35,816 nucleotides of DNA from a virus. Position 1 is the stretch's first letter, and every line of letters starts with the position of its first letter. The notes beneath the pieces are model-generated. The model was not told the origin of the DNA. It was given only the letters and a program-made list of their open reading frames with translations, and did not search any database. Of the stretch, positions 1-35,816 are shown in pieces. A program made the translations under genes and the position numbers. The stretch lies in the IMG/VR virus record IMGVR_UViG_3300045988_056669, positions 1 through 35,816 of that record, one strand, 5' to 3'.

Positions 1-119
1 ACTTTTTTTAGTACCTCAAAAAGAAAGAGGTAAAAACATGAACTACATTTTACGTAACCACAAATTTGATATTAACGACAACAAAGCTTTTGAAATCTTT
101 AGCGATTACACTTGCGAGA
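1..119. repeat. Terminal direct repeat, left copy (identical to 35698-35816). Consistent with the end overlap of a circular or circularly permuted assembly.
   Basis: Read base by base: ACTTTTTTTAGTACCTC...CTTGCGAGA occurs at both ends of the window. Confidence 0.95.
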
Positions 120-220
120 ACCTTGAATACAGTTGTAACTACTATAAAATGATTGACATTATGCAAGATAATATTGACGAAATGATAAACGATGGTTTGA
201 TTGATTACCAGGAAGCATAG
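38..220 (+). CDS. hypothetical early protein (60 aa)
   Basis: ORF track. AGAGG lies 7 nt upstream of the ATG. It is the first ORF downstream of the promoter at 35535-35563, across the circular junction. Confidence 0.7.
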   Translation: MNYILRNHKFDINDNKAFEIFSDYTCENLEYSCNYYKMIDIMQDNIDEMINDGLIDYQEA

Positions 221-317
221 AACATGAGAAATGATTATATTTTATACAATGAAACTGTTGAAATGATACAATAACTGGGTCTACTACAAAGAACTTAAAT
301 AAATAGGAGAAACAAAA

Positions 318-467
318 ATGGAATTTTATGTAAAAGTACGAGACAAAAACAAGAAATTTATTGACGGATTCATTTGCCACTTTGACAACGTGGAGACGTT
401 AGAAAAAGCCTTATCAGATTATTATAGCAATTATGAATGCGAATATGGCGAATTTACAAAAAGCTAA
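318..467 (+). CDS. hypothetical small early protein (49 aa, MEFYVKVRDKNKKF...)
   Basis: Hand-translated; below the ORF-track size cutoff. AGGAGA Shine-Dalgarno 7 nt upstream of the ATG. It fills an otherwise empty gap in the operon. Confidence 0.55.
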   Translation: MEFYVKVRDKNKKFIDGFICHFDNVETLEKALSDYYSNYECEYGEFTKS

Positions 468-518
468 ATCATAATAGCTGAAAACACTACTAAATAATGG
501 AAATAGAAGGTATAAAAA

Positions 519-716
519 ATGCCACATCAAGAAATAAATTTACCAACACCATTTATGCTTTTATTATTGGTTGCTATGATAATCTTACTTATCATAGTAG
601 CCAAAAAAGAAGCTACAATCACAATTGAGTTGCCAAATGAGCCAGAACAAGATGACACAGCTCTAAGAGAACGTTACGGGGCTTTTATACAATCACAAGG
701 GAAATATTACAATTAA
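519..716 (+). CDS. small membrane protein (65 aa, one TM segment LPTPFMLLLLVAMIILLIIVA)
   Basis: ORF track, GAAGG RBS, hydrophobic N-terminal stretch. Confidence 0.65.
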   Translation: MPHQEINLPTPFMLLLLVAMIILLIIVAKKEATITIELPNEPEQDDTALRERYGAFIQSQGKYYN

Positions 717-732
717 AGGAAAGGGGTAATAT

Positions 733-933
733 ATGAGGCCATTACAGATGATTAAAGTCATTGATTATGATTATAACAATTCAGGACAATTTCTAACATA
801 TTACAAACGACCAAAACCAGATATTATGGATTTTTGGAATGGAAAAGAATTTCATGAATGGGAAATCGAGTTATTACAATCAGAAGGGTATAAACTTATG
901 ATTATCAAAACAATAGAATTACATGCCGATTAA
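733..933 (+). CDS. hypothetical early protein (66 aa)
   Basis: ORF track; AAGGGG RBS 7 nt upstream. Confidence 0.65.
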   Translation: MRPLQMIKVIDYDYNNSGQFLTYYKRPKPDIMDFWNGKEFHEWEIELLQSEGYKLMIIKTIELHAD

Positions 934-961
934 AAAAATAAATAATTTTTTTAAAAAACTC

Positions 962-990
962 TTGACATATTATAATATATATATTATAAT
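962..990 (+). promoter_or_regulatory. Early sigma-70 promoter: TTGACA (962-967), 17-nt spacer, TATAAT (985-990), with an upstream A/T tract TTTTTTTAAAAAACTC
   Basis: Exact consensus hexamers with the optimal spacer. Positions 969-990 form a perfect 22-nt palindrome. The same core recurs at 35282-35310. Confidence 0.85.
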
Positions 991-1029
991 TAATTCATAA
1001 GATAAAGAAAGACAAAAGAGGTAACTAAA

Positions 1030-1398
1030 ATGATTAAATGGACTGGAAAATCAACAAACGAAACTTGGAAAAAAGAAATCATCGCAAACGACTACGAAGA
1101 ACTTTTGGAAGAATTAATCGATTGTGGCATCATCGACGGCTACTGGGACATAGATAGCCAAGTGTTCGCAGGGCTTTGCGATTGTTCAGAAAAGCTTGAA
1201 AAACTTCGTGACGAAACTCAAGAAGCTATCGAAGAAGATAATGGTGAAAAATTGGAAGCTCTCCAAGAAAAGTTTAATAACATCGATTGGCACGAAGACG
1301 TGTTTAGTAAATTATCAGAAGATGATTTTAAATATGTAATACGCGGATGCAATAGCCAAGCTTACTACCAAGAATTTGAAGAATTTGAAGAAAATTAA
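1030..1398 (+). CDS. highly acidic early protein (122 aa; 34 D/E against 12 K/R by my count)
   Basis: ORF track; AAGAGG RBS. It is the first gene after the consensus promoter at 962-990. Confidence 0.75.
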   Translation: MIKWTGKSTNETWKKEIIANDYEELLEELIDCGIIDGYWDIDSQVFAGLCDCSEKLEKLRDETQEAIEEDNGEKLEALQEKFNNIDWHEDVFSKLSEDDFKYVIRGCNSQAYYQEFEEFEEN

Positions 1399-1431
1399 TC
1401 AAGCAGCAGATAAGATAAAAAAACAAAAGAG

Positions 1432-1728
1432 ATGTTCAAAATGAAAAACGAAACAGGAAAAGTCATCGTTAGCAAAAGTCAATATGCAAATCTTATCATG
1501 CATTTTAACACTGTAGAGGATTTCAAAAATAAATTTAATAAACTTACTTATTACGACGCATTTTCTACAGAGGCATCCGAATATAAACGATTGAAAGTCG
1601 CAGAACACGAATACAAATTTCGTGTTTCTGTTCAAAAAGGATTGTATGGCACAGAAGCTAAAATCACAAAAGATTTTCAATCAATTCTTGATTACATTCA
1701 AAAACAATTGAAAGTAACTGCGAAATAA
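1432..1728 (+). CDS. hypothetical early protein (98 aa; the start could instead be the ATG at 1441)
   Basis: ORF track; AAGAG upstream of both candidate ATGs. Confidence 0.7.
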   Translation: MFKMKNETGKVIVSKSQYANLIMHFNTVEDFKNKFNKLTYYDAFSTEASEYKRLKVAEHEYKFRVSVQKGLYGTEAKITKDFQSILDYIQKQLKVTAK

Positions 1729-1829
1729 CGAAGACAATTAATTAAATACTTTCAACAAGTTTGATTGGTTAAAAATAAAAAATATTTTTAAAAAAATAAA
1801 AAATTTTTTAAAAAAACTATAAAAAACTA

Positions 1830-1858
1830 TTGACATCGATTTTATTTTGAGTTATAAT
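1830..1858 (+). promoter_or_regulatory. Early sigma-70 promoter: TTGACA (1830-1835), 17-nt spacer, TATAAT (1853-1858), preceded by long A/T tracts
   Basis: Exact consensus hexamers and spacer. The TTTTTTAAAAAAACT-type upstream element is shared with the other early promoters. Confidence 0.85.
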
Positions 1859-1890
1859 AAAGTTACAAAGTTAAGAAAGAAGGTCAACAA

Positions 1891-2094
1891 ATGGAAATTC
1901 TAAGACCAAACACATCAATTCGTGTAATTCGAGCACGAGAGGGGCTGACTCAAAAAGAATTTGGCGAATCTCTAGGCGTAAGCACTCAAACTGTTGCTTT
2001 GTGGGAAAAGAACATATACACAATCTCAACTAGCAATTTGATTAAATTGTGCTCAACTTATCACGTTTCAACTTTTGATTTGCTAGGAATTTAA
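1891..2094 (+). CDS. XRE-family helix-turn-helix regulator, Cro-like (67 aa)
   Basis: LTQKEFGESLGVSTQTVALWEKN is a classic HTH_XRE motif. Small size. Directly downstream of a consensus promoter. Confidence 0.85.
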   Translation: MEILRPNTSIRVIRAREGLTQKEFGESLGVSTQTVALWEKNIYTISTSNLIKLCSTYHVSTFDLLGI

Positions 2095-2153
2095 TTCATT
2101 AGCACATCAACTTTAATTAAAATTTATAGCACTTCCAGCTGAACTGGTAACAC

Positions 2154-2302
2154 GTCATCGATTAGTGGCTATGGCTCTAACAAGGAGATAACCTCCTTTA
2201 AAATAAATAAAAACGCAGTTATTAACCAACTCTAAACAATAATTTTTCACAAAGCTACAATGATTGACAACCTTGTTAGGGCTTTAACTGCTAATCGATG
2301 GC
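2154..2302 (+). other. Long imperfect hairpin: 2154-2185 pairs with 2271-2302, enclosing 85 nt. Candidate structured RNA or processing site.
   Basis: Of 32 aligned positions, 25 are Watson-Crick, 5 are G.U and 2 are mismatches when read as + strand RNA. No ORF is present. Confidence 0.5.
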
Positions 2303-2401
2303 ACAAAAAAAGCCCATTGAAGAAACAATGCGCTTACCAAAAAACATAATTACATTATAACATGAAAGATAGCTTTCTGTCAGGATAGAAAGAAGGAAAA
2401 A

Positions 2402-2578
2402 ATGGATTCATTTATTATTTATTTTAGTTTAATAGCAATCATGTATATGCTTACATTGCCATTTGTAGGCAAACGAGCAAAAAAAGAAAAAACAAAACAA
2501 AAGCCAACTCATCGCAGTTGGGAAGAAAATGCAATCGAATATAATCGCATGCATGGCTTGCCAGATGATGCAATCTAA
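2402..2578 (+). CDS. small membrane protein (58 aa, MDSFIIYFSLIAIMYMLTLPFVGKRAKKEK...)
   Basis: Hand-translated. GAAGGA RBS. Hydrophobic N-terminus followed by a basic stretch. Confidence 0.5.
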   Translation: MDSFIIYFSLIAIMYMLTLPFVGKRAKKEKTKQKPTHRSWEENAIEYNRMHGLPDDAI

Positions 2579-2592
2579 GAGAGGTTAAAAAT

Positions 2593-2727
2593 ATGTACGT
2601 ATACGAATACAGCTGCTTAGATTGTGGCGAGCGTTGGGAAATCATTGATAGCTATCCACCGCTTGAATGCCCAGAATGCGAAAGCGAAGATATTTGTCAA
2701 ACATGGAAAGCGAAAGCGTATGATTAA
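2593..2727 (+). CDS. small zinc-ribbon protein (44 aa, CLDC...CPEC)
   Basis: Hand-translated. GAGAGG RBS. Two CxxC pairs about 17 residues apart. Confidence 0.55.
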   Translation: MYVYEYSCLDCGERWEIIDSYPPLECPECESEDICQTWKAKAYD

Positions 2728-2763
2728 CGCAATCATTTTGATGAAAAATAGGGGATAAGATTA

Positions 2764-3540
2764 ATGCATATTAACGAGGTTAAAAATAATGCTTTCTACC
2801 AATTTCCGCAATGGCTTTTGAAAGAAGAGCCATATAAGAATTTGGGTGATAAAGCGAAGCTTGCTTACATGCTGCTTTTTGACCGAAGAACACTCTCGAT
2901 TAAAAATAAATGGTATGACGATAACGGTCAGATCTACATGTATTTTACAATTGACCAATTCATGCAAGAGCTTAATTGCTCAAATAAAGCTGTTCTAAAA
3001 GCCAAGAAAGAGCTAGTCGAGGTTAGATTGCTGGAAGAAGTAAGACAAGGAAGAAACAAGCCAAACAGGTTGTATATTAACGGACGTGAACAAAGTACAC
3101 TTCTGGAAGTGAACAAAGTACACACTGGAAGTGAACAAAGTACACTTCTGGAAGTGAACAAAGTACACGCAATCAATACTAATAATATCAATACTAATAT
3201 ATCAAGACTAAGTAATCAACAACAAGGGGAGGTTGATGAAATTCGCAAATCTTACGATATGTTTTTTGAAGCTTTTCCGAAGCAACGAAAGAACTCATTT
3301 ACTCAACAGGACATCCTTGCGGATATTGATGAATTTGGAACAGAGCTTTACCAGTACGCTTTAAAACTAGCTATGGCTAACGAAGCTAACTATCCATCAT
3401 ATATTGACAGAATATTTACTTCATGGCGAAATGAAGGTGTAACCACTTTGGAACAAGCAAAAGAAAAACAAAGTAAGTATAGTAAGAGTAAACAGGATAA
3501 AGATTTTATTGGTTTTGGTGTTCAGGGGTCTGGGTATTAG
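2764..3540 (+). CDS. replication initiator: RepA_N-like N-terminal winged helix plus DnaD-like C-terminal domain (258 aa)
   Basis: The N-terminus FYQFPQWLL...AKLAYMLLFDR...YMYFTIDQF resembles Firmicute RepA_N initiators. The C-terminus ...YALKLAMANEANYPSYIDRIFTSWRNEGVTTLEQ is DnaD/DnaB_2-like. The gene carries internal iterons and is followed by a helicase-loader gene. Confidence 0.85.
   Translation: MHINEVKNNAFYQFPQWLLKEEPYKNLGDKAKLAYMLLFDRRTLSIKNKWYDDNGQIYMYFTIDQFMQELNCSNKAVLKAKKELVEVRLLEEVRQGRNKPNRLYINGREQSTLLEVNKVHTGSEQSTLLEVNKVHAINTNNINTNISRLSNQQQGEVDEIRKSYDMFFEAFPKQRKNSFTQQDILADIDEFGTELYQYALKLAMANEANYPSYIDRIFTSWRNEGVTTLEQAKEKQSKYSKSKQDKDFIGFGVQGSGY
3088..3168 (+). repeat. Four tandem iterons GAACAAAGTACAC(N9-10), 22-23 bp period, inside the initiator gene. 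Putative origin of replication.
   Basis: Units start at 3088, 3111, 3133 and 3156. They encode the duplicated peptide EQSTLLEVNKVH. Confidence 0.8.
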
Positions 3541-3543
3541 TTT

Positions 3544-4344
3544 ATGAATGAATTTACAAACACACGAAATACTTTGATGCCATTTCCAGAAGCAAAGATG
3601 GAGCAATCGAAAGAATGGTGCGATAAGCATCAATGCCAAAAGGTTAAAATTGCAAAGACCGGAGCCGTGATTTGTCCACAATGCAACAAAGAAGAGCGTC
3701 TTGAATTTGAAGAACAAAAGGCTCAAGAAAGTTTTAAAAGAAACGAAGAAATGAAACGCATTTACTATCTTGAAGAATTCAGTCTAATGGACAGCGAGCT
3801 CAAAAATGCAACGTTTGACAATTTTAAAGTTGACACAGCAGAAAGACAAGCCGATTTAAATTTCATTAAGAAAGAAGCGCGTGAGTATATTAAAGGTGTT
3901 CAAAACAATATCGTTTTGATTGGCGATTGTGGTGTTGGCAAAAGCCATTTAGCTTATAGCACTATTAAAGCTATTAGTGATTACAACAAGAAACTAGCTA
4001 CAGTTATCAACGTGGTTGATTTGATAGCAAAAGTAAAAGAAGACTTCACGCTCGAATCATATTACACTAACTTGCTTTCTGGAAAAGATAAGAACGATAA
4101 AATCGAGTATTTGGTTCTGGATGATTTAGGCACAGAGAAAACGTCAGAATGGTCATCAAACTTAATTTACAGCATTTTAAACAAGCGAACGAACACGATT
4201 ATCACAACTAATTTGACACCACCAGAAATTCAAAGACGATATGGAAAACGTATCTTCTCGCGAATTTTTAAAGGCGTAGGTCAAGAACACGTTTATCAAT
4301 TTAAAAACAAAACAGATGAGAGGATGAATCTTTGGAATGAATGA
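3544..4344 (+). CDS. DnaC/IstB-like AAA+ helicase loader with an N-terminal Cys-rich (zinc) region (266 aa)
   Basis: Walker A GDCGVGKSH. Walker B LVLDDLG. CDKHQC...CPQC lies near the N-terminus. Located immediately after the initiator gene. Confidence 0.85.
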   Translation: MNEFTNTRNTLMPFPEAKMEQSKEWCDKHQCQKVKIAKTGAVICPQCNKEERLEFEEQKAQESFKRNEEMKRIYYLEEFSLMDSELKNATFDNFKVDTAERQADLNFIKKEAREYIKGVQNNIVLIGDCGVGKSHLAYSTIKAISDYNKKLATVINVVDLIAKVKEDFTLESYYTNLLSGKDKNDKIEYLVLDDLGTEKTSEWSSNLIYSILNKRTNTIITTNLTPPEIQRRYGKRIFSRIFKGVGQEHVYQFKNKTDERMNLWNE

Positions 4345-4663
4345 GCAAGAAATCAATATCTTGAATTACATCAAGAATCACGGCAATTTTGAGCGACCAG
4401 TGCCGCTGAAATTGTTGAAAGCTGAATTTGACATCAGCGAGCGAGGCGTCAAAGAAGTCGTAGAACGATTGAGATGTGAGTTTGAACAGCCGATTATCGC
4501 AAGCCGTAGAACAAAACGCGGCGGTTATTATCTGCCAAAAAACGATATGGAACGTAACGCAGGATTGACGCCATACAAAGAACAGATTTTAACATCGCAG
4601 AAAACAGTGACGGCTATCACATCAGTCGACCTCACTGAATATTGGAAAGGTTGGCAAGTATGA
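4337..4663 (+). CDS. hypothetical protein, possible winged-helix DNA-binding protein (108 aa)
   Basis: ORF track. It overlaps the preceding stop codon, suggesting translational coupling. Confidence 0.7.
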   Translation: MNEQEINILNYIKNHGNFERPVPLKLLKAEFDISERGVKEVVERLRCEFEQPIIASRRTKRGGYYLPKNDMERNAGLTPYKEQILTSQKTVTAITSVDLTEYWKGWQV

Positions 4664-4812
4664 ACGAACTACTAATCAAACAATTCGAGCAGAATTATTA
4701 CAACTACTCAAAGGAAATTAGAGACATGTTATTAGAGCTTAGCGAAGAAGAATTAATTAACAAGCTAGCACGAGACAGCAAGATGTCTCAAATGAAAATG
4801 ATTGTATTTTGA
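4660..4812 (+). CDS. hypothetical small protein (50 aa)
   Basis: Hand-translated. ATGA start/stop overlap with the upstream gene. Confidence 0.5.
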   Translation: MNELLIKQFEQNYYNYSKEIRDMLLELSEEELINKLARDSKMSQMKMIVF

Positions 4813-4820
4813 GGTGAAAC

Positions 4821-4949
4821 ATGAATGTACAAGAACTTTTAGCAGACCGTTATTTTTGGCGAGACGAAGCCAAACGGTGTTATAAACAACTTGAAGAGTA
4901 CGAAGAGCTCTTAGATGAGATTAGAGAATTTTTGGAGAGAAAAGTATGA
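4821..4949 (+). CDS. hypothetical small protein (42 aa)
   Basis: Hand-translated. GAGGTG RBS. ATGA overlap with the next gene at 4946. Confidence 0.5.
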   Translation: MNVQELLADRYFWRDEAKRCYKQLEEYEELLDEIREFLERKV

Positions 4950-5197
4950 TTGAAATTAGACTTGATGATGAGTTGCTTCTCTATCAAGACGATTTAAGAG
5001 AAGCATTGCTTGAAACGATTGACGAGCTCGTTAACGATGAAAGCATGACATTAGCTAAAACATATAAAACATATAGACACCATTCTGACGAAGACCTTAT
5101 CGAAGAAATACAAGGGTTAACAAATAAGCGTTTAACCATTATCTTTAACTTTCCACTTGATTATCGAGTAGATGTTAAACAGCATATTTTAGATTGA
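4946..5197 (+). CDS. hypothetical protein (83 aa, acidic)
   Basis: ORF track; coupled start. Confidence 0.65.
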   Translation: MIEIRLDDELLLYQDDLREALLETIDELVNDESMTLAKTYKTYRHHSDEDLIEEIQGLTNKRLTIIFNFPLDYRVDVKQHILD

Positions 5198-5245
5198 TGT
5201 CAACGTGAAATCTGGAATTTGAAGAAAACGAAAGGAAAACGCTAG

Positions 5246-5596
5246 ATGCGATTATTTATTGACAAAGACATGAATTTGGTTGCTAAGTTTGGGGAATACA
5301 CAAGCGCTGAATATTTTCATCAAAAGCTTGGCTACATTCAACTACCAAAATATAAAGAAGATGAACTAATCGAAGTTAAATGGCAAAGTTTTAATACAAA
5401 ATTGGTCAATAAGATTGAAATCCTAATCAAAGAAGCCCTTGCAAATGAGCAAAGCCAATTTGAAACAGATGACGTAAAAGCGTTAATTGATGAGAAACAG
5501 CGACAAATTCAAGAAGAACGTAAGCAACGACGCCAAAGCTATGACGTCGAAGAAAAATTGTGCGACATTATGCTGGAAAGGGTAACAAATGAGTAA
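5246..5596 (+). CDS. hypothetical protein (116 aa)
   Basis: ORF track; GAAAGGAAA upstream. Confidence 0.65.
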   Translation: MRLFIDKDMNLVAKFGEYTSAEYFHQKLGYIQLPKYKEDELIEVKWQSFNTKLVNKIEILIKEALANEQSQFETDDVKALIDEKQRQIQEERKQRRQSYDVEEKLCDIMLERVTNE

Positions 5597-6215
5597 ACTT
5601 GTAGAAATTCAAGCTGAGCTTAAGGCACCTAAAAATCAACGAAATACTTTTGGAAAATATAACTACAGATCTGCAGAAGATATTCTAGAAGCCGTCAAGC
5701 CACTATTGAAGAAACACGACGCAAAGATTATTTTATCAGACAAACCTATATTAGTTGGTGACTGGCACTATATTGAAGCGACAGCAAAATTTGTTTGTGG
5801 TGACGAGATTGAAGTCGTCACAGCTTACGCAAGAGAGCCACTAAACAAAAAAGGAATGGACGAGAGTCAAATTACAGGAGCATCATCAAGCTATGCCAGA
5901 AAATATGCATTGAACGGTTTGCTATTGATTGACGACACAAAAGATGCTGATACTGATGAATATAAGAATCAGACAAGCCAGAATTTAAATAATGGAAACA
6001 ATAATCAATTTAAGCAATATATTTCAATCGAAAAAGCTAGACAGTACGAGAATGACATTAAAGCGATTATCGAAGCAACAGGGAAGAATGATGGCTCAAT
6101 AATGATTGCATTGTTAAAACACGTCGGAGCGACAATGATTAAAAACATCACAACAGATAAAGCGAACGAAGCAGAAGCATTTATTGCAAAAATGAAAGCA
6201 AAGGCAGGTATCTGA
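5589..6215 (+). CDS. ERF-family single-strand annealing recombinase (208 aa)
   Basis: [26 protein letters not shown]...[20 protein letters not shown] matches the conserved ERF core as I remember it. Located directly upstream of ssb. Confidence 0.85.
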
Positions 6216-6216
6216 T

Positions 6217-6660
6217 ATGAACAACGTAAATCTAATTGGTCGCTTAACTAAAGCGCCAGAATTAAAACAAACAGCGAGCAACACAAGTGTATTGACAGGA
6301 ACACTTGCGGTAAATCGCACATTCAAGAACCAAAACGGTGAACGTGAAGCAGATTTTATCAATATCGTGGCATGGCGACAAACTGCAGATATTATCGCAC
6401 AATATTGTGGCAAAGGTTCGCAAATTGGAATCACTGGTCGTATTCAGACACGTAACTATGAAAACCAGCAAGGACAGCGTGTGTATGTAACTGAAGTCGT
6501 AGCTGAACATGTCGATTTGTTAGATAGCAAGAACGACAATCAGCAAGGACAGTCAAACAGTTACAACCAACAACCACAACAAAACGGCTATATGCAGCAG
6601 AAAAGCTCATTTGGTAACTCAAAACAAATGGACATCTCTGATGATATGCTACCGTTCTAG
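6217..6660 (+). CDS. ssb: single-stranded DNA-binding protein
   Basis: [17 protein letters not shown]...[14 protein letters not shown]...[24 protein letters not shown]-fold signature. Q/N-rich linker. Acidic tail DISDDMLPF. Confidence 0.92.
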
Positions 6661-6815
6661 GTTGATAACGATATAACGCTCGTATAGCCCTCTAAAATGC
6701 TCTGTAAGCAACGAAAACAGGTTGGTAGGGTAAATATGTGTTATTACAAATAAACGCTAACAGAGGGCTTAAAATGCGTTATAAAGAGCTTGAAAAACAA
6801 GGAGGTTGGTTGAGA

Positions 6816-7181
6816 TTGAACAGATTGAAAGAATTAAGAAAAGAAAAAGGTTTAACACAAAAAAATCTTTCAAAAGAAATTGGTATCCCATTGCGAACTA
6901 TCCAAAATTGGGAAAATGGTGAAAGCCAAATTAGACCAGATAAAGCAGAAAAACTGGCAGACTTCTTCGGTGTGAGTGTCGGGTATCTACTCGGATATAG
7001 TAATAATCGAGAAGCTAAGTCGGTTGAAAAATTGGAAAGTGTATATATTGAATTTCTTGGAAATATAACATCCATAAGTGATATTGATTTAGAAGATTTA
7101 AAAGCATTTAGCAATAACATGTACGTAATGGCTATTGCTGAAAAGACAAGACGGCTTTACGAGGGTAAAAATGAGATTTGA
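6816..7181 (+). CDS. XRE-family HTH protein with a C-terminal extension. Probable TTG start (the ORF is open from 6738).
   Basis: AAGGAGG at 6799-6805 lies 10 nt before the TTG at 6816. This gives the typical XRE N-terminus (M)NRLKELRKEKGLTQKNLSKEIGIPLRTIQNWENG. Confidence 0.8.
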   Translation: MNRLKELRKEKGLTQKNLSKEIGIPLRTIQNWENGESQIRPDKAEKLADFFGVSVGYLLGYSNNREAKSVEKLESVYIEFLGNITSISDIDLEDLKAFSNNMYVMAIAEKTRRLYEGKNEI

Positions 7182-7620
7182 AATACCTATTGAACCAAAG
7201 CCGCAGTCAAGGCCACGAGCCACAATCAGAGGACGACACGCTGCAGTGTATGAAGAGCCTAAAATGATGAAGTGGCGAAAGCAGGTCACAGACTACATCA
7301 AAGAGAATTACGACGGACGCTATTTTGATGGTGCTATTCGTGTAGAAGTAACATTTTACATGAAAGCACCGCAGAGCGTGTCTAAAAAGCCGTCAGAGCG
7401 TGCGAAAGATAAAGCTAAGCAATTATATTTAAAATACATTTCAGAGCGTCTGTGGCACATTAAAAAGGCCGACGTTGACAACCTAATCAAATCACTGTTT
7501 GATAGTATTTCAAAATCTGAAATCGTTTGGTCTGACGATAATATCGTCTGTGATTTGAGAGCTAGAAAATTATATAGTCCAAATCCACGAATTGAAATCG
7601 AAATTGAGGAAATTGAATGA
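7171..7620 (+). CDS. rusA: RusA-family Holliday junction resolvase
   Basis: IPIEPKPQSRPR...VEVTFYMKAP...DVDNLIKSLFDS...WSDDNIV are RusA hallmarks. GAGGG RBS before the ATG at 7171 (the ORF is open from 7135). Confidence 0.85.
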   Translation: MRFEIPIEPKPQSRPRATIRGRHAAVYEEPKMMKWRKQVTDYIKENYDGRYFDGAIRVEVTFYMKAPQSVSKKPSERAKDKAKQLYLKYISERLWHIKKADVDNLIKSLFDSISKSEIVWSDDNIVCDLRARKLYSPNPRIEIEIEEIE

Positions 7621-7877
7621 GTAGAATAGGAAATCGCAATAGAGTTAAATTTGCAGTAACGAAACATATTGAGGCTGAAAGTGATTTAGATATTTTAAAT
7701 GCGTTTATAAAGTGGACAAAAGCAAATCGTTTGAAGAGCTATATCAAGATAGCTGATATGCTAAATATACTTCCATCTGACGCAAATAAACTAATGCACA
7801 GAGCTATTTTGCCAGATAAAATTAATAGTGCAGTCGCTAAGAGAATGAAAGAGGTAATGAATGTCGAACGTTTCTAA
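7617..7877 (+). CDS. hypothetical protein (86 aa)
   Basis: ORF track; ATGA overlap with rusA. Confidence 0.6.
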   Translation: MSRIGNRNRVKFAVTKHIEAESDLDILNAFIKWTKANRLKSYIKIADMLNILPSDANKLMHRAILPDKINSAVAKRMKEVMNVERF

Positions 7878-8292
7878 AGGTATTTACAGATTCACTAATT
7901 TAGGTACAGGTGAAGTCTTCGAAGGCACACGAGATGAGTACGCTGAACACTTGAAAATCAAAGAGAGAGCGCTAAACACCCGCATTCAAAACAGGCGCGT
8001 TGCTAGAGAGAAAATTGGTGAAATTAAAATCAAACAGAAGAAAAGAATTCAACGTTACACCAATTTAAAAACTGGGCAAGTATTCGAGGGATCACGAAAA
8101 GAAGCGTGTGAATTCTTTGGGATTAAAGATTGGAAGCTAGCGATAATGTTAAGAGAGCGTTCGATAATTAGTGAACCTATAGTTGATAATGAAATTCAAA
8201 AAGATATATCTGAATTGCCAAAACCAAAATCTAAAGAAGAAAAAATTAGACGTGAGTTATTCCGCATAGAATGTCGCTTAAAGTCTCTGTAA
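7861..8292 (+). CDS. hypothetical protein with two tandem copies of a roughly 40-aa module (NUMOD1-like DNA-binding repeat?)
   Basis: YRFTNLGTGEVFEGTRDEYAEHLKIKERAL aligns with QRYTNLKTGQVFEGSRKEACEFFGIKDWKL. Confidence 0.65.
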   Translation: MSNVSKGIYRFTNLGTGEVFEGTRDEYAEHLKIKERALNTRIQNRRVAREKIGEIKIKQKKRIQRYTNLKTGQVFEGSRKEACEFFGIKDWKLAIMLRERSIISEPIVDNEIQKDISELPKPKSKEEKIRRELFRIECRLKSL

Positions 8293-8477
8293 GCAAGTTA
8301 GAGGTCTGTGAGTATAATTATATTAAGAATGATTTAAAACGCAACAGAGAAGACGAGAGAGGGGTTATAATAGGTTTGAAAGAATTTTTAAAAGATTATC
8401 TGAAATGTCGTGAAGTTTTTGAAATTCTTATAAGGCTGTTGGAAGCTTTATTGATTGACGAAGAGCGAAATGCTTGA
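8271..8477 (+). CDS. hypothetical protein (68 aa). Weak call.
   Basis: ORF track only. No clear RBS. It overlaps the upstream gene by 22 nt. Confidence 0.35.
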   Translation: MSLKVSVSKLEVCEYNYIKNDLKRNREDERGVIIGLKEFLKDYLKCREVFEILIRLLEALLIDEERNA

Positions 8478-8615
8478 TGAATTAATTATATGAGGTTTAA
8501 AATTGATTTATTATCTATACGAAGGCCATTTAGGGAGTGCATACTTTGAACTCGAGATTGACAACTATTTAAATTTCTCTGATTGGCTTTCAAATCTATA
8601 GAGACATTAGTGTTG

Positions 8616-8846
8616 ATGCACAAATTCGGCTATGAAGTCGAGAAAGAAAAATTGTACACGGTTGAGATACCTGACCCAAATTCTTATGCATCCTACAGAT
8701 ATTTGAGTAGAAATGATAATGGTATATGTATTGATGCAAGCAACAACGCTAAATGGAAGCAAAAGAGCAAAAACCAATTCACCGAATCAGAAATCAAGAA
8801 AGATTTTGCTTGGGCATGGCAGTTTGCGAAAGAGGTGGAAGAATGA
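8616..8846 (+). CDS. hypothetical protein, resembling the C-terminal part of DUF1642-type phage proteins. Start uncertain (ORF open from 8583).
   Basis: The ...KNQFTESEIKKDFAWAWQFAKEVEE ending recalls small conserved proteins of Lactobacillales phages (from memory). A short ORF at 8503-8601 in another frame may be its displaced N-terminus. Confidence 0.55.
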   Translation: MHKFGYEVEKEKLYTVEIPDPNSYASYRYLSRNDNGICIDASNNAKWKQKSKNQFTESEIKKDFAWAWQFAKEVEE

Positions 8847-9052
8847 AAAACGAAGTTTTTGTGATTGGATTAATTGTCATGCTTGCAGCGTTTATGTGTA
8901 TTGCTGTTGGCTATGACATTGGTAAACGTGAAAGCAAGTCTGAAATGACAGAATTAAAAACAAAACTCAAGCAAGCTAAAGCAAAAATTAAGCTCTTGAA
9001 AGAAAATCAAGTGATTGTGTACTATGCTGACAGTTACGGCGGTAACCCATAA
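8843..9052 (+). CDS. small membrane protein with a coiled-coil tail (69 aa)
   Basis: AGAGGTGG RBS. ATGA overlap with the upstream gene. TM segment VFVIGLIVMLAAFMCIAVGY. The longer ORF-track version (from 8753) lacks an RBS. Confidence 0.65.
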   Translation: MKNEVFVIGLIVMLAAFMCIAVGYDIGKRESKSEMTELKTKLKQAKAKIKLLKENQVIVYYADSYGGNP

Positions 9053-9086
9053 CGGTATTCGACTGGTTCGACTCCAGTCATGGGTG
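9045..9086 (+). ncRNA. tRNA-like minihelix 1: acceptor-type stem plus T-arm, with no D or anticodon arm
   Basis: ACCCAT (9045-9050) pairs with ATGGGT (9080-9085). GACTGG (9061-9066) pairs with CCAGTC (9074-9079) around the loop TTCGACT. Together these make 12 stacked bp. A 10-nt linker replaces the D and anticodon arms. Confidence 0.55.
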
Positions 9087-9190
9087 TAGGCTAGAAAATA
9101 AAATTTAAAAAAGAAAGTAGGTTCAATGATGACTGTTTCTAGTCGGCAGTCTAGAACTCCTTTGGATTTTTTTAAAAAAACTCATTCGGT

Positions 9191-9233
9191 GTCTGCAATG
9201 GTTCTTGATGTGGTTCGATTCCAAATGCAGATA
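9191..9233 (+). ncRNA. tRNA-like minihelix 2: 7-bp acceptor-type stem plus T-arm, with no D or anticodon arm
   Basis: GTCTGCA (9191-9197) pairs with TGCAGAT (9226-9232). TGTGG (9209-9213) pairs with CCAAA (9221-9225), with one G/A mismatch, around the loop TTCGATT. The linker is 11 nt. Confidence 0.5.
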
Positions 9234-9532
9234 TACCCAGAATATTTTTACATAACAAAAGGAGGAATCTCCTTCTTACAAAATTAGTATATCTGCTGGT
9301 TAGTCTACTGGGTGGCTTGCTGGCAATATAGCGAAATAAAATAGAAAAGGAAACTCAATATAATTTTTAATCTAACGCAGTTATCGCTAGCTGTTATTCT
9401 GCAAGGCGTTGCTTTTCTTATGGATAACTCAATGTTTGGGTCGTGCGCCTGCCCAAAAAGAAAAAGCCCTGCACACGCAAAGGCTTTGTGGTATGAATTC
9501 GCTATCAATATTATACCACAAGGAGCTTGAAA

Positions 9533-9943
9533 ATGAGCAAGGCATCACAATTACTTGACGAACTACAAAACCTAGACGCAGACATTCAATGCAGAATTGA
9601 TGAAGTAAGCACGCTTGAAGCCGGATTATTATCTAGTCCCAAATGGTCTACTGACAAAATTAAAGGCGGGAAACCGACAAAAGTCGACGATGTATACGCA
9701 CAGCTTATTGTTTTAAAAGAGTCAATCGAACATGACACGAACGACATTATTAATCGCAAGCTTGAATTAAGTAGATTAATCAACAAGGTATCTAATCCAA
9801 AAGAGCGAGCTATTTTACGCATGACGTACATTCTAAAACAATACCCAGAGGAAATTATGGAGCATTTAGGAATCAGCCAATCAACTTATTATCGTCTGCG
9901 CAAGCATGCAACTGAAGAAATTGATATTTTTTTAGAGTCATGA
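9533..9943 (+). CDS. sigma-70 region-4-like / ArpU- or DUF1492-type phage late transcription regulator (136 aa)
   Basis: The C-terminus KERAILRMTYILKQYPEEIMEHLGISQSTYYRLRKHATEEI is a sigma-r4-type HTH. AAGGAG lies 7 nt before the ATG at 9533. Positioned just upstream of the packaging and structural genes. Confidence 0.8.
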   Translation: MSKASQLLDELQNLDADIQCRIDEVSTLEAGLLSSPKWSTDKIKGGKPTKVDDVYAQLIVLKESIEHDTNDIINRKLELSRLINKVSNPKERAILRMTYILKQYPEEIMEHLGISQSTYYRLRKHATEEIDIFLES

Positions 9944-9950
9944 CAAAAAA

Positions 9951-10006
9951 TGGGAATAAGTGGGAATAAATGGCATAAAAAAGGGGAATTTGGGCGTGCA
10001 TGGGGG
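9951..10006 (+). promoter_or_regulatory. Array of six 10-bp-phased TGGG-type boxes. Candidate activator binding site or late promoter region.
   Basis: TGGG at 9951, 9961, 9991 and 10001. TGGC at 9971 and GGGG at 9983. All fall on one face of the helix. Confidence 0.55.
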
Positions 10007-10047
10007 TTTTAATGTGTTATTATGGTATTATCAAATAATAAAGATAT

Positions 10048-10073
10048 GAGGTTCGAGACGAGCCTCTATTTTT
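10048..10073 (+). terminator. intrinsic terminator-like hairpin (8-bp stem, 3-nt loop) followed by TATTTTT
   Basis: GAGGTTCG-AGA-CGAGCCTC, then a T-run. Confidence 0.65.
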
Positions 10074-10089
10074 GTATATAATAACAACG

Positions 10090-10115
10090 AGCACCGATTG
10101 GTGCTTTTCTATTTT
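10090..10115 (+). terminator. second hairpin plus T-tract, immediately before the RBS of the next gene
   Basis: AGCACC-GATT-GGTGCT followed by TTTCTATTTT. GGAGG is at 10117-10121. Confidence 0.5.
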
Positions 10116-10124
10116 GGAGGGAAT

Positions 10125-10814
10125 ATGCAAATTGTCGAAAAGGAATTGACGTGGTTAAAACCATATGCGAATAATCCACGAGATAATGAAAGTGCAGTCG
10201 AACCAGTTGCAAATTCAATAAAAGAATTTGGGTTCAAAGTCCCAATCGTTGCAACGTCTGATGGTGAGATTATCAACGGACACACTCGTTTTAAAGCCTC
10301 TAAGTTGTTAGGACTCAAAAAAGTTCCAGTTATTATTTCAGATGATTTGACAGAAGAACAAATCAAAGCTTTTCGCTTAGCCGACAACAAAACTGGCGAG
10401 CTTGCAGATTGGAACGAAGAGCTACTTGCAAAAGAATTGGAAAAGCTTGATTTTAACTTAGAGCAATTCGGTTTTGAAAAGTTAGCAGATGAGTTCGACG
10501 AAGAAGATAACGAAGAAGACCCTTACACATCAAAGATAACTACACCAACATACGAGCCAACAGGCGAAGAAGTGTATCTACAAGACTTAGTGGACACCAC
10601 AAAGCGGGACGAATTGATTCGTAAAATTCAAACTGCTGATATCCCAAGCGATATCGAAGAATTTTTAAAGAATGCAGCTCAAAGACACTTACGTTTTAAT
10701 TATAGAAACATTGCTGAATATTATGCTAGCGCTCCAAAAGAAGTGCAAGAGCTTTTTGAAGACAGCGCACTGGTGATTATAGATTACAACAAAGCAATTG
10801 AAAACGGATATTGA
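10125..10814 (+). CDS. ParB/Srx N-terminal-domain protein (229 aa) with an uncharacterised C-terminal half
   Basis: LKPYANNPRDN...VANSIKEFGFKVPIV...IINGHTRFKASKLLGLKKVPVII...AFRLADNK is a ParB-like nuclease-domain signature. GGAGG RBS before the ATG at 10125 (the ORF-track start at 10098 lies inside a hairpin). Confidence 0.8.
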   Translation: MQIVEKELTWLKPYANNPRDNESAVEPVANSIKEFGFKVPIVATSDGEIINGHTRFKASKLLGLKKVPVIISDDLTEEQIKAFRLADNKTGELADWNEELLAKELEKLDFNLEQFGFEKLADEFDEEDNEEDPYTSKITTPTYEPTGEEVYLQDLVDTTKRDELIRKIQTADIPSDIEEFLKNAAQRHLRFNYRNIAEYYASAPKEVQELFEDSALVIIDYNKAIENGY

Positions 10815-10844
10815 AACTAACAGAAGCAATCGAGAGTATGATTT

Positions 10845-11717
10845 ATGATGATGACAAAATTTGATAAGTACAAAGATGATTTTGCTGTATTTATATTAAG
10901 CCACGGCAGACCTGATTCAGTGCATACTCTAAAAACAATGGAAAAAGGAAACTACACAGGTAAGTGGTATATCGTCATAGATAACGAAGACAAGCAAGCA
11001 GATGAGTATTACAAGAAGTACGGAAAAGAACATGTAAAAATGTTTGACAAATTGGCCATTTCCAAAACTTTTGATACTGCAGATTTGTCACAGGAAAGAC
11101 GAGCTATAGTATACGCTAGAAACGCTTGTTTCGATATAGCTAAAGAAATAGGCTTGAAATATTTCGTCGAGTTTGATGACGATTATACGTCGTTTGGTTT
11201 CAGATACCCTAAAGATGGGAAACTGGTTCAAAAATCATGTGATAATCTAGATGACGTATTCGCATTGATGCTTGATTTTTTAATAGATTCTAACGCTTTG
11301 ACAGTGTGTATGTCGCAAGGCGGAGACCACATCGGAGGACTCAACGGAAATTGGCGCAAGTCTTTGTTGCGAAAAGTCATGAATAGTTTCTTTTGCAGGA
11401 CAGATAGACCATTTCAATTTTTGGGTAGAGTAAACGAAGACGTAAATACTTATACTTATTTAGGAAGCCAAGGCCATTTGATGTTTACAGTGACAGATAT
11501 TATGCTTAATCAGTTGCAGACACAATCAAATGCTGGAGGCATGACAGATCTTTATTTAGATGGTGGAACTTATCTCAAATCTTTCTATACAGTACTTTTT
11601 ATGCCTAGTGCAGTAACCGTTCAACCGATGGGAACCGCTCATAAGCGTTTGCATCACAATGTTGATTGGGAATGCTGTGTGCCTAAGATATTATCAGAAG
11701 AATTAAAACAAACATAA
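10845..11717 (+). CDS. hypothetical protein, possibly a GT-A-fold glycosyltransferase-like enzyme (290 aa)
   Basis: N-terminal strand FAVFILSHGRPD. Acidic DxD-like motif YFVEFDDDY. The fold assignment is a motif impression only. Confidence 0.7.
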   Translation: MMMTKFDKYKDDFAVFILSHGRPDSVHTLKTMEKGNYTGKWYIVIDNEDKQADEYYKKYGKEHVKMFDKLAISKTFDTADLSQERRAIVYARNACFDIAKEIGLKYFVEFDDDYTSFGFRYPKDGKLVQKSCDNLDDVFALMLDFLIDSNALTVCMSQGGDHIGGLNGNWRKSLLRKVMNSFFCRTDRPFQFLGRVNEDVNTYTYLGSQGHLMFTVTDIMLNQLQTQSNAGGMTDLYLDGGTYLKSFYTVLFMPSAVTVQPMGTAHKRLHHNVDWECCVPKILSEELKQT

Positions 11718-11734
11718 TGAAAGGAGGAAAACCG

Positions 11735-12283
11735 ATGGCTCGTGGAAAATACAAGGAGTGGTTGACAGAAGACGGGCTGAAAAAAATACAATCGTGGTTT
11801 CGCGATGGACTTTCTGATGTTCAAGTCGCCAAAAATATGGGGATTTCAAAGACAACATTTTACGATTGGGTAAACAAGTATCCTGCCATCCCTGACGCCG
11901 TAAAAAAGGGAAAACAACCCGTTGACTTTGAAGTCGAAAACGCCCTTTTGAAACGAGCACTCGGCTATGAAATTGAAGAAACAAACACATTTATCACCAT
12001 AAATTCTAAAGGTGAAAAAATCCAAAGGGTTACAAAGACAAAAAAGCATATTGCCCCTGATACAACAGCCGCTATATTTTGGCTAAAAAACAGACAGCCT
12101 GACAAATGGAGAAAGATGAATCCAACATTTGAAGGTAAGACAGAAATCGAAATCAACAAGCTACAAGCCGAAATTAAGAAGTTGGAAGCTGAGACAGATA
12201 AAATTGAAAACCAATCAGACAAAGATGGAGCCACAGAAGCTATGCTCGCAGAATACTTTGAGGAGTTGAACAACATCAAATGA
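11735..12283 (+). CDS. terS: terminase small subunit
   Basis: N-terminal HTH (LSDVQVAKNMGISKTTFYDWV). ALLKRALGYE...PDTTAAIFWLKNRQPDKWR is typical of Gram-positive phage TerS. AAAGGAGG RBS. ATGA coupling to terL. Confidence 0.85.
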   Translation: MARGKYKEWLTEDGLKKIQSWFRDGLSDVQVAKNMGISKTTFYDWVNKYPAIPDAVKKGKQPVDFEVENALLKRALGYEIEETNTFITINSKGEKIQRVTKTKKHIAPDTTAAIFWLKNRQPDKWRKMNPTFEGKTEIEINKLQAEIKKLEAETDKIENQSDKDGATEAMLAEYFEELNNIK

Positions 12284-13527
12284 CACGAGGACAATTCACA
12301 GACAAACAGTTAGAAATTATAAAACGGAGCAATCGTGAAGATTGGTACATGATAATTAATCACGGAGCTGTGCGTGCTGGAAAAACCAAGCTAGATAACA
12401 CTCTTTTCCTGAAAGAGCTCATTAGAGTGAAACAAAATGCCTTAAAAGATGGAGTCGAAAGACCTATGTACATTTTGGGAGCTGTTTCGTCAGGTACGTT
12501 GCAAACAAACATATTACGTGAAATTTCTGACGATTATGGCCATGAGTTTAATTTTGATAGACATGGGAATTTTACGCTTTTTGGTGTTTATGTTGTTACG
12601 ACGTTCACAGGCTCCATAGCTGGGCTTAAGGCAATTCGTGGTATGACATCGTATGGTGCTTATGTCAACGAAGCAACGTTAGCAAATAAAGAGGTATTTG
12701 ACGAAATCATCAAGCGCTGCTCAGGTTATGGTGCAAGAATTATATGCGACACCAACCCTGACCACCCCAAGCATTGGTTAAAAGTCAATTATATTGATAA
12801 GGCTGACAACAAAAGGATTGTGGCCAACCATTTCACAATATTCGATAACTCATTTCTGAACAAACGCTATCTAGATAACATTATAAACGCCACACCTAGC
12901 GGAGTATTCACCGAACGTGGAATTTATGGGCGTTGGGTAATTGGTGAAGGTGCCGTATATCGAGATTTTAAGGAAGAAGCTTATATCTCAAGCGACGATG
13001 TGCCTTACGACAAAATCACTAAGTATTATGCTGGTGTCGACTGGGGTTACGAGCACTATGGCTCTATTGTTGTCCTTGGAAAGACACCAGACGGAGATGT
13101 CTATTTGATTGAAGAGCATGCCCAACAGTACAAAGAAATTGACTATTGGGTCAATATTGCACTAGGAATTAAAGCTAGATATGGCGACATTGTGTTTTAC
13201 TGTGATAGCGCTCGTCCTGAGCACGTAGCAAGATTTATGAACGAGAAGCTAAAAGCAATCAACGCCAACAAATCAGTTATTTCTGGCATTGAACAGGTTG
13301 CAAAGTTGATGAAGACCAACAAATTCTTCGTTGCATCTGACAAGGTATCTAAGTTCAAAGACGAGGTATACCAGTACGTATGGAACGAGCGAAGCGGAGA
13401 ACCAGAAAAGCATGACGATGACGTATTAGACGCTTTGCGCTATGCTATCTATTCGGAAGAAGTAATGAAGAGACAAAAAAACAACGGCAATCAGTTCGAT
13501 ACGCTTCGAGCTGGTTTTGGGTTGTAG
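12280..13527 (+). CDS. terL: terminase large subunit (Terminase_3/PBSX-like, headful type)
   Basis: Walker A-like HGAVRAGKT. Nuclease-half motifs (GVDWGYEH..., DDVLDALRYAIY). Position between terS and the portal gene. Confidence 0.92.
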   Translation: MTRGQFTDKQLEIIKRSNREDWYMIINHGAVRAGKTKLDNTLFLKELIRVKQNALKDGVERPMYILGAVSSGTLQTNILREISDDYGHEFNFDRHGNFTLFGVYVVTTFTGSIAGLKAIRGMTSYGAYVNEATLANKEVFDEIIKRCSGYGARIICDTNPDHPKHWLKVNYIDKADNKRIVANHFTIFDNSFLNKRYLDNIINATPSGVFTERGIYGRWVIGEGAVYRDFKEEAYISSDDVPYDKITKYYAGVDWGYEHYGSIVVLGKTPDGDVYLIEEHAQQYKEIDYWVNIALGIKARYGDIVFYCDSARPEHVARFMNEKLKAINANKSVISGIEQVAKLMKTNKFFVASDKVSKFKDEVYQYVWNERSGEPEKHDDDVLDALRYAIYSEEVMKRQKNNGNQFDTLRAGFGL

Positions 13528-13539
13528 AAAGGAATTTAA

Positions 13540-15078
13540 ATGGCTTATACAGAAACATTTGTCGATAGCACAGGTCAAACACATACATTAAAGCCTCGCT
13601 TTCATCGACAATCTAGAATGCGTTATCGAGCAGAGAGTTTAGAGGAATTGTTTGCAGATGATTTTAAACTTTTAAAACAATATATCAATCATCATCAAAC
13701 AGTACAACGTCCACGTATTCAAGAATTGCTTGACTATGCAGAGGGAAACAACCACACTATTCTAGAATCCGAACGACGCAAAGACCAAGACATGGCAGAC
13801 ACACGCGCCGTTCATAATTTTGGTGAATATATTGCTACATTCAAGCAAGGTTATCTAGTTGGGAATCCTATTCAAATTTCTTATGATGATGCAGGCAACG
13901 AAAGTGTTATCAGATTTTTAGATGAGATTTCAAAAAATAATAGTTTTCATCAATTAAACCGTTCACTTGTACTTGACTTATCTAAGACAGGTCGTGCCTA
14001 TGATTTAGTTTATCGTACGCAAGAAGACGAAACAAAAGCAGTAAAACTAGACCCGACATCGACTTTTGTTATTTATGACATGACCAAAGAAGAAAATAGC
14101 CTCGTCGGTGTTAGATATTATGACAAAAACCAATTCTCGAATAACCAAAAAATTATCGAGGTGTACACACCAGATGAAATCCTGATTATTGATTCATCTG
14201 AAGACTTTAAAATTATAGACGAAGCACCTCATTTTTTCGGAACGGTTCCATTAACTGAATATCTTAACAGCTCAAACGGTATAGGTGATTATGAGTCTGT
14301 GTTGTCTCTAATCGACTTGTATGATGCCTCACAGTCAGATACAGCCAATTATATGCAAGACTTGTCAGATGCAATTCTAGCCATTATAGGCCGTGTTAGT
14401 TTTCCAGCTGATTGTGATACAGCCGAGAAACAAATTGAGTTCATGCGTAAAATGCGCAAGGCTCGTTTGCTAAACTTAGAACCACCAGTTGATGCTAACG
14501 GCAATGAGGGTTCCGTCGATGCTAAATACTTATACAAGCAGTACGATGTTAACGGCACTGAAGCTTATAAGAATCGTGTTATTGATGACATTCATAAAAT
14601 CACAAACACGCCAGATTTAAGTGATGATAATTTTTCAGGAACACAATCTGGCGAAGCGATGAAGTGGAAAATTTTTGGCTTTGACCAGAAACGTGTCGAC
14701 ATGCAGGCACTTTTTGAAAAATCACTGAAACGCCGTTATAAATTGATTGCTCGAATTAGTGAGACTCTAAAAGAAATTCAAAACTTTGATTTGTCAAAAG
14801 TACGTGTAACATTCGTTCCTAATTTGCCAGCAGATGCCTCAAGCGTCGTTACAAATGCTAAAAGCTTGTACGGGGTCGTTAGCGATGAAACTGTGTACAG
14901 TATGCTGCAATCAGCGACTGGGGTTGATGCCCAAACGGAAATGGAACGAATTGAAAAACAACAACAAAATTCAAGCTTGCTGTCAATTCAATTAGAAAAA
15001 AATAGTCGCTTGTCTGACAAAGATTTGAATGAGGAAGACGAAAACAATGGTGAACAAGTACTGGAAGAAAAGGATTAG
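13540..15078 (+). CDS. portal protein (SPP1 gp6-like)
   Basis: Size of 512 aa, position after terL, and SPP1-type portal sequence character. Confidence 0.9.
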   Translation: MAYTETFVDSTGQTHTLKPRFHRQSRMRYRAESLEELFADDFKLLKQYINHHQTVQRPRIQELLDYAEGNNHTILESERRKDQDMADTRAVHNFGEYIATFKQGYLVGNPIQISYDDAGNESVIRFLDEISKNNSFHQLNRSLVLDLSKTGRAYDLVYRTQEDETKAVKLDPTSTFVIYDMTKEENSLVGVRYYDKNQFSNNQKIIEVYTPDEILIIDSSEDFKIIDEAPHFFGTVPLTEYLNSSNGIGDYESVLSLIDLYDASQSDTANYMQDLSDAILAIIGRVSFPADCDTAEKQIEFMRKMRKARLLNLEPPVDANGNEGSVDAKYLYKQYDVNGTEAYKNRVIDDIHKITNTPDLSDDNFSGTQSGEAMKWKIFGFDQKRVDMQALFEKSLKRRYKLIARISETLKEIQNFDLSKVRVTFVPNLPADASSVVTNAKSLYGVVSDETVYSMLQSATGVDAQTEMERIEKQQQNSSLLSIQLEKNSRLSDKDLNEEDENNGEQVLEEKD

Positions 15079-16015
15079 AGCGGAACAGCTAGCTAAAATC
15101 GAACGTGACGCATCTTTGGGAGATGAGTTCAATCGTCTATACAATTATCATTACAAGGAAATCGAGAAGGAAATACAAGCTTTTTATAATCGTTATGCTG
15201 ATAAGAATGGCTTGTCGATTGAAGAGGTGCAAAAACAAGTTGACAAAATGGACGTCAAGGCGTTCAAAGAGAAAGCTAAGCGGTACGTAGCCGAAAAGAA
15301 TTTTTCTCCAGAAGCTAACAGAGAACTCGGCATATACAATCTCAAAATGAAAGCCAGTCGACTAGAATTGTTACAGTGCCAACTCGATTTACAATTAATT
15401 GCATTGGGCAATGATGAACAGAAACAAACCAAAGATTTCATCACTAAAGACTATATAAACGAAATCAAAACGCAAGCTGGGTTACTTGGCAGGTCGGTCT
15501 TGACTCAAAAAGAAATCACACAAACAGTTAAAACACTGCTGAATACACCTTTCAAGGGCGCAACGTGGTCTGATAACATTTGGGAACGCCAAAACGTTTT
15601 GAGGCAAATCGTTGCAAAAATGACTGAAGAATACCTTTTGAAAGGAAAAAACCCAACGACGTTCATCAGTCAACTTAGAAAAGAATTCGATGTTTCTGTG
15701 AGCCAAGCTAAGCGTCTTGCGGTGACCGAAGGTGCAAGGGTGATGACGGAAGCGCAAAAGCAATCATTTACAGCAAACGGTTATGAGGAGTACGAATACA
15801 TCGCAGAACCAAGCGCTTGTCCGCATTGTGCAGCTTTGAGCGGAAAAATCTTCAAAGTTAAAAATATGATGCCGGGGGAGAACGCGGCACCAATGCACCC
15901 TCATTGTAGATGTTCAACTGCTGCTCACTACTCAAAATCGCAAGAAGAATATGAAGCTATGCTTGATAAATCAAGAGAAACACCGCTGGGTGTACCGATA
16001 AATTGGGAAGAATAA
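15047..16015 (+). CDS. minor head protein (Mu F / SPP1 gp7-like)
   Basis: The C-terminus EPSACPHCAALSGKIF...PMHPHCRCST is the hallmark of the Mu-F-like family. GAGGAAG RBS before the ATG at 15047. Confidence 0.88.
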   Translation: MVNKYWKKRIRAEQLAKIERDASLGDEFNRLYNYHYKEIEKEIQAFYNRYADKNGLSIEEVQKQVDKMDVKAFKEKAKRYVAEKNFSPEANRELGIYNLKMKASRLELLQCQLDLQLIALGNDEQKQTKDFITKDYINEIKTQAGLLGRSVLTQKEITQTVKTLLNTPFKGATWSDNIWERQNVLRQIVAKMTEEYLLKGKNPTTFISQLRKEFDVSVSQAKRLAVTEGARVMTEAQKQSFTANGYEEYEYIAEPSACPHCAALSGKIFKVKNMMPGENAAPMHPHCRCSTAAHYSKSQEEYEAMLDKSRETPLGVPINWEE

Positions 16016-16031
16016 GAATGTGAGGTTTTTT

Positions 16032-16178
16032 ATGATTTGGAATTTACTTAATTTCACTTTTGGGCTTTTGCTATTTTTGCTTTTAGCATTAGCTATTTGT
16101 GTTTCAATTGGTCTATTGATTGTTTTTATCATTGGCATTTTCAAAGGTCTGAAAAACGGACTTGAAAACAATAACTGA
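16032..16178 (+). CDS. tiny membrane protein (48 aa)
   Basis: Hand-translated. GTGAGG RBS. Almost entirely hydrophobic (LLLFLLLALAICVSIGLLIVFIIGIF). Confidence 0.5.
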   Translation: MIWNLLNFTFGLLLFLLLALAICVSIGLLIVFIIGIFKGLKNGLENNN

Positions 16179-16202
16179 AGTCGTATTTTATACGGCTTTT
16201 TT
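16179..16202 (+). terminator. intrinsic terminator-like hairpin plus T-run, 6 nt upstream of the tRNA
   Basis: AGTCGTA-TTTTA-TACGGCT (7 bp, one G.U) followed by TTTTT. Confidence 0.6.
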
Positions 16203-16207
16203 ATTCT

Positions 16208-16294
16208 GGAAGATTACTCAAGTGGTTAAGAGAACAGGTTGCTAACCTTGTAGGCGTGTGAAAGCGTGCGAGGGTTCGAGTCCCTCATCTTCCG
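16208..16294 (+). tRNA. tRNA-Ser (anticodon GCT), type II with a long variable arm. The anticodon stem has one extra T (a bulge).
   Basis: Acceptor GGAAGAT/ATCTTCC. D-arm CTC-AAGTGGTTAA-GAG. Anticodon loop TTGCTAA. Variable arm GCGTG-TGAAAG-CGTGC. T-arm GAGGG-TTCGAGT-CCCTC. The 3' strand of the anticodon stem reads CCTTGT where CCTGT is expected. Confidence 0.85.
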
Positions 16295-16468
16295 TTGACT
16301 TGGCTGGTCGTTAAATAAGCCAAATAAACATCACTAGCGTGGCTTGTTAAGTCCTGAATAGAATTACATTAAATAGAGACTAGAGGGCGTGAGACGTCCG
16401 TTCTCGTGGCTCTATGAATGCGCTGGAAATTTAGGGTGACACAAGACTAGCATGGGAGGAATTAGAAA

Positions 16469-17113
16469 ATGGAAAAACAACAACTTTTAGCGTTAAACGC
16501 TCGAAACTTGCAATTGTTTGCAGATGGTGGTGAATCTGGAGGAGCAGACACTGGCGGAAACGATAGCGATTTTAATAACGATGTAGAAAATAATGATGCG
16601 CACGAAACAGACCCAGCGTTTGAAGTTCCTAAAACTCAATCAGAGCTTGATAGCATTATCAACAAGTCAAATCAAAAAGCTCTAGACAACTACAAAAAAG
16701 GCGAAGCACAACGTATTCAAGACGCAATTGCAGAGGCTCTTAAGAAAGAAAAAGACTACTCACAGTTATCTGAAGAGGAACGTGCCAAACGTGAATTTGA
16801 AGATAAACAGAAAGCATTCGCTGAAGAAAAAGCTAAATTTGAACGTGATAAGTTGGTCATTCAAGTCGAAAAGGATTTAGTTTCAAAAGGTTTACCAGCT
16901 GAATTTGCAGAATTGTTTGCTTTAGACAATGCTGAAAATTCTTTGAAAAAAGTAGGAGAGTTCGAAGCTGTCTTTAATCAAGCGGTAGCTGAAGCTGTTA
17001 AAGTTTCCTTACGTCAAAAAGCACCTGGTATCGGTGCTTCAAGTGTTAAACAAACAAATTATGGTGCTAACTTAGCTCAATATGCTAATGCTAGCAGCAA
17101 GAAACTTTTTTAA
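16469..17113 (+). CDS. capsid scaffolding protein
   Basis: N-terminal LNARNLQLFAD motif typical of DUF4355-type scaffolds. Coiled-coil, charged composition. Located upstream of the capsid gene. Confidence 0.8.
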   Translation: MEKQQLLALNARNLQLFADGGESGGADTGGNDSDFNNDVENNDAHETDPAFEVPKTQSELDSIINKSNQKALDNYKKGEAQRIQDAIAEALKKEKDYSQLSEEERAKREFEDKQKAFAEEKAKFERDKLVIQVEKDLVSKGLPAEFAELFALDNAENSLKKVGEFEAVFNQAVAEAVKVSLRQKAPGIGASSVKQTNYGANLAQYANASSKKLF

Positions 17114-17128
17114 AAGGAGGGGCATGAT

Positions 17129-17506
17129 ATGCCAAAAACATTTTTCGGAAACACTGAAATTCTTCACAACACACCTTACGAGGCAATTTCAGTTTTGGTT
17201 GACAAAACAACAACAGGTACAGTCGTTGAAAATGGTCGAACTATTCTAAAGGCTGGGGCCATCCTATCTGGGGACGGCGCCTCAATCTTTGCAGACCGCA
17301 CTAAAAAAGTAAAAGTTGAAACAAATCCGTCAGAAGCAACATATGTTGACGGAATTCTGCTTTACGATGTTGACGTAACAGAGAAAGACGCAGTCGCTTC
17401 ACTTGTTTATCGTGGTACTTTGCGAGAAGATAAAATCGGTTCAGGGACAGTGGACGCAAACGTCAAATCTAAACTATCTCATATTCAATTCGTGAAAGGA
17501 GCTTAA
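17129..17506 (+). CDS. head-associated protein (putative decoration protein), 125 aa
   Basis: AAGGAGG RBS. Position between the scaffold and major capsid genes. Function inferred from synteny only. Confidence 0.7.
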   Translation: MPKTFFGNTEILHNTPYEAISVLVDKTTTGTVVENGRTILKAGAILSGDGASIFADRTKKVKVETNPSEATYVDGILLYDVDVTEKDAVASLVYRGTLREDKIGSGTVDANVKSKLSHIQFVKGA

Positions 17507-17510
17507 TAAT

Positions 17511-18560
17511 ATGCCATTAATTTATGATACAGTAACAGCCTCAAACCTTGCTGGATATTGGAACGCACGTCAACAAGAAGTTGACTCAACTATCGGAGAA
17601 AAATTCTTCCCAGCTCGCAAACAACTTGGACTTAAGCTTGCACTCGTAAAAGGCTCAGCTGGTCTTCCAGTTGTCTTGAAACCATCTGCGTTTGATACAA
17701 AAGCAACACTTCGTGAACGCATGAACGTCACTCTAGACGAACAAGAAATGCCATTCTTTAAAGAGTCATTACTCGTCAAAGAACAAGACCGTCAACAATT
17801 GAACGTTATCGCTCAAACTGGTAACCAAGCGCTTATTGATACAGTTGTTTCTGGTATCTTTGATGACACTGCAACGTTGCTATCTGGCGCTCACGCACGA
17901 CTTGAAGCAATGCGTATGCAAGTGCTCGCAACTGGTAAAATTGGGGTTATTTCAAACGGTGTTGCACAAGATTTTGATTATCATGTAGACCCTGACCACA
18001 AAGGAACAGTAACGACTTCTTGGACAGACCTAGCAACATCAACACCACTTGCAGATATCGAAGCTGCAGTCAGCGCTTTGGAAAACCTCGGCTCTACGCC
18101 AGAAGTCATTATTTTGAATTCAAAAACTTTGAGCCAAATCAAAAATGCCAAAAGCACTCTCGCTTTGATTAAACCGACTGCACCAGATGCATCATCAGTT
18201 AAGAAATCAGAGCTTTTCGACTATCTTGAAAGTGAACTCGGCTTGACAGTTGTTGTCAAAAACCAAACTTACAAAGATGCTGATGGCGTTGCTAAAAAAT
18301 ACTATCCAGACGGACACATCACCCTTGCACCTAACACGCAGCTTGGTGAAACAGTCTTTGGAACAACTCCAGAAGAAAGTGACCTTCTCGGTGGCAGCGT
18401 AACAAATGCTAAGGTCGAAATCGTCGACGCTGGTATTGCCGTAACAACAACTACTAAAACAGACCCAGTCAACGTCGAAACTAAGGTCTCAATGATTGCA
18501 CTTCCATCATTCAAAAACTTGGCAGATGTTTATATGTTGACTACAGTACCTGAAGCTTAG
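17511..18560 (+). CDS. major capsid protein (lambda E-like family)
   Basis: 349 aa. The N-terminus ...LAGYWNARQQEVDSTIGEKFFPARK... is typical of E-type capsid proteins. Synteny supports the call. Confidence 0.9.
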   Translation: MPLIYDTVTASNLAGYWNARQQEVDSTIGEKFFPARKQLGLKLALVKGSAGLPVVLKPSAFDTKATLRERMNVTLDEQEMPFFKESLLVKEQDRQQLNVIAQTGNQALIDTVVSGIFDDTATLLSGAHARLEAMRMQVLATGKIGVISNGVAQDFDYHVDPDHKGTVTTSWTDLATSTPLADIEAAVSALENLGSTPEVIILNSKTLSQIKNAKSTLALIKPTAPDASSVKKSELFDYLESELGLTVVVKNQTYKDADGVAKKYYPDGHITLAPNTQLGETVFGTTPEESDLLGGSVTNAKVEIVDAGIAVTTTTKTDPVNVETKVSMIALPSFKNLADVYMLTTVPEA

Positions 18561-18573
18561 GCATGGTGATTGT

Positions 18574-18726
18574 ATGGTAAAAGTGATTGCAGGTTTTCGA
18601 GACAAACTTACCGACGTAATTTATCCAGCTGGCTCTGATTACGTTGGCGAGCGTGTCGAAGAATTGACGGAAAAGGGTTTTTTGAAAAAAGAGAGCAGAA
18701 GTAAAGCTAAGAAGAAATCTGAATAG
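18574..18726 (+). CDS. small conserved-looking protein after the capsid gene (50 aa, basic tail)
   Basis: Hand-translated: MVKVIAGFRDKLTDVIYPAGSDYVGERVEELTEKGFLKKE... Resembles small post-capsid proteins of other siphophages (from memory). Confidence 0.55.
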   Translation: MVKVIAGFRDKLTDVIYPAGSDYVGERVEELTEKGFLKKESRSKAKKKSE

Positions 18727-18734
18727 GGGTGCTT

Positions 18735-19079
18735 ATGGCTGATTTTGAAAACACAGTTTTGAACAATGTGAAAGAAGACTTAGATTTAAGTGACGATATT
18801 CAAGATAAAGTGTTGAAGCGATTGATTTCAAAAGTCTGTGACCATTTCAAATTGGCTTACAGCACTGACGTTATCGACGACAAATTTAGTTTTATCATTG
18901 AAGATTGCACTATAAAACGTTTCAATCGCAGAGGAGCTGAAGGAGCTAGCTCAGAAACGATTGAGGGACATTCAGTCTCATATGAAGATGTCAAATACGA
19001 ATTTTTGCCGTATGATGACCTCTTGCAAAAGGAATTTGCAACAGGGAAGGCAAAAAACGGAAAGGTGTTCGTATTATGA
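18735..19079 (+). CDS. head-tail connector protein (gp6-like)
   Basis: The N-terminus MADFENTVLNNVKEDLDLSDDIQDKVLKRLI is typical of the family. Synteny supports the call. Confidence 0.8.
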   Translation: MADFENTVLNNVKEDLDLSDDIQDKVLKRLISKVCDHFKLAYSTDVIDDKFSFIIEDCTIKRFNRRGAEGASSETIEGHSVSYEDVKYEFLPYDDLLQKEFATGKAKNGKVFVL

Positions 19080-19393
19080 GAGAAGCAGAACGAGCAGCGC
19101 TTGTTTTGAAAACGAGCAAGCCAGCTTACAATCCAGAAACAGGCAAAATGGACAAGGGGGGAACACAAGAAATTGTCGTCCCTTGTTTTGTGTCTGAAAT
19201 GGGGCTAGAGTTAAAAAATCAACTCTTGAACAACAAACTAAACGTTGACGCTTGGATTATGCGAGTTAATAAGCCGATTTCTGGCTCCGTAGAGAGCGTA
19301 AAACTTTACGGTAAGAAGTATTACATTATTAATCGCAAAACGTTTTACAAGCGACGTGAGGCTATTTATTTGAGTGAGGTTAATCACGAATGA
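19076..19393 (+). CDS. head closure / head-tail adaptor protein
   Basis: Size, ATGA coupling and synteny. Confidence 0.72.
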   Translation: MREAERAALVLKTSKPAYNPETGKMDKGGTQEIVVPCFVSEMGLELKNQLLNNKLNVDAWIMRVNKPISGSVESVKLYGKKYYIINRKTFYKRREAIYLSEVNHE

Positions 19394-19740
19394 GTGTTAC
19401 ATTTAATGGTGATAAAGAGTTAGCAAACGTGCTTAATAAAATGGCACGTACAGAAGTTTACAAAGAAATTGTCAAGAAGAATGGTGCAGCGCTTCAAAAG
19501 ACAGCTCAACGTAAAGCAGTATTCAAAAAAGGATATTCAACAGGAGCGACTGGGCGTTCCATTACTCTTGATTTAGCAAATGACGGTTTGCGTGCGGTAA
19601 TTAAAGCCAACACTGATTATTCTGGCTATCTTGAAGTCGGAACTCGAAAAATGGAAGCTCAACCATTCATGCGACCAGCTCTTAACGAAATACAGCCAAA
19701 ATTTATCGACGATTTAAGGAGAGCAGGAATTGTTAAATAA
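19390..19740 (+). CDS. HK97 gp10-like tail component
   Basis: ...DYSGYLEVGTRKMEAQPFMRPAL motif; synteny. Confidence 0.8.
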   Translation: MSVTFNGDKELANVLNKMARTEVYKEIVKKNGAALQKTAQRKAVFKKGYSTGATGRSITLDLANDGLRAVIKANTDYSGYLEVGTRKMEAQPFMRPALNEIQPKFIDDLRRAGIVK

Positions 19741-20119
19741 ACAACCAGACCAAGAAATACACGACGAATTAATCAAACGGTCTATTGCTCTAGGTTTGCC
19801 AGCTTTTCCATTTCTGCCAGACGATAATGAGCCTTACCCTTTTATGGTTGTGGCTTATACGCAGATTATCCCACAGCCAACAAAGACTAGATTAATTGGC
19901 GAAGTCGCCGTTCAATGTGATGTTTGGGCGGCCTCAGATGATAGGAAGCTTGTTTCTGATTGGGTTGGCAAGCTCATGGAAGAGTTTAGCAATATTAAGA
20001 AAATAGGCAGCAGGCAATGGTTTATGGAATACGAAAGTTCCAGCCAAATCAACAAAGACAATTCAACTCCAGAACTGCTTTATCATGGTATTCTGGATTT
20101 AAAATTCAAATTTATTTAA
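19730..20119 (+). CDS. tail completion / tail terminator protein (TTG start)
   Basis: Synteny. AGGAG upstream. There is no in-frame ATG near the start of the ORF. Confidence 0.68.
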   Translation: MLNKQPDQEIHDELIKRSIALGLPAFPFLPDDNEPYPFMVVAYTQIIPQPTKTRLIGEVAVQCDVWAASDDRKLVSDWVGKLMEEFSNIKKIGSRQWFMEYESSSQINKDNSTPELLYHGILDLKFKFI

Positions 20120-20135
20120 AGGAGGAATAAACAAA

Positions 20136-20621
20136 ATGGCAAATTTTGGTAAAAACAAAATTTTGATGTTCCGAAAATTAGGAGATAAAACATCAGCAGC
20201 TAAGCTAGCTTTGCAAACGGAGCACAAATGGAAATATGAACGTAAGAACGACTCGACAGCTACTAAAGACGGCTCAGTTATTTCTGACAAAGGGCTTGAA
20301 GTTACACTTTCAATTGAAGCGGTGGCAACACGAGATGCGCTTAATTTGATGCTGAAAGACTCAGTAGTCAGCGGCTACAAACTTGAAGTGTGGGAAATTG
20401 ACCTCGCAGGAGAAAAACAAGAAAATAAATTTCCAGCACTTTATGCTCAAGGTTCGCTTAACTCTTGGGAAGTTCCAGAAAACGTTGAAGACCTTGAAAC
20501 AATCTCAACTGAAATGGCTATCGAAGGGAAACCAGTTGCAGGTTTCGCAACACTTTCAGACTCACAAATTGCAGAAATTAATTACGCATTCAAAGACACA
20601 ACAGAAATCACAGGTCAATAA
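20136..20621 (+). CDS. major tail protein
   Basis: AAGGAGG RBS. 161 aa. Followed by a strong terminator and the chaperone gene pair. Confidence 0.85.
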   Translation: MANFGKNKILMFRKLGDKTSAAKLALQTEHKWKYERKNDSTATKDGSVISDKGLEVTLSIEAVATRDALNLMLKDSVVSGYKLEVWEIDLAGEKQENKFPALYAQGSLNSWEVPENVEDLETISTEMAIEGKPVAGFATLSDSQIAEINYAFKDTTEITGQ

Positions 20622-20628
20622 CATTTAC

Positions 20629-20653
20629 GGGGCTTTTTAGCCCCTTTTATTTT
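20629..20653 (+). terminator. intrinsic terminator after the major tail protein gene
   Basis: GGGGCT-TTTT-AGCCCC followed by TTTTATTTT. Confidence 0.8.
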
Positions 20654-20674
20654 AGGTAAGGAGTAACAAATATA

Positions 20675-21028
20675 ATGAAATCACTTGAAATCAACGGAAA
20701 AGAATACGATTTGCATTTTGGTATTGATTTTATCCGTGAAATGGATAAACGTTATCAAATCACAAATAGCTCAGGAGCTACTTTCGGCATGGGACTTTCT
20801 AGCGCAGTCATTTATATCCAAGATAAAAACCCGGTCGTTTTGGCTGATATTATCTTGTCAGCAACACACACTTTGAAACAAATTCCACGCTTGGCGGACA
20901 TCGAAGCATGGCTCGAAAGCCAAGAAGACTTGGATAAAGTGTTTGATGATTTTTTATCAGCATTAGCCAATGCACCGTTGACGAAATCAAAAGTCAAAGA
21001 GATGTTAGCAGCGGTAGCGGAAGCTTAA
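20675..21028 (+). CDS. tail assembly chaperone (gpG-like)
   Basis: Position directly before the tape measure gene. AAGGAG RBS. Confidence 0.75.
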   Translation: MKSLEINGKEYDLHFGIDFIREMDKRYQITNSSGATFGMGLSSAVIYIQDKNPVVLADIILSATHTLKQIPRLADIEAWLESQEDLDKVFDDFLSALANAPLTKSKVKEMLAAVAEA

Positions 21029-21075
21029 GCAACAAAACAACACTAGCAAATAGCAGCAAGGAAGTATACGAAGAT

Positions 21076-21420
21076 ATGCTCGCTTCTGCTATTGGCTTGT
21101 ATGGTGTCAGCTCGCTAACCGAAGCCAAACGCATGACCATCGAAGAGTTTAACGTGCGCAAGCGTGGCTACTTAATGCGACGCTTGAACAGAGAACGAGA
21201 GTTATATTTGCAAGCCTACCTAAATAGATTAATCAAAGCTACTGATAAGAGTGGCAAACAATACGTGTATGCCAAGTTTGAAGATTTTTACAACGAGGCA
21301 AAACAACGAAATGCCGTGCTCGGAAACGGTCACGGAAATGCGGTAAATAGTGATTTAGTAGCAATCGCTAAACGCCGTCAAAAATATCTAAAAAAGGGGG
21401 TAGCAGATAATGGCAAGTAA
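21076..21420 (+). CDS. second tail chaperone ORF (gpT-like position), in the -1 frame relative to 20675-21028
   Basis: Synteny. The frame is open from 21019. Whether it is made by frameshifting or by independent initiation at 21076 is unresolved. Confidence 0.6.
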
Positions 21421-24400
21421 CTCTTATACCGTCGAGGCAGTCCTTAAAGCGGACACATCCAATTTTACAAGCAACTTAGACAGAGCCAGCAGCGCTTTTA
21501 ATACGTTCACTAACAGTGCCAAAGGAAAGCTAGGAGCCATCGGCGATAACTTCGAAAAAGTCGGAAACTCGATGAATAAGAAGCTAACCGTTCCGATAAT
21601 GGCAGGACTAGGTGCTTCGGTTAAGACGTTTACAACTTTTGATGATTCAATGCGCAAAGTGGCAGCAACGTCTGGCATAGCGGCTGATTCATCTAGTAAA
21701 GCTTACATGCAAATGCGCAAGCAAGCTCAAGATTTAGGTGCTAGCACGCGCTACAGTGCGTCCGAAGTTGCTGAAGGTATGAACTACATGGCAATGGCTG
21801 GTTGGAGCGCTGAGCAAACTATGGCTGGTATCCCAGCAGTCTTAGACTTGGCTGCCGCTTCTGGTGAAAATCTAGGAACGACTTCCGACATTGTAACCGA
21901 TGCAATGACTGCGTTTGGTATGCAAGCCGAACAGGCAGGAGAGTTCGCTGATATTTTAGCAGCAGCAAGTTCAAACGCTAATACTAACGTTTCTATGATG
22001 GGTGACACATTCAAGTATGTTGCGCCAGTTGCTGGGTCGCTTGGATTCAACGCAAAAGATACTGCAATCGCTATCGGATTGATGGCAAATAGTGGTATTA
22101 AGGGGTCTCAAGCTGGTACAGCATTGCGTGCAGGTTTAGTTAACTTAGTTAACCCGTCTGAAGCTGCTCAAAAAGCTATGGACACATTAGGAATCTCCGT
22201 TACTGATAGCGAGGGCAACATGAAGAGCTTCCGCACAATCATGGGAGACTTGCGTGAAAAAATGGGTGGGTTGTCTGAAACTCAAAAAGCATCGGCTGCG
22301 GCAACAATCTTTGGTAAGGAAGCCATGTCTGGTTGGTTAGCAATTATCAATTCATCAGACAAAGATTTCAACAAGTTAACAAACGCTATTGATAATTCTC
22401 AAGGTTCCACTAAACGAATGGTTAACACCATGGAAGGTGGTATAGGTGGTGCGTTCCGTAACTTAAAATCAGCCATCGAGGGGCTTGGGATTGCTATTGG
22501 TGAACGTTTAGCACCGTACATTGAAAAAGCTGCTAAGTACATCACTGACCTAGCTCAAAAGTTTAAGGCTTTATCTCCAGCGCAACAAGACACAATTATA
22601 AAAATTGCCTTGGTTGTCGCTGCGATTGGTCCTTTGCTGATTGCTATCAGTAAAGTTTTTAAGACTATAAAAACTGTGATTACAGTAGTTCAGTTCTTAG
22701 CTAACCCATTCGGTATTGCTGTGGTTGCTATTATTGCTGCAGTAGCAGCGTTCGTTTACTTTTACACGCATTCTGAAAAATTCAGAACAATTGTTAACAA
22801 CGCTATTAAAAGTGTAATTAAAGCATGGGATAGCTTAAAAGCAGCGTGGGATACAGCCAAAGAATGGGCAGGCAATGTTTGGAACGGAATGAAAGAGGTT
22901 ATCAGCAATGCAATCGAGGGCATTAAAGCTACATGGAGTGGTATCAAAGAAAGCTTCACGAACGCTTGGAACGGCATAACCGAATGGTTTTCTAATCTTT
23001 GGAATGGAATCAAACAAGCACCGTCAAACGCTGTTGAAAGTATTAAAAACATGTGGTCGAGCGTCAAAGATTTCTTTTCTAATCTTTGGAACGGAATCAC
23101 GCAAATTTTTAGCACAGTTTGGCAAACAATACAAGCTGCTGTCTTACCTATTATTCAACCGTTTATCGACATCATGCTTAGTTACTGGCAAAACTTATCA
23201 ATGTCATTCTCTCAAATTTGGGACGGCGTTAAGCAAGTTTTTCAAGGTGCGTGGGAAATAATTAAAGCTATTGTTCTGGGTCCCGTTTTAATTATTTGTG
23301 ATTTAATCACAGGTAATTTTGACAAAGTTGGTTCAGACTTGCAGTTGATTTGGCAAAGTATCACAACAGGCGTAAGCACTGCGTGGAATGGCGTTCTCGG
23401 TATTCTTTCAGGGATTTGGAACGCTATTCTTGCTGCATGTCAAGTAATATGGCAAACGATGACAACATCTGTAACAACTATCGTTAACGGTCTTGTTTCT
23501 GGGGTTGTCGGCTTATGGAATGGGTTACAAAGCGCTGTGGTTTCAATTGCTAGTGCGATTGCAAACGGAGCCATCTCCGCTTGGAACGGTTTGACTAGCG
23601 GGATTTCTAGCCTTGTTTCTGGCTTTGTCGGCACGATTACAGGACTATGGAACGGATTGAGCAGTGGCGTAATCGGCATAGCTCGTGGGCTTGTTTCTGG
23701 CGCTATTGGTGCGTTCAACGGATTGGTTAGCGGTGTCAGCTCGATTGTAAGTTCCGTCAGTGGTGTTTTAAGAAGTCTGGGCAACATTGACTTGGCTGGT
23801 GCTGGTGCAGCAATCATGAATGGCTTTCTGGGTGGCTTGAAATCTGCTTGGGGAGCGGTTCAAAGTTTTGTCGGTGGCATTGCCGATTGGATTCGTGACC
23901 ACAAAGGACCAATCAGTTATGACCGAGTGCTTTTAAAACCTGCAGGTAAAGCAATCATGCAAGGTCTAAACGAGGGCTTGAACGATATGTTCGGACAAGT
24001 TCAAAATACCGTGCATAATGTGACAGCTATTTTTGAAGAGTTTGACCCAACTCAAACGGTAACGTTTGGTGTTGAAAGCAATACAAAAGCAGTTGCTGAC
24101 AATATCCAAGATTTTCAATCGCAATTGCGAAGCAATATTGCTGATTTTAACGCACAAATTGCTGATATGATGTCTAATAACTACAGTTATCAATTTGAAA
24201 GCGGTACTTACTCAAATAACATCGAGGTTACTTATCGCAATCAAGAAGGCGAAAAATTAGAAATTATCAGACAAGCTATTGATACCGTTAAGCGTGCCGT
24301 TTCTCGTGATACAGTGCTAAATGTTGATGGCCGAGAATTTGCAAGAGCAACTGGTGATGACATCGATGGCTACTTAACTAACAAACAAAATACTGAAAAT

Positions 24401-24421
24401 TTAGTGAGGGGGCTTAAATAA
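21410..24421 (+). CDS. tape measure protein (1003 aa)
   Basis: Size and position. TM-like central segment. Periodic W-x-G/WNG repeats (NVWNGMKEV..., NAWNGITEW..., NLWNGIKQ..., NLWNGITQ...). Confidence 0.92.
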
Positions 24422-25971
24422 TGCCATTTACATATAACGGCGTTGATTTAACGCCTTTTTTAAATTTTATAAAAGCAAAGCGCACAATTGGTAATGAGCG
24501 CAAGTTGACAACAGAAGATATTCTTGGAACCGGGGAAGAATTGCAAGAGGTCACTTTTGCTGGAAAAACTATCGAGGTGACAGTTTCACTAGCTTCCAGA
24601 GATATGGCTGGAGGGCGTTTCTTTGATACAATCGAATACACCCCAACCGTTCGAGACGACTTAGGTGAGATACGAGACCAGTTAGCAAGGGTTTTAAACA
24701 CTAGAGAAACACACGAGCTAGTGTTGCCAGACGAGCCAAATCGCTATTATAATGCTATTCCTAGTGGTGATATCGAGTTGCAAGACATCTCTGATTGGTA
24801 TGACGAAACAACAATCAAGTTTTATGTTCCAGATGGAGTTGCGCACACTAGAGCCACACGCACTTTTGAGTTTGCAAAAAACGACTTCGGCGTATACGAA
24901 GCTGAAATTGTCAACGACGGCACTGAAGACGCATACGTCAACTACGAAATCAAACTCAAAAAAGAGTCAGGCTATGTTGCAGTTACAAGTCCTTATGGTT
25001 TACTGCAATTCGGTAAGTATGACGAAGCAGATGGCTATATTGACCGTAAGAATGTCGTGATAACTAACAATCAAAAAGGGGACTTTGCCAATTGGACAGA
25101 CAGCAACGTTTTCTACGAGAATACAAACAAAATCGTAACAACCCAAATGTCATCAGATGCAGCGTTCGGTGGTCGTCTCGGACTTATGCCATCAAGTTTT
25201 ACGACAAGCGGAACGGCTGGAGCATTTAGCTATGGTGCTTGCAAGGAGTACGTGCTAGAGACACCAGTCGAGCAATGGTACATCTGGGCGAGAGCTTGGT
25301 TTGAAACTGGTCTGGTAAGCCAAAATGGTGAATGGTGCCTTGCGGTGATTGATGAAGACAACCATCTTTTGGCTGGTATGGCTATTGAAAAGAATGACCG
25401 CACACGTAATGATGCTTATGTGCGTTTCTTGGTCGGTGACGGCAATGGCGGAAGCATCGTCAAGAAAGATATCAAATTCACGCCGTCCTATTGGATACCG
25501 CCCAATCCGTACGGTGCCCAAGCCATTGACCGCAACTCTAATATGTTTGACCTTGTCAAAGAAAAAGACCGTGTGCAGTTCTTTTGGTATGGTGGCTATT
25601 ATCCATTTCCAGCAAGTCAATTAAACGGCAAGAAAGCGAAACGCATTCAATTCTACGTTGGTAATTACGCAGGCTCAAACAGCACGACACAGCAATTTGT
25701 CACACACCATTATCTAAATGACTTCAGTTTTTACGAGTTACACGTTCCTTACTGGAAAGACGTCCCTAACCGCTATCCAGCTGGGTCAGTAATCAAAATT
25801 GACGGCGAGAAAGGTGAGTTTAAAGTCAACAATCAAATCAGAAAAGATGATGAAATTTTAGGGACATCATACTTCAAAGTCCCGCCAGGAACTACGAAAG
25901 TGCATCTTAACATGTCAAGCTTTGCCGAAATTGAGAGCGCTAAAGCGATAATTAAGGAGGTATACATTTAG
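24421..25971 (+). CDS. distal tail protein (Dit), extended form (516 aa)
   Basis: The N-terminus [14 protein letters not shown]...RTIGNERKL is typical of siphophage Dit. It is about twice the size I recall for a classical Dit. Confidence 0.85.
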   Translation: MPFTYNGVDLTPFLNFIKAKRTIGNERKLTTEDILGTGEELQEVTFAGKTIEVTVSLASRDMAGGRFFDTIEYTPTVRDDLGEIRDQLARVLNTRETHELVLPDEPNRYYNAIPSGDIELQDISDWYDETTIKFYVPDGVAHTRATRTFEFAKNDFGVYEAEIVNDGTEDAYVNYEIKLKKESGYVAVTSPYGLLQFGKYDEADGYIDRKNVVITNNQKGDFANWTDSNVFYENTNKIVTTQMSSDAAFGGRLGLMPSSFTTSGTAGAFSYGACKEYVLETPVEQWYIWARAWFETGLVSQNGEWCLAVIDEDNHLLAGMAIEKNDRTRNDAYVRFLVGDGNGGSIVKKDIKFTPSYWIPPNPYGAQAIDRNSNMFDLVKEKDRVQFFWYGGYYPFPASQLNGKKAKRIQFYVGNYAGSNSTTQQFVTHHYLNDFSFYELHVPYWKDVPNRYPAGSVIKIDGEKGEFKVNNQIRKDDEILGTSYFKVPPGTTKVHLNMSSFAEIESAKAIIKEVYI

Positions 25972-28900
25972 ATGGAAAACGTACGTATTGCAATTCGTGA
26001 TTCAACCGACAGTCATAATGTAGCTTTTTTTGATAATATTTCTGGTATTCGCTATCAGAGCGCTAATCTACAGCGTTTCTTGGCTGGTTCAGCTAGCATT
26101 TTGACAATCGAATACAATTCAAAAGATATTGATACCATCAGAACTGGCTGCAAGCTTGCTTTTATCTACAAAGGGCGTCCTTATTGGTTGAATATCATGG
26201 ATTTGAGCAAGAAGGGCTATAAGGTTGAAATAACAGCTTATTCTATTGGTCTAGAGCTTAATCAAGAAGAGCGGGGGGCGCACAAGCCAGCTAATGCAAT
26301 GAGCTTCGTCGAATATTTGGCTTATTACGACCCAGAACACGCCTTAGAGCTTGGTATTAATGAAGTAGCAGATAAACGTATCAAACTTGAATGGACTGGC
26401 ACAGACACGATTCTGGCACGTCTTTTCTCAATTGCGAACAGCTTTGATGCAGAACTTGAATTTACTGTCGAATTGAACCAAGACTACTCGTTAAAACGTC
26501 AAGTATTGAACATCTATAAGAAAGGCAATCTCGGTTCTAATCGTGCTGCTAGTCCAATTCGTGTTGGACGTGGCTTAAAAGTCATTAATTATAGCGATAA
26601 TTTGAAGGAGTTACGCACAGCGGTCCGTGCTACTGGTAAGGACGGATTGACTATCGACGGATTGAACAAAAAAGTCTATGACGATGACGGCAATCTGCTT
26701 TACTATTCTAATGCGAATACAGTCTATGCACCCCAAAGCCGTGATAAGTACCCATCAGTCGGCAAGAAATCAAATGATAACTGGATTATTAAAGAGTTAG
26801 GAGAAACCGAATACAGCACCAAAGAGGCTCTCTGGGGCTACATGCTTGGGGAACTTAAAAAGATTTGTTTGCCAGAAATTACATACGATATCGAGGGGGC
26901 TATCAACGGAGATGTTGGCGACACACGTACTTTGATTGACGACGTGCATTACGACCCTCCACTTTACGTACAGGCTCGCATTTCGGAGCTTACCGAAGAT
27001 TTAATCACTGGTAGAGTTGCAAAATCAACGCTTACTAACTTCGAGCGCAAGTATTCACAAGTTGCTAGCGAATTACTTAAGCAAGTTGAACAGTTAGCAA
27101 ATGAGGCAGCACCGTACATTATCCGCCTAGAAACTAACAATGGTTTTAATTTTAAAAACGGCAAAGGTTCTAGCACAGTTACTGCTAGCCTTGAAAAATA
27201 CGGGAAAATCGTTGGAGCAAGCTGGCAATGGCTTATCAATAACAGCGTTGTCAGCGAAACATCAAGTGTTACAATCAACGCTAGCCAAGTCACTGGCACG
27301 CTAAACGTTGTGGCAGTTGCAAGTGTAGACGGTAACGAGGTGGCTCGTGAATACATCACATTCACCAATTCTGATGACGGTGTTGGTATTAAATCAATCA
27401 AACGTTATTACACGACTAACGACCAGTCAGAGGGTGTCACAACAGGCGGTCAAAACTGGTCTACTAAGCCAACGACTGTCACAGCAGACAAAAACTATAT
27501 GTGGTCGTATGACGTCATCACGTACACGAATGACACAAGTTTAGTCACAGAGCCTGCTGTTATTGGCGCTCGAGGCGATGACGGTTTAGACGCTGACACG
27601 ACTGGTATTACAGAAGCTCTTGATAAAGCTAAGCAAGAATTGACTGCTTTGTCAGCGAATATTGAGAAAGTGCGAGATGATTCACTTGCAGCCGTTAACG
27701 AAGCTAAACAGCAACTCACCGCTGTAGCTAACGATTTGAGCACTGCTAAGCAAGACTTGCAAAATGCAGTTAGCGCAGTTGACACTAAAGCAACGAATCT
27801 TCAAACTGATTTAGCTAAAACTAAGCAAGATTTAAGCACTACTCAAACGAACTTACAAAACAGTATTGATAGTGTTGATTCAAAAGCTACAGCATTAGAT
27901 AGTGATTTAACGAAAGCGAAAGCTGACATTGTTTCACAAGCTAAAAAACAAACGGAACTTAACACTAAACTGACAACTGTCGAAACTACAGCGAATGGCA
28001 CTAAGACAACTGTCAGCCAATTGTCTAAAACAGTAGATAGTTTAAGCGGTGATGTTTCAACTGCTCAACAATCAATCAAGAAAGTTGAAGATGATGTTAG
28101 CGGTGTGTATACGACATTGTCAACTTTAACGGTCGGTGGTGGAAACTTGCTGTCAGATACTACTGATTTTAGTATGGGCAAGTGGCAATACACAGTTGGA
28201 AATAGCGTAGATAATAACGCTTATTCGATTGTTGATGGCGCTTTTCATGTCGACAGCACAATTGCAGTCTGGCACCAATGGCAAACTTATTCGCCAGAAG
28301 GTACTTCAAGCACCCGAAAGGCTGTTAGTCCAGCGTTAGCAAACTTAAAAGCAGGTCAACCTTATATCCTATCTTTTGAAGCTCGCTGTTTGTCTGGTGA
28401 GGCTATTGTTTGGGCAGAATTGCGAGAAAATCTTACGACTGGCACTAACCCAGCACGTATAGCTTCTCACAGTTTTACGATTACAGACGACTGGGTGCGC
28501 TACTCTTTTAGTACAGACAGTCTTGTAATTGATGAGAATCACGACTACTGGCATGTTATTTTAGGCTACAACAAGATTGGTTCTGTTGAATTCCGCAAAG
28601 TCAAATTGGAAGAAGCGACTGTGGCTAGTCCGTGGACACCAGCTTACTCAGATAGTTCAATTGAGTTAGCAGAATATAAGCAAGGTGTTTCAAGTCAGTT
28701 AACTAGTTTAAGCCGTAAGACAGAAACGTTAGAGAATACACTTGCAAGCAATAAAGTTGAAATTGAAACGACTGTTAACGGCATCAAGACAGACATTTCA
28801 GAGCTACAAGCTTATAAAGATGACGAGGGTGTTCGTGCTGAAAGCTACTTAACTGCTAGTCGCAATGAAACTGCTAAGCAAATCACCGCAGAACGTTCTG

Positions 28901-31900
28901 TTACTGCCAAAAATTATGTGGCGACTTCAAAATACACCGAAGATGTCAACGGTATTAAAGCAAGTCTAGCTGAAACGAAGTCAACTGCAGACAGTGCAAG
29001 TAGTAAAGCTGCTACTTTGGAAACTGGGTTGAATGGGTTGAGTGCGAAGTTTGAAACTTTGAAAATTGGTAGTCGAAACTATTTCAAGAATTCAAAATCA
29101 CGTAAATACTATATTAATAGTACAGAAATACAAGACGTCAGAACTTATATTGATGATGATTTCTGGAAGAATGATACGCGTCTCACAAAAGACTATGTGA
29201 GAATGTCTTTTGATATTGCATTTAATCCAGCTTTACCGTCAAACTTTACAACAAATGTGCATTTTAGTACTAGTCCTTGGTATAACTGCGGCGGCATTAC
29301 ATTCAAAGGTGGAACAACCGCTTTACAACACTTTGATTTGAAGTTTGATTTGAGCGGTGCTGGTAATAGCTACAAAACGGATAATGTATTTATTCGTTTA
29401 AATAATACTCTTCCACTTAATACAGCTGTAAGCCTTGAAAACTTTAATCTCTACTTATCTGCGGTGGTTGAAGACTATAGTCAAAACGAAGCCGACCTCG
29501 ATCAAAAAGTAGCTGAGTACAAGCAAACTGCAGACCAAAATTATGCAAGTTTGCAATCAACCGTTCAAAATCTGGACGGGACAGTGCAGCAGAACAAAAC
29601 CACCGCAGACCAAACAGCGCAAGGCTTTAAGACGCGTATTGAATCGCTGGAAACGTACAAGGACGGTGAAACCACACGAGCGAGTCAGTATTTCGAATTA
29701 GCTAAGACTGAAACAGCTCGCCAATTGACTGCTGAACGTACAGCGATTGCCAAGGACTATGTAGCTAAATCAACGTACACTAGCGATGTGACTGGAATCA
29801 AAAACGAGTTATCAGCCACAACAACGACTGCTAACACGACTAAAACTAATCTTGCTAACTATCAAACGAGCAATGACAAAGCAGTTGCAAGCTTGCAAAG
29901 CAATCTTCAAACAGCGAATGGGAATATTAGCAGTCTGCAGACACAGGTTACTGCAGTTCCCGGACAGATTACAAGTGCTGTCAGTGCGGTTGAGGGTAAG
30001 ATACCGACAAGTGTTTCGACACGTAATCTTATCCTAAAATCAAATGATCTTACAAACCCGCACAAACAATCTGGCGCTAACACAACAGTAACATCAACTG
30101 ATAGCTATTTCGTCATTAAAAGCACAGGCTACACAGCAAACGCGTACGGCGGTATGTCGTGGAATATGTCTATTTCAGAAGTCAAAGCTGGTGAGGAATT
30201 TTCTATTTTGATGCCAGTTTATATTGACAGTTCGGGTTCTCTTGACAATGGCTTAGCTTTCGTTATAAAAAATCATTCATCAAATTCAGTGGCGTATAAT
30301 TATAATATACCAACTGACAAAAAAGACCAGTGGTTTAATGTTGCAATCTCCTTTAAAGCTACCAAAGATTTAGTCTTTGACACTTATCCATTCTATGTTT
30401 ATATCGTCAAAAATGGTCTAGTGCGTATCAAACCGCCCATGCTTGTGCGTGGTAGGCTAATACCGTCAGACTGGCAACCAGCGTTTGAGGATACCAAATC
30501 AGACATTACCAAGTTATCATCTGAACTCACTCAAACCAAAGATGGCATGACGTTGCTTGCTACTAAAACGGAGCTAAACAGTGCTAAAACTGAATTACAA
30601 TCTGGCATCACGACAGCGACCGATAAAGCTAATGCAGCACAAAACACAGCTGCCAGCAACGCGCAAACAATCAGCACACATACGACACAGATTTCAGCAC
30701 TTAATACAGGGCTTTCTGCTAAAGTCTCACAGACTGATTTTAATACGTTGTCTGGTCGTGTAACAACTGCAGAAAATAACATCACAGCTAAAGCTAACGA
30801 GTTGAGCAGTAAGATCAGCAGTGTCGAAGGCAGTATTCCAAGCGGTGAAATGAACCTTGTCGAATACGGCAGGCCAGCTGATGGTTACAGTGCATATAAG
30901 AATGCAGAATATTCAACACATCCGTTTTATTACAATAGCGCTTATAAAATGTATATTATTAAAAATACAGCTACAAGCGAGAAAATATTAGGCATGAATC
31001 GCTTTAAAGTTGAACGTAATACTGATTATACTTTGTATTTTAAAGGTTTTAACAATGGCGCTATTAGTCATATGGATGTCTGGTTTTTGAAACGCGTCAG
31101 TGGAAGTACAAATGGTTTTGACTCAGCACAAATCTTAGTCGACAGTCGCAAGTTATCAACTTCGAAAGCGGAAGATATTTCAGTAACTTTCAACACTGGC
31201 AACTATGACGAAGGCTATATTCGTTTCGACAACAACGGTTCAACAACTGCAGGCACTCAAGCAGACTTGTATTTCGGTGATGTTTCGGTTAAGAAAGGCA
31301 AATCAAACAATGGCTGGAGTCCGTCATTGGCTGAACTGGCAAGTAGTCAAGATCTAAAGAATGCACAGTCTGAAATCAAACAGACAACAGACTCAATCAC
31401 TGCGAGCGTGTCAAGTGTACAGACTGCAGCAAGCAATGCGCAATCAACAGCGAACACAGCTGTTTCAAAAGCAGACGCAGCTCAAGCAGGTGTTAATACG
31501 CTAGACAGCACGACAGTTAAGAGTGCTAGTTTGACGATTAACACAGATGGAATTGTCATGAAGGCTGGCAAGTCAACAACTGATGTTGCTAATGCGATTG
31601 GTTCTTATTTTGCTGTTAATCAGAATGCTATTAACTTATTCTCTGACAAGATTAACGTTAAAGGTAGCATGATTGTTGACGGTGCAATTACAAGCACTAA
31701 GATAGCTGCAGGTTCAATTACTGCAGACAAAATTAAGGCTGGTAGCATTACTACAGATATGTTTAAAGCCAATAAGATAACTAGTCTAAATGGTGCTACT
31801 ACGTTTGACTTAGCAAGTGGAGATATCATATTCAATAATATGAGAAGTGGAACTATCCAACAGAAAAATGGCAACTATAAATCATTAATTGATATGTTTT

Positions 31901-32313
31901 CACTTGAAGCTGAGAACAATATATTTGGGGATTGGAGTAGTATTCATGCGGTTGCCCTTAATGGTGATAGTCTGACAACCTCTACAAAATGTGCAGGGAT
32001 GCGAGCTGAGATGTATCCTAATTCTAGTGAGTTAATTCTTAATGGGGAACGAATTTATCTATGCAGCGATAATAGAAATGCGTATGGGGTTGGTGTATCT
32101 AATCAAATAACTATCGATAGCAATGCCTCAACAGTTGGTGATGTGAATAAAAATACTACAAATTCCAAAGGAAATTGGGATTATCAGACGATTATGAATT
32201 TTGGTAGCAAGGCTGCTCTCGTGGCGTCCGATGTACGAATAAAAGGCTATACATATAGTGTAGAAAAAATCTTGAGAATCTTATGTCAGAAAGCAGGTAT
32301 ATTATGGATGTAA
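25972..32313 (+). CDS. tail-associated (Tal-like) N-terminal domain fused to a very long fibre/receptor-binding region (2113 aa)
   Basis: The N-terminal roughly 380 aa resemble the prophage tail endopeptidase / Tal family. These are followed by coiled-coil stalks alternating with four putative beta-sandwich modules and a C-terminal fibre-like segment (ITADKIKAGSITTDMF). Confidence 0.9.
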   Translation: MENVRIAIRDSTDSHNVAFFDNISGIRYQSANLQRFLAGSASILTIEYNSKDIDTIRTGCKLAFIYKGRPYWLNIMDLSKKGYKVEITAYSIGLELNQEERGAHKPANAMSFVEYLAYYDPEHALELGINEVADKRIKLEWTGTDTILARLFSIANSFDAELEFTVELNQDYSLKRQVLNIYKKGNLGSNRAASPIRVGRGLKVINYSDNLKELRTAVRATGKDGLTIDGLNKKVYDDDGNLLYYSNANTVYAPQSRDKYPSVGKKSNDNWIIKELGETEYSTKEALWGYMLGELKKICLPEITYDIEGAINGDVGDTRTLIDDVHYDPPLYVQARISELTEDLITGRVAKSTLTNFERKYSQVASELLKQVEQLANEAAPYIIRLETNNGFNFKNGKGSSTVTASLEKYGKIVGASWQWLINNSVVSETSSVTINASQVTGTLNVVAVASVDGNEVAREYITFTNSDDGVGIKSIKRYYTTNDQSEGVTTGGQNWSTKPTTVTADKNYMWSYDVITYTNDTSLVTEPAVIGARGDDGLDADTTGITEALDKAKQELTALSANIEKVRDDSLAAVNEAKQQLTAVANDLSTAKQDLQNAVSAVDTKATNLQTDLAKTKQDLSTTQTNLQNSIDSVDSKATALDSDLTKAKADIVSQAKKQTELNTKLTTVETTANGTKTTVSQLSKTVDSLSGDVSTAQQSIKKVEDDVSGVYTTLSTLTVGGGNLLSDTTDFSMGKWQYTVGNSVDNNAYSIVDGAFHVDSTIAVWHQWQTYSPEGTSSTRKAVSPALANLKAGQPYILSFEARCLSGEAIVWAELRENLTTGTNPARIASHSFTITDDWVRYSFSTDSLVIDENHDYWHVILGYNKIGSVEFRKVKLEEATVASPWTPAYSDSSIELAEYKQGVSSQLTSLSRKTETLENTLASNKVEIETTVNGIKTDISELQAYKDDEGVRAESYLTASRNETAKQITAERSVTAKNYVATSKYTEDVNGIKASLAETKSTADSASSKAATLETGLNGLSAKFETLKIGSRNYFKNSKSRKYYINSTEIQDVRTYIDDDFWKNDTRLTKDYVRMSFDIAFNPALPSNFTTNVHFSTSPWYNCGGITFKGGTTALQHFDLKFDLSGAGNSYKTDNVFIRLNNTLPLNTAVSLENFNLYLSAVVEDYSQNEADLDQKVAEYKQTADQNYASLQSTVQNLDGTVQQNKTTADQTAQGFKTRIESLETYKDGETTRASQYFELAKTETARQLTAERTAIAKDYVAKSTYTSDVTGIKNELSATTTTANTTKTNLANYQTSNDKAVASLQSNLQTANGNISSLQTQVTAVPGQITSAVSAVEGKIPTSVSTRNLILKSNDLTNPHKQSGANTTVTSTDSYFVIKSTGYTANAYGGMSWNMSISEVKAGEEFSILMPVYIDSSGSLDNGLAFVIKNHSSNSVAYNYNIPTDKKDQWFNVAISFKATKDLVFDTYPFYVYIVKNGLVRIKPPMLVRGRLIPSDWQPAFEDTKSDITKLSSELTQTKDGMTLLATKTELNSAKTELQSGITTATDKANAAQNTAASNAQTISTHTTQISALNTGLSAKVSQTDFNTLSGRVTTAENNITAKANELSSKISSVEGSIPSGEMNLVEYGRPADGYSAYKNAEYSTHPFYYNSAYKMYIIKNTATSEKILGMNRFKVERNTDYTLYFKGFNNGAISHMDVWFLKRVSGSTNGFDSAQILVDSRKLSTSKAEDISVTFNTGNYDEGYIRFDNNGSTTAGTQADLYFGDVSVKKGKSNNGWSPSLAELASSQDLKNAQSEIKQTTDSITASVSSVQTAASNAQSTANTAVSKADAAQAGVNTLDSTTVKSASLTINTDGIVMKAGKSTTDVANAIGSYFAVNQNAINLFSDKINVKGSMIVDGAITSTKIAAGSITADKIKAGSITTDMFKANKITSLNGATTFDLASGDIIFNNMRSGTIQQKNGNYKSLIDMFSLEAENNIFGDWSSIHAVALNGDSLTTSTKCAGMRAEMYPNSSELILNGERIYLCSDNRNAYGVGVSNQITIDSNASTVGDVNKNTTNSKGNWDYQTIMNFGSKAALVASDVRIKGYTYSVEKILRILCQKAGILWM

Positions 32314-32474
32314 ATCAAAATATTCAATCAAAACTAGCTTTGGAGATAGCACAGTTAACACTTGATAAAGCTACTCTACAAGCACAAGTAGAACAATTGC
32401 AAAATCAAAACGCAGAGCTTAAACAACAACTAGAAGAAGCTACTGCGCAAGAAACACAAAACAAAGGAGAATAA
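32304..32474 (+). CDS. small coiled-coil protein (start at 32304 or 32283)
   Basis: ORF track; heptad-like Q/L/E-rich sequence. Confidence 0.5.
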   Translation: MDVNQNIQSKLALEIAQLTLDKATLQAQVEQLQNQNAELKQQLEEATAQETQNKGE

Positions 32475-32478
32475 TATT

Positions 32479-32727
32479 ATGGCACTTGAAACAATTAAAA
32501 CAACGCGTTTGGTAGGTAATCTAAAAATCGAAGAAAATCTTATTAAGCAGTATATCGTTGACATTGATGAAAACGGAATTTCAACAGTTAACGAATACGT
32601 ACATAATCCTAATTTATATGCTGAAAATCGCGCTGAAATGCGTAATCAAGAAACAGAATTCAGAGATGAGCGTTATAAAGTTGAAGACGCTATTTTGGCT
32701 GATTTAACAAAAGAAACTACTGAGTAA
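32479..32727 (+). CDS. hypothetical protein (82 aa)
   Basis: AAAGGAGA RBS 8 nt upstream. Confidence 0.65.
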   Translation: MALETIKTTRLVGNLKIEENLIKQYIVDIDENGISTVNEYVHNPNLYAENRAEMRNQETEFRDERYKVEDAILADLTKETTE

Positions 32728-32755
32728 GTCAGCTTAGAAAGCAGAGAGGGAGATT

Positions 32756-32980
32756 ATGCAAAACGAGTTTTTTTCAGGAATATTCTCGCTAGCGGCCAGT
32801 TTGTTGGGGACTTTTGGCGGGATTATCACGAGCACAAAACTGATCAACTATCAAATCAACGAATTAAAAGAACGCGTTGACAAGCACAATAATGTGATTG
32901 AGCGCACCTTTAAGTTAGAAGAACATAGCAGGTATGTCGATGAACGCATTGCACGTCTCGAAAGTGAGGTTGAGAAATGA
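32756..32980 (+). CDS. membrane protein with an N-terminal TM segment and a coiled coil (holin-like or holin accessory)
   Basis: GAGGGAG RBS. TM segment IFSLAASLLGTFGGIITS. Position in the lysis cassette. Confidence 0.65.
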   Translation: MQNEFFSGIFSLAASLLGTFGGIITSTKLINYQINELKERVDKHNNVIERTFKLEEHSRYVDERIARLESEVEK

Positions 32981-33174
32981 AAAAATATTTTGAAAAATTG
33001 GGGCTCAAAGTTTTAAAAACCATGACGCAATCAGCTGTCGGCGTCATCGGTGCCAGCACGTTAATTAGTCAAGTCGATTGGAGAGTGGTTATTTCAACCA
33101 CTTTTCTTTCTGGACTTGTTTGTGTGTTATCTAATCTTTCCAATTTAAAGGAGGAAAACGTCGATGAGGATTAA
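32977..33174 (+). CDS. putative holin (65 aa, two hydrophobic segments, acidic C-terminus)
   Basis: ATGA coupling to the upstream gene. It overlaps the endolysin start. Hydrophobic segments [11 protein letters not shown] and [15 protein letters not shown]. The tail is EENVDED. Confidence 0.7.
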
Positions 33175-34438
33175 ACGACTTTTGGCAGGTGCACTTTTAA
33201 GTATTAGCCTATTATTGCAGTCTACAGCTTATGCAGCTGTCGGTGATCAAGGTGTAGACTGGTCTCGTTATCAGGGCGCTAACGGTGTCTTTGGTTACAG
33301 TCATGACAAGTTTGCCATTATCCAGATTGGCGGTGTTAACGGCGGTGGGATTTACAAACAATCAACATATGAAACGCAAGTGGCGTCAGCAATTGCACAA
33401 GGCAAACGTGCTCATACTTACATTTGGTATCAAGTTGGTAGCAACGCAAGTCTTGGTGAGCAAGTCTTAAATACATTCTTGCCACAGGTTCAAACACCTA
33501 AAGGCTCAATCGTAGCGCTTGACTATGAAAGCGGCGCTAGCCCTGATAAGCAAGCGAATACCAATGCTATTCTTCATGGTATGCGTATGATTAAAGCGGC
33601 AGGTTACACACCAATGTATTACAGTTACAAGCCTTTCACGTTAGCTAACGTGTACACAGACCAGATTATCCGTGAGTTCCCTAATTCGCTTTGGATGGCT
33701 GCGTACCCAAGTTACAATGTAACTCCAACACCGAATTATGACGTCTTTCCAAGTATGGACGGTGTAGCAATTTACCAATTCACTTCAACATATATTGCAG
33801 GCGGTCTTGACGGTAATGTGGATTTAACTGGCATTACAGATAATGGTTACACTAAGAACAACAATCCACAAACACAAACTCCAGCAATCAATCAAGGACA
33901 ACAAGCAGATAATGCACCTAAGTCTGACATTACTGCAGGCAATCAAGTAAAAGTCAAATTTAGCGCTAGCACATGGGCAACCGGTCAAGGTATTCCATCT
34001 TGGGTTAAAGGTCGCACATATAGCGTAGCTCAAGTAAACGGCAATCGTGTATTGCTAGCTGGTATCAATTCATGGATTAATAAATCAGACGTTGAAATTA
34101 TTTCAGTTTCATCTGCGCCAATTCAAGCGCCAGCAACTAGCACGTACACAGTACGTTCTGGTGACACACTTTCAAGCATTGCTGCCAAATTTGGAACAAG
34201 CTATCAAACGTTAGCAAGTTTGAATGGTATTTCAAATCCTAACCTTATTTATGTTGGCCAAGTCTTACGCGTTAACGGTTCAGCAAATGCAGGTTCAGTT
34301 TACTACACAGTACGTGTTGGCGACAACTTGTCAGCTATTGCTAGCCGTTATGGTACAAGCTACCAATCAATCGCAGCATTGAACGGTCTAGCCAACCCAA
34401 ACTTGATTTACGCAGGTCAAACGCTTAAAGTTAAATAA
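33164..34438 (+). CDS. endolysin: N-terminal signal peptide, GH25 muramidase, SH3-like segment and two LysM repeats
   Basis: [26 protein letters not shown] (n, h and c regions with AYA). [11 protein letters not shown] is a GH25 motif. Two copies of YTVR.GD.LS.IA..YGTSYQ..A.LNG...PNLIY.GQ.L.V (LysM). AAGGAGG RBS. Confidence 0.92.
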
Positions 34439-34448
34439 GTTTTTTAAA

Positions 34449-34478
34449 CCCCTAGCCTTGATGGTTAGGGGGTTTTTT
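34449..34478 (+). terminator. strong intrinsic terminator ending the late/lysis operon
   Basis: CCCCTAGCC-TTGAT-GGTTAGGGG (9 bp, one G.U) followed by GTTTTTT. Confidence 0.9.
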
Positions 34479-34501
34479 GATATAATAAAAAAGGACGGTA
34501 A

Positions 34502-34529
34502 GGGGTTAGAGCACGACTAACTCCTTTTT
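34502..34529 (+). terminator. second tandem intrinsic terminator
   Basis: GGGGTTAG-AGCACGA-CTAACTCC followed by TTTTT. Confidence 0.75.
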
Positions 34530-34530
34530 G

Positions 34531-34559
34531 TTGTTTTAAAATTTAATATATGCTATAAT
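34531..34559 (+). promoter_or_regulatory. Promoter of the large non-coding RNA: TTGTTT, 17-nt spacer, extended -10 TGcTATAAT
   Basis: TG at 34551-34552 and TATAAT at 34554-34559. The -35-like TTGTTT is at 34531-34536. Confidence 0.65.
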
Positions 34560-34563
34560 ATTA

Positions 34564-35197
34564 TTATCGCAAATTTAAAACAGCTAACTAAATAATTTAG
34601 TGAAGATTGTTTGACAGCATGCTAAAGTTATACGCTTAATAGCTCGTTACACTAACGGTGGGATACTGTCGTTAGATAAGTAATCAATCTTTGATTGTTG
34701 CGAAGTGAAAGAATAGCAAGAGTGCGTGTGACGTGGAGGATATGTGTAACTAGGCTAAATTTAAACGGTGGTGGCGATAATAGACGTCTCTGTGAGAAAT
34801 AATCCTGCAAGCCCAAGCTTGACCACTTGAAGCAAGTAGGAAGTTGTCAAAATAAGCCATTGTGCGCATTGACGAGTTAAAAGCTCGTTGCTTACACCAA
34901 AAAATTGTACAAGTAGCCCAAAAGCGCAAGTGATAAATTGCAGATATTGTCAAATATTTACGTTTCTGAACGTCTGGTGAACGTTGAAGGTAACCAGTCC
35001 TGTCTAGTCATTGAACCTCTTAGGAAGTTGTGAGGTAGCTCCTCACGGCTCAGACCTAAGACGACTATCAGCTAATAAGTTGCATATATTTGAAGCAGAG
35101 CGAAGGCTCATTTAGTTAGTTGTTTTAAATTTGTGATAAATCCATACTCCTGAGGGGATATGTGATAGGGGCTAACATTTTGTTAGCTCTTTTTTTG
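34564..35197 (+). ncRNA. Large (about 630 nt) structured non-coding RNA candidate, closed by a 30-bp terminal helix. Possibly of the ROOL/GOLLD class of ornate phage RNAs, or a new class.
   Basis: No + strand ORF of 60 aa or more in 34439-35346. It has its own promoter and terminator. 34564-34593 pairs with 35110-35139 (28 Watson-Crick plus 2 G.U, the latter only valid for + strand RNA). Many internal helices. Confidence 0.7.
35168..35196 (+). terminator. intrinsic terminator ending the large RNA
   Basis: GGGGCTAACA-TTT-TGTTAGCTCT stem followed by TTTTTT. Confidence 0.8.
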
Positions 35198-35281
35198 TTG
35201 TTATTATGGGCACCAAATCAAAAAAAGTCTGATTCAACGGACTAGAAATTAAAAAAATATCAAATTTTTTCAAAAAAACAC

Positions 35282-35310
35282 TTGACATATTATAATATAT
35301 ATATTATAAT
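35282..35310 (+). promoter_or_regulatory. Early sigma-70 promoter (TTGACA, 17-nt spacer, TATAAT), a duplicate of the promoter at 962-990
   Basis: 35281-35315 is identical to 961-995, including the 22-nt palindrome at 35289-35310. Confidence 0.85.
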
Positions 35311-35346
35311 TAATTTATAAAATAAAGAAATACAAAAGGAGAACAA

Positions 35347-35538
35347 ATGACAGAAGAATTAACAGCTCAACAACGAGCTAACAAAAAATGGAATGAAAGA
35401 AACAGAGAACACAGAAATTATCTGACCAAAAGGTCAACGTCTCGTGGTTTTATTCGCAATCATGCCACAAAAGAAGACTTACTTGAATTACAAAAACTTA
35501 TTCAAGAAAATTTAAAAAAATTTTTAAAAAACTCTTGA
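35347..35538 (+). CDS. hypothetical basic early protein (63 aa)
   Basis: AAGGAGA RBS. It is the first gene after the promoter at 35282. Its stop codon overlaps the -35 box of the next promoter. Confidence 0.7.
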   Translation: MTEELTAQQRANKKWNERNREHRNYLTKRSTSRGFIRNHATKEDLLELQKLIQENLKKFLKNS

Positions 35539-35563
35539 CAATATGTATTATATATACTATAAT
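35535..35563 (+). promoter_or_regulatory. Early sigma-70 promoter: TTGACA (35535-35540), 17-nt spacer, TATAAT (35558-35563)
   Basis: Exact consensus hexamers. Upstream TTTTTAAAAAACTC element. It drives a leader of about 170 nt and then the ORF at 35735 (position 38 in window numbering). Confidence 0.85.
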
Positions 35564-35697
35564 ATAATCATAAATAAAAAAGGTATTCATTCTCCCCGAC
35601 CAAAGTTTGAATGAACACCTAAAGTAAACATTACTATCTAAATAAGATATATCAATAGTATATCAAAAAGTATCTAGATAGTAAACAGCTAATAGGT

Positions 35698-35816
35698 ACT
35701 TTTTTTAGTACCTCAAAAAGAAAGAGGTAAAAACATGAACTACATTTTACGTAACCACAAATTTGATATTAACGACAACAAAGCTTTTGAAATCTTTAGC
35801 GATTACACTTGCGAGA
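35698..35816. repeat. Terminal direct repeat, right copy (identical to 1-119)
   Basis: Exact 119-nt match to the start of the window. Confidence 0.95.

What the first reader, a model, noticed from the sequence alone, without database searches (positions are those of the whole stretch)
9045..9233. Two tRNA-like minihelices (acceptor stem plus T-arm only) in a 480-bp non-coding island
Two elements of about 42 nt lie 146 nt apart. Each folds into 12 coaxially stackable base pairs with a canonical T-loop.

Element 1: ACCCAT (9045-9050) pairs with ATGGGT (9080-9085), and GACTGG pairs with CCAGTC around TTCGACT.

Element 2: GTCTGCA (9191-9197) pairs with TGCAGAT (9226-9232), and TGTGG pairs with CCAAA around TTCGATT.

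In both, a 10-11 nt linker takes the place of the D-arm, anticodon arm and variable loop. A simple attP-type tRNA 3' fragment would not carry the complementary 5' acceptor strand, yet both elements do. That makes chance or simple truncation less likely.

Minihelices of this form are known in vitro substrates for RNase P, the CCA-adding enzyme and some aminoacyl-tRNA synthetases. Hypotheses: (a) they are processed, CCA-tagged small RNAs acting as decoys for host tRNA-targeting defence nucleases or for tRNA-modifying or CCA-adding enzymes; (b) they are processing punctuation for the early transcript; (c) they are deletion remnants of two tRNA genes.

The rest of the island (9053-9532) has no credible ORF. 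It contains mutually exclusive pairings: GGCTAGAAA (9089-9097) or CTAGAA (9151-9156) can each pair with TTTCTAGTC (9136-9144). It also contains the AAGGAG/CTCCTT hairpin at 9259-9274.
Basis: partly seen in the sequence, partly recalled or inferred. Interest (0 to 1): 0.75.

Follow-up and report, generated by a model that had tools for sequence, protein, structure and literature searches.

The report
Conserved tRNA-like minihelices in phage RNA
Two 42-nt copies of just the upper half of a tRNA sit in a non-coding stretch of a Streptococcus phage; they belong to a conserved, apparently undescribed RNA family that most likely tells the host's tRNA-trimming enzymes where to cut a long phage transcript.

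Summary
They are not chance and not recent tRNA wreckage.

- **Conservation.** Related Streptococcus bovis/equinus-group phages carry 1-4 such elements at the same locus. None carries a full tRNA there.
- **Shape.** All keep a 12-bp acceptor/T stack through compensatory changes. They also share a canonical T loop, a 10-14-nt linker with a near-invariant GGT, no encoded CCA, and an invariant T after the discriminator.
- **Position.** The first element abuts or overlaps the stop codon of whatever early gene precedes it.
- **Downstream domain.** Each element is followed 2-5 nt later by a covarying pseudoknotted RNA domain. The island is therefore a modular structured + strand RNA, absent from Rfam 15.
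- **Best explanation (confidence about 0.5).** These are t-element-like signals for RNase P and RNase Z. They punctuate the early transcript and release the downstream RNA domains and a CCA-taggable minihelix.
- **Alternatives.** A trans-acting decoy role or a purely structural role is not excluded.
- **Wider occurrence.** Similar minihelices lie between tandem genes in haloarchaea.
- **Novelty.** New variant of a known kind.

The parts
8843..9052 (+). Last early ORF (69 aa, small membrane protein). Its stop codon TAA 9050-9052 lies inside minihelix 1.
   Evidence: weak DUF2273 match. In relatives, the stop codon of various unrelated upstream ORFs lies from +5 to -6 nt relative to the minihelix start in 27 of 44 contexts.
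9045..9086 (+). Minihelix 1. Acceptor stem 9045-9050/9080-9085. Linker 9051-9060 (AACGGTATTC, with the conserved GGT). T arm 9061-9066/9074-9079. T loop TTCGACT 9067-9073. Discriminator G9086, followed by T9087.
   Evidence: Sequence. The MFE fold equals the minihelix. Covariance model R1 gives 59.8 bits. Orthologues found by BLAST carry compensatory T stems: GACTGG/CCAGTC, GGTCGG/CCGACC and GACCTG/CAGGTC.
9089..9176 (+). Module B, a pseudoknotted domain. Strand X, GGCTAGAAA 9089-9097, pairs with loop TTTCTAGTC 9136-9144. Hairpin P2 is 9131-9135/9147-9151. Helix P3 is GGTTC 9120-9124 with GAACT 9154-9158. A T-rich run follows at 9161-9176.
   Evidence: Alignment A3: all 5 P2 pairs covary, P3 has 2 covarying pairs, and the pseudoknot is 95.6% paired, with changes on one side only. 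The variant GCCCAGA/TCTGGGC at the same offset in L075/L076 covaries.
9191..9233 (+). Minihelix 2. Acceptor stem 9191-9197/9226-9232. Linker 9198-9208 (ATGGTTCTTGA). T stem 9209-9213/9221-9225 with one G.A mismatch. T loop 9214-9220. Discriminator A9233, followed by T9234.
   Evidence: R1 gives 51.4 bits. Positional equivalents carry different stems: ACCCGTG/CACGGGT (L001), AGTCACA/TGTGACT (L004), ATCTGTG/CACAGAT (L106) and GCTCGTG/CACGAGT (L065).
9235..9323 (+). Module D, a pseudoknotted domain. ACCCAG 9235-9240 pairs with CTGGGT 9308-9313, which lies in the loop of hairpin 9296-9302/9317-9323. The module also holds the SD-like/anti-SD-like hairpin AAGGAG..CTCCTT 9259-9274.
   Evidence: Alignment A2: the pseudoknot helix is 100% paired and 5 of 6 pairs covary (ACCCAG/CTGGGT, ACCCGA/TCGGGT, GCCTAG/CTAGGC, AACCAG/CTGGTT). 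RNAalifold result.
9377..9455 (+). Two further covarying hairpins of the same RNA. One is GCAGT 9377-9381 with GCTGT 9390-9394, with the conserved loop TTATCRSTMG. The other is TGGGT 9437-9441 with GCCCA 9451-9455.
   Evidence: 98% and 97% paired, with 5 and 3 covarying pairs. Frequent G.U pairs show that the + strand is the folded strand.
9455..9482 (-). GC-rich hairpin (9467-9482) followed by a T run on the minus strand, with an A run before it on the + strand. It looks like an intrinsic terminator for the minus strand and is perhaps bidirectional.
   Evidence: It is conserved in all DUF1492 loci, including those without minihelices.
9488..9525 (.). Inverted repeat GTGGTAT 9488-9494 / ATACCAC 9513-9519. 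It overlaps promoter-like hexamers: TTGTGG-17-TATTAT on the + strand, and an extended -10 TGGTATAAT on the minus strand (reverse complement of 9510-9518). The Shine-Dalgarno AAGGAG is at 9520-9525.
   Evidence: Read directly from the sequence. The repeat covaries in relatives, for example GATATGAT/ATCATATC. Function is inferred only.
9533..9943 (+). DUF1492-family HTH protein (RinA/ArpU-like putative late-gene regulator). It is the first gene downstream of the structured island.
   Evidence: Pfam PF07374, E 4.5e-39. It was used to fetch 36 related loci.

Best explanation
The two elements belong to a conserved family of tRNA acceptor-branch minihelices, functionally like 't-elements'. They are transcribed on the + strand as the tail of the phage early operon.

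**Shown**
- Each element presents a 12-bp acceptor/T stack capped by a canonical T loop.
- The linker carries a conserved GG(T).
- No CCA is encoded, and a U follows the discriminator.
- Each element is followed within 2-5 nt by a covarying pseudoknotted domain.
- The first element sits on the stop codon of the preceding gene.

**Inferred**
- Host RNase P cuts at the 5' end of each minihelix. In this window that is inside the last two codons of the upstream ORF, so the stop codon would be removed.
- RNase Z cuts after the discriminator.
- The long transcript is thereby cut into three kinds of product: (i) early mRNA; (ii) free minihelices of about 42-45 nt that the CCA-adding enzyme can tag; (iii) downstream structured RNAs (module B, and module D onward).
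- The 5'-monophosphate ends of those downstream RNAs would be tucked into a pseudoknot and so shielded from 5'-to-3' decay by RNase J1.
- The linker GG probably mimics G18/G19 of the D loop. It would complete the tRNA 'elbow' that RNase P, RNase Z and the CCA-adding enzyme measure against.

The minihelices would therefore act as processing punctuation at the boundary between early genes and the late-gene regulator. They set the ends, and so the stability or activity, of the non-coding RNA modules and possibly of the regulator's mRNA.
For: **Homologous positions**
- Copies found by BLAST, not by structure, show compensatory T-stem and acceptor-stem changes.

**Alignment of 22 distinct copies**
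- 99.6% of cells are paired, and 11 of 12 pairs change on both sides.
- The covariation score is 0.83, against 0.25 for shuffles and at most 0.14 for slid registers.

**Selection independent of structure**
- Anchoring on the downstream modules alone finds a minihelix ending 2-5 nt upstream. This holds for 14 of 16 module-B contexts at the 11-of-12-pair threshold, and for the other two at 10 of 12 pairs. It also holds for all 25 module-D anchors that passed the threshold; the other 21 matches of that loose pattern lay mostly in unrelated DNA. In control 62-mers from the same loci the rate was 5 of 400.

**No tRNA at the locus**
- No relative has a full tRNA upstream of the DUF1492 gene.

**Conserved tRNA-branch features**
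- The 12-bp length is kept as 7+5, as 6+6, or as a linker-less 12-bp hairpin.
- The GGT in the linker is at least 90% conserved, and the T after the discriminator is invariant.
- The phage's own tRNA-Ser is likewise CCA-less with a T after its discriminator, so it uses the RNase Z route.

**Position relative to genes**
- The stop codon of diverse upstream ORFs lies from +5 to -6 nt relative to the first minihelix.

**Downstream domains**
- They covary, including pseudoknot helices that start 2-5 nt after the minihelix.

**Independent occurrence**
- Haloarchaeal minihelices of the same build sit in spacers of roughly 100 nt or less between co-oriented camelysin-like paralogues.

**Precedent**
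- Plant-mitochondrial and Haloferax t-elements are cut by RNase P and RNase Z. In plant mitochondria the released t-elements carry non-encoded C, CC or CCA (PMC1920247; PMC4326828).
- Minihelices are established in vitro substrates of RNase P, RNase Z and the CCA-adding enzyme (my own knowledge, not checked here).
Against: - There are no expression or end-mapping data, so cleavage is entirely inferred.
- The strong conservation of GGT and of the exact T loop exceeds what a bare cleavage signal needs. It would fit a binding or decoy role equally well.
- Cutting upstream of the stop codon would create a non-stop mRNA, which looks costly. It does have precedent in plant mitochondria.
- Part of the covariation statistic is circular, because the sequences were first picked by a pairing scanner. 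Many of the sequences are also closely related.
- More distant DUF1492 loci lack the whole cassette. It is therefore dispensable for regulator expression as such.
Confidence: 0.5

Rival explanations
1. The released (or independently stable) minihelices are themselves the functional product. After CCA addition they would act in trans as acceptor-branch mimics. They could be decoys or competitive inhibitors for host factors that read the acceptor stem, T arm and CCA end. Candidates are tRNA-tail-targeting immunity such as Cas12a3, nucleotidyltransferase or pyrophosphokinase toxins, or the CCA-adding and modification enzymes.
For: - Features beyond a minimal cleavage signal are conserved: an exact T loop, GGT in the linker and a 12-bp stack.
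- There are 1-4 copies per phage with diversified acceptor stems.
- Acceptor/T-arm/CCA-directed immunity exists. It still cleaves truncated tRNA substrates that retain the acceptor stem and CCA tail, even after the D, T and anticodon arms are removed stepwise (PMC12851939).
- Released plant t-elements are stable and carry added C/CC/CCA (PMC1920247).
Against: - The elements have no promoter of their own, and a decoy would need to be abundant.
- The commonest acceptor sequence (ACCCAYA, A1-U72) matches no obvious host tRNA identity set.
- The tight coupling to a downstream structured domain and to a stop codon is not explained.
- No defence or anti-defence gene context was found.
Confidence: 0.15
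2. The minihelices are uncleaved architectural modules of one large cis-acting RNA, either the leader of the DUF1492 regulator gene or the trailer of the early operon. The T-loop/GG 'elbow' would act as a docking platform for another RNA part or for a protein (ribosome, RNA polymerase or a phage factor). This would form part of an attenuation, antitermination or translational switch that times expression of the late regulator.
For: - The whole 480-nt island is a mosaic of covarying helices and pseudoknots.
- T-rich runs follow module B, and a terminator-like hairpin precedes the regulator gene.
- A conserved anti-SD-like CACTCCTTCTTAC can pair either with a local SD-like AAGGAGG or with the regulator's own SD.
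- T-loop motifs are common structural modules in large RNAs (my own knowledge).
Against: - A pure structural module would not need a 12-bp tRNA-length stack, an unpaired discriminator followed by U, or placement on a stop codon.
- The number and order of minihelices vary freely between phages, from 1 to 4. That argues against one fixed tertiary architecture.
- Haloarchaeal copies stand alone in short spacers with no partner domain.
Confidence: 0.2
3. The elements are decaying remnants of tRNA genes, or tRNA 3' fragments left by integrase att-site recombination. On this view they have no present function, or they act only at the DNA level (attP, an origin, or ssDNA hairpins).
For: - The locus also hosts other tRNA-like oddities. 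One is an 80-nt class-II tRNA-like element with a 4-nt 'anticodon' loop in Javan288.
- Genuine tRNAs lie downstream of the regulator gene in relatives. An evolutionary origin from tRNA genes is therefore plausible.
- Partial tRNA genes are common in prokaryote genomes (PMC9897764).
Against: - The same truncated form is kept across diverged phages by compensatory substitutions in both helices.
- The 5' acceptor strand is always present.
- G.U pairs and the T-loop orientation single out the + strand RNA.
- No ORF of at least 150 aa lies on the minus strand of the window, and no integrase-like gene lies near the island.
- Linker-less variants still keep exactly 12 bp.
Confidence: 0.05

Closest known systems
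t-elements (tRNA-like processing signals) of plant mitochondria and of Haloferax volcanii
   Same: - They are non-tRNA RNAs with a conserved T arm (GGTTCRANYCC) and an acceptor-like stem, embedded in longer transcripts next to gene ends.
- They are cut 5' by RNase P and 3' by RNase Z, which defines the ends of neighbouring RNAs.
- Some lie inside reading frames, and the released element receives C/CC/CCA (PMC1920247; PMC4326828).
   Different: - Described t-elements are mostly imperfect cloverleaves. Here there is a uniform minihelix in which one 10-14-nt GGT-containing linker replaces the D arm, anticodon arm and variable region.
- The host here is a Firmicute phage.
- Each element is coupled to a downstream pseudoknotted domain.
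- I could not read the primary Haloferax papers (Holzle 2008/2012), so the exact shape of those elements was not compared.
Synthetic acceptor-T-arm minihelices used as model substrates of RNase P, RNase Z, the CCA-adding enzyme and some aminoacyl-tRNA synthetases
   Same: They share the 12-bp coaxial acceptor/T stack with a T loop. The linker-less variants in L011/L020 are literally such hairpins.
   Different: Those substrates are laboratory constructs. The elements here are natural and conserved, and most carry a bulged linker with GGT. They lack the G3:U70 identity pair for alanine (my own knowledge of the biochemistry).
mascRNA/MALAT1-type tRNA-like elements, herpesvirus tRNA-miRNA units, and engineered tRNA-gRNA arrays
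   Same: A tRNA-like module recruits RNase P and RNase Z to release or define an adjacent functional RNA. The tRNA-like piece itself is CCA-tagged.
   Different: These are eukaryotic or engineered, and they are cloverleaf-shaped. No sequence relationship exists.
tRNA-like domain of tmRNA
   Same: It has an acceptor stem plus a T arm, with a D-loop analogue but no D stem and no anticodon arm.
   Different: - In tmRNA the two acceptor strands are separated by about 300 nt of pseudoknots and a tag reading frame.
- It carries G3:U70 and an encoded or added CCA.
- ARAGORN finds no tmRNA here, and position 3:70 is C-G.
Partial tRNA genes at integrase att sites
   Same: They share a tRNA T arm and a 3' acceptor strand found in a prophage.
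   Different: Those fragments lack the complementary 5' acceptor strand and sit at prophage ends next to an integrase. Here the 5' strand is present and covaries, and the locus is internal, at the early/late gene boundary.

Membership tests
t-element (tRNA-like processing signal) | tRNA-like acceptor stem plus a T arm with the T-loop consensus, without being a decoding tRNA | tested here: met
   ARAGORN and the Rfam tRNA model are negative.
t-element (tRNA-like processing signal) | Embedded in a longer transcript directly at gene or RNA boundaries | tested here: met
   The element abuts or overlaps the upstream stop codon. A structured domain starts 2-5 nt downstream. No convincing promoter of its own was found. 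Co-transcription is inferred, not measured.
t-element (tRNA-like processing signal) | Cleaved by RNase P at the 5' end and by RNase Z at the 3' end, in vitro or in vivo | not testable with these tools
   Only indirect evidence: a 12-bp stack, no encoded CCA and an invariant T after the discriminator, the same as in the phage's own CCA-less tRNA-Ser.
tRNA gene or recent tRNA pseudogene | D arm and anticodon arm present, or intact tRNAs at the orthologous site in relatives | tested here: not met
   A 10-14-nt linker replaces them in all copies. No tRNA lies upstream of the DUF1492 gene in 40 related loci.
attP/attB tRNA 3' fragment | Only the 3' part of a tRNA, next to an integrase or at the prophage end, with no complementary 5' strand | tested here: not met
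   The 5' strand is present and covaries. The locus lies between the RusA/DUF1642 early genes and the DUF1492 regulator, about 2.7 kb upstream of the terminase.
tmRNA tRNA-like domain | G3:U70, a tag reading frame and pseudoknots between the acceptor strands | tested here: not met
   Position 3:70 is C-G or U-A. Only 10-14 nt separate the strands. ARAGORN finds no tmRNA.
Any Rfam 15 family (including tRNA, Y RNA/YrlA, ROOL) | Match to a curated covariance model | tested here: not met
   No hit better than E 0.36, or above 18.7 bits, in window 8800-9700. No meaningful hit across the four-minihelix cassette of L073. ROOL occurs elsewhere in the window.

The most novel reading that the evidence does not exclude
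Phages of this group manufacture CCA-ended mimics of the tRNA acceptor branch, about 45 nt long and lacking an anticodon, as functional small RNAs. These would titrate or mislead host factors that recognise the tRNA elbow, acceptor stem and CCA end: tRNA-tail-targeting immune nucleases or toxins, or tRNA maturation enzymes. The adjoining pseudoknotted domains would be a new class of exonuclease-resistant phage non-coding RNAs released by the same cuts.
Probability: 0.12. Interest if true: 0.88.

Novelty: new variant of a known kind. Interest (0 to 1): 0.7.

Why it matters
**If correct**
- This would be a clear natural bacterial-virus case of tRNA-like 'punctuation'. The phage would borrow the host's universal tRNA-trimming enzymes, RNase P and RNase Z, to cut a polycistronic transcript and release defined non-coding RNAs. 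That logic is known from mitochondria, haloarchaea and engineered tRNA-gRNA arrays.

**What it adds already**
- It defines an unannotated RNA family, namely the minihelix plus at least two covarying pseudoknotted domains. The family sits at the early/late switch of a group of Streptococcus prophages, next to the putative late-gene regulator.
- It gives sharp, cheap predictions: exact cleavage coordinates and CCA-tagged species of about 45 nt.

**Possible further uses**
- The minihelix is a compact natural processing tag that could be useful for multiplexed RNA expression in Firmicutes.
- If the minihelices act in trans, the finding bears on the arms race around tRNA-targeting immunity.

Tried and rejected
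- **tRNA and tmRNA calling.** ARAGORN finds only tRNA-Ser at 16207-16295 in the window and nothing at the locus in relatives.
- **Rfam.** The gathering and permissive E-value searches gave only noise at the island.
- **Loose structural scan of the window.** It produced many AT-rich false positives. Only the two reported elements have a canonical G53/T-loop/C61.
- **First genome-wide IUPAC patterns.** They were too loose: most of the 120+ hits were chance, so I filtered them with the covariance model. A stricter pattern that includes the 3' strand gave 11 true stretches.
CTAGAA 9151-9156 with TTCTAG is rejected. Relatives with CTGAGG at that position have no matching change in the loop, whereas the nested hairpins P2 and P3 covary.
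- **Reading the island as coding.** Rejected. It holds only short ORFs that overlap on both strands, relatives differ by indels, and substitutions preserve base pairing.
- **CRISPR-repeat mimic idea for hairpin 9467-9482.** Rejected, because the loop and stem are not conserved in sequence across relatives.
- **Literature searches (six of ten used).** I searched for phage or Firmicute minihelices, t-elements and truncated tRNAs. No description of this family turned up.
- **Primary Haloferax t-element paper (PMC2327364).** It is not held, and the papers that cite it give no sequence.
- **More distant DUF1492 loci (58-68% identity).** They lack the cassette altogether.
Full report
**Setting**

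The window is most of a temperate Streptococcus siphophage or prophage of the S. bovis/equinus group.
- BLAST of 8840-9560 finds only 'Javan' prophages of S. macedonicus, S. gallolyticus, S. equinus, S. infantarius and S. pasteurianus. The best is Javan288, at 87.8% identity over 94% of the query.
- Upstream of the island are early genes: RusA at 7135-7620, a DUF1642 protein at 8583-8846, and a 69-aa membrane protein at 8843-9052.
- Downstream is a DUF1492 helix-turn-helix protein at 9533-9943, a RinA/ArpU-like putative late regulator. It is followed by a ParB_N protein, a TET-associated glycosyltransferase and the terminase.
- All ORFs of at least 150 aa are on the + strand.

**The observation**

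- Element 1 (9045-9086) folds by minimum free energy into exactly the proposed 6+6-bp minihelix with T loop TTCGACT (-14.5 kcal/mol, z = -2.2).
- Element 2 (9191-9233) has a 7-bp acceptor stem, but its T stem TGTGG/CCAAA contains a G.A mismatch. The orthologue in contig L070 has CCACA and pairs perfectly.
- ARAGORN and Rfam see no tRNA here.

**Comparative evidence**

*Close relatives.* The four closest GenBank relatives were located by sequence similarity, not by structure.
- All carry element 1 at the same place, with compensatory T stems: GACTGG/CCAGTC, GGTCGG/CCGACC and GACCTG/CAGGTC.
- At the position of element 2 they carry minihelices with quite different acceptor stems: ACCCGTG/CACGGGT and AGTCACA/TGTGACT.

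*Loci fetched through the DUF1492 protein.* I fetched 36 IMG/VR loci this way.
- The 16 closest relatives (87-100% identity) have 1-3 minihelices upstream of that gene wherever that region is held.
- None of the 40 loci has a real tRNA there. Real tRNAs occur only downstream.

*Alignment of 22 distinct copies (A1).*
- The T-loop positions are invariant, and a GGT in the linker is at least 90% conserved.
- The T after the discriminator is invariant, and no copy encodes CCA.
- For the 12-pair structure, 99.6% of cells pair and 11 of 12 pairs change on both sides.
- The covariation score is 0.83, against 0.245 for shuffled partners and at most 0.14 for slid registers.

*Control for circularity.* Those sequences were first collected with a pairing scanner, so I made a check that does not depend on the minihelix itself. 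I anchored only on the sequence of the downstream modules.
- A minihelix ends 2-5 nt upstream in 14 of 16 module-B contexts at the 11-of-12-pair threshold. The other two contexts reach 10 of 12.
- The same is true of all 25 module-D anchors that passed the threshold. The other 21 matches of that loose pattern lay mostly in unrelated DNA.
- In random 62-mers from the same loci the rate is 5 of 400.

*Covariance model R1.*
- It hits the window only at the two reported places, at 59.8 and 51.4 bits.
- It finds 68 copies in 47 IMG/VR loci, with up to four per phage.
- Some terminal copies are linker-less hairpins of exactly 12 bp capped by a T loop. The tRNA-branch length is therefore what is conserved.

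**The island is one modular structured RNA**

- *Module D.* From the last minihelix to the DUF1492 start codon, 18 sequences align (A2). The six nucleotides that begin 2-3 nt after the discriminator (ACCCAG 9235-9240) pair with the loop (CTGGGT 9308-9313) of a hairpin about 70 nt downstream. This pseudoknot helix is 100% paired and 5 of 6 pairs covary (ACCCGA/TCGGGT, GCCTAG/CTAGGC, AACCAG/CTGGTT).
- *Further hairpins.* Three more hairpins covary as well. Frequent G.U pairs identify the + strand as the folded strand.
- *Module B.* The spacer between the two minihelices (9089-9176) has the same logic. GGCTAGAAA pairs with the loop TTTCTAGTC of a hairpin whose stem covaries at all five pairs. A further helix encloses it, and a T-rich run follows.
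- *Repeat unit.* The repeat unit is therefore [minihelix]-[2-5 nt]-[pseudoknotted domain]. Phages differ in how many units they carry; L073, for example, has four.
- *Databases.* Nothing in Rfam 15 matches any part of it.
- *Distant relatives.* More distant DUF1492 loci lack the cassette. They keep only the A-run/GC hairpin and the TATTATATCATA-SD region directly before the gene.

**Position relative to genes**

- The first minihelix of each locus sits on the stop codon of whatever ORF precedes it. In 27 of 44 distinct contexts the stop lies between +5 (inside the element, as in this window) and -6 nt, although the upstream proteins differ.
- No convincing promoter precedes the elements, so co-transcription with the early operon is the natural reading.

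**Outside this phage group**

- A strict pattern that includes both acceptor strands finds only 11 stretches in 185,579 species genomes. They are Streptococcus prophages, two MAG contigs with the same cassette, one Aureimonas, and four haloarchaea. A fifth haloarchaeon, Halorubrum distributum (L172), carries a GGTGGGC variant that the looser scan found.
- In the two haloarchaeal loci I examined (L162, L172), the minihelix lies in a short spacer between co-oriented camelysin/TasA-like paralogues. One 8-kb Halonotius stretch holds three copies.
- Because the search pattern fixed ACCCAYA..GGT, shared ancestry with the phage elements cannot be claimed. The between-cistron context is still informative.

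**Mechanism**

*Features.* The conserved features are the ones the tRNA end-processing machinery reads:
- a 12-bp acceptor/T stack;
- an intact T loop with a possible G18/G19 mimic that completes the elbow;
- an unpaired discriminator;
- no CCA, and a U at position 74.

The phage's own tRNA-Ser has the same CCA-less, U74 3' context.

*Precedent.* RNase P and RNase Z are known to cut such t-elements in plant mitochondria and Haloferax. They define mRNA and small-RNA ends there, sometimes inside reading frames, and the excised element receives C/CC/CCA (PMC1920247; PMC4326828).

*Proposal.* I therefore propose cuts at 9044/9045 and 9190/9191 by RNase P, and at 9086/9087 and 9233/9234 by RNase Z. 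The proposed products are:
- the early mRNA;
- two minihelices that the CCA-adding enzyme could tag;
- module B and module D-onward RNAs, whose new 5'-monophosphate ends are buried in pseudoknots. That arrangement would resist RNase J1.

All cleavage steps are inferred and none is shown. My confidence is about 0.5.

**Rival explanations**

- *Trans-acting decoy (0.15).* The minihelix itself could be the product, for instance a decoy for acceptor- or CCA-directed immunity. [quoted passage not shown]
- *Uncleaved structural part (0.2).* The minihelices could be architectural parts of a riboregulator that controls the late regulator. In favour are T runs after module B, a terminator-like hairpin at 9467-9482, and an anti-SD-like CACTCCTTCTTAC that can pair with the regulator's SD.
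- *Functionless tRNA debris or DNA-level sites (0.05).* Two-sided compensatory change, strand-specific G.U pairs and the constant 12-bp length all contradict this.

**Novelty and limits**

- t-elements and in vitro minihelix substrates are known.
- I did not find the following described, either in Rfam or in six full-text searches restricted to open-access papers:
  - a conserved natural family of anticodon-less minihelices with a GGT linker;
  - tandem coupling of such minihelices to pseudoknotted domains;
  - placement at the early/late boundary of Firmicute phages.
- I rate it a new variant of a known kind, interest 0.7.
- Limits: no expression data; many sequences are closely related; the covariation controls are not probabilities; I could not read the primary Haloferax t-element papers.

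Noticed in passing
window 34572-35128 (+): A full-length ROOL RNA (Rfam RF03087, 242.5 bits, E 3e-54) lies just downstream of the GH25+LysM endolysin gene (33164-34438), near the end of the prophage.
   Followed up: partly
window 9455-9518 (minus strand): A perfect extended -10 (TGGTATAAT, reverse complement of 9510-9518) is followed about 30 nt later by a minus-strand intrinsic terminator (hairpin 9482..9467 plus a T run). This could encode an antisense small RNA of about 50 nt just upstream of the DUF1492 gene's ribosome-binding site. Both features are conserved even in distant DUF1492 loci that lack minihelices (L022-L039). A + strand promoter, TTGTGG-17-TATTAT, overlaps the same sequence.
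   Followed up: partly
window 9259-9280 and 9520-9525: The conserved sequence CACTCCTTCTTAC resembles the 3' tail of 16S rRNA (the anti-SD). This may be a translational switch or a 'STAB-SD'-type stabiliser.
   Followed up: partly
L001 (Javan288) 1899-1978; similar elements at about 3023-3068 in L024, L028, L031, L033, L036 and L037: An 80-nt class-II tRNA-like element with an acceptor stem, a variable arm and a T arm, but a 4-nt 'anticodon' loop (CCUG-AAAU-CAGG). ARAGORN does not call it. In Javan288 it sits directly after the second minihelix. In other phages it lies downstream of the regulator gene, next to real tRNA-Phe, tRNA-Lys or tRNA-Ser genes.
   Followed up: partly
L162 4616-4656 (-), L172 2421-2472 (-), L201 (three copies), L208 1284-1324, L239 5693-5734: Haloarchaea (Natrialbaceae, Halorubrum, Halonotius, Haloarculaceae) carry ACCCACA..GGT..T-arm..GGTGGGT minihelices. 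In the two loci examined (L162, L172) these lie in short spacers between tandem camelysin/TasA-like secreted-protein genes. They are probably t-elements that punctuate those operons.
   Followed up: partly
window 10098-11717 (+): A ParB_N-domain protein and a TET-associated glycosyltransferase (PF20691, E 1e-39) lie between the late regulator and the terminase genes. This suggests that the phage hypermodifies its DNA.
   Followed up: no
window 16207-16295 (+): The phage tRNA-Ser(GCU) has no encoded CCA, and a T follows its discriminator (..CTTCCG|TTGAC). This is the same 3' context as in the minihelices.
   Followed up: yes
L057 10637-10677 (171-kb viral contig), L086 4687-4727, L118 13367-13416, L220 2936-2977 (Aureimonas): Isolated minihelices of the same build occur in unrelated viral contigs and in one alphaproteobacterium. 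In L118 the element starts on the stop codon TAA of one ORF and ends 15 nt before the next ATG.
   Followed up: no

Follow-up and report, generated by a model that had tools for sequence, protein, structure and literature searches.

ROOL RNAs were described as a class by Weinberg et al. in 2017 (PMC5737381), with a mean length of 581 nt. Cryo-EM has shown that the ROOLs of env-120, Enterococcus faecalis, and Ligilactobacillus salivarius form cages (PMC12286853, PMC12990946). The cages of env-120 and E. faecalis are protein-free D4 octamers of ~280 Å across, that of L. salivarius is a hexamer, and the interior of the cage holds a disordered variable linker (PMC12286853, PMC12990946). The RNA of L. 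salivarius, encoded on a megaplasmid (Cousin et al. 2017), is a stable and dispensable RNA that is expressed constitutively and reaches the abundance of the 16S rRNA (PMC5643018). The encapsulation of macromolecules has been proposed for the cages (PMC12286853). We found no paper giving ROOL a function or describing ROOL in Streptococcus prophages. GOLLD (RF01998-type) is likewise a large ornate RNA of Lactobacillales phages and prophages that forms RNA-only cages.

To this background we add a locus found in a window of 35,816 nt, i.e., the whole stretch of DNA analyzed, which spans positions 1 to 35,816 of the IMG/VR virus record IMGVR_UViG_3300045988_056669. A sequence-only reading of this window had proposed an RNA gene of about 630 nt, highly structured and independently transcribed, and had pointed to GOLLD or ROOL as its possible class. 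Our analysis indicates that the locus is very probably the gene of a ROOL-class RNA (RF03087) of a Streptococcus equinus-group siphophage, with its own promoter and terminator. The features of the locus, several of them predicted, are the following:

34449-34478, + strand: first intrinsic terminator, at the end of the late (lysis) operon (9-bp stem with 6 G-C pairs, T-run)
34500-34533, + strand: second terminator, just upstream of the ROOL promoter (10-bp stem, T-run, -12.4 kcal/mol)
34531-34559, + strand: extended -10 promoter of sigma-70 type (from sequence and conservation)
34564-35139, + strand: core of the ROOL RNA including the full closing helix (RF03087 match, fold z-score, structure test on 59 relatives)
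34564-34593, + strand: 5' arm of the closing helix P1, pairing with 35110-35139
34863-34867, + strand: 5' half of the pseudoknot, UGCGC, pairing with 34924-34928
34924-34928, + strand: 3' half of the pseudoknot, GCGCA, 5' flank of the variable linker (from covariation)
34929-34963, + strand: variable linker, the sole stretch of the alignment with free sequence and indels
35018-35061, + strand: long hairpin (lower stem 35018-35024 / 35055-35061, upper stem 35026-35035 / 35041-35050, loop 35036-35040)
35110-35139, + strand: 3' arm of P1, pairing with 34564-34593
35140-35166, + strand: accessory hairpin between P1 and the terminator (within a two-hairpin fold of -20 kcal/mol)
35167-35197, + strand: intrinsic terminator closing the RNA gene (11-bp stem, seven T)

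The class assignment comes from a scan of the whole window with Rfam 15 (cmscan). The ROOL model, RF03087, matched positions 34572-35128 of the + strand, and that strand only, with 242.5 bits (E = 3.4e-54), 2.4 times the gathering score of 99.1. The match is not a fragment: it covers positions 1-574 of the 574 of the model without truncation. It is the sole large Rfam match in the window, and the result was unchanged when 34400-35816 was scanned in E-value mode. The models of GOLLD, OLE, HEARO, and raiA had no match at the gathering score in the whole window, and none even at E <= 1 in a permissive scan of 34400-35816. The choice left by the sequence-only reading, which had suggested a search with these Infernal models, is thus settled in favor of ROOL. 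GOLLD is also larger than the RNA of the window, and combines a conserved 3' domain with a variable 5' domain.

The size of the RNA, 557 nt over the span of the model and 576 nt with the full P1, is close to the class mean given above. Its long closing helix, multi-junction architecture, one covarying pseudoknot, variable linker, and conserved blocks (AAUAGACG, GUACAAGUAGCC, UCUGAA, GCUCAGAC, and GAGCGAAGGCUC) are those of the class, as is its occurrence in a phage of a Lactobacillales host, here from a rumen-associated species group. Both partners are present for 141 of the 159 pairs of RF03087. In the register given by cmscan 110 of the 159 are canonical, and most of the others become paired after 1-nt register shifts in the RNAalifold structure. 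The score of the window, like that of the whole S. equinus clade, lies ~100-150 bits under those of typical ROOLs (330-400 bits). This is partly because one hairpin of the clade is 11 nt shorter than its counterpart in the other streptococcal clades, and a small one near model positions 451-460 is absent; the hairpin at 34803-34841 is present at full length in the window. The lower score and the shortened and missing hairpins also mean that an oligomerization identical to that of other ROOLs is not guaranteed. The RNA of the window further carries a clade-specific hairpin after P1.

We searched for relatives of this RNA in several databases, as the sequence-only reading had advised, and found them in Streptococcus phages and prophages, in IMG/VR, and in GTDB genomes. 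In GenBank, 14 Streptococcus phages match by blastn: ten S. equinus phages at ~91% identity (36L, Bsingle, Pika, PYS40, and six PY phages), Javan207 of S. equinus at 89%, and PH15 and Javan246 of S. gordonii at 70-77%. In the S. equinus phages, the block of similarity corresponds to 34550-35138 of the window, from the -10 box through P1. Rfam confirmed ROOL in Bsingle, Javan207, PH15, and Javan246 (247-350 bits). IMG/VR was surveyed with two pattern scans and the GTDB genomes with one. The raw matches of the pattern AATAGACG..AATAATCC and of the 16-mer GTACAAGTAGCCCAAA were often due to chance, notably in genome contigs, and were filtered with an nhmmer profile. This resulted in 75 full-length ROOLs of streptococcal type and about 50 distant ones. 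All 12 IMG/VR loci that were checked with Rfam are ROOLs (245-402 bits). The phage collection does not contain the window itself; the best relative there, as for the structural genes, is Javan213, with 83% identity over 60% of the query.

To assess the conservation of the structure, we built an alignment of 59 distinct streptococcal ROOLs, each extended by 75 nt upstream and 110 nt downstream. These sequences fall into about three clades and comprise 12 ROOLs of equinus type and 47 of gordonii/mitis type. The Rfam structure was projected onto the alignment via the window's own cmscan alignment, and is thus independent of the relatives. In the projected structure 73.0% of the cells were paired, vs 35-49% when the 3' partners were slid by 1-3 columns. 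Pairs changed on both sides numbered 47 (8-15 in the slid controls) and the covariation score was 0.239 (at most 0.097 in the controls); none of 500 shuffles reached the observed values. RNAalifold predicted 153 pairs on the same alignment, 63 of them with compensatory changes. The register of cmscan leaves many non-pairs in P4 (34737-34754 / 35078-35091) and in the lower stem of the long hairpin. We discarded the idea that these helices were lost, since RNAalifold shows them shifted by 1 nt: P4 at 34738-34751 / 35078-35091 and 34753-34756 / 35070-35073, and the lower stem at 35018-35024 / 35055-35061. As the 59 sequences represent about three clades, many of the compensatory cells trace to few independent events, yet the slid controls share the same relatedness and fall far below the observed pairing. 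The ROOL helices are kept by compensatory changes across the 59 streptococcal relatives, and the conserved structure that the sequence-only reading expected in an alignment of homologs is present.

The arms of the closing helix P1 form an inverted repeat of 30 nt with 93% complementarity, recovered by a repeat finder exactly as first described, in which the only exceptions are two G.T positions. When P1 was analyzed alone, 92.9% of its cells were paired vs 31-50% with a slid partner, and seven pairs were changed on both sides. At alignment columns 101/705 there are 32 A-U and 26 G-C pairs, at columns 107/699 there are 47 U-A and 12 A-U pairs, and columns 114-115 / 691-692 have three pair types each. 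Most relatives have A-U or G-C pairs in place of the two exceptions of the window, G34569.U35134 and G34583.U35120, which fits selection on an RNA of the + strand. The strand deduced from these positions in the sequence-only reading is also the only one matched by the ROOL model. The part of P1 common to all clades (34568-34593 / 35110-35135) starts 4 bp beyond the start of the Rfam model, and this outer extension covaries. The outermost 4 bp (34564-34567 / 35136-35139) are restricted to the S. equinus clade. Overall, P1 is 4-8 bp longer in the window than in RF03087.

Four of the five sets of interior helices described in the sequence-only reading coincide with consensus helices of ROOL. The fifth, 34858-34867 / 34924-34932, was right in part: its 5-bp core, 34863-34867 / 34924-34928, covaries. 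The positions farther out overlap with the 3' strand of a different helix (34856-34860), and neither the Rfam nor the RNAalifold structure has the proposed helix in nested form. The core is a pseudoknot. Positions 34866 and 34925 are G:C in the equinus clade and A:U in the other streptococcal clades (UGCAC/GUGCA), the letters of the Rfam consensus at the pseudoknot are uGcc / Ggca, and overall the helix has G:C, A:U, and C:G variants; the published ROOL consensus has three pseudoknots. A blind search for tertiary contacts by covariation gave hundreds of candidates of 3-4 bp, which we did not use; this noise results from the split of the 59 sequences into clades of 12 and 47. The variable linker that follows the pseudoknot is flanked by the invariant blocks GTACAAGTAGCCCAAA and TCTGAA, and has a 24-nt insertion in locus L306 and a deletion in locus L305. 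By homology, it would correspond to the disordered inward-facing loop of the solved cages (PMC12286853). An 11-nt repeat that had also been pointed out, TAGGAAGTTGT, does occur twice in the window. Among the 59 sequences it is exact in the window only, and its copies lie in two unrelated helices. We rejected it as a functional element and treat it as a coincidence.

The window is the genome of a siphophage whose genes, identified by PHROG searches, are all on one strand. They encode, in order, DnaD- and DnaC-like helicase loaders, Erf, SSB, RusA, an ArpU-like regulator, and a ParB-like protein. These are followed by the small and large terminase, portal, minor head protein, scaffold, major head protein, and Dit, and lastly by the holin and the endolysin. 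No integrase was found in a search across this genome. The endolysin precedes the ROOL unit, and two perfect TTGACA-17-TATAAT promoters (35282-35310 and 35535-35563) follow it. This differs from the setting of the non-streptococcal ROOLs of IMG/VR, which are inside tRNA arrays, where the 3' end of the preceding tRNA often touches or overlaps the 5' end of the ROOL. The ROOL of the window stands alone with its own promoter and terminators, and the only tRNA of the window, Ser-GCU at 16207-16295, is 18 kb away. Proximity to tRNAs is a frequent but non-obligatory trait of the class that the window lacks. Since the literature reports it only as 'often' present, its absence does not exclude membership.

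This setting bears on how the RNA is produced. Two tandem terminators had been proposed upstream of the gene; a terminator scan found both, at 34449-34471 and 34500-34526, and both fold. The first has a folding energy of -17.7 kcal/mol (z = -3.2), and the second is predicted to insulate the RNA gene from late read-through. At the site of the second, six loci of the equinus clade (L258, L263, L040, L305, L306, and L217) have a hairpin of another sequence with a T-run. The extended -10 promoter consists of TTGTTT (34531-34536), a 17-nt spacer, TG (34551-34552), and TATAAT (34554-34559). It was not listed by the consensus scan because its -35 hexamer agrees at only three of six positions. Still, TG-n-TATAAT does not vary in any of the 59 sequences, nor does the TG of the -35 TTG, whose first T is found in at least 90%, while the surroundings differ between clades. 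The first conserved pair of P1 comes 8 nt after the end of the -10 box, so that, at the usual distance of 6-7 nt, a start near A34566 is likely. Downstream of P1, the closing terminator (-12.4 kcal/mol, z = -4.1) was recovered by the scan at 35167-35191 as expected, and a hairpin with a T-run is present 3' of P1 in the relatives and clades inspected, with a sequence that varies by clade. The accessory hairpin that precedes it has a variant, self-complementary by eye, in L258, L040, L268, and L305 and is absent from L001, L002, L037, and L176. Overall, the scan gave five intrinsic terminators in the region vs 0.6 expected from shuffles, and the three discussed here all fold. From these signals, the host RNA polymerase would start near A34566 and stop around 35195, producing an RNA of ~630 nt independently of the late operon. 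The probable start and end agree with the independent gene first proposed.

The main competing explanation is that the RNA is not made by an autonomous gene but by read-through of the late operon followed by processing, as suspected for the ROOLs of tRNA arrays. The RNA is on the same strand as the endolysin and directly 3' of it. In distant phages, the ROOLs that abut or overlap the 3' end of a tRNA suggest co-transcription and processing by RNases, and Weinberg et al. raised the possibility of co-transcription with tRNAs (PMC5737381). For the window we consider this improbable, since two intrinsic terminators separate the lysin from the ROOL, TG-n-TATAAT is found 8 nt before P1 in all 59 sequences while its flanks diverge, and no tRNA adjoins the RNA. 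The RNA of L. salivarius belongs to the same class: constitutive transcription, not tied to the late program, has been measured for that RNA and is predicted for the one of the window. The two differ in that the former is on a megaplasmid, has its promoter 225-450 nt upstream, and forms hexamers, whereas the latter is in a phage and its promoter abuts P1.

The stretch between the stop of the endolysin (34438) and the first early gene (from 35347) had been described as devoid of + strand ORFs of 60 aa or more and as less AT-rich than the spacers. We found ORFs of only 27-35 aa on the + strand of 34439-35346, and on the - strand two ORFs that begin with TTG, of 54 and 67 aa. The G+C content of 34564-35139 is 38.7%, similar to the window mean of 38.5% and above the 19.5-31% of the flanking spacers. 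The 576-nt segment has a minimum free energy of -173.5 kcal/mol vs -138.7 ± 6.7 in dinucleotide shuffles (z = -5.2), in line with the high degree of structure initially noticed. One might nevertheless take the region to encode small proteins, as annotated in related phages. In ten PQ6217xx records, the homologous stretch bears one or two annotations of 'hypothetical proteins' (two in Bsingle, Pika, PY1, and others), the ROOL of PQ621708 carries two annotated CDS of 141 and 129 nt, and the window itself has + strand ORFs of 30-35 aa. These ORFs, however, all begin with TTG or GTG, indels of 1-2 nt are spread through the whole alignment, substitutions among relatives preserve base pairs, and the RNA model accounts for the entire stretch. 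Coding of small proteins is therefore very unlikely. As the homologous stretch is labeled as hypothetical proteins in at least 10 GenBank phage records, these annotations deserve correction.

A large non-coding RNA of a new class, unrelated to ROOL and GOLLD, was the fallback of the sequence-only reading if neither model fitted. It does not apply, because the ROOL model matches over its full length (E = 3e-54), the conserved blocks are shared, and the variable linker is at the expected place. The score below those of most ROOLs is the one observation in its favor left after testing, and we give this reading almost no credence. Judged from its sequence, the locus adds a member to a known class of RNA and not a new class. 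The position at the late/early junction, and the attachment site that must be just downstream in temperate relatives, might suggest that the region acts in cis as DNA (an attachment site, a packaging site, or an origin) and that its inverted repeats resemble RNA structure by chance. This is scarcely credible, as the G.U pairs and the covariation fit an RNA of the + strand only, the ROOL model hits a single strand, and the block of homology stops at P1, short of the junction with the integrase or the host.

We analyzed the position of ROOL in the relatives. Of 78 loci, 51 have a lysin upstream of ROOL on the same strand. An integrase was detected in six loci (L291, L293, L303, L292, L253, and L277), in each case 3' of ROOL and on the opposite strand, and in L293 and L303 it is followed by repressor-like ORFs. 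Host genes are found within 0.1-0.6 kb 3' of ROOL in S. equinus Sb05, in S. gingivalis, and in a Streptococcus MAG. Hence, in these genomes ROOL indicates where the prophage ends on the right. The slot it fills, flanked by the lysin and the attachment site, is the one in which prophages carry autonomous accessory genes. In the window and its nearest relatives (L258, L040, L305, L306, and Bsingle), ROOL is followed by ORFs of the same strand, and no integrase was detected in these relatives. ROOL is thus retained in genomes without a lysogeny module, apparently of lytic phages.

Autonomous genes of this sort are known in prophages as morons, a term from lambdoid phage genomics. The locus resembles morons and lysogenic-conversion cassettes in the succession of a terminator, an own promoter, a single gene, and an own terminator, and in its place between the lysis genes and the junction with the integrase or the host in temperate relatives. 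It differs in that its product is a structured RNA and in that it is also kept without the lysogeny module. The streptococcal ROOL might thus be an autonomous and insulated 'RNA moron', residing in the accessory slot and maintained in the absence of lysogeny, although we regard this as tentative and rather doubtful. If true, it would imply an action in trans during lytic growth, e.g., as a decoy or a container for a host factor or a component of a defense system.

The transcript would be closed by the 26-28 bp of P1 and, by homology with the solved ROOLs, fold as a flat multi-junction monomer. Such monomers would self-assemble without protein into a hollow homo-oligomeric cage, most likely an octamer, with the linker at 34929-34963 pointing inward. 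Our best guess is that the ROOL of the window is neither a cis-regulatory element nor a by-product of tRNA processing. We speculate that it would be an abundant and stable accessory RNA that acts in trans, sequestering or enclosing a macromolecule of the host or the phage in the infected or lysogenic cell. This guess is based on the moron-like architecture, on the accessory-gene slot, and on the retention in relatives lacking an integrase.

Much of this could be anticipated: ROOLs have been known since 2017 and their structure since 2025, and routine annotation with Rfam would return the match. Mildly new are the stand-alone insulated transcription unit, unlike the ROOLs of tRNA arrays, the fixed position that temperate and apparently lytic phages of streptococci share, and the isolated S. 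equinus phages as a tractable system for the function of ROOL. ROOL cages count among the most remarkable RNA structures of recent years, but most ROOLs are in metagenomic tRNA arrays, where genetics is impossible. The phage of the window and the closely related S. equinus isolates (Bsingle, Pika, and the PY series) are small, have a compact ROOL with its own promoter, and infect a cultivable host. This makes clean deletions, promoter knock-outs, expression time-courses, and searches for cargo feasible.

Finally, the S. equinus clade may have a remodeled assembly interface, given its AGCU loop, shortened hairpin, and longer P1, and this could alter the stoichiometry or the stability of the cage. 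By the order of the helices, the loop at 35036-35040 would correspond to L18 of Kretsch et al. If it is the published symmetric kissing loop between shells (L18 / L15), the contact would be of 4 bp, since UAGCU contains the self-complementary AGCU. Members of the equinus clade have UAGCU in this loop, and the remaining 47 streptococcal sequences have UCGCU. In a wider but partial regex survey, UCGCU is also the commonest loop among distant ROOLs.

Two features of the window's ROOL unit differ among relatives: the loop of a long hairpin inside the RNA and a second hairpin beyond its closing helix.

35036-35040, UAGCU, apical loop of ROOL's long 3' hairpin
35140-35166, + strand, clade-specific hairpin between the ROOL closing helix and the ROOL terminator

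The UAGCU loop, which contains the self-complementary AGCU, is that of the S. equinus clade. The corresponding loop is UCGCU in the remaining 47 streptococcal ROOL sequences, and, in a partial survey, this was also the commonest loop among distant ROOLs. The loop of the S. equinus clade may alter a putative kissing contact between subunits. The hairpin beyond the closing helix is present as a variant in four relatives (L258, L040, L268, and L305), where it still looks self-complementary by eye. Other relatives, Bsingle and Javan207 among them, have lost it by deletion.

In Streptococcus phage Bsingle (PQ621708.1), Rfam places the ROOL RNA at 3023-3581 (247.5 bits). The GenBank record has two "hypothetical protein" CDS, at 3146-3286 and 3339-3467, both lying within this match, and nine sister records likewise have one or two such small CDS within ROOL. 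These are probably mis-annotations. The distant ROOLs of the IMG/VR contigs L121, L081, L113, L097, and L030 are set in tRNA arrays, and an adjoining tRNA overlaps the 5' end of ROOL by a few bases in L121, L090, L068, and L081. Other RNAs occur near ROOL in these contigs, i.e., RAGATH-21 RNAs (L121, L081, and L113), a skipping-rope RNA (L097), and a tmRNA (L030).

Downstream of ROOL, two promoters flank a 63-aa ORF (35347-35538) in the window. Both have an A-rich tract just before them and are presumably the early promoters.

35282-35310, + strand, perfect (12/12) promoter TTGACA-17-TATAAT
35535-35563, + strand, perfect (12/12) promoter TTGACA-17-TATAAT

The roughly 170 nt past the second one (35564-35735; 24% G+C) contain no + strand ORF of at least 25 aa. 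They include hairpins and a terminator-like palindrome (35703-35722), and may serve as a leader or encode a small RNA. On the - strand, ctRNA_pT181 matches this stretch only weakly and below threshold (33.8 bits, E = 0.019; the gathering score is 56).

Three further features lie elsewhere in the window.

10098-10814, + strand, protein with a ParB-like nuclease or methyltransferase-associated domain
10845-11717, + strand, protein matching PHROG 842, "beta-glucosyl-HMC-alpha-glucosyltransferase" (E = 1e-73)
16207-16295, + strand, tRNA-Ser with anticodon GCU and a long variable arm

The first of these genes lies shortly 5' of the terminase genes and is followed by the second; a function in DNA modification is possible. 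The tRNA-Ser, the only tRNA of the window, is located within the head-morphogenesis module, between the genes of a minor head protein (15029-16015) on its 5' side and the scaffold (16469-17113) on its 3' side.
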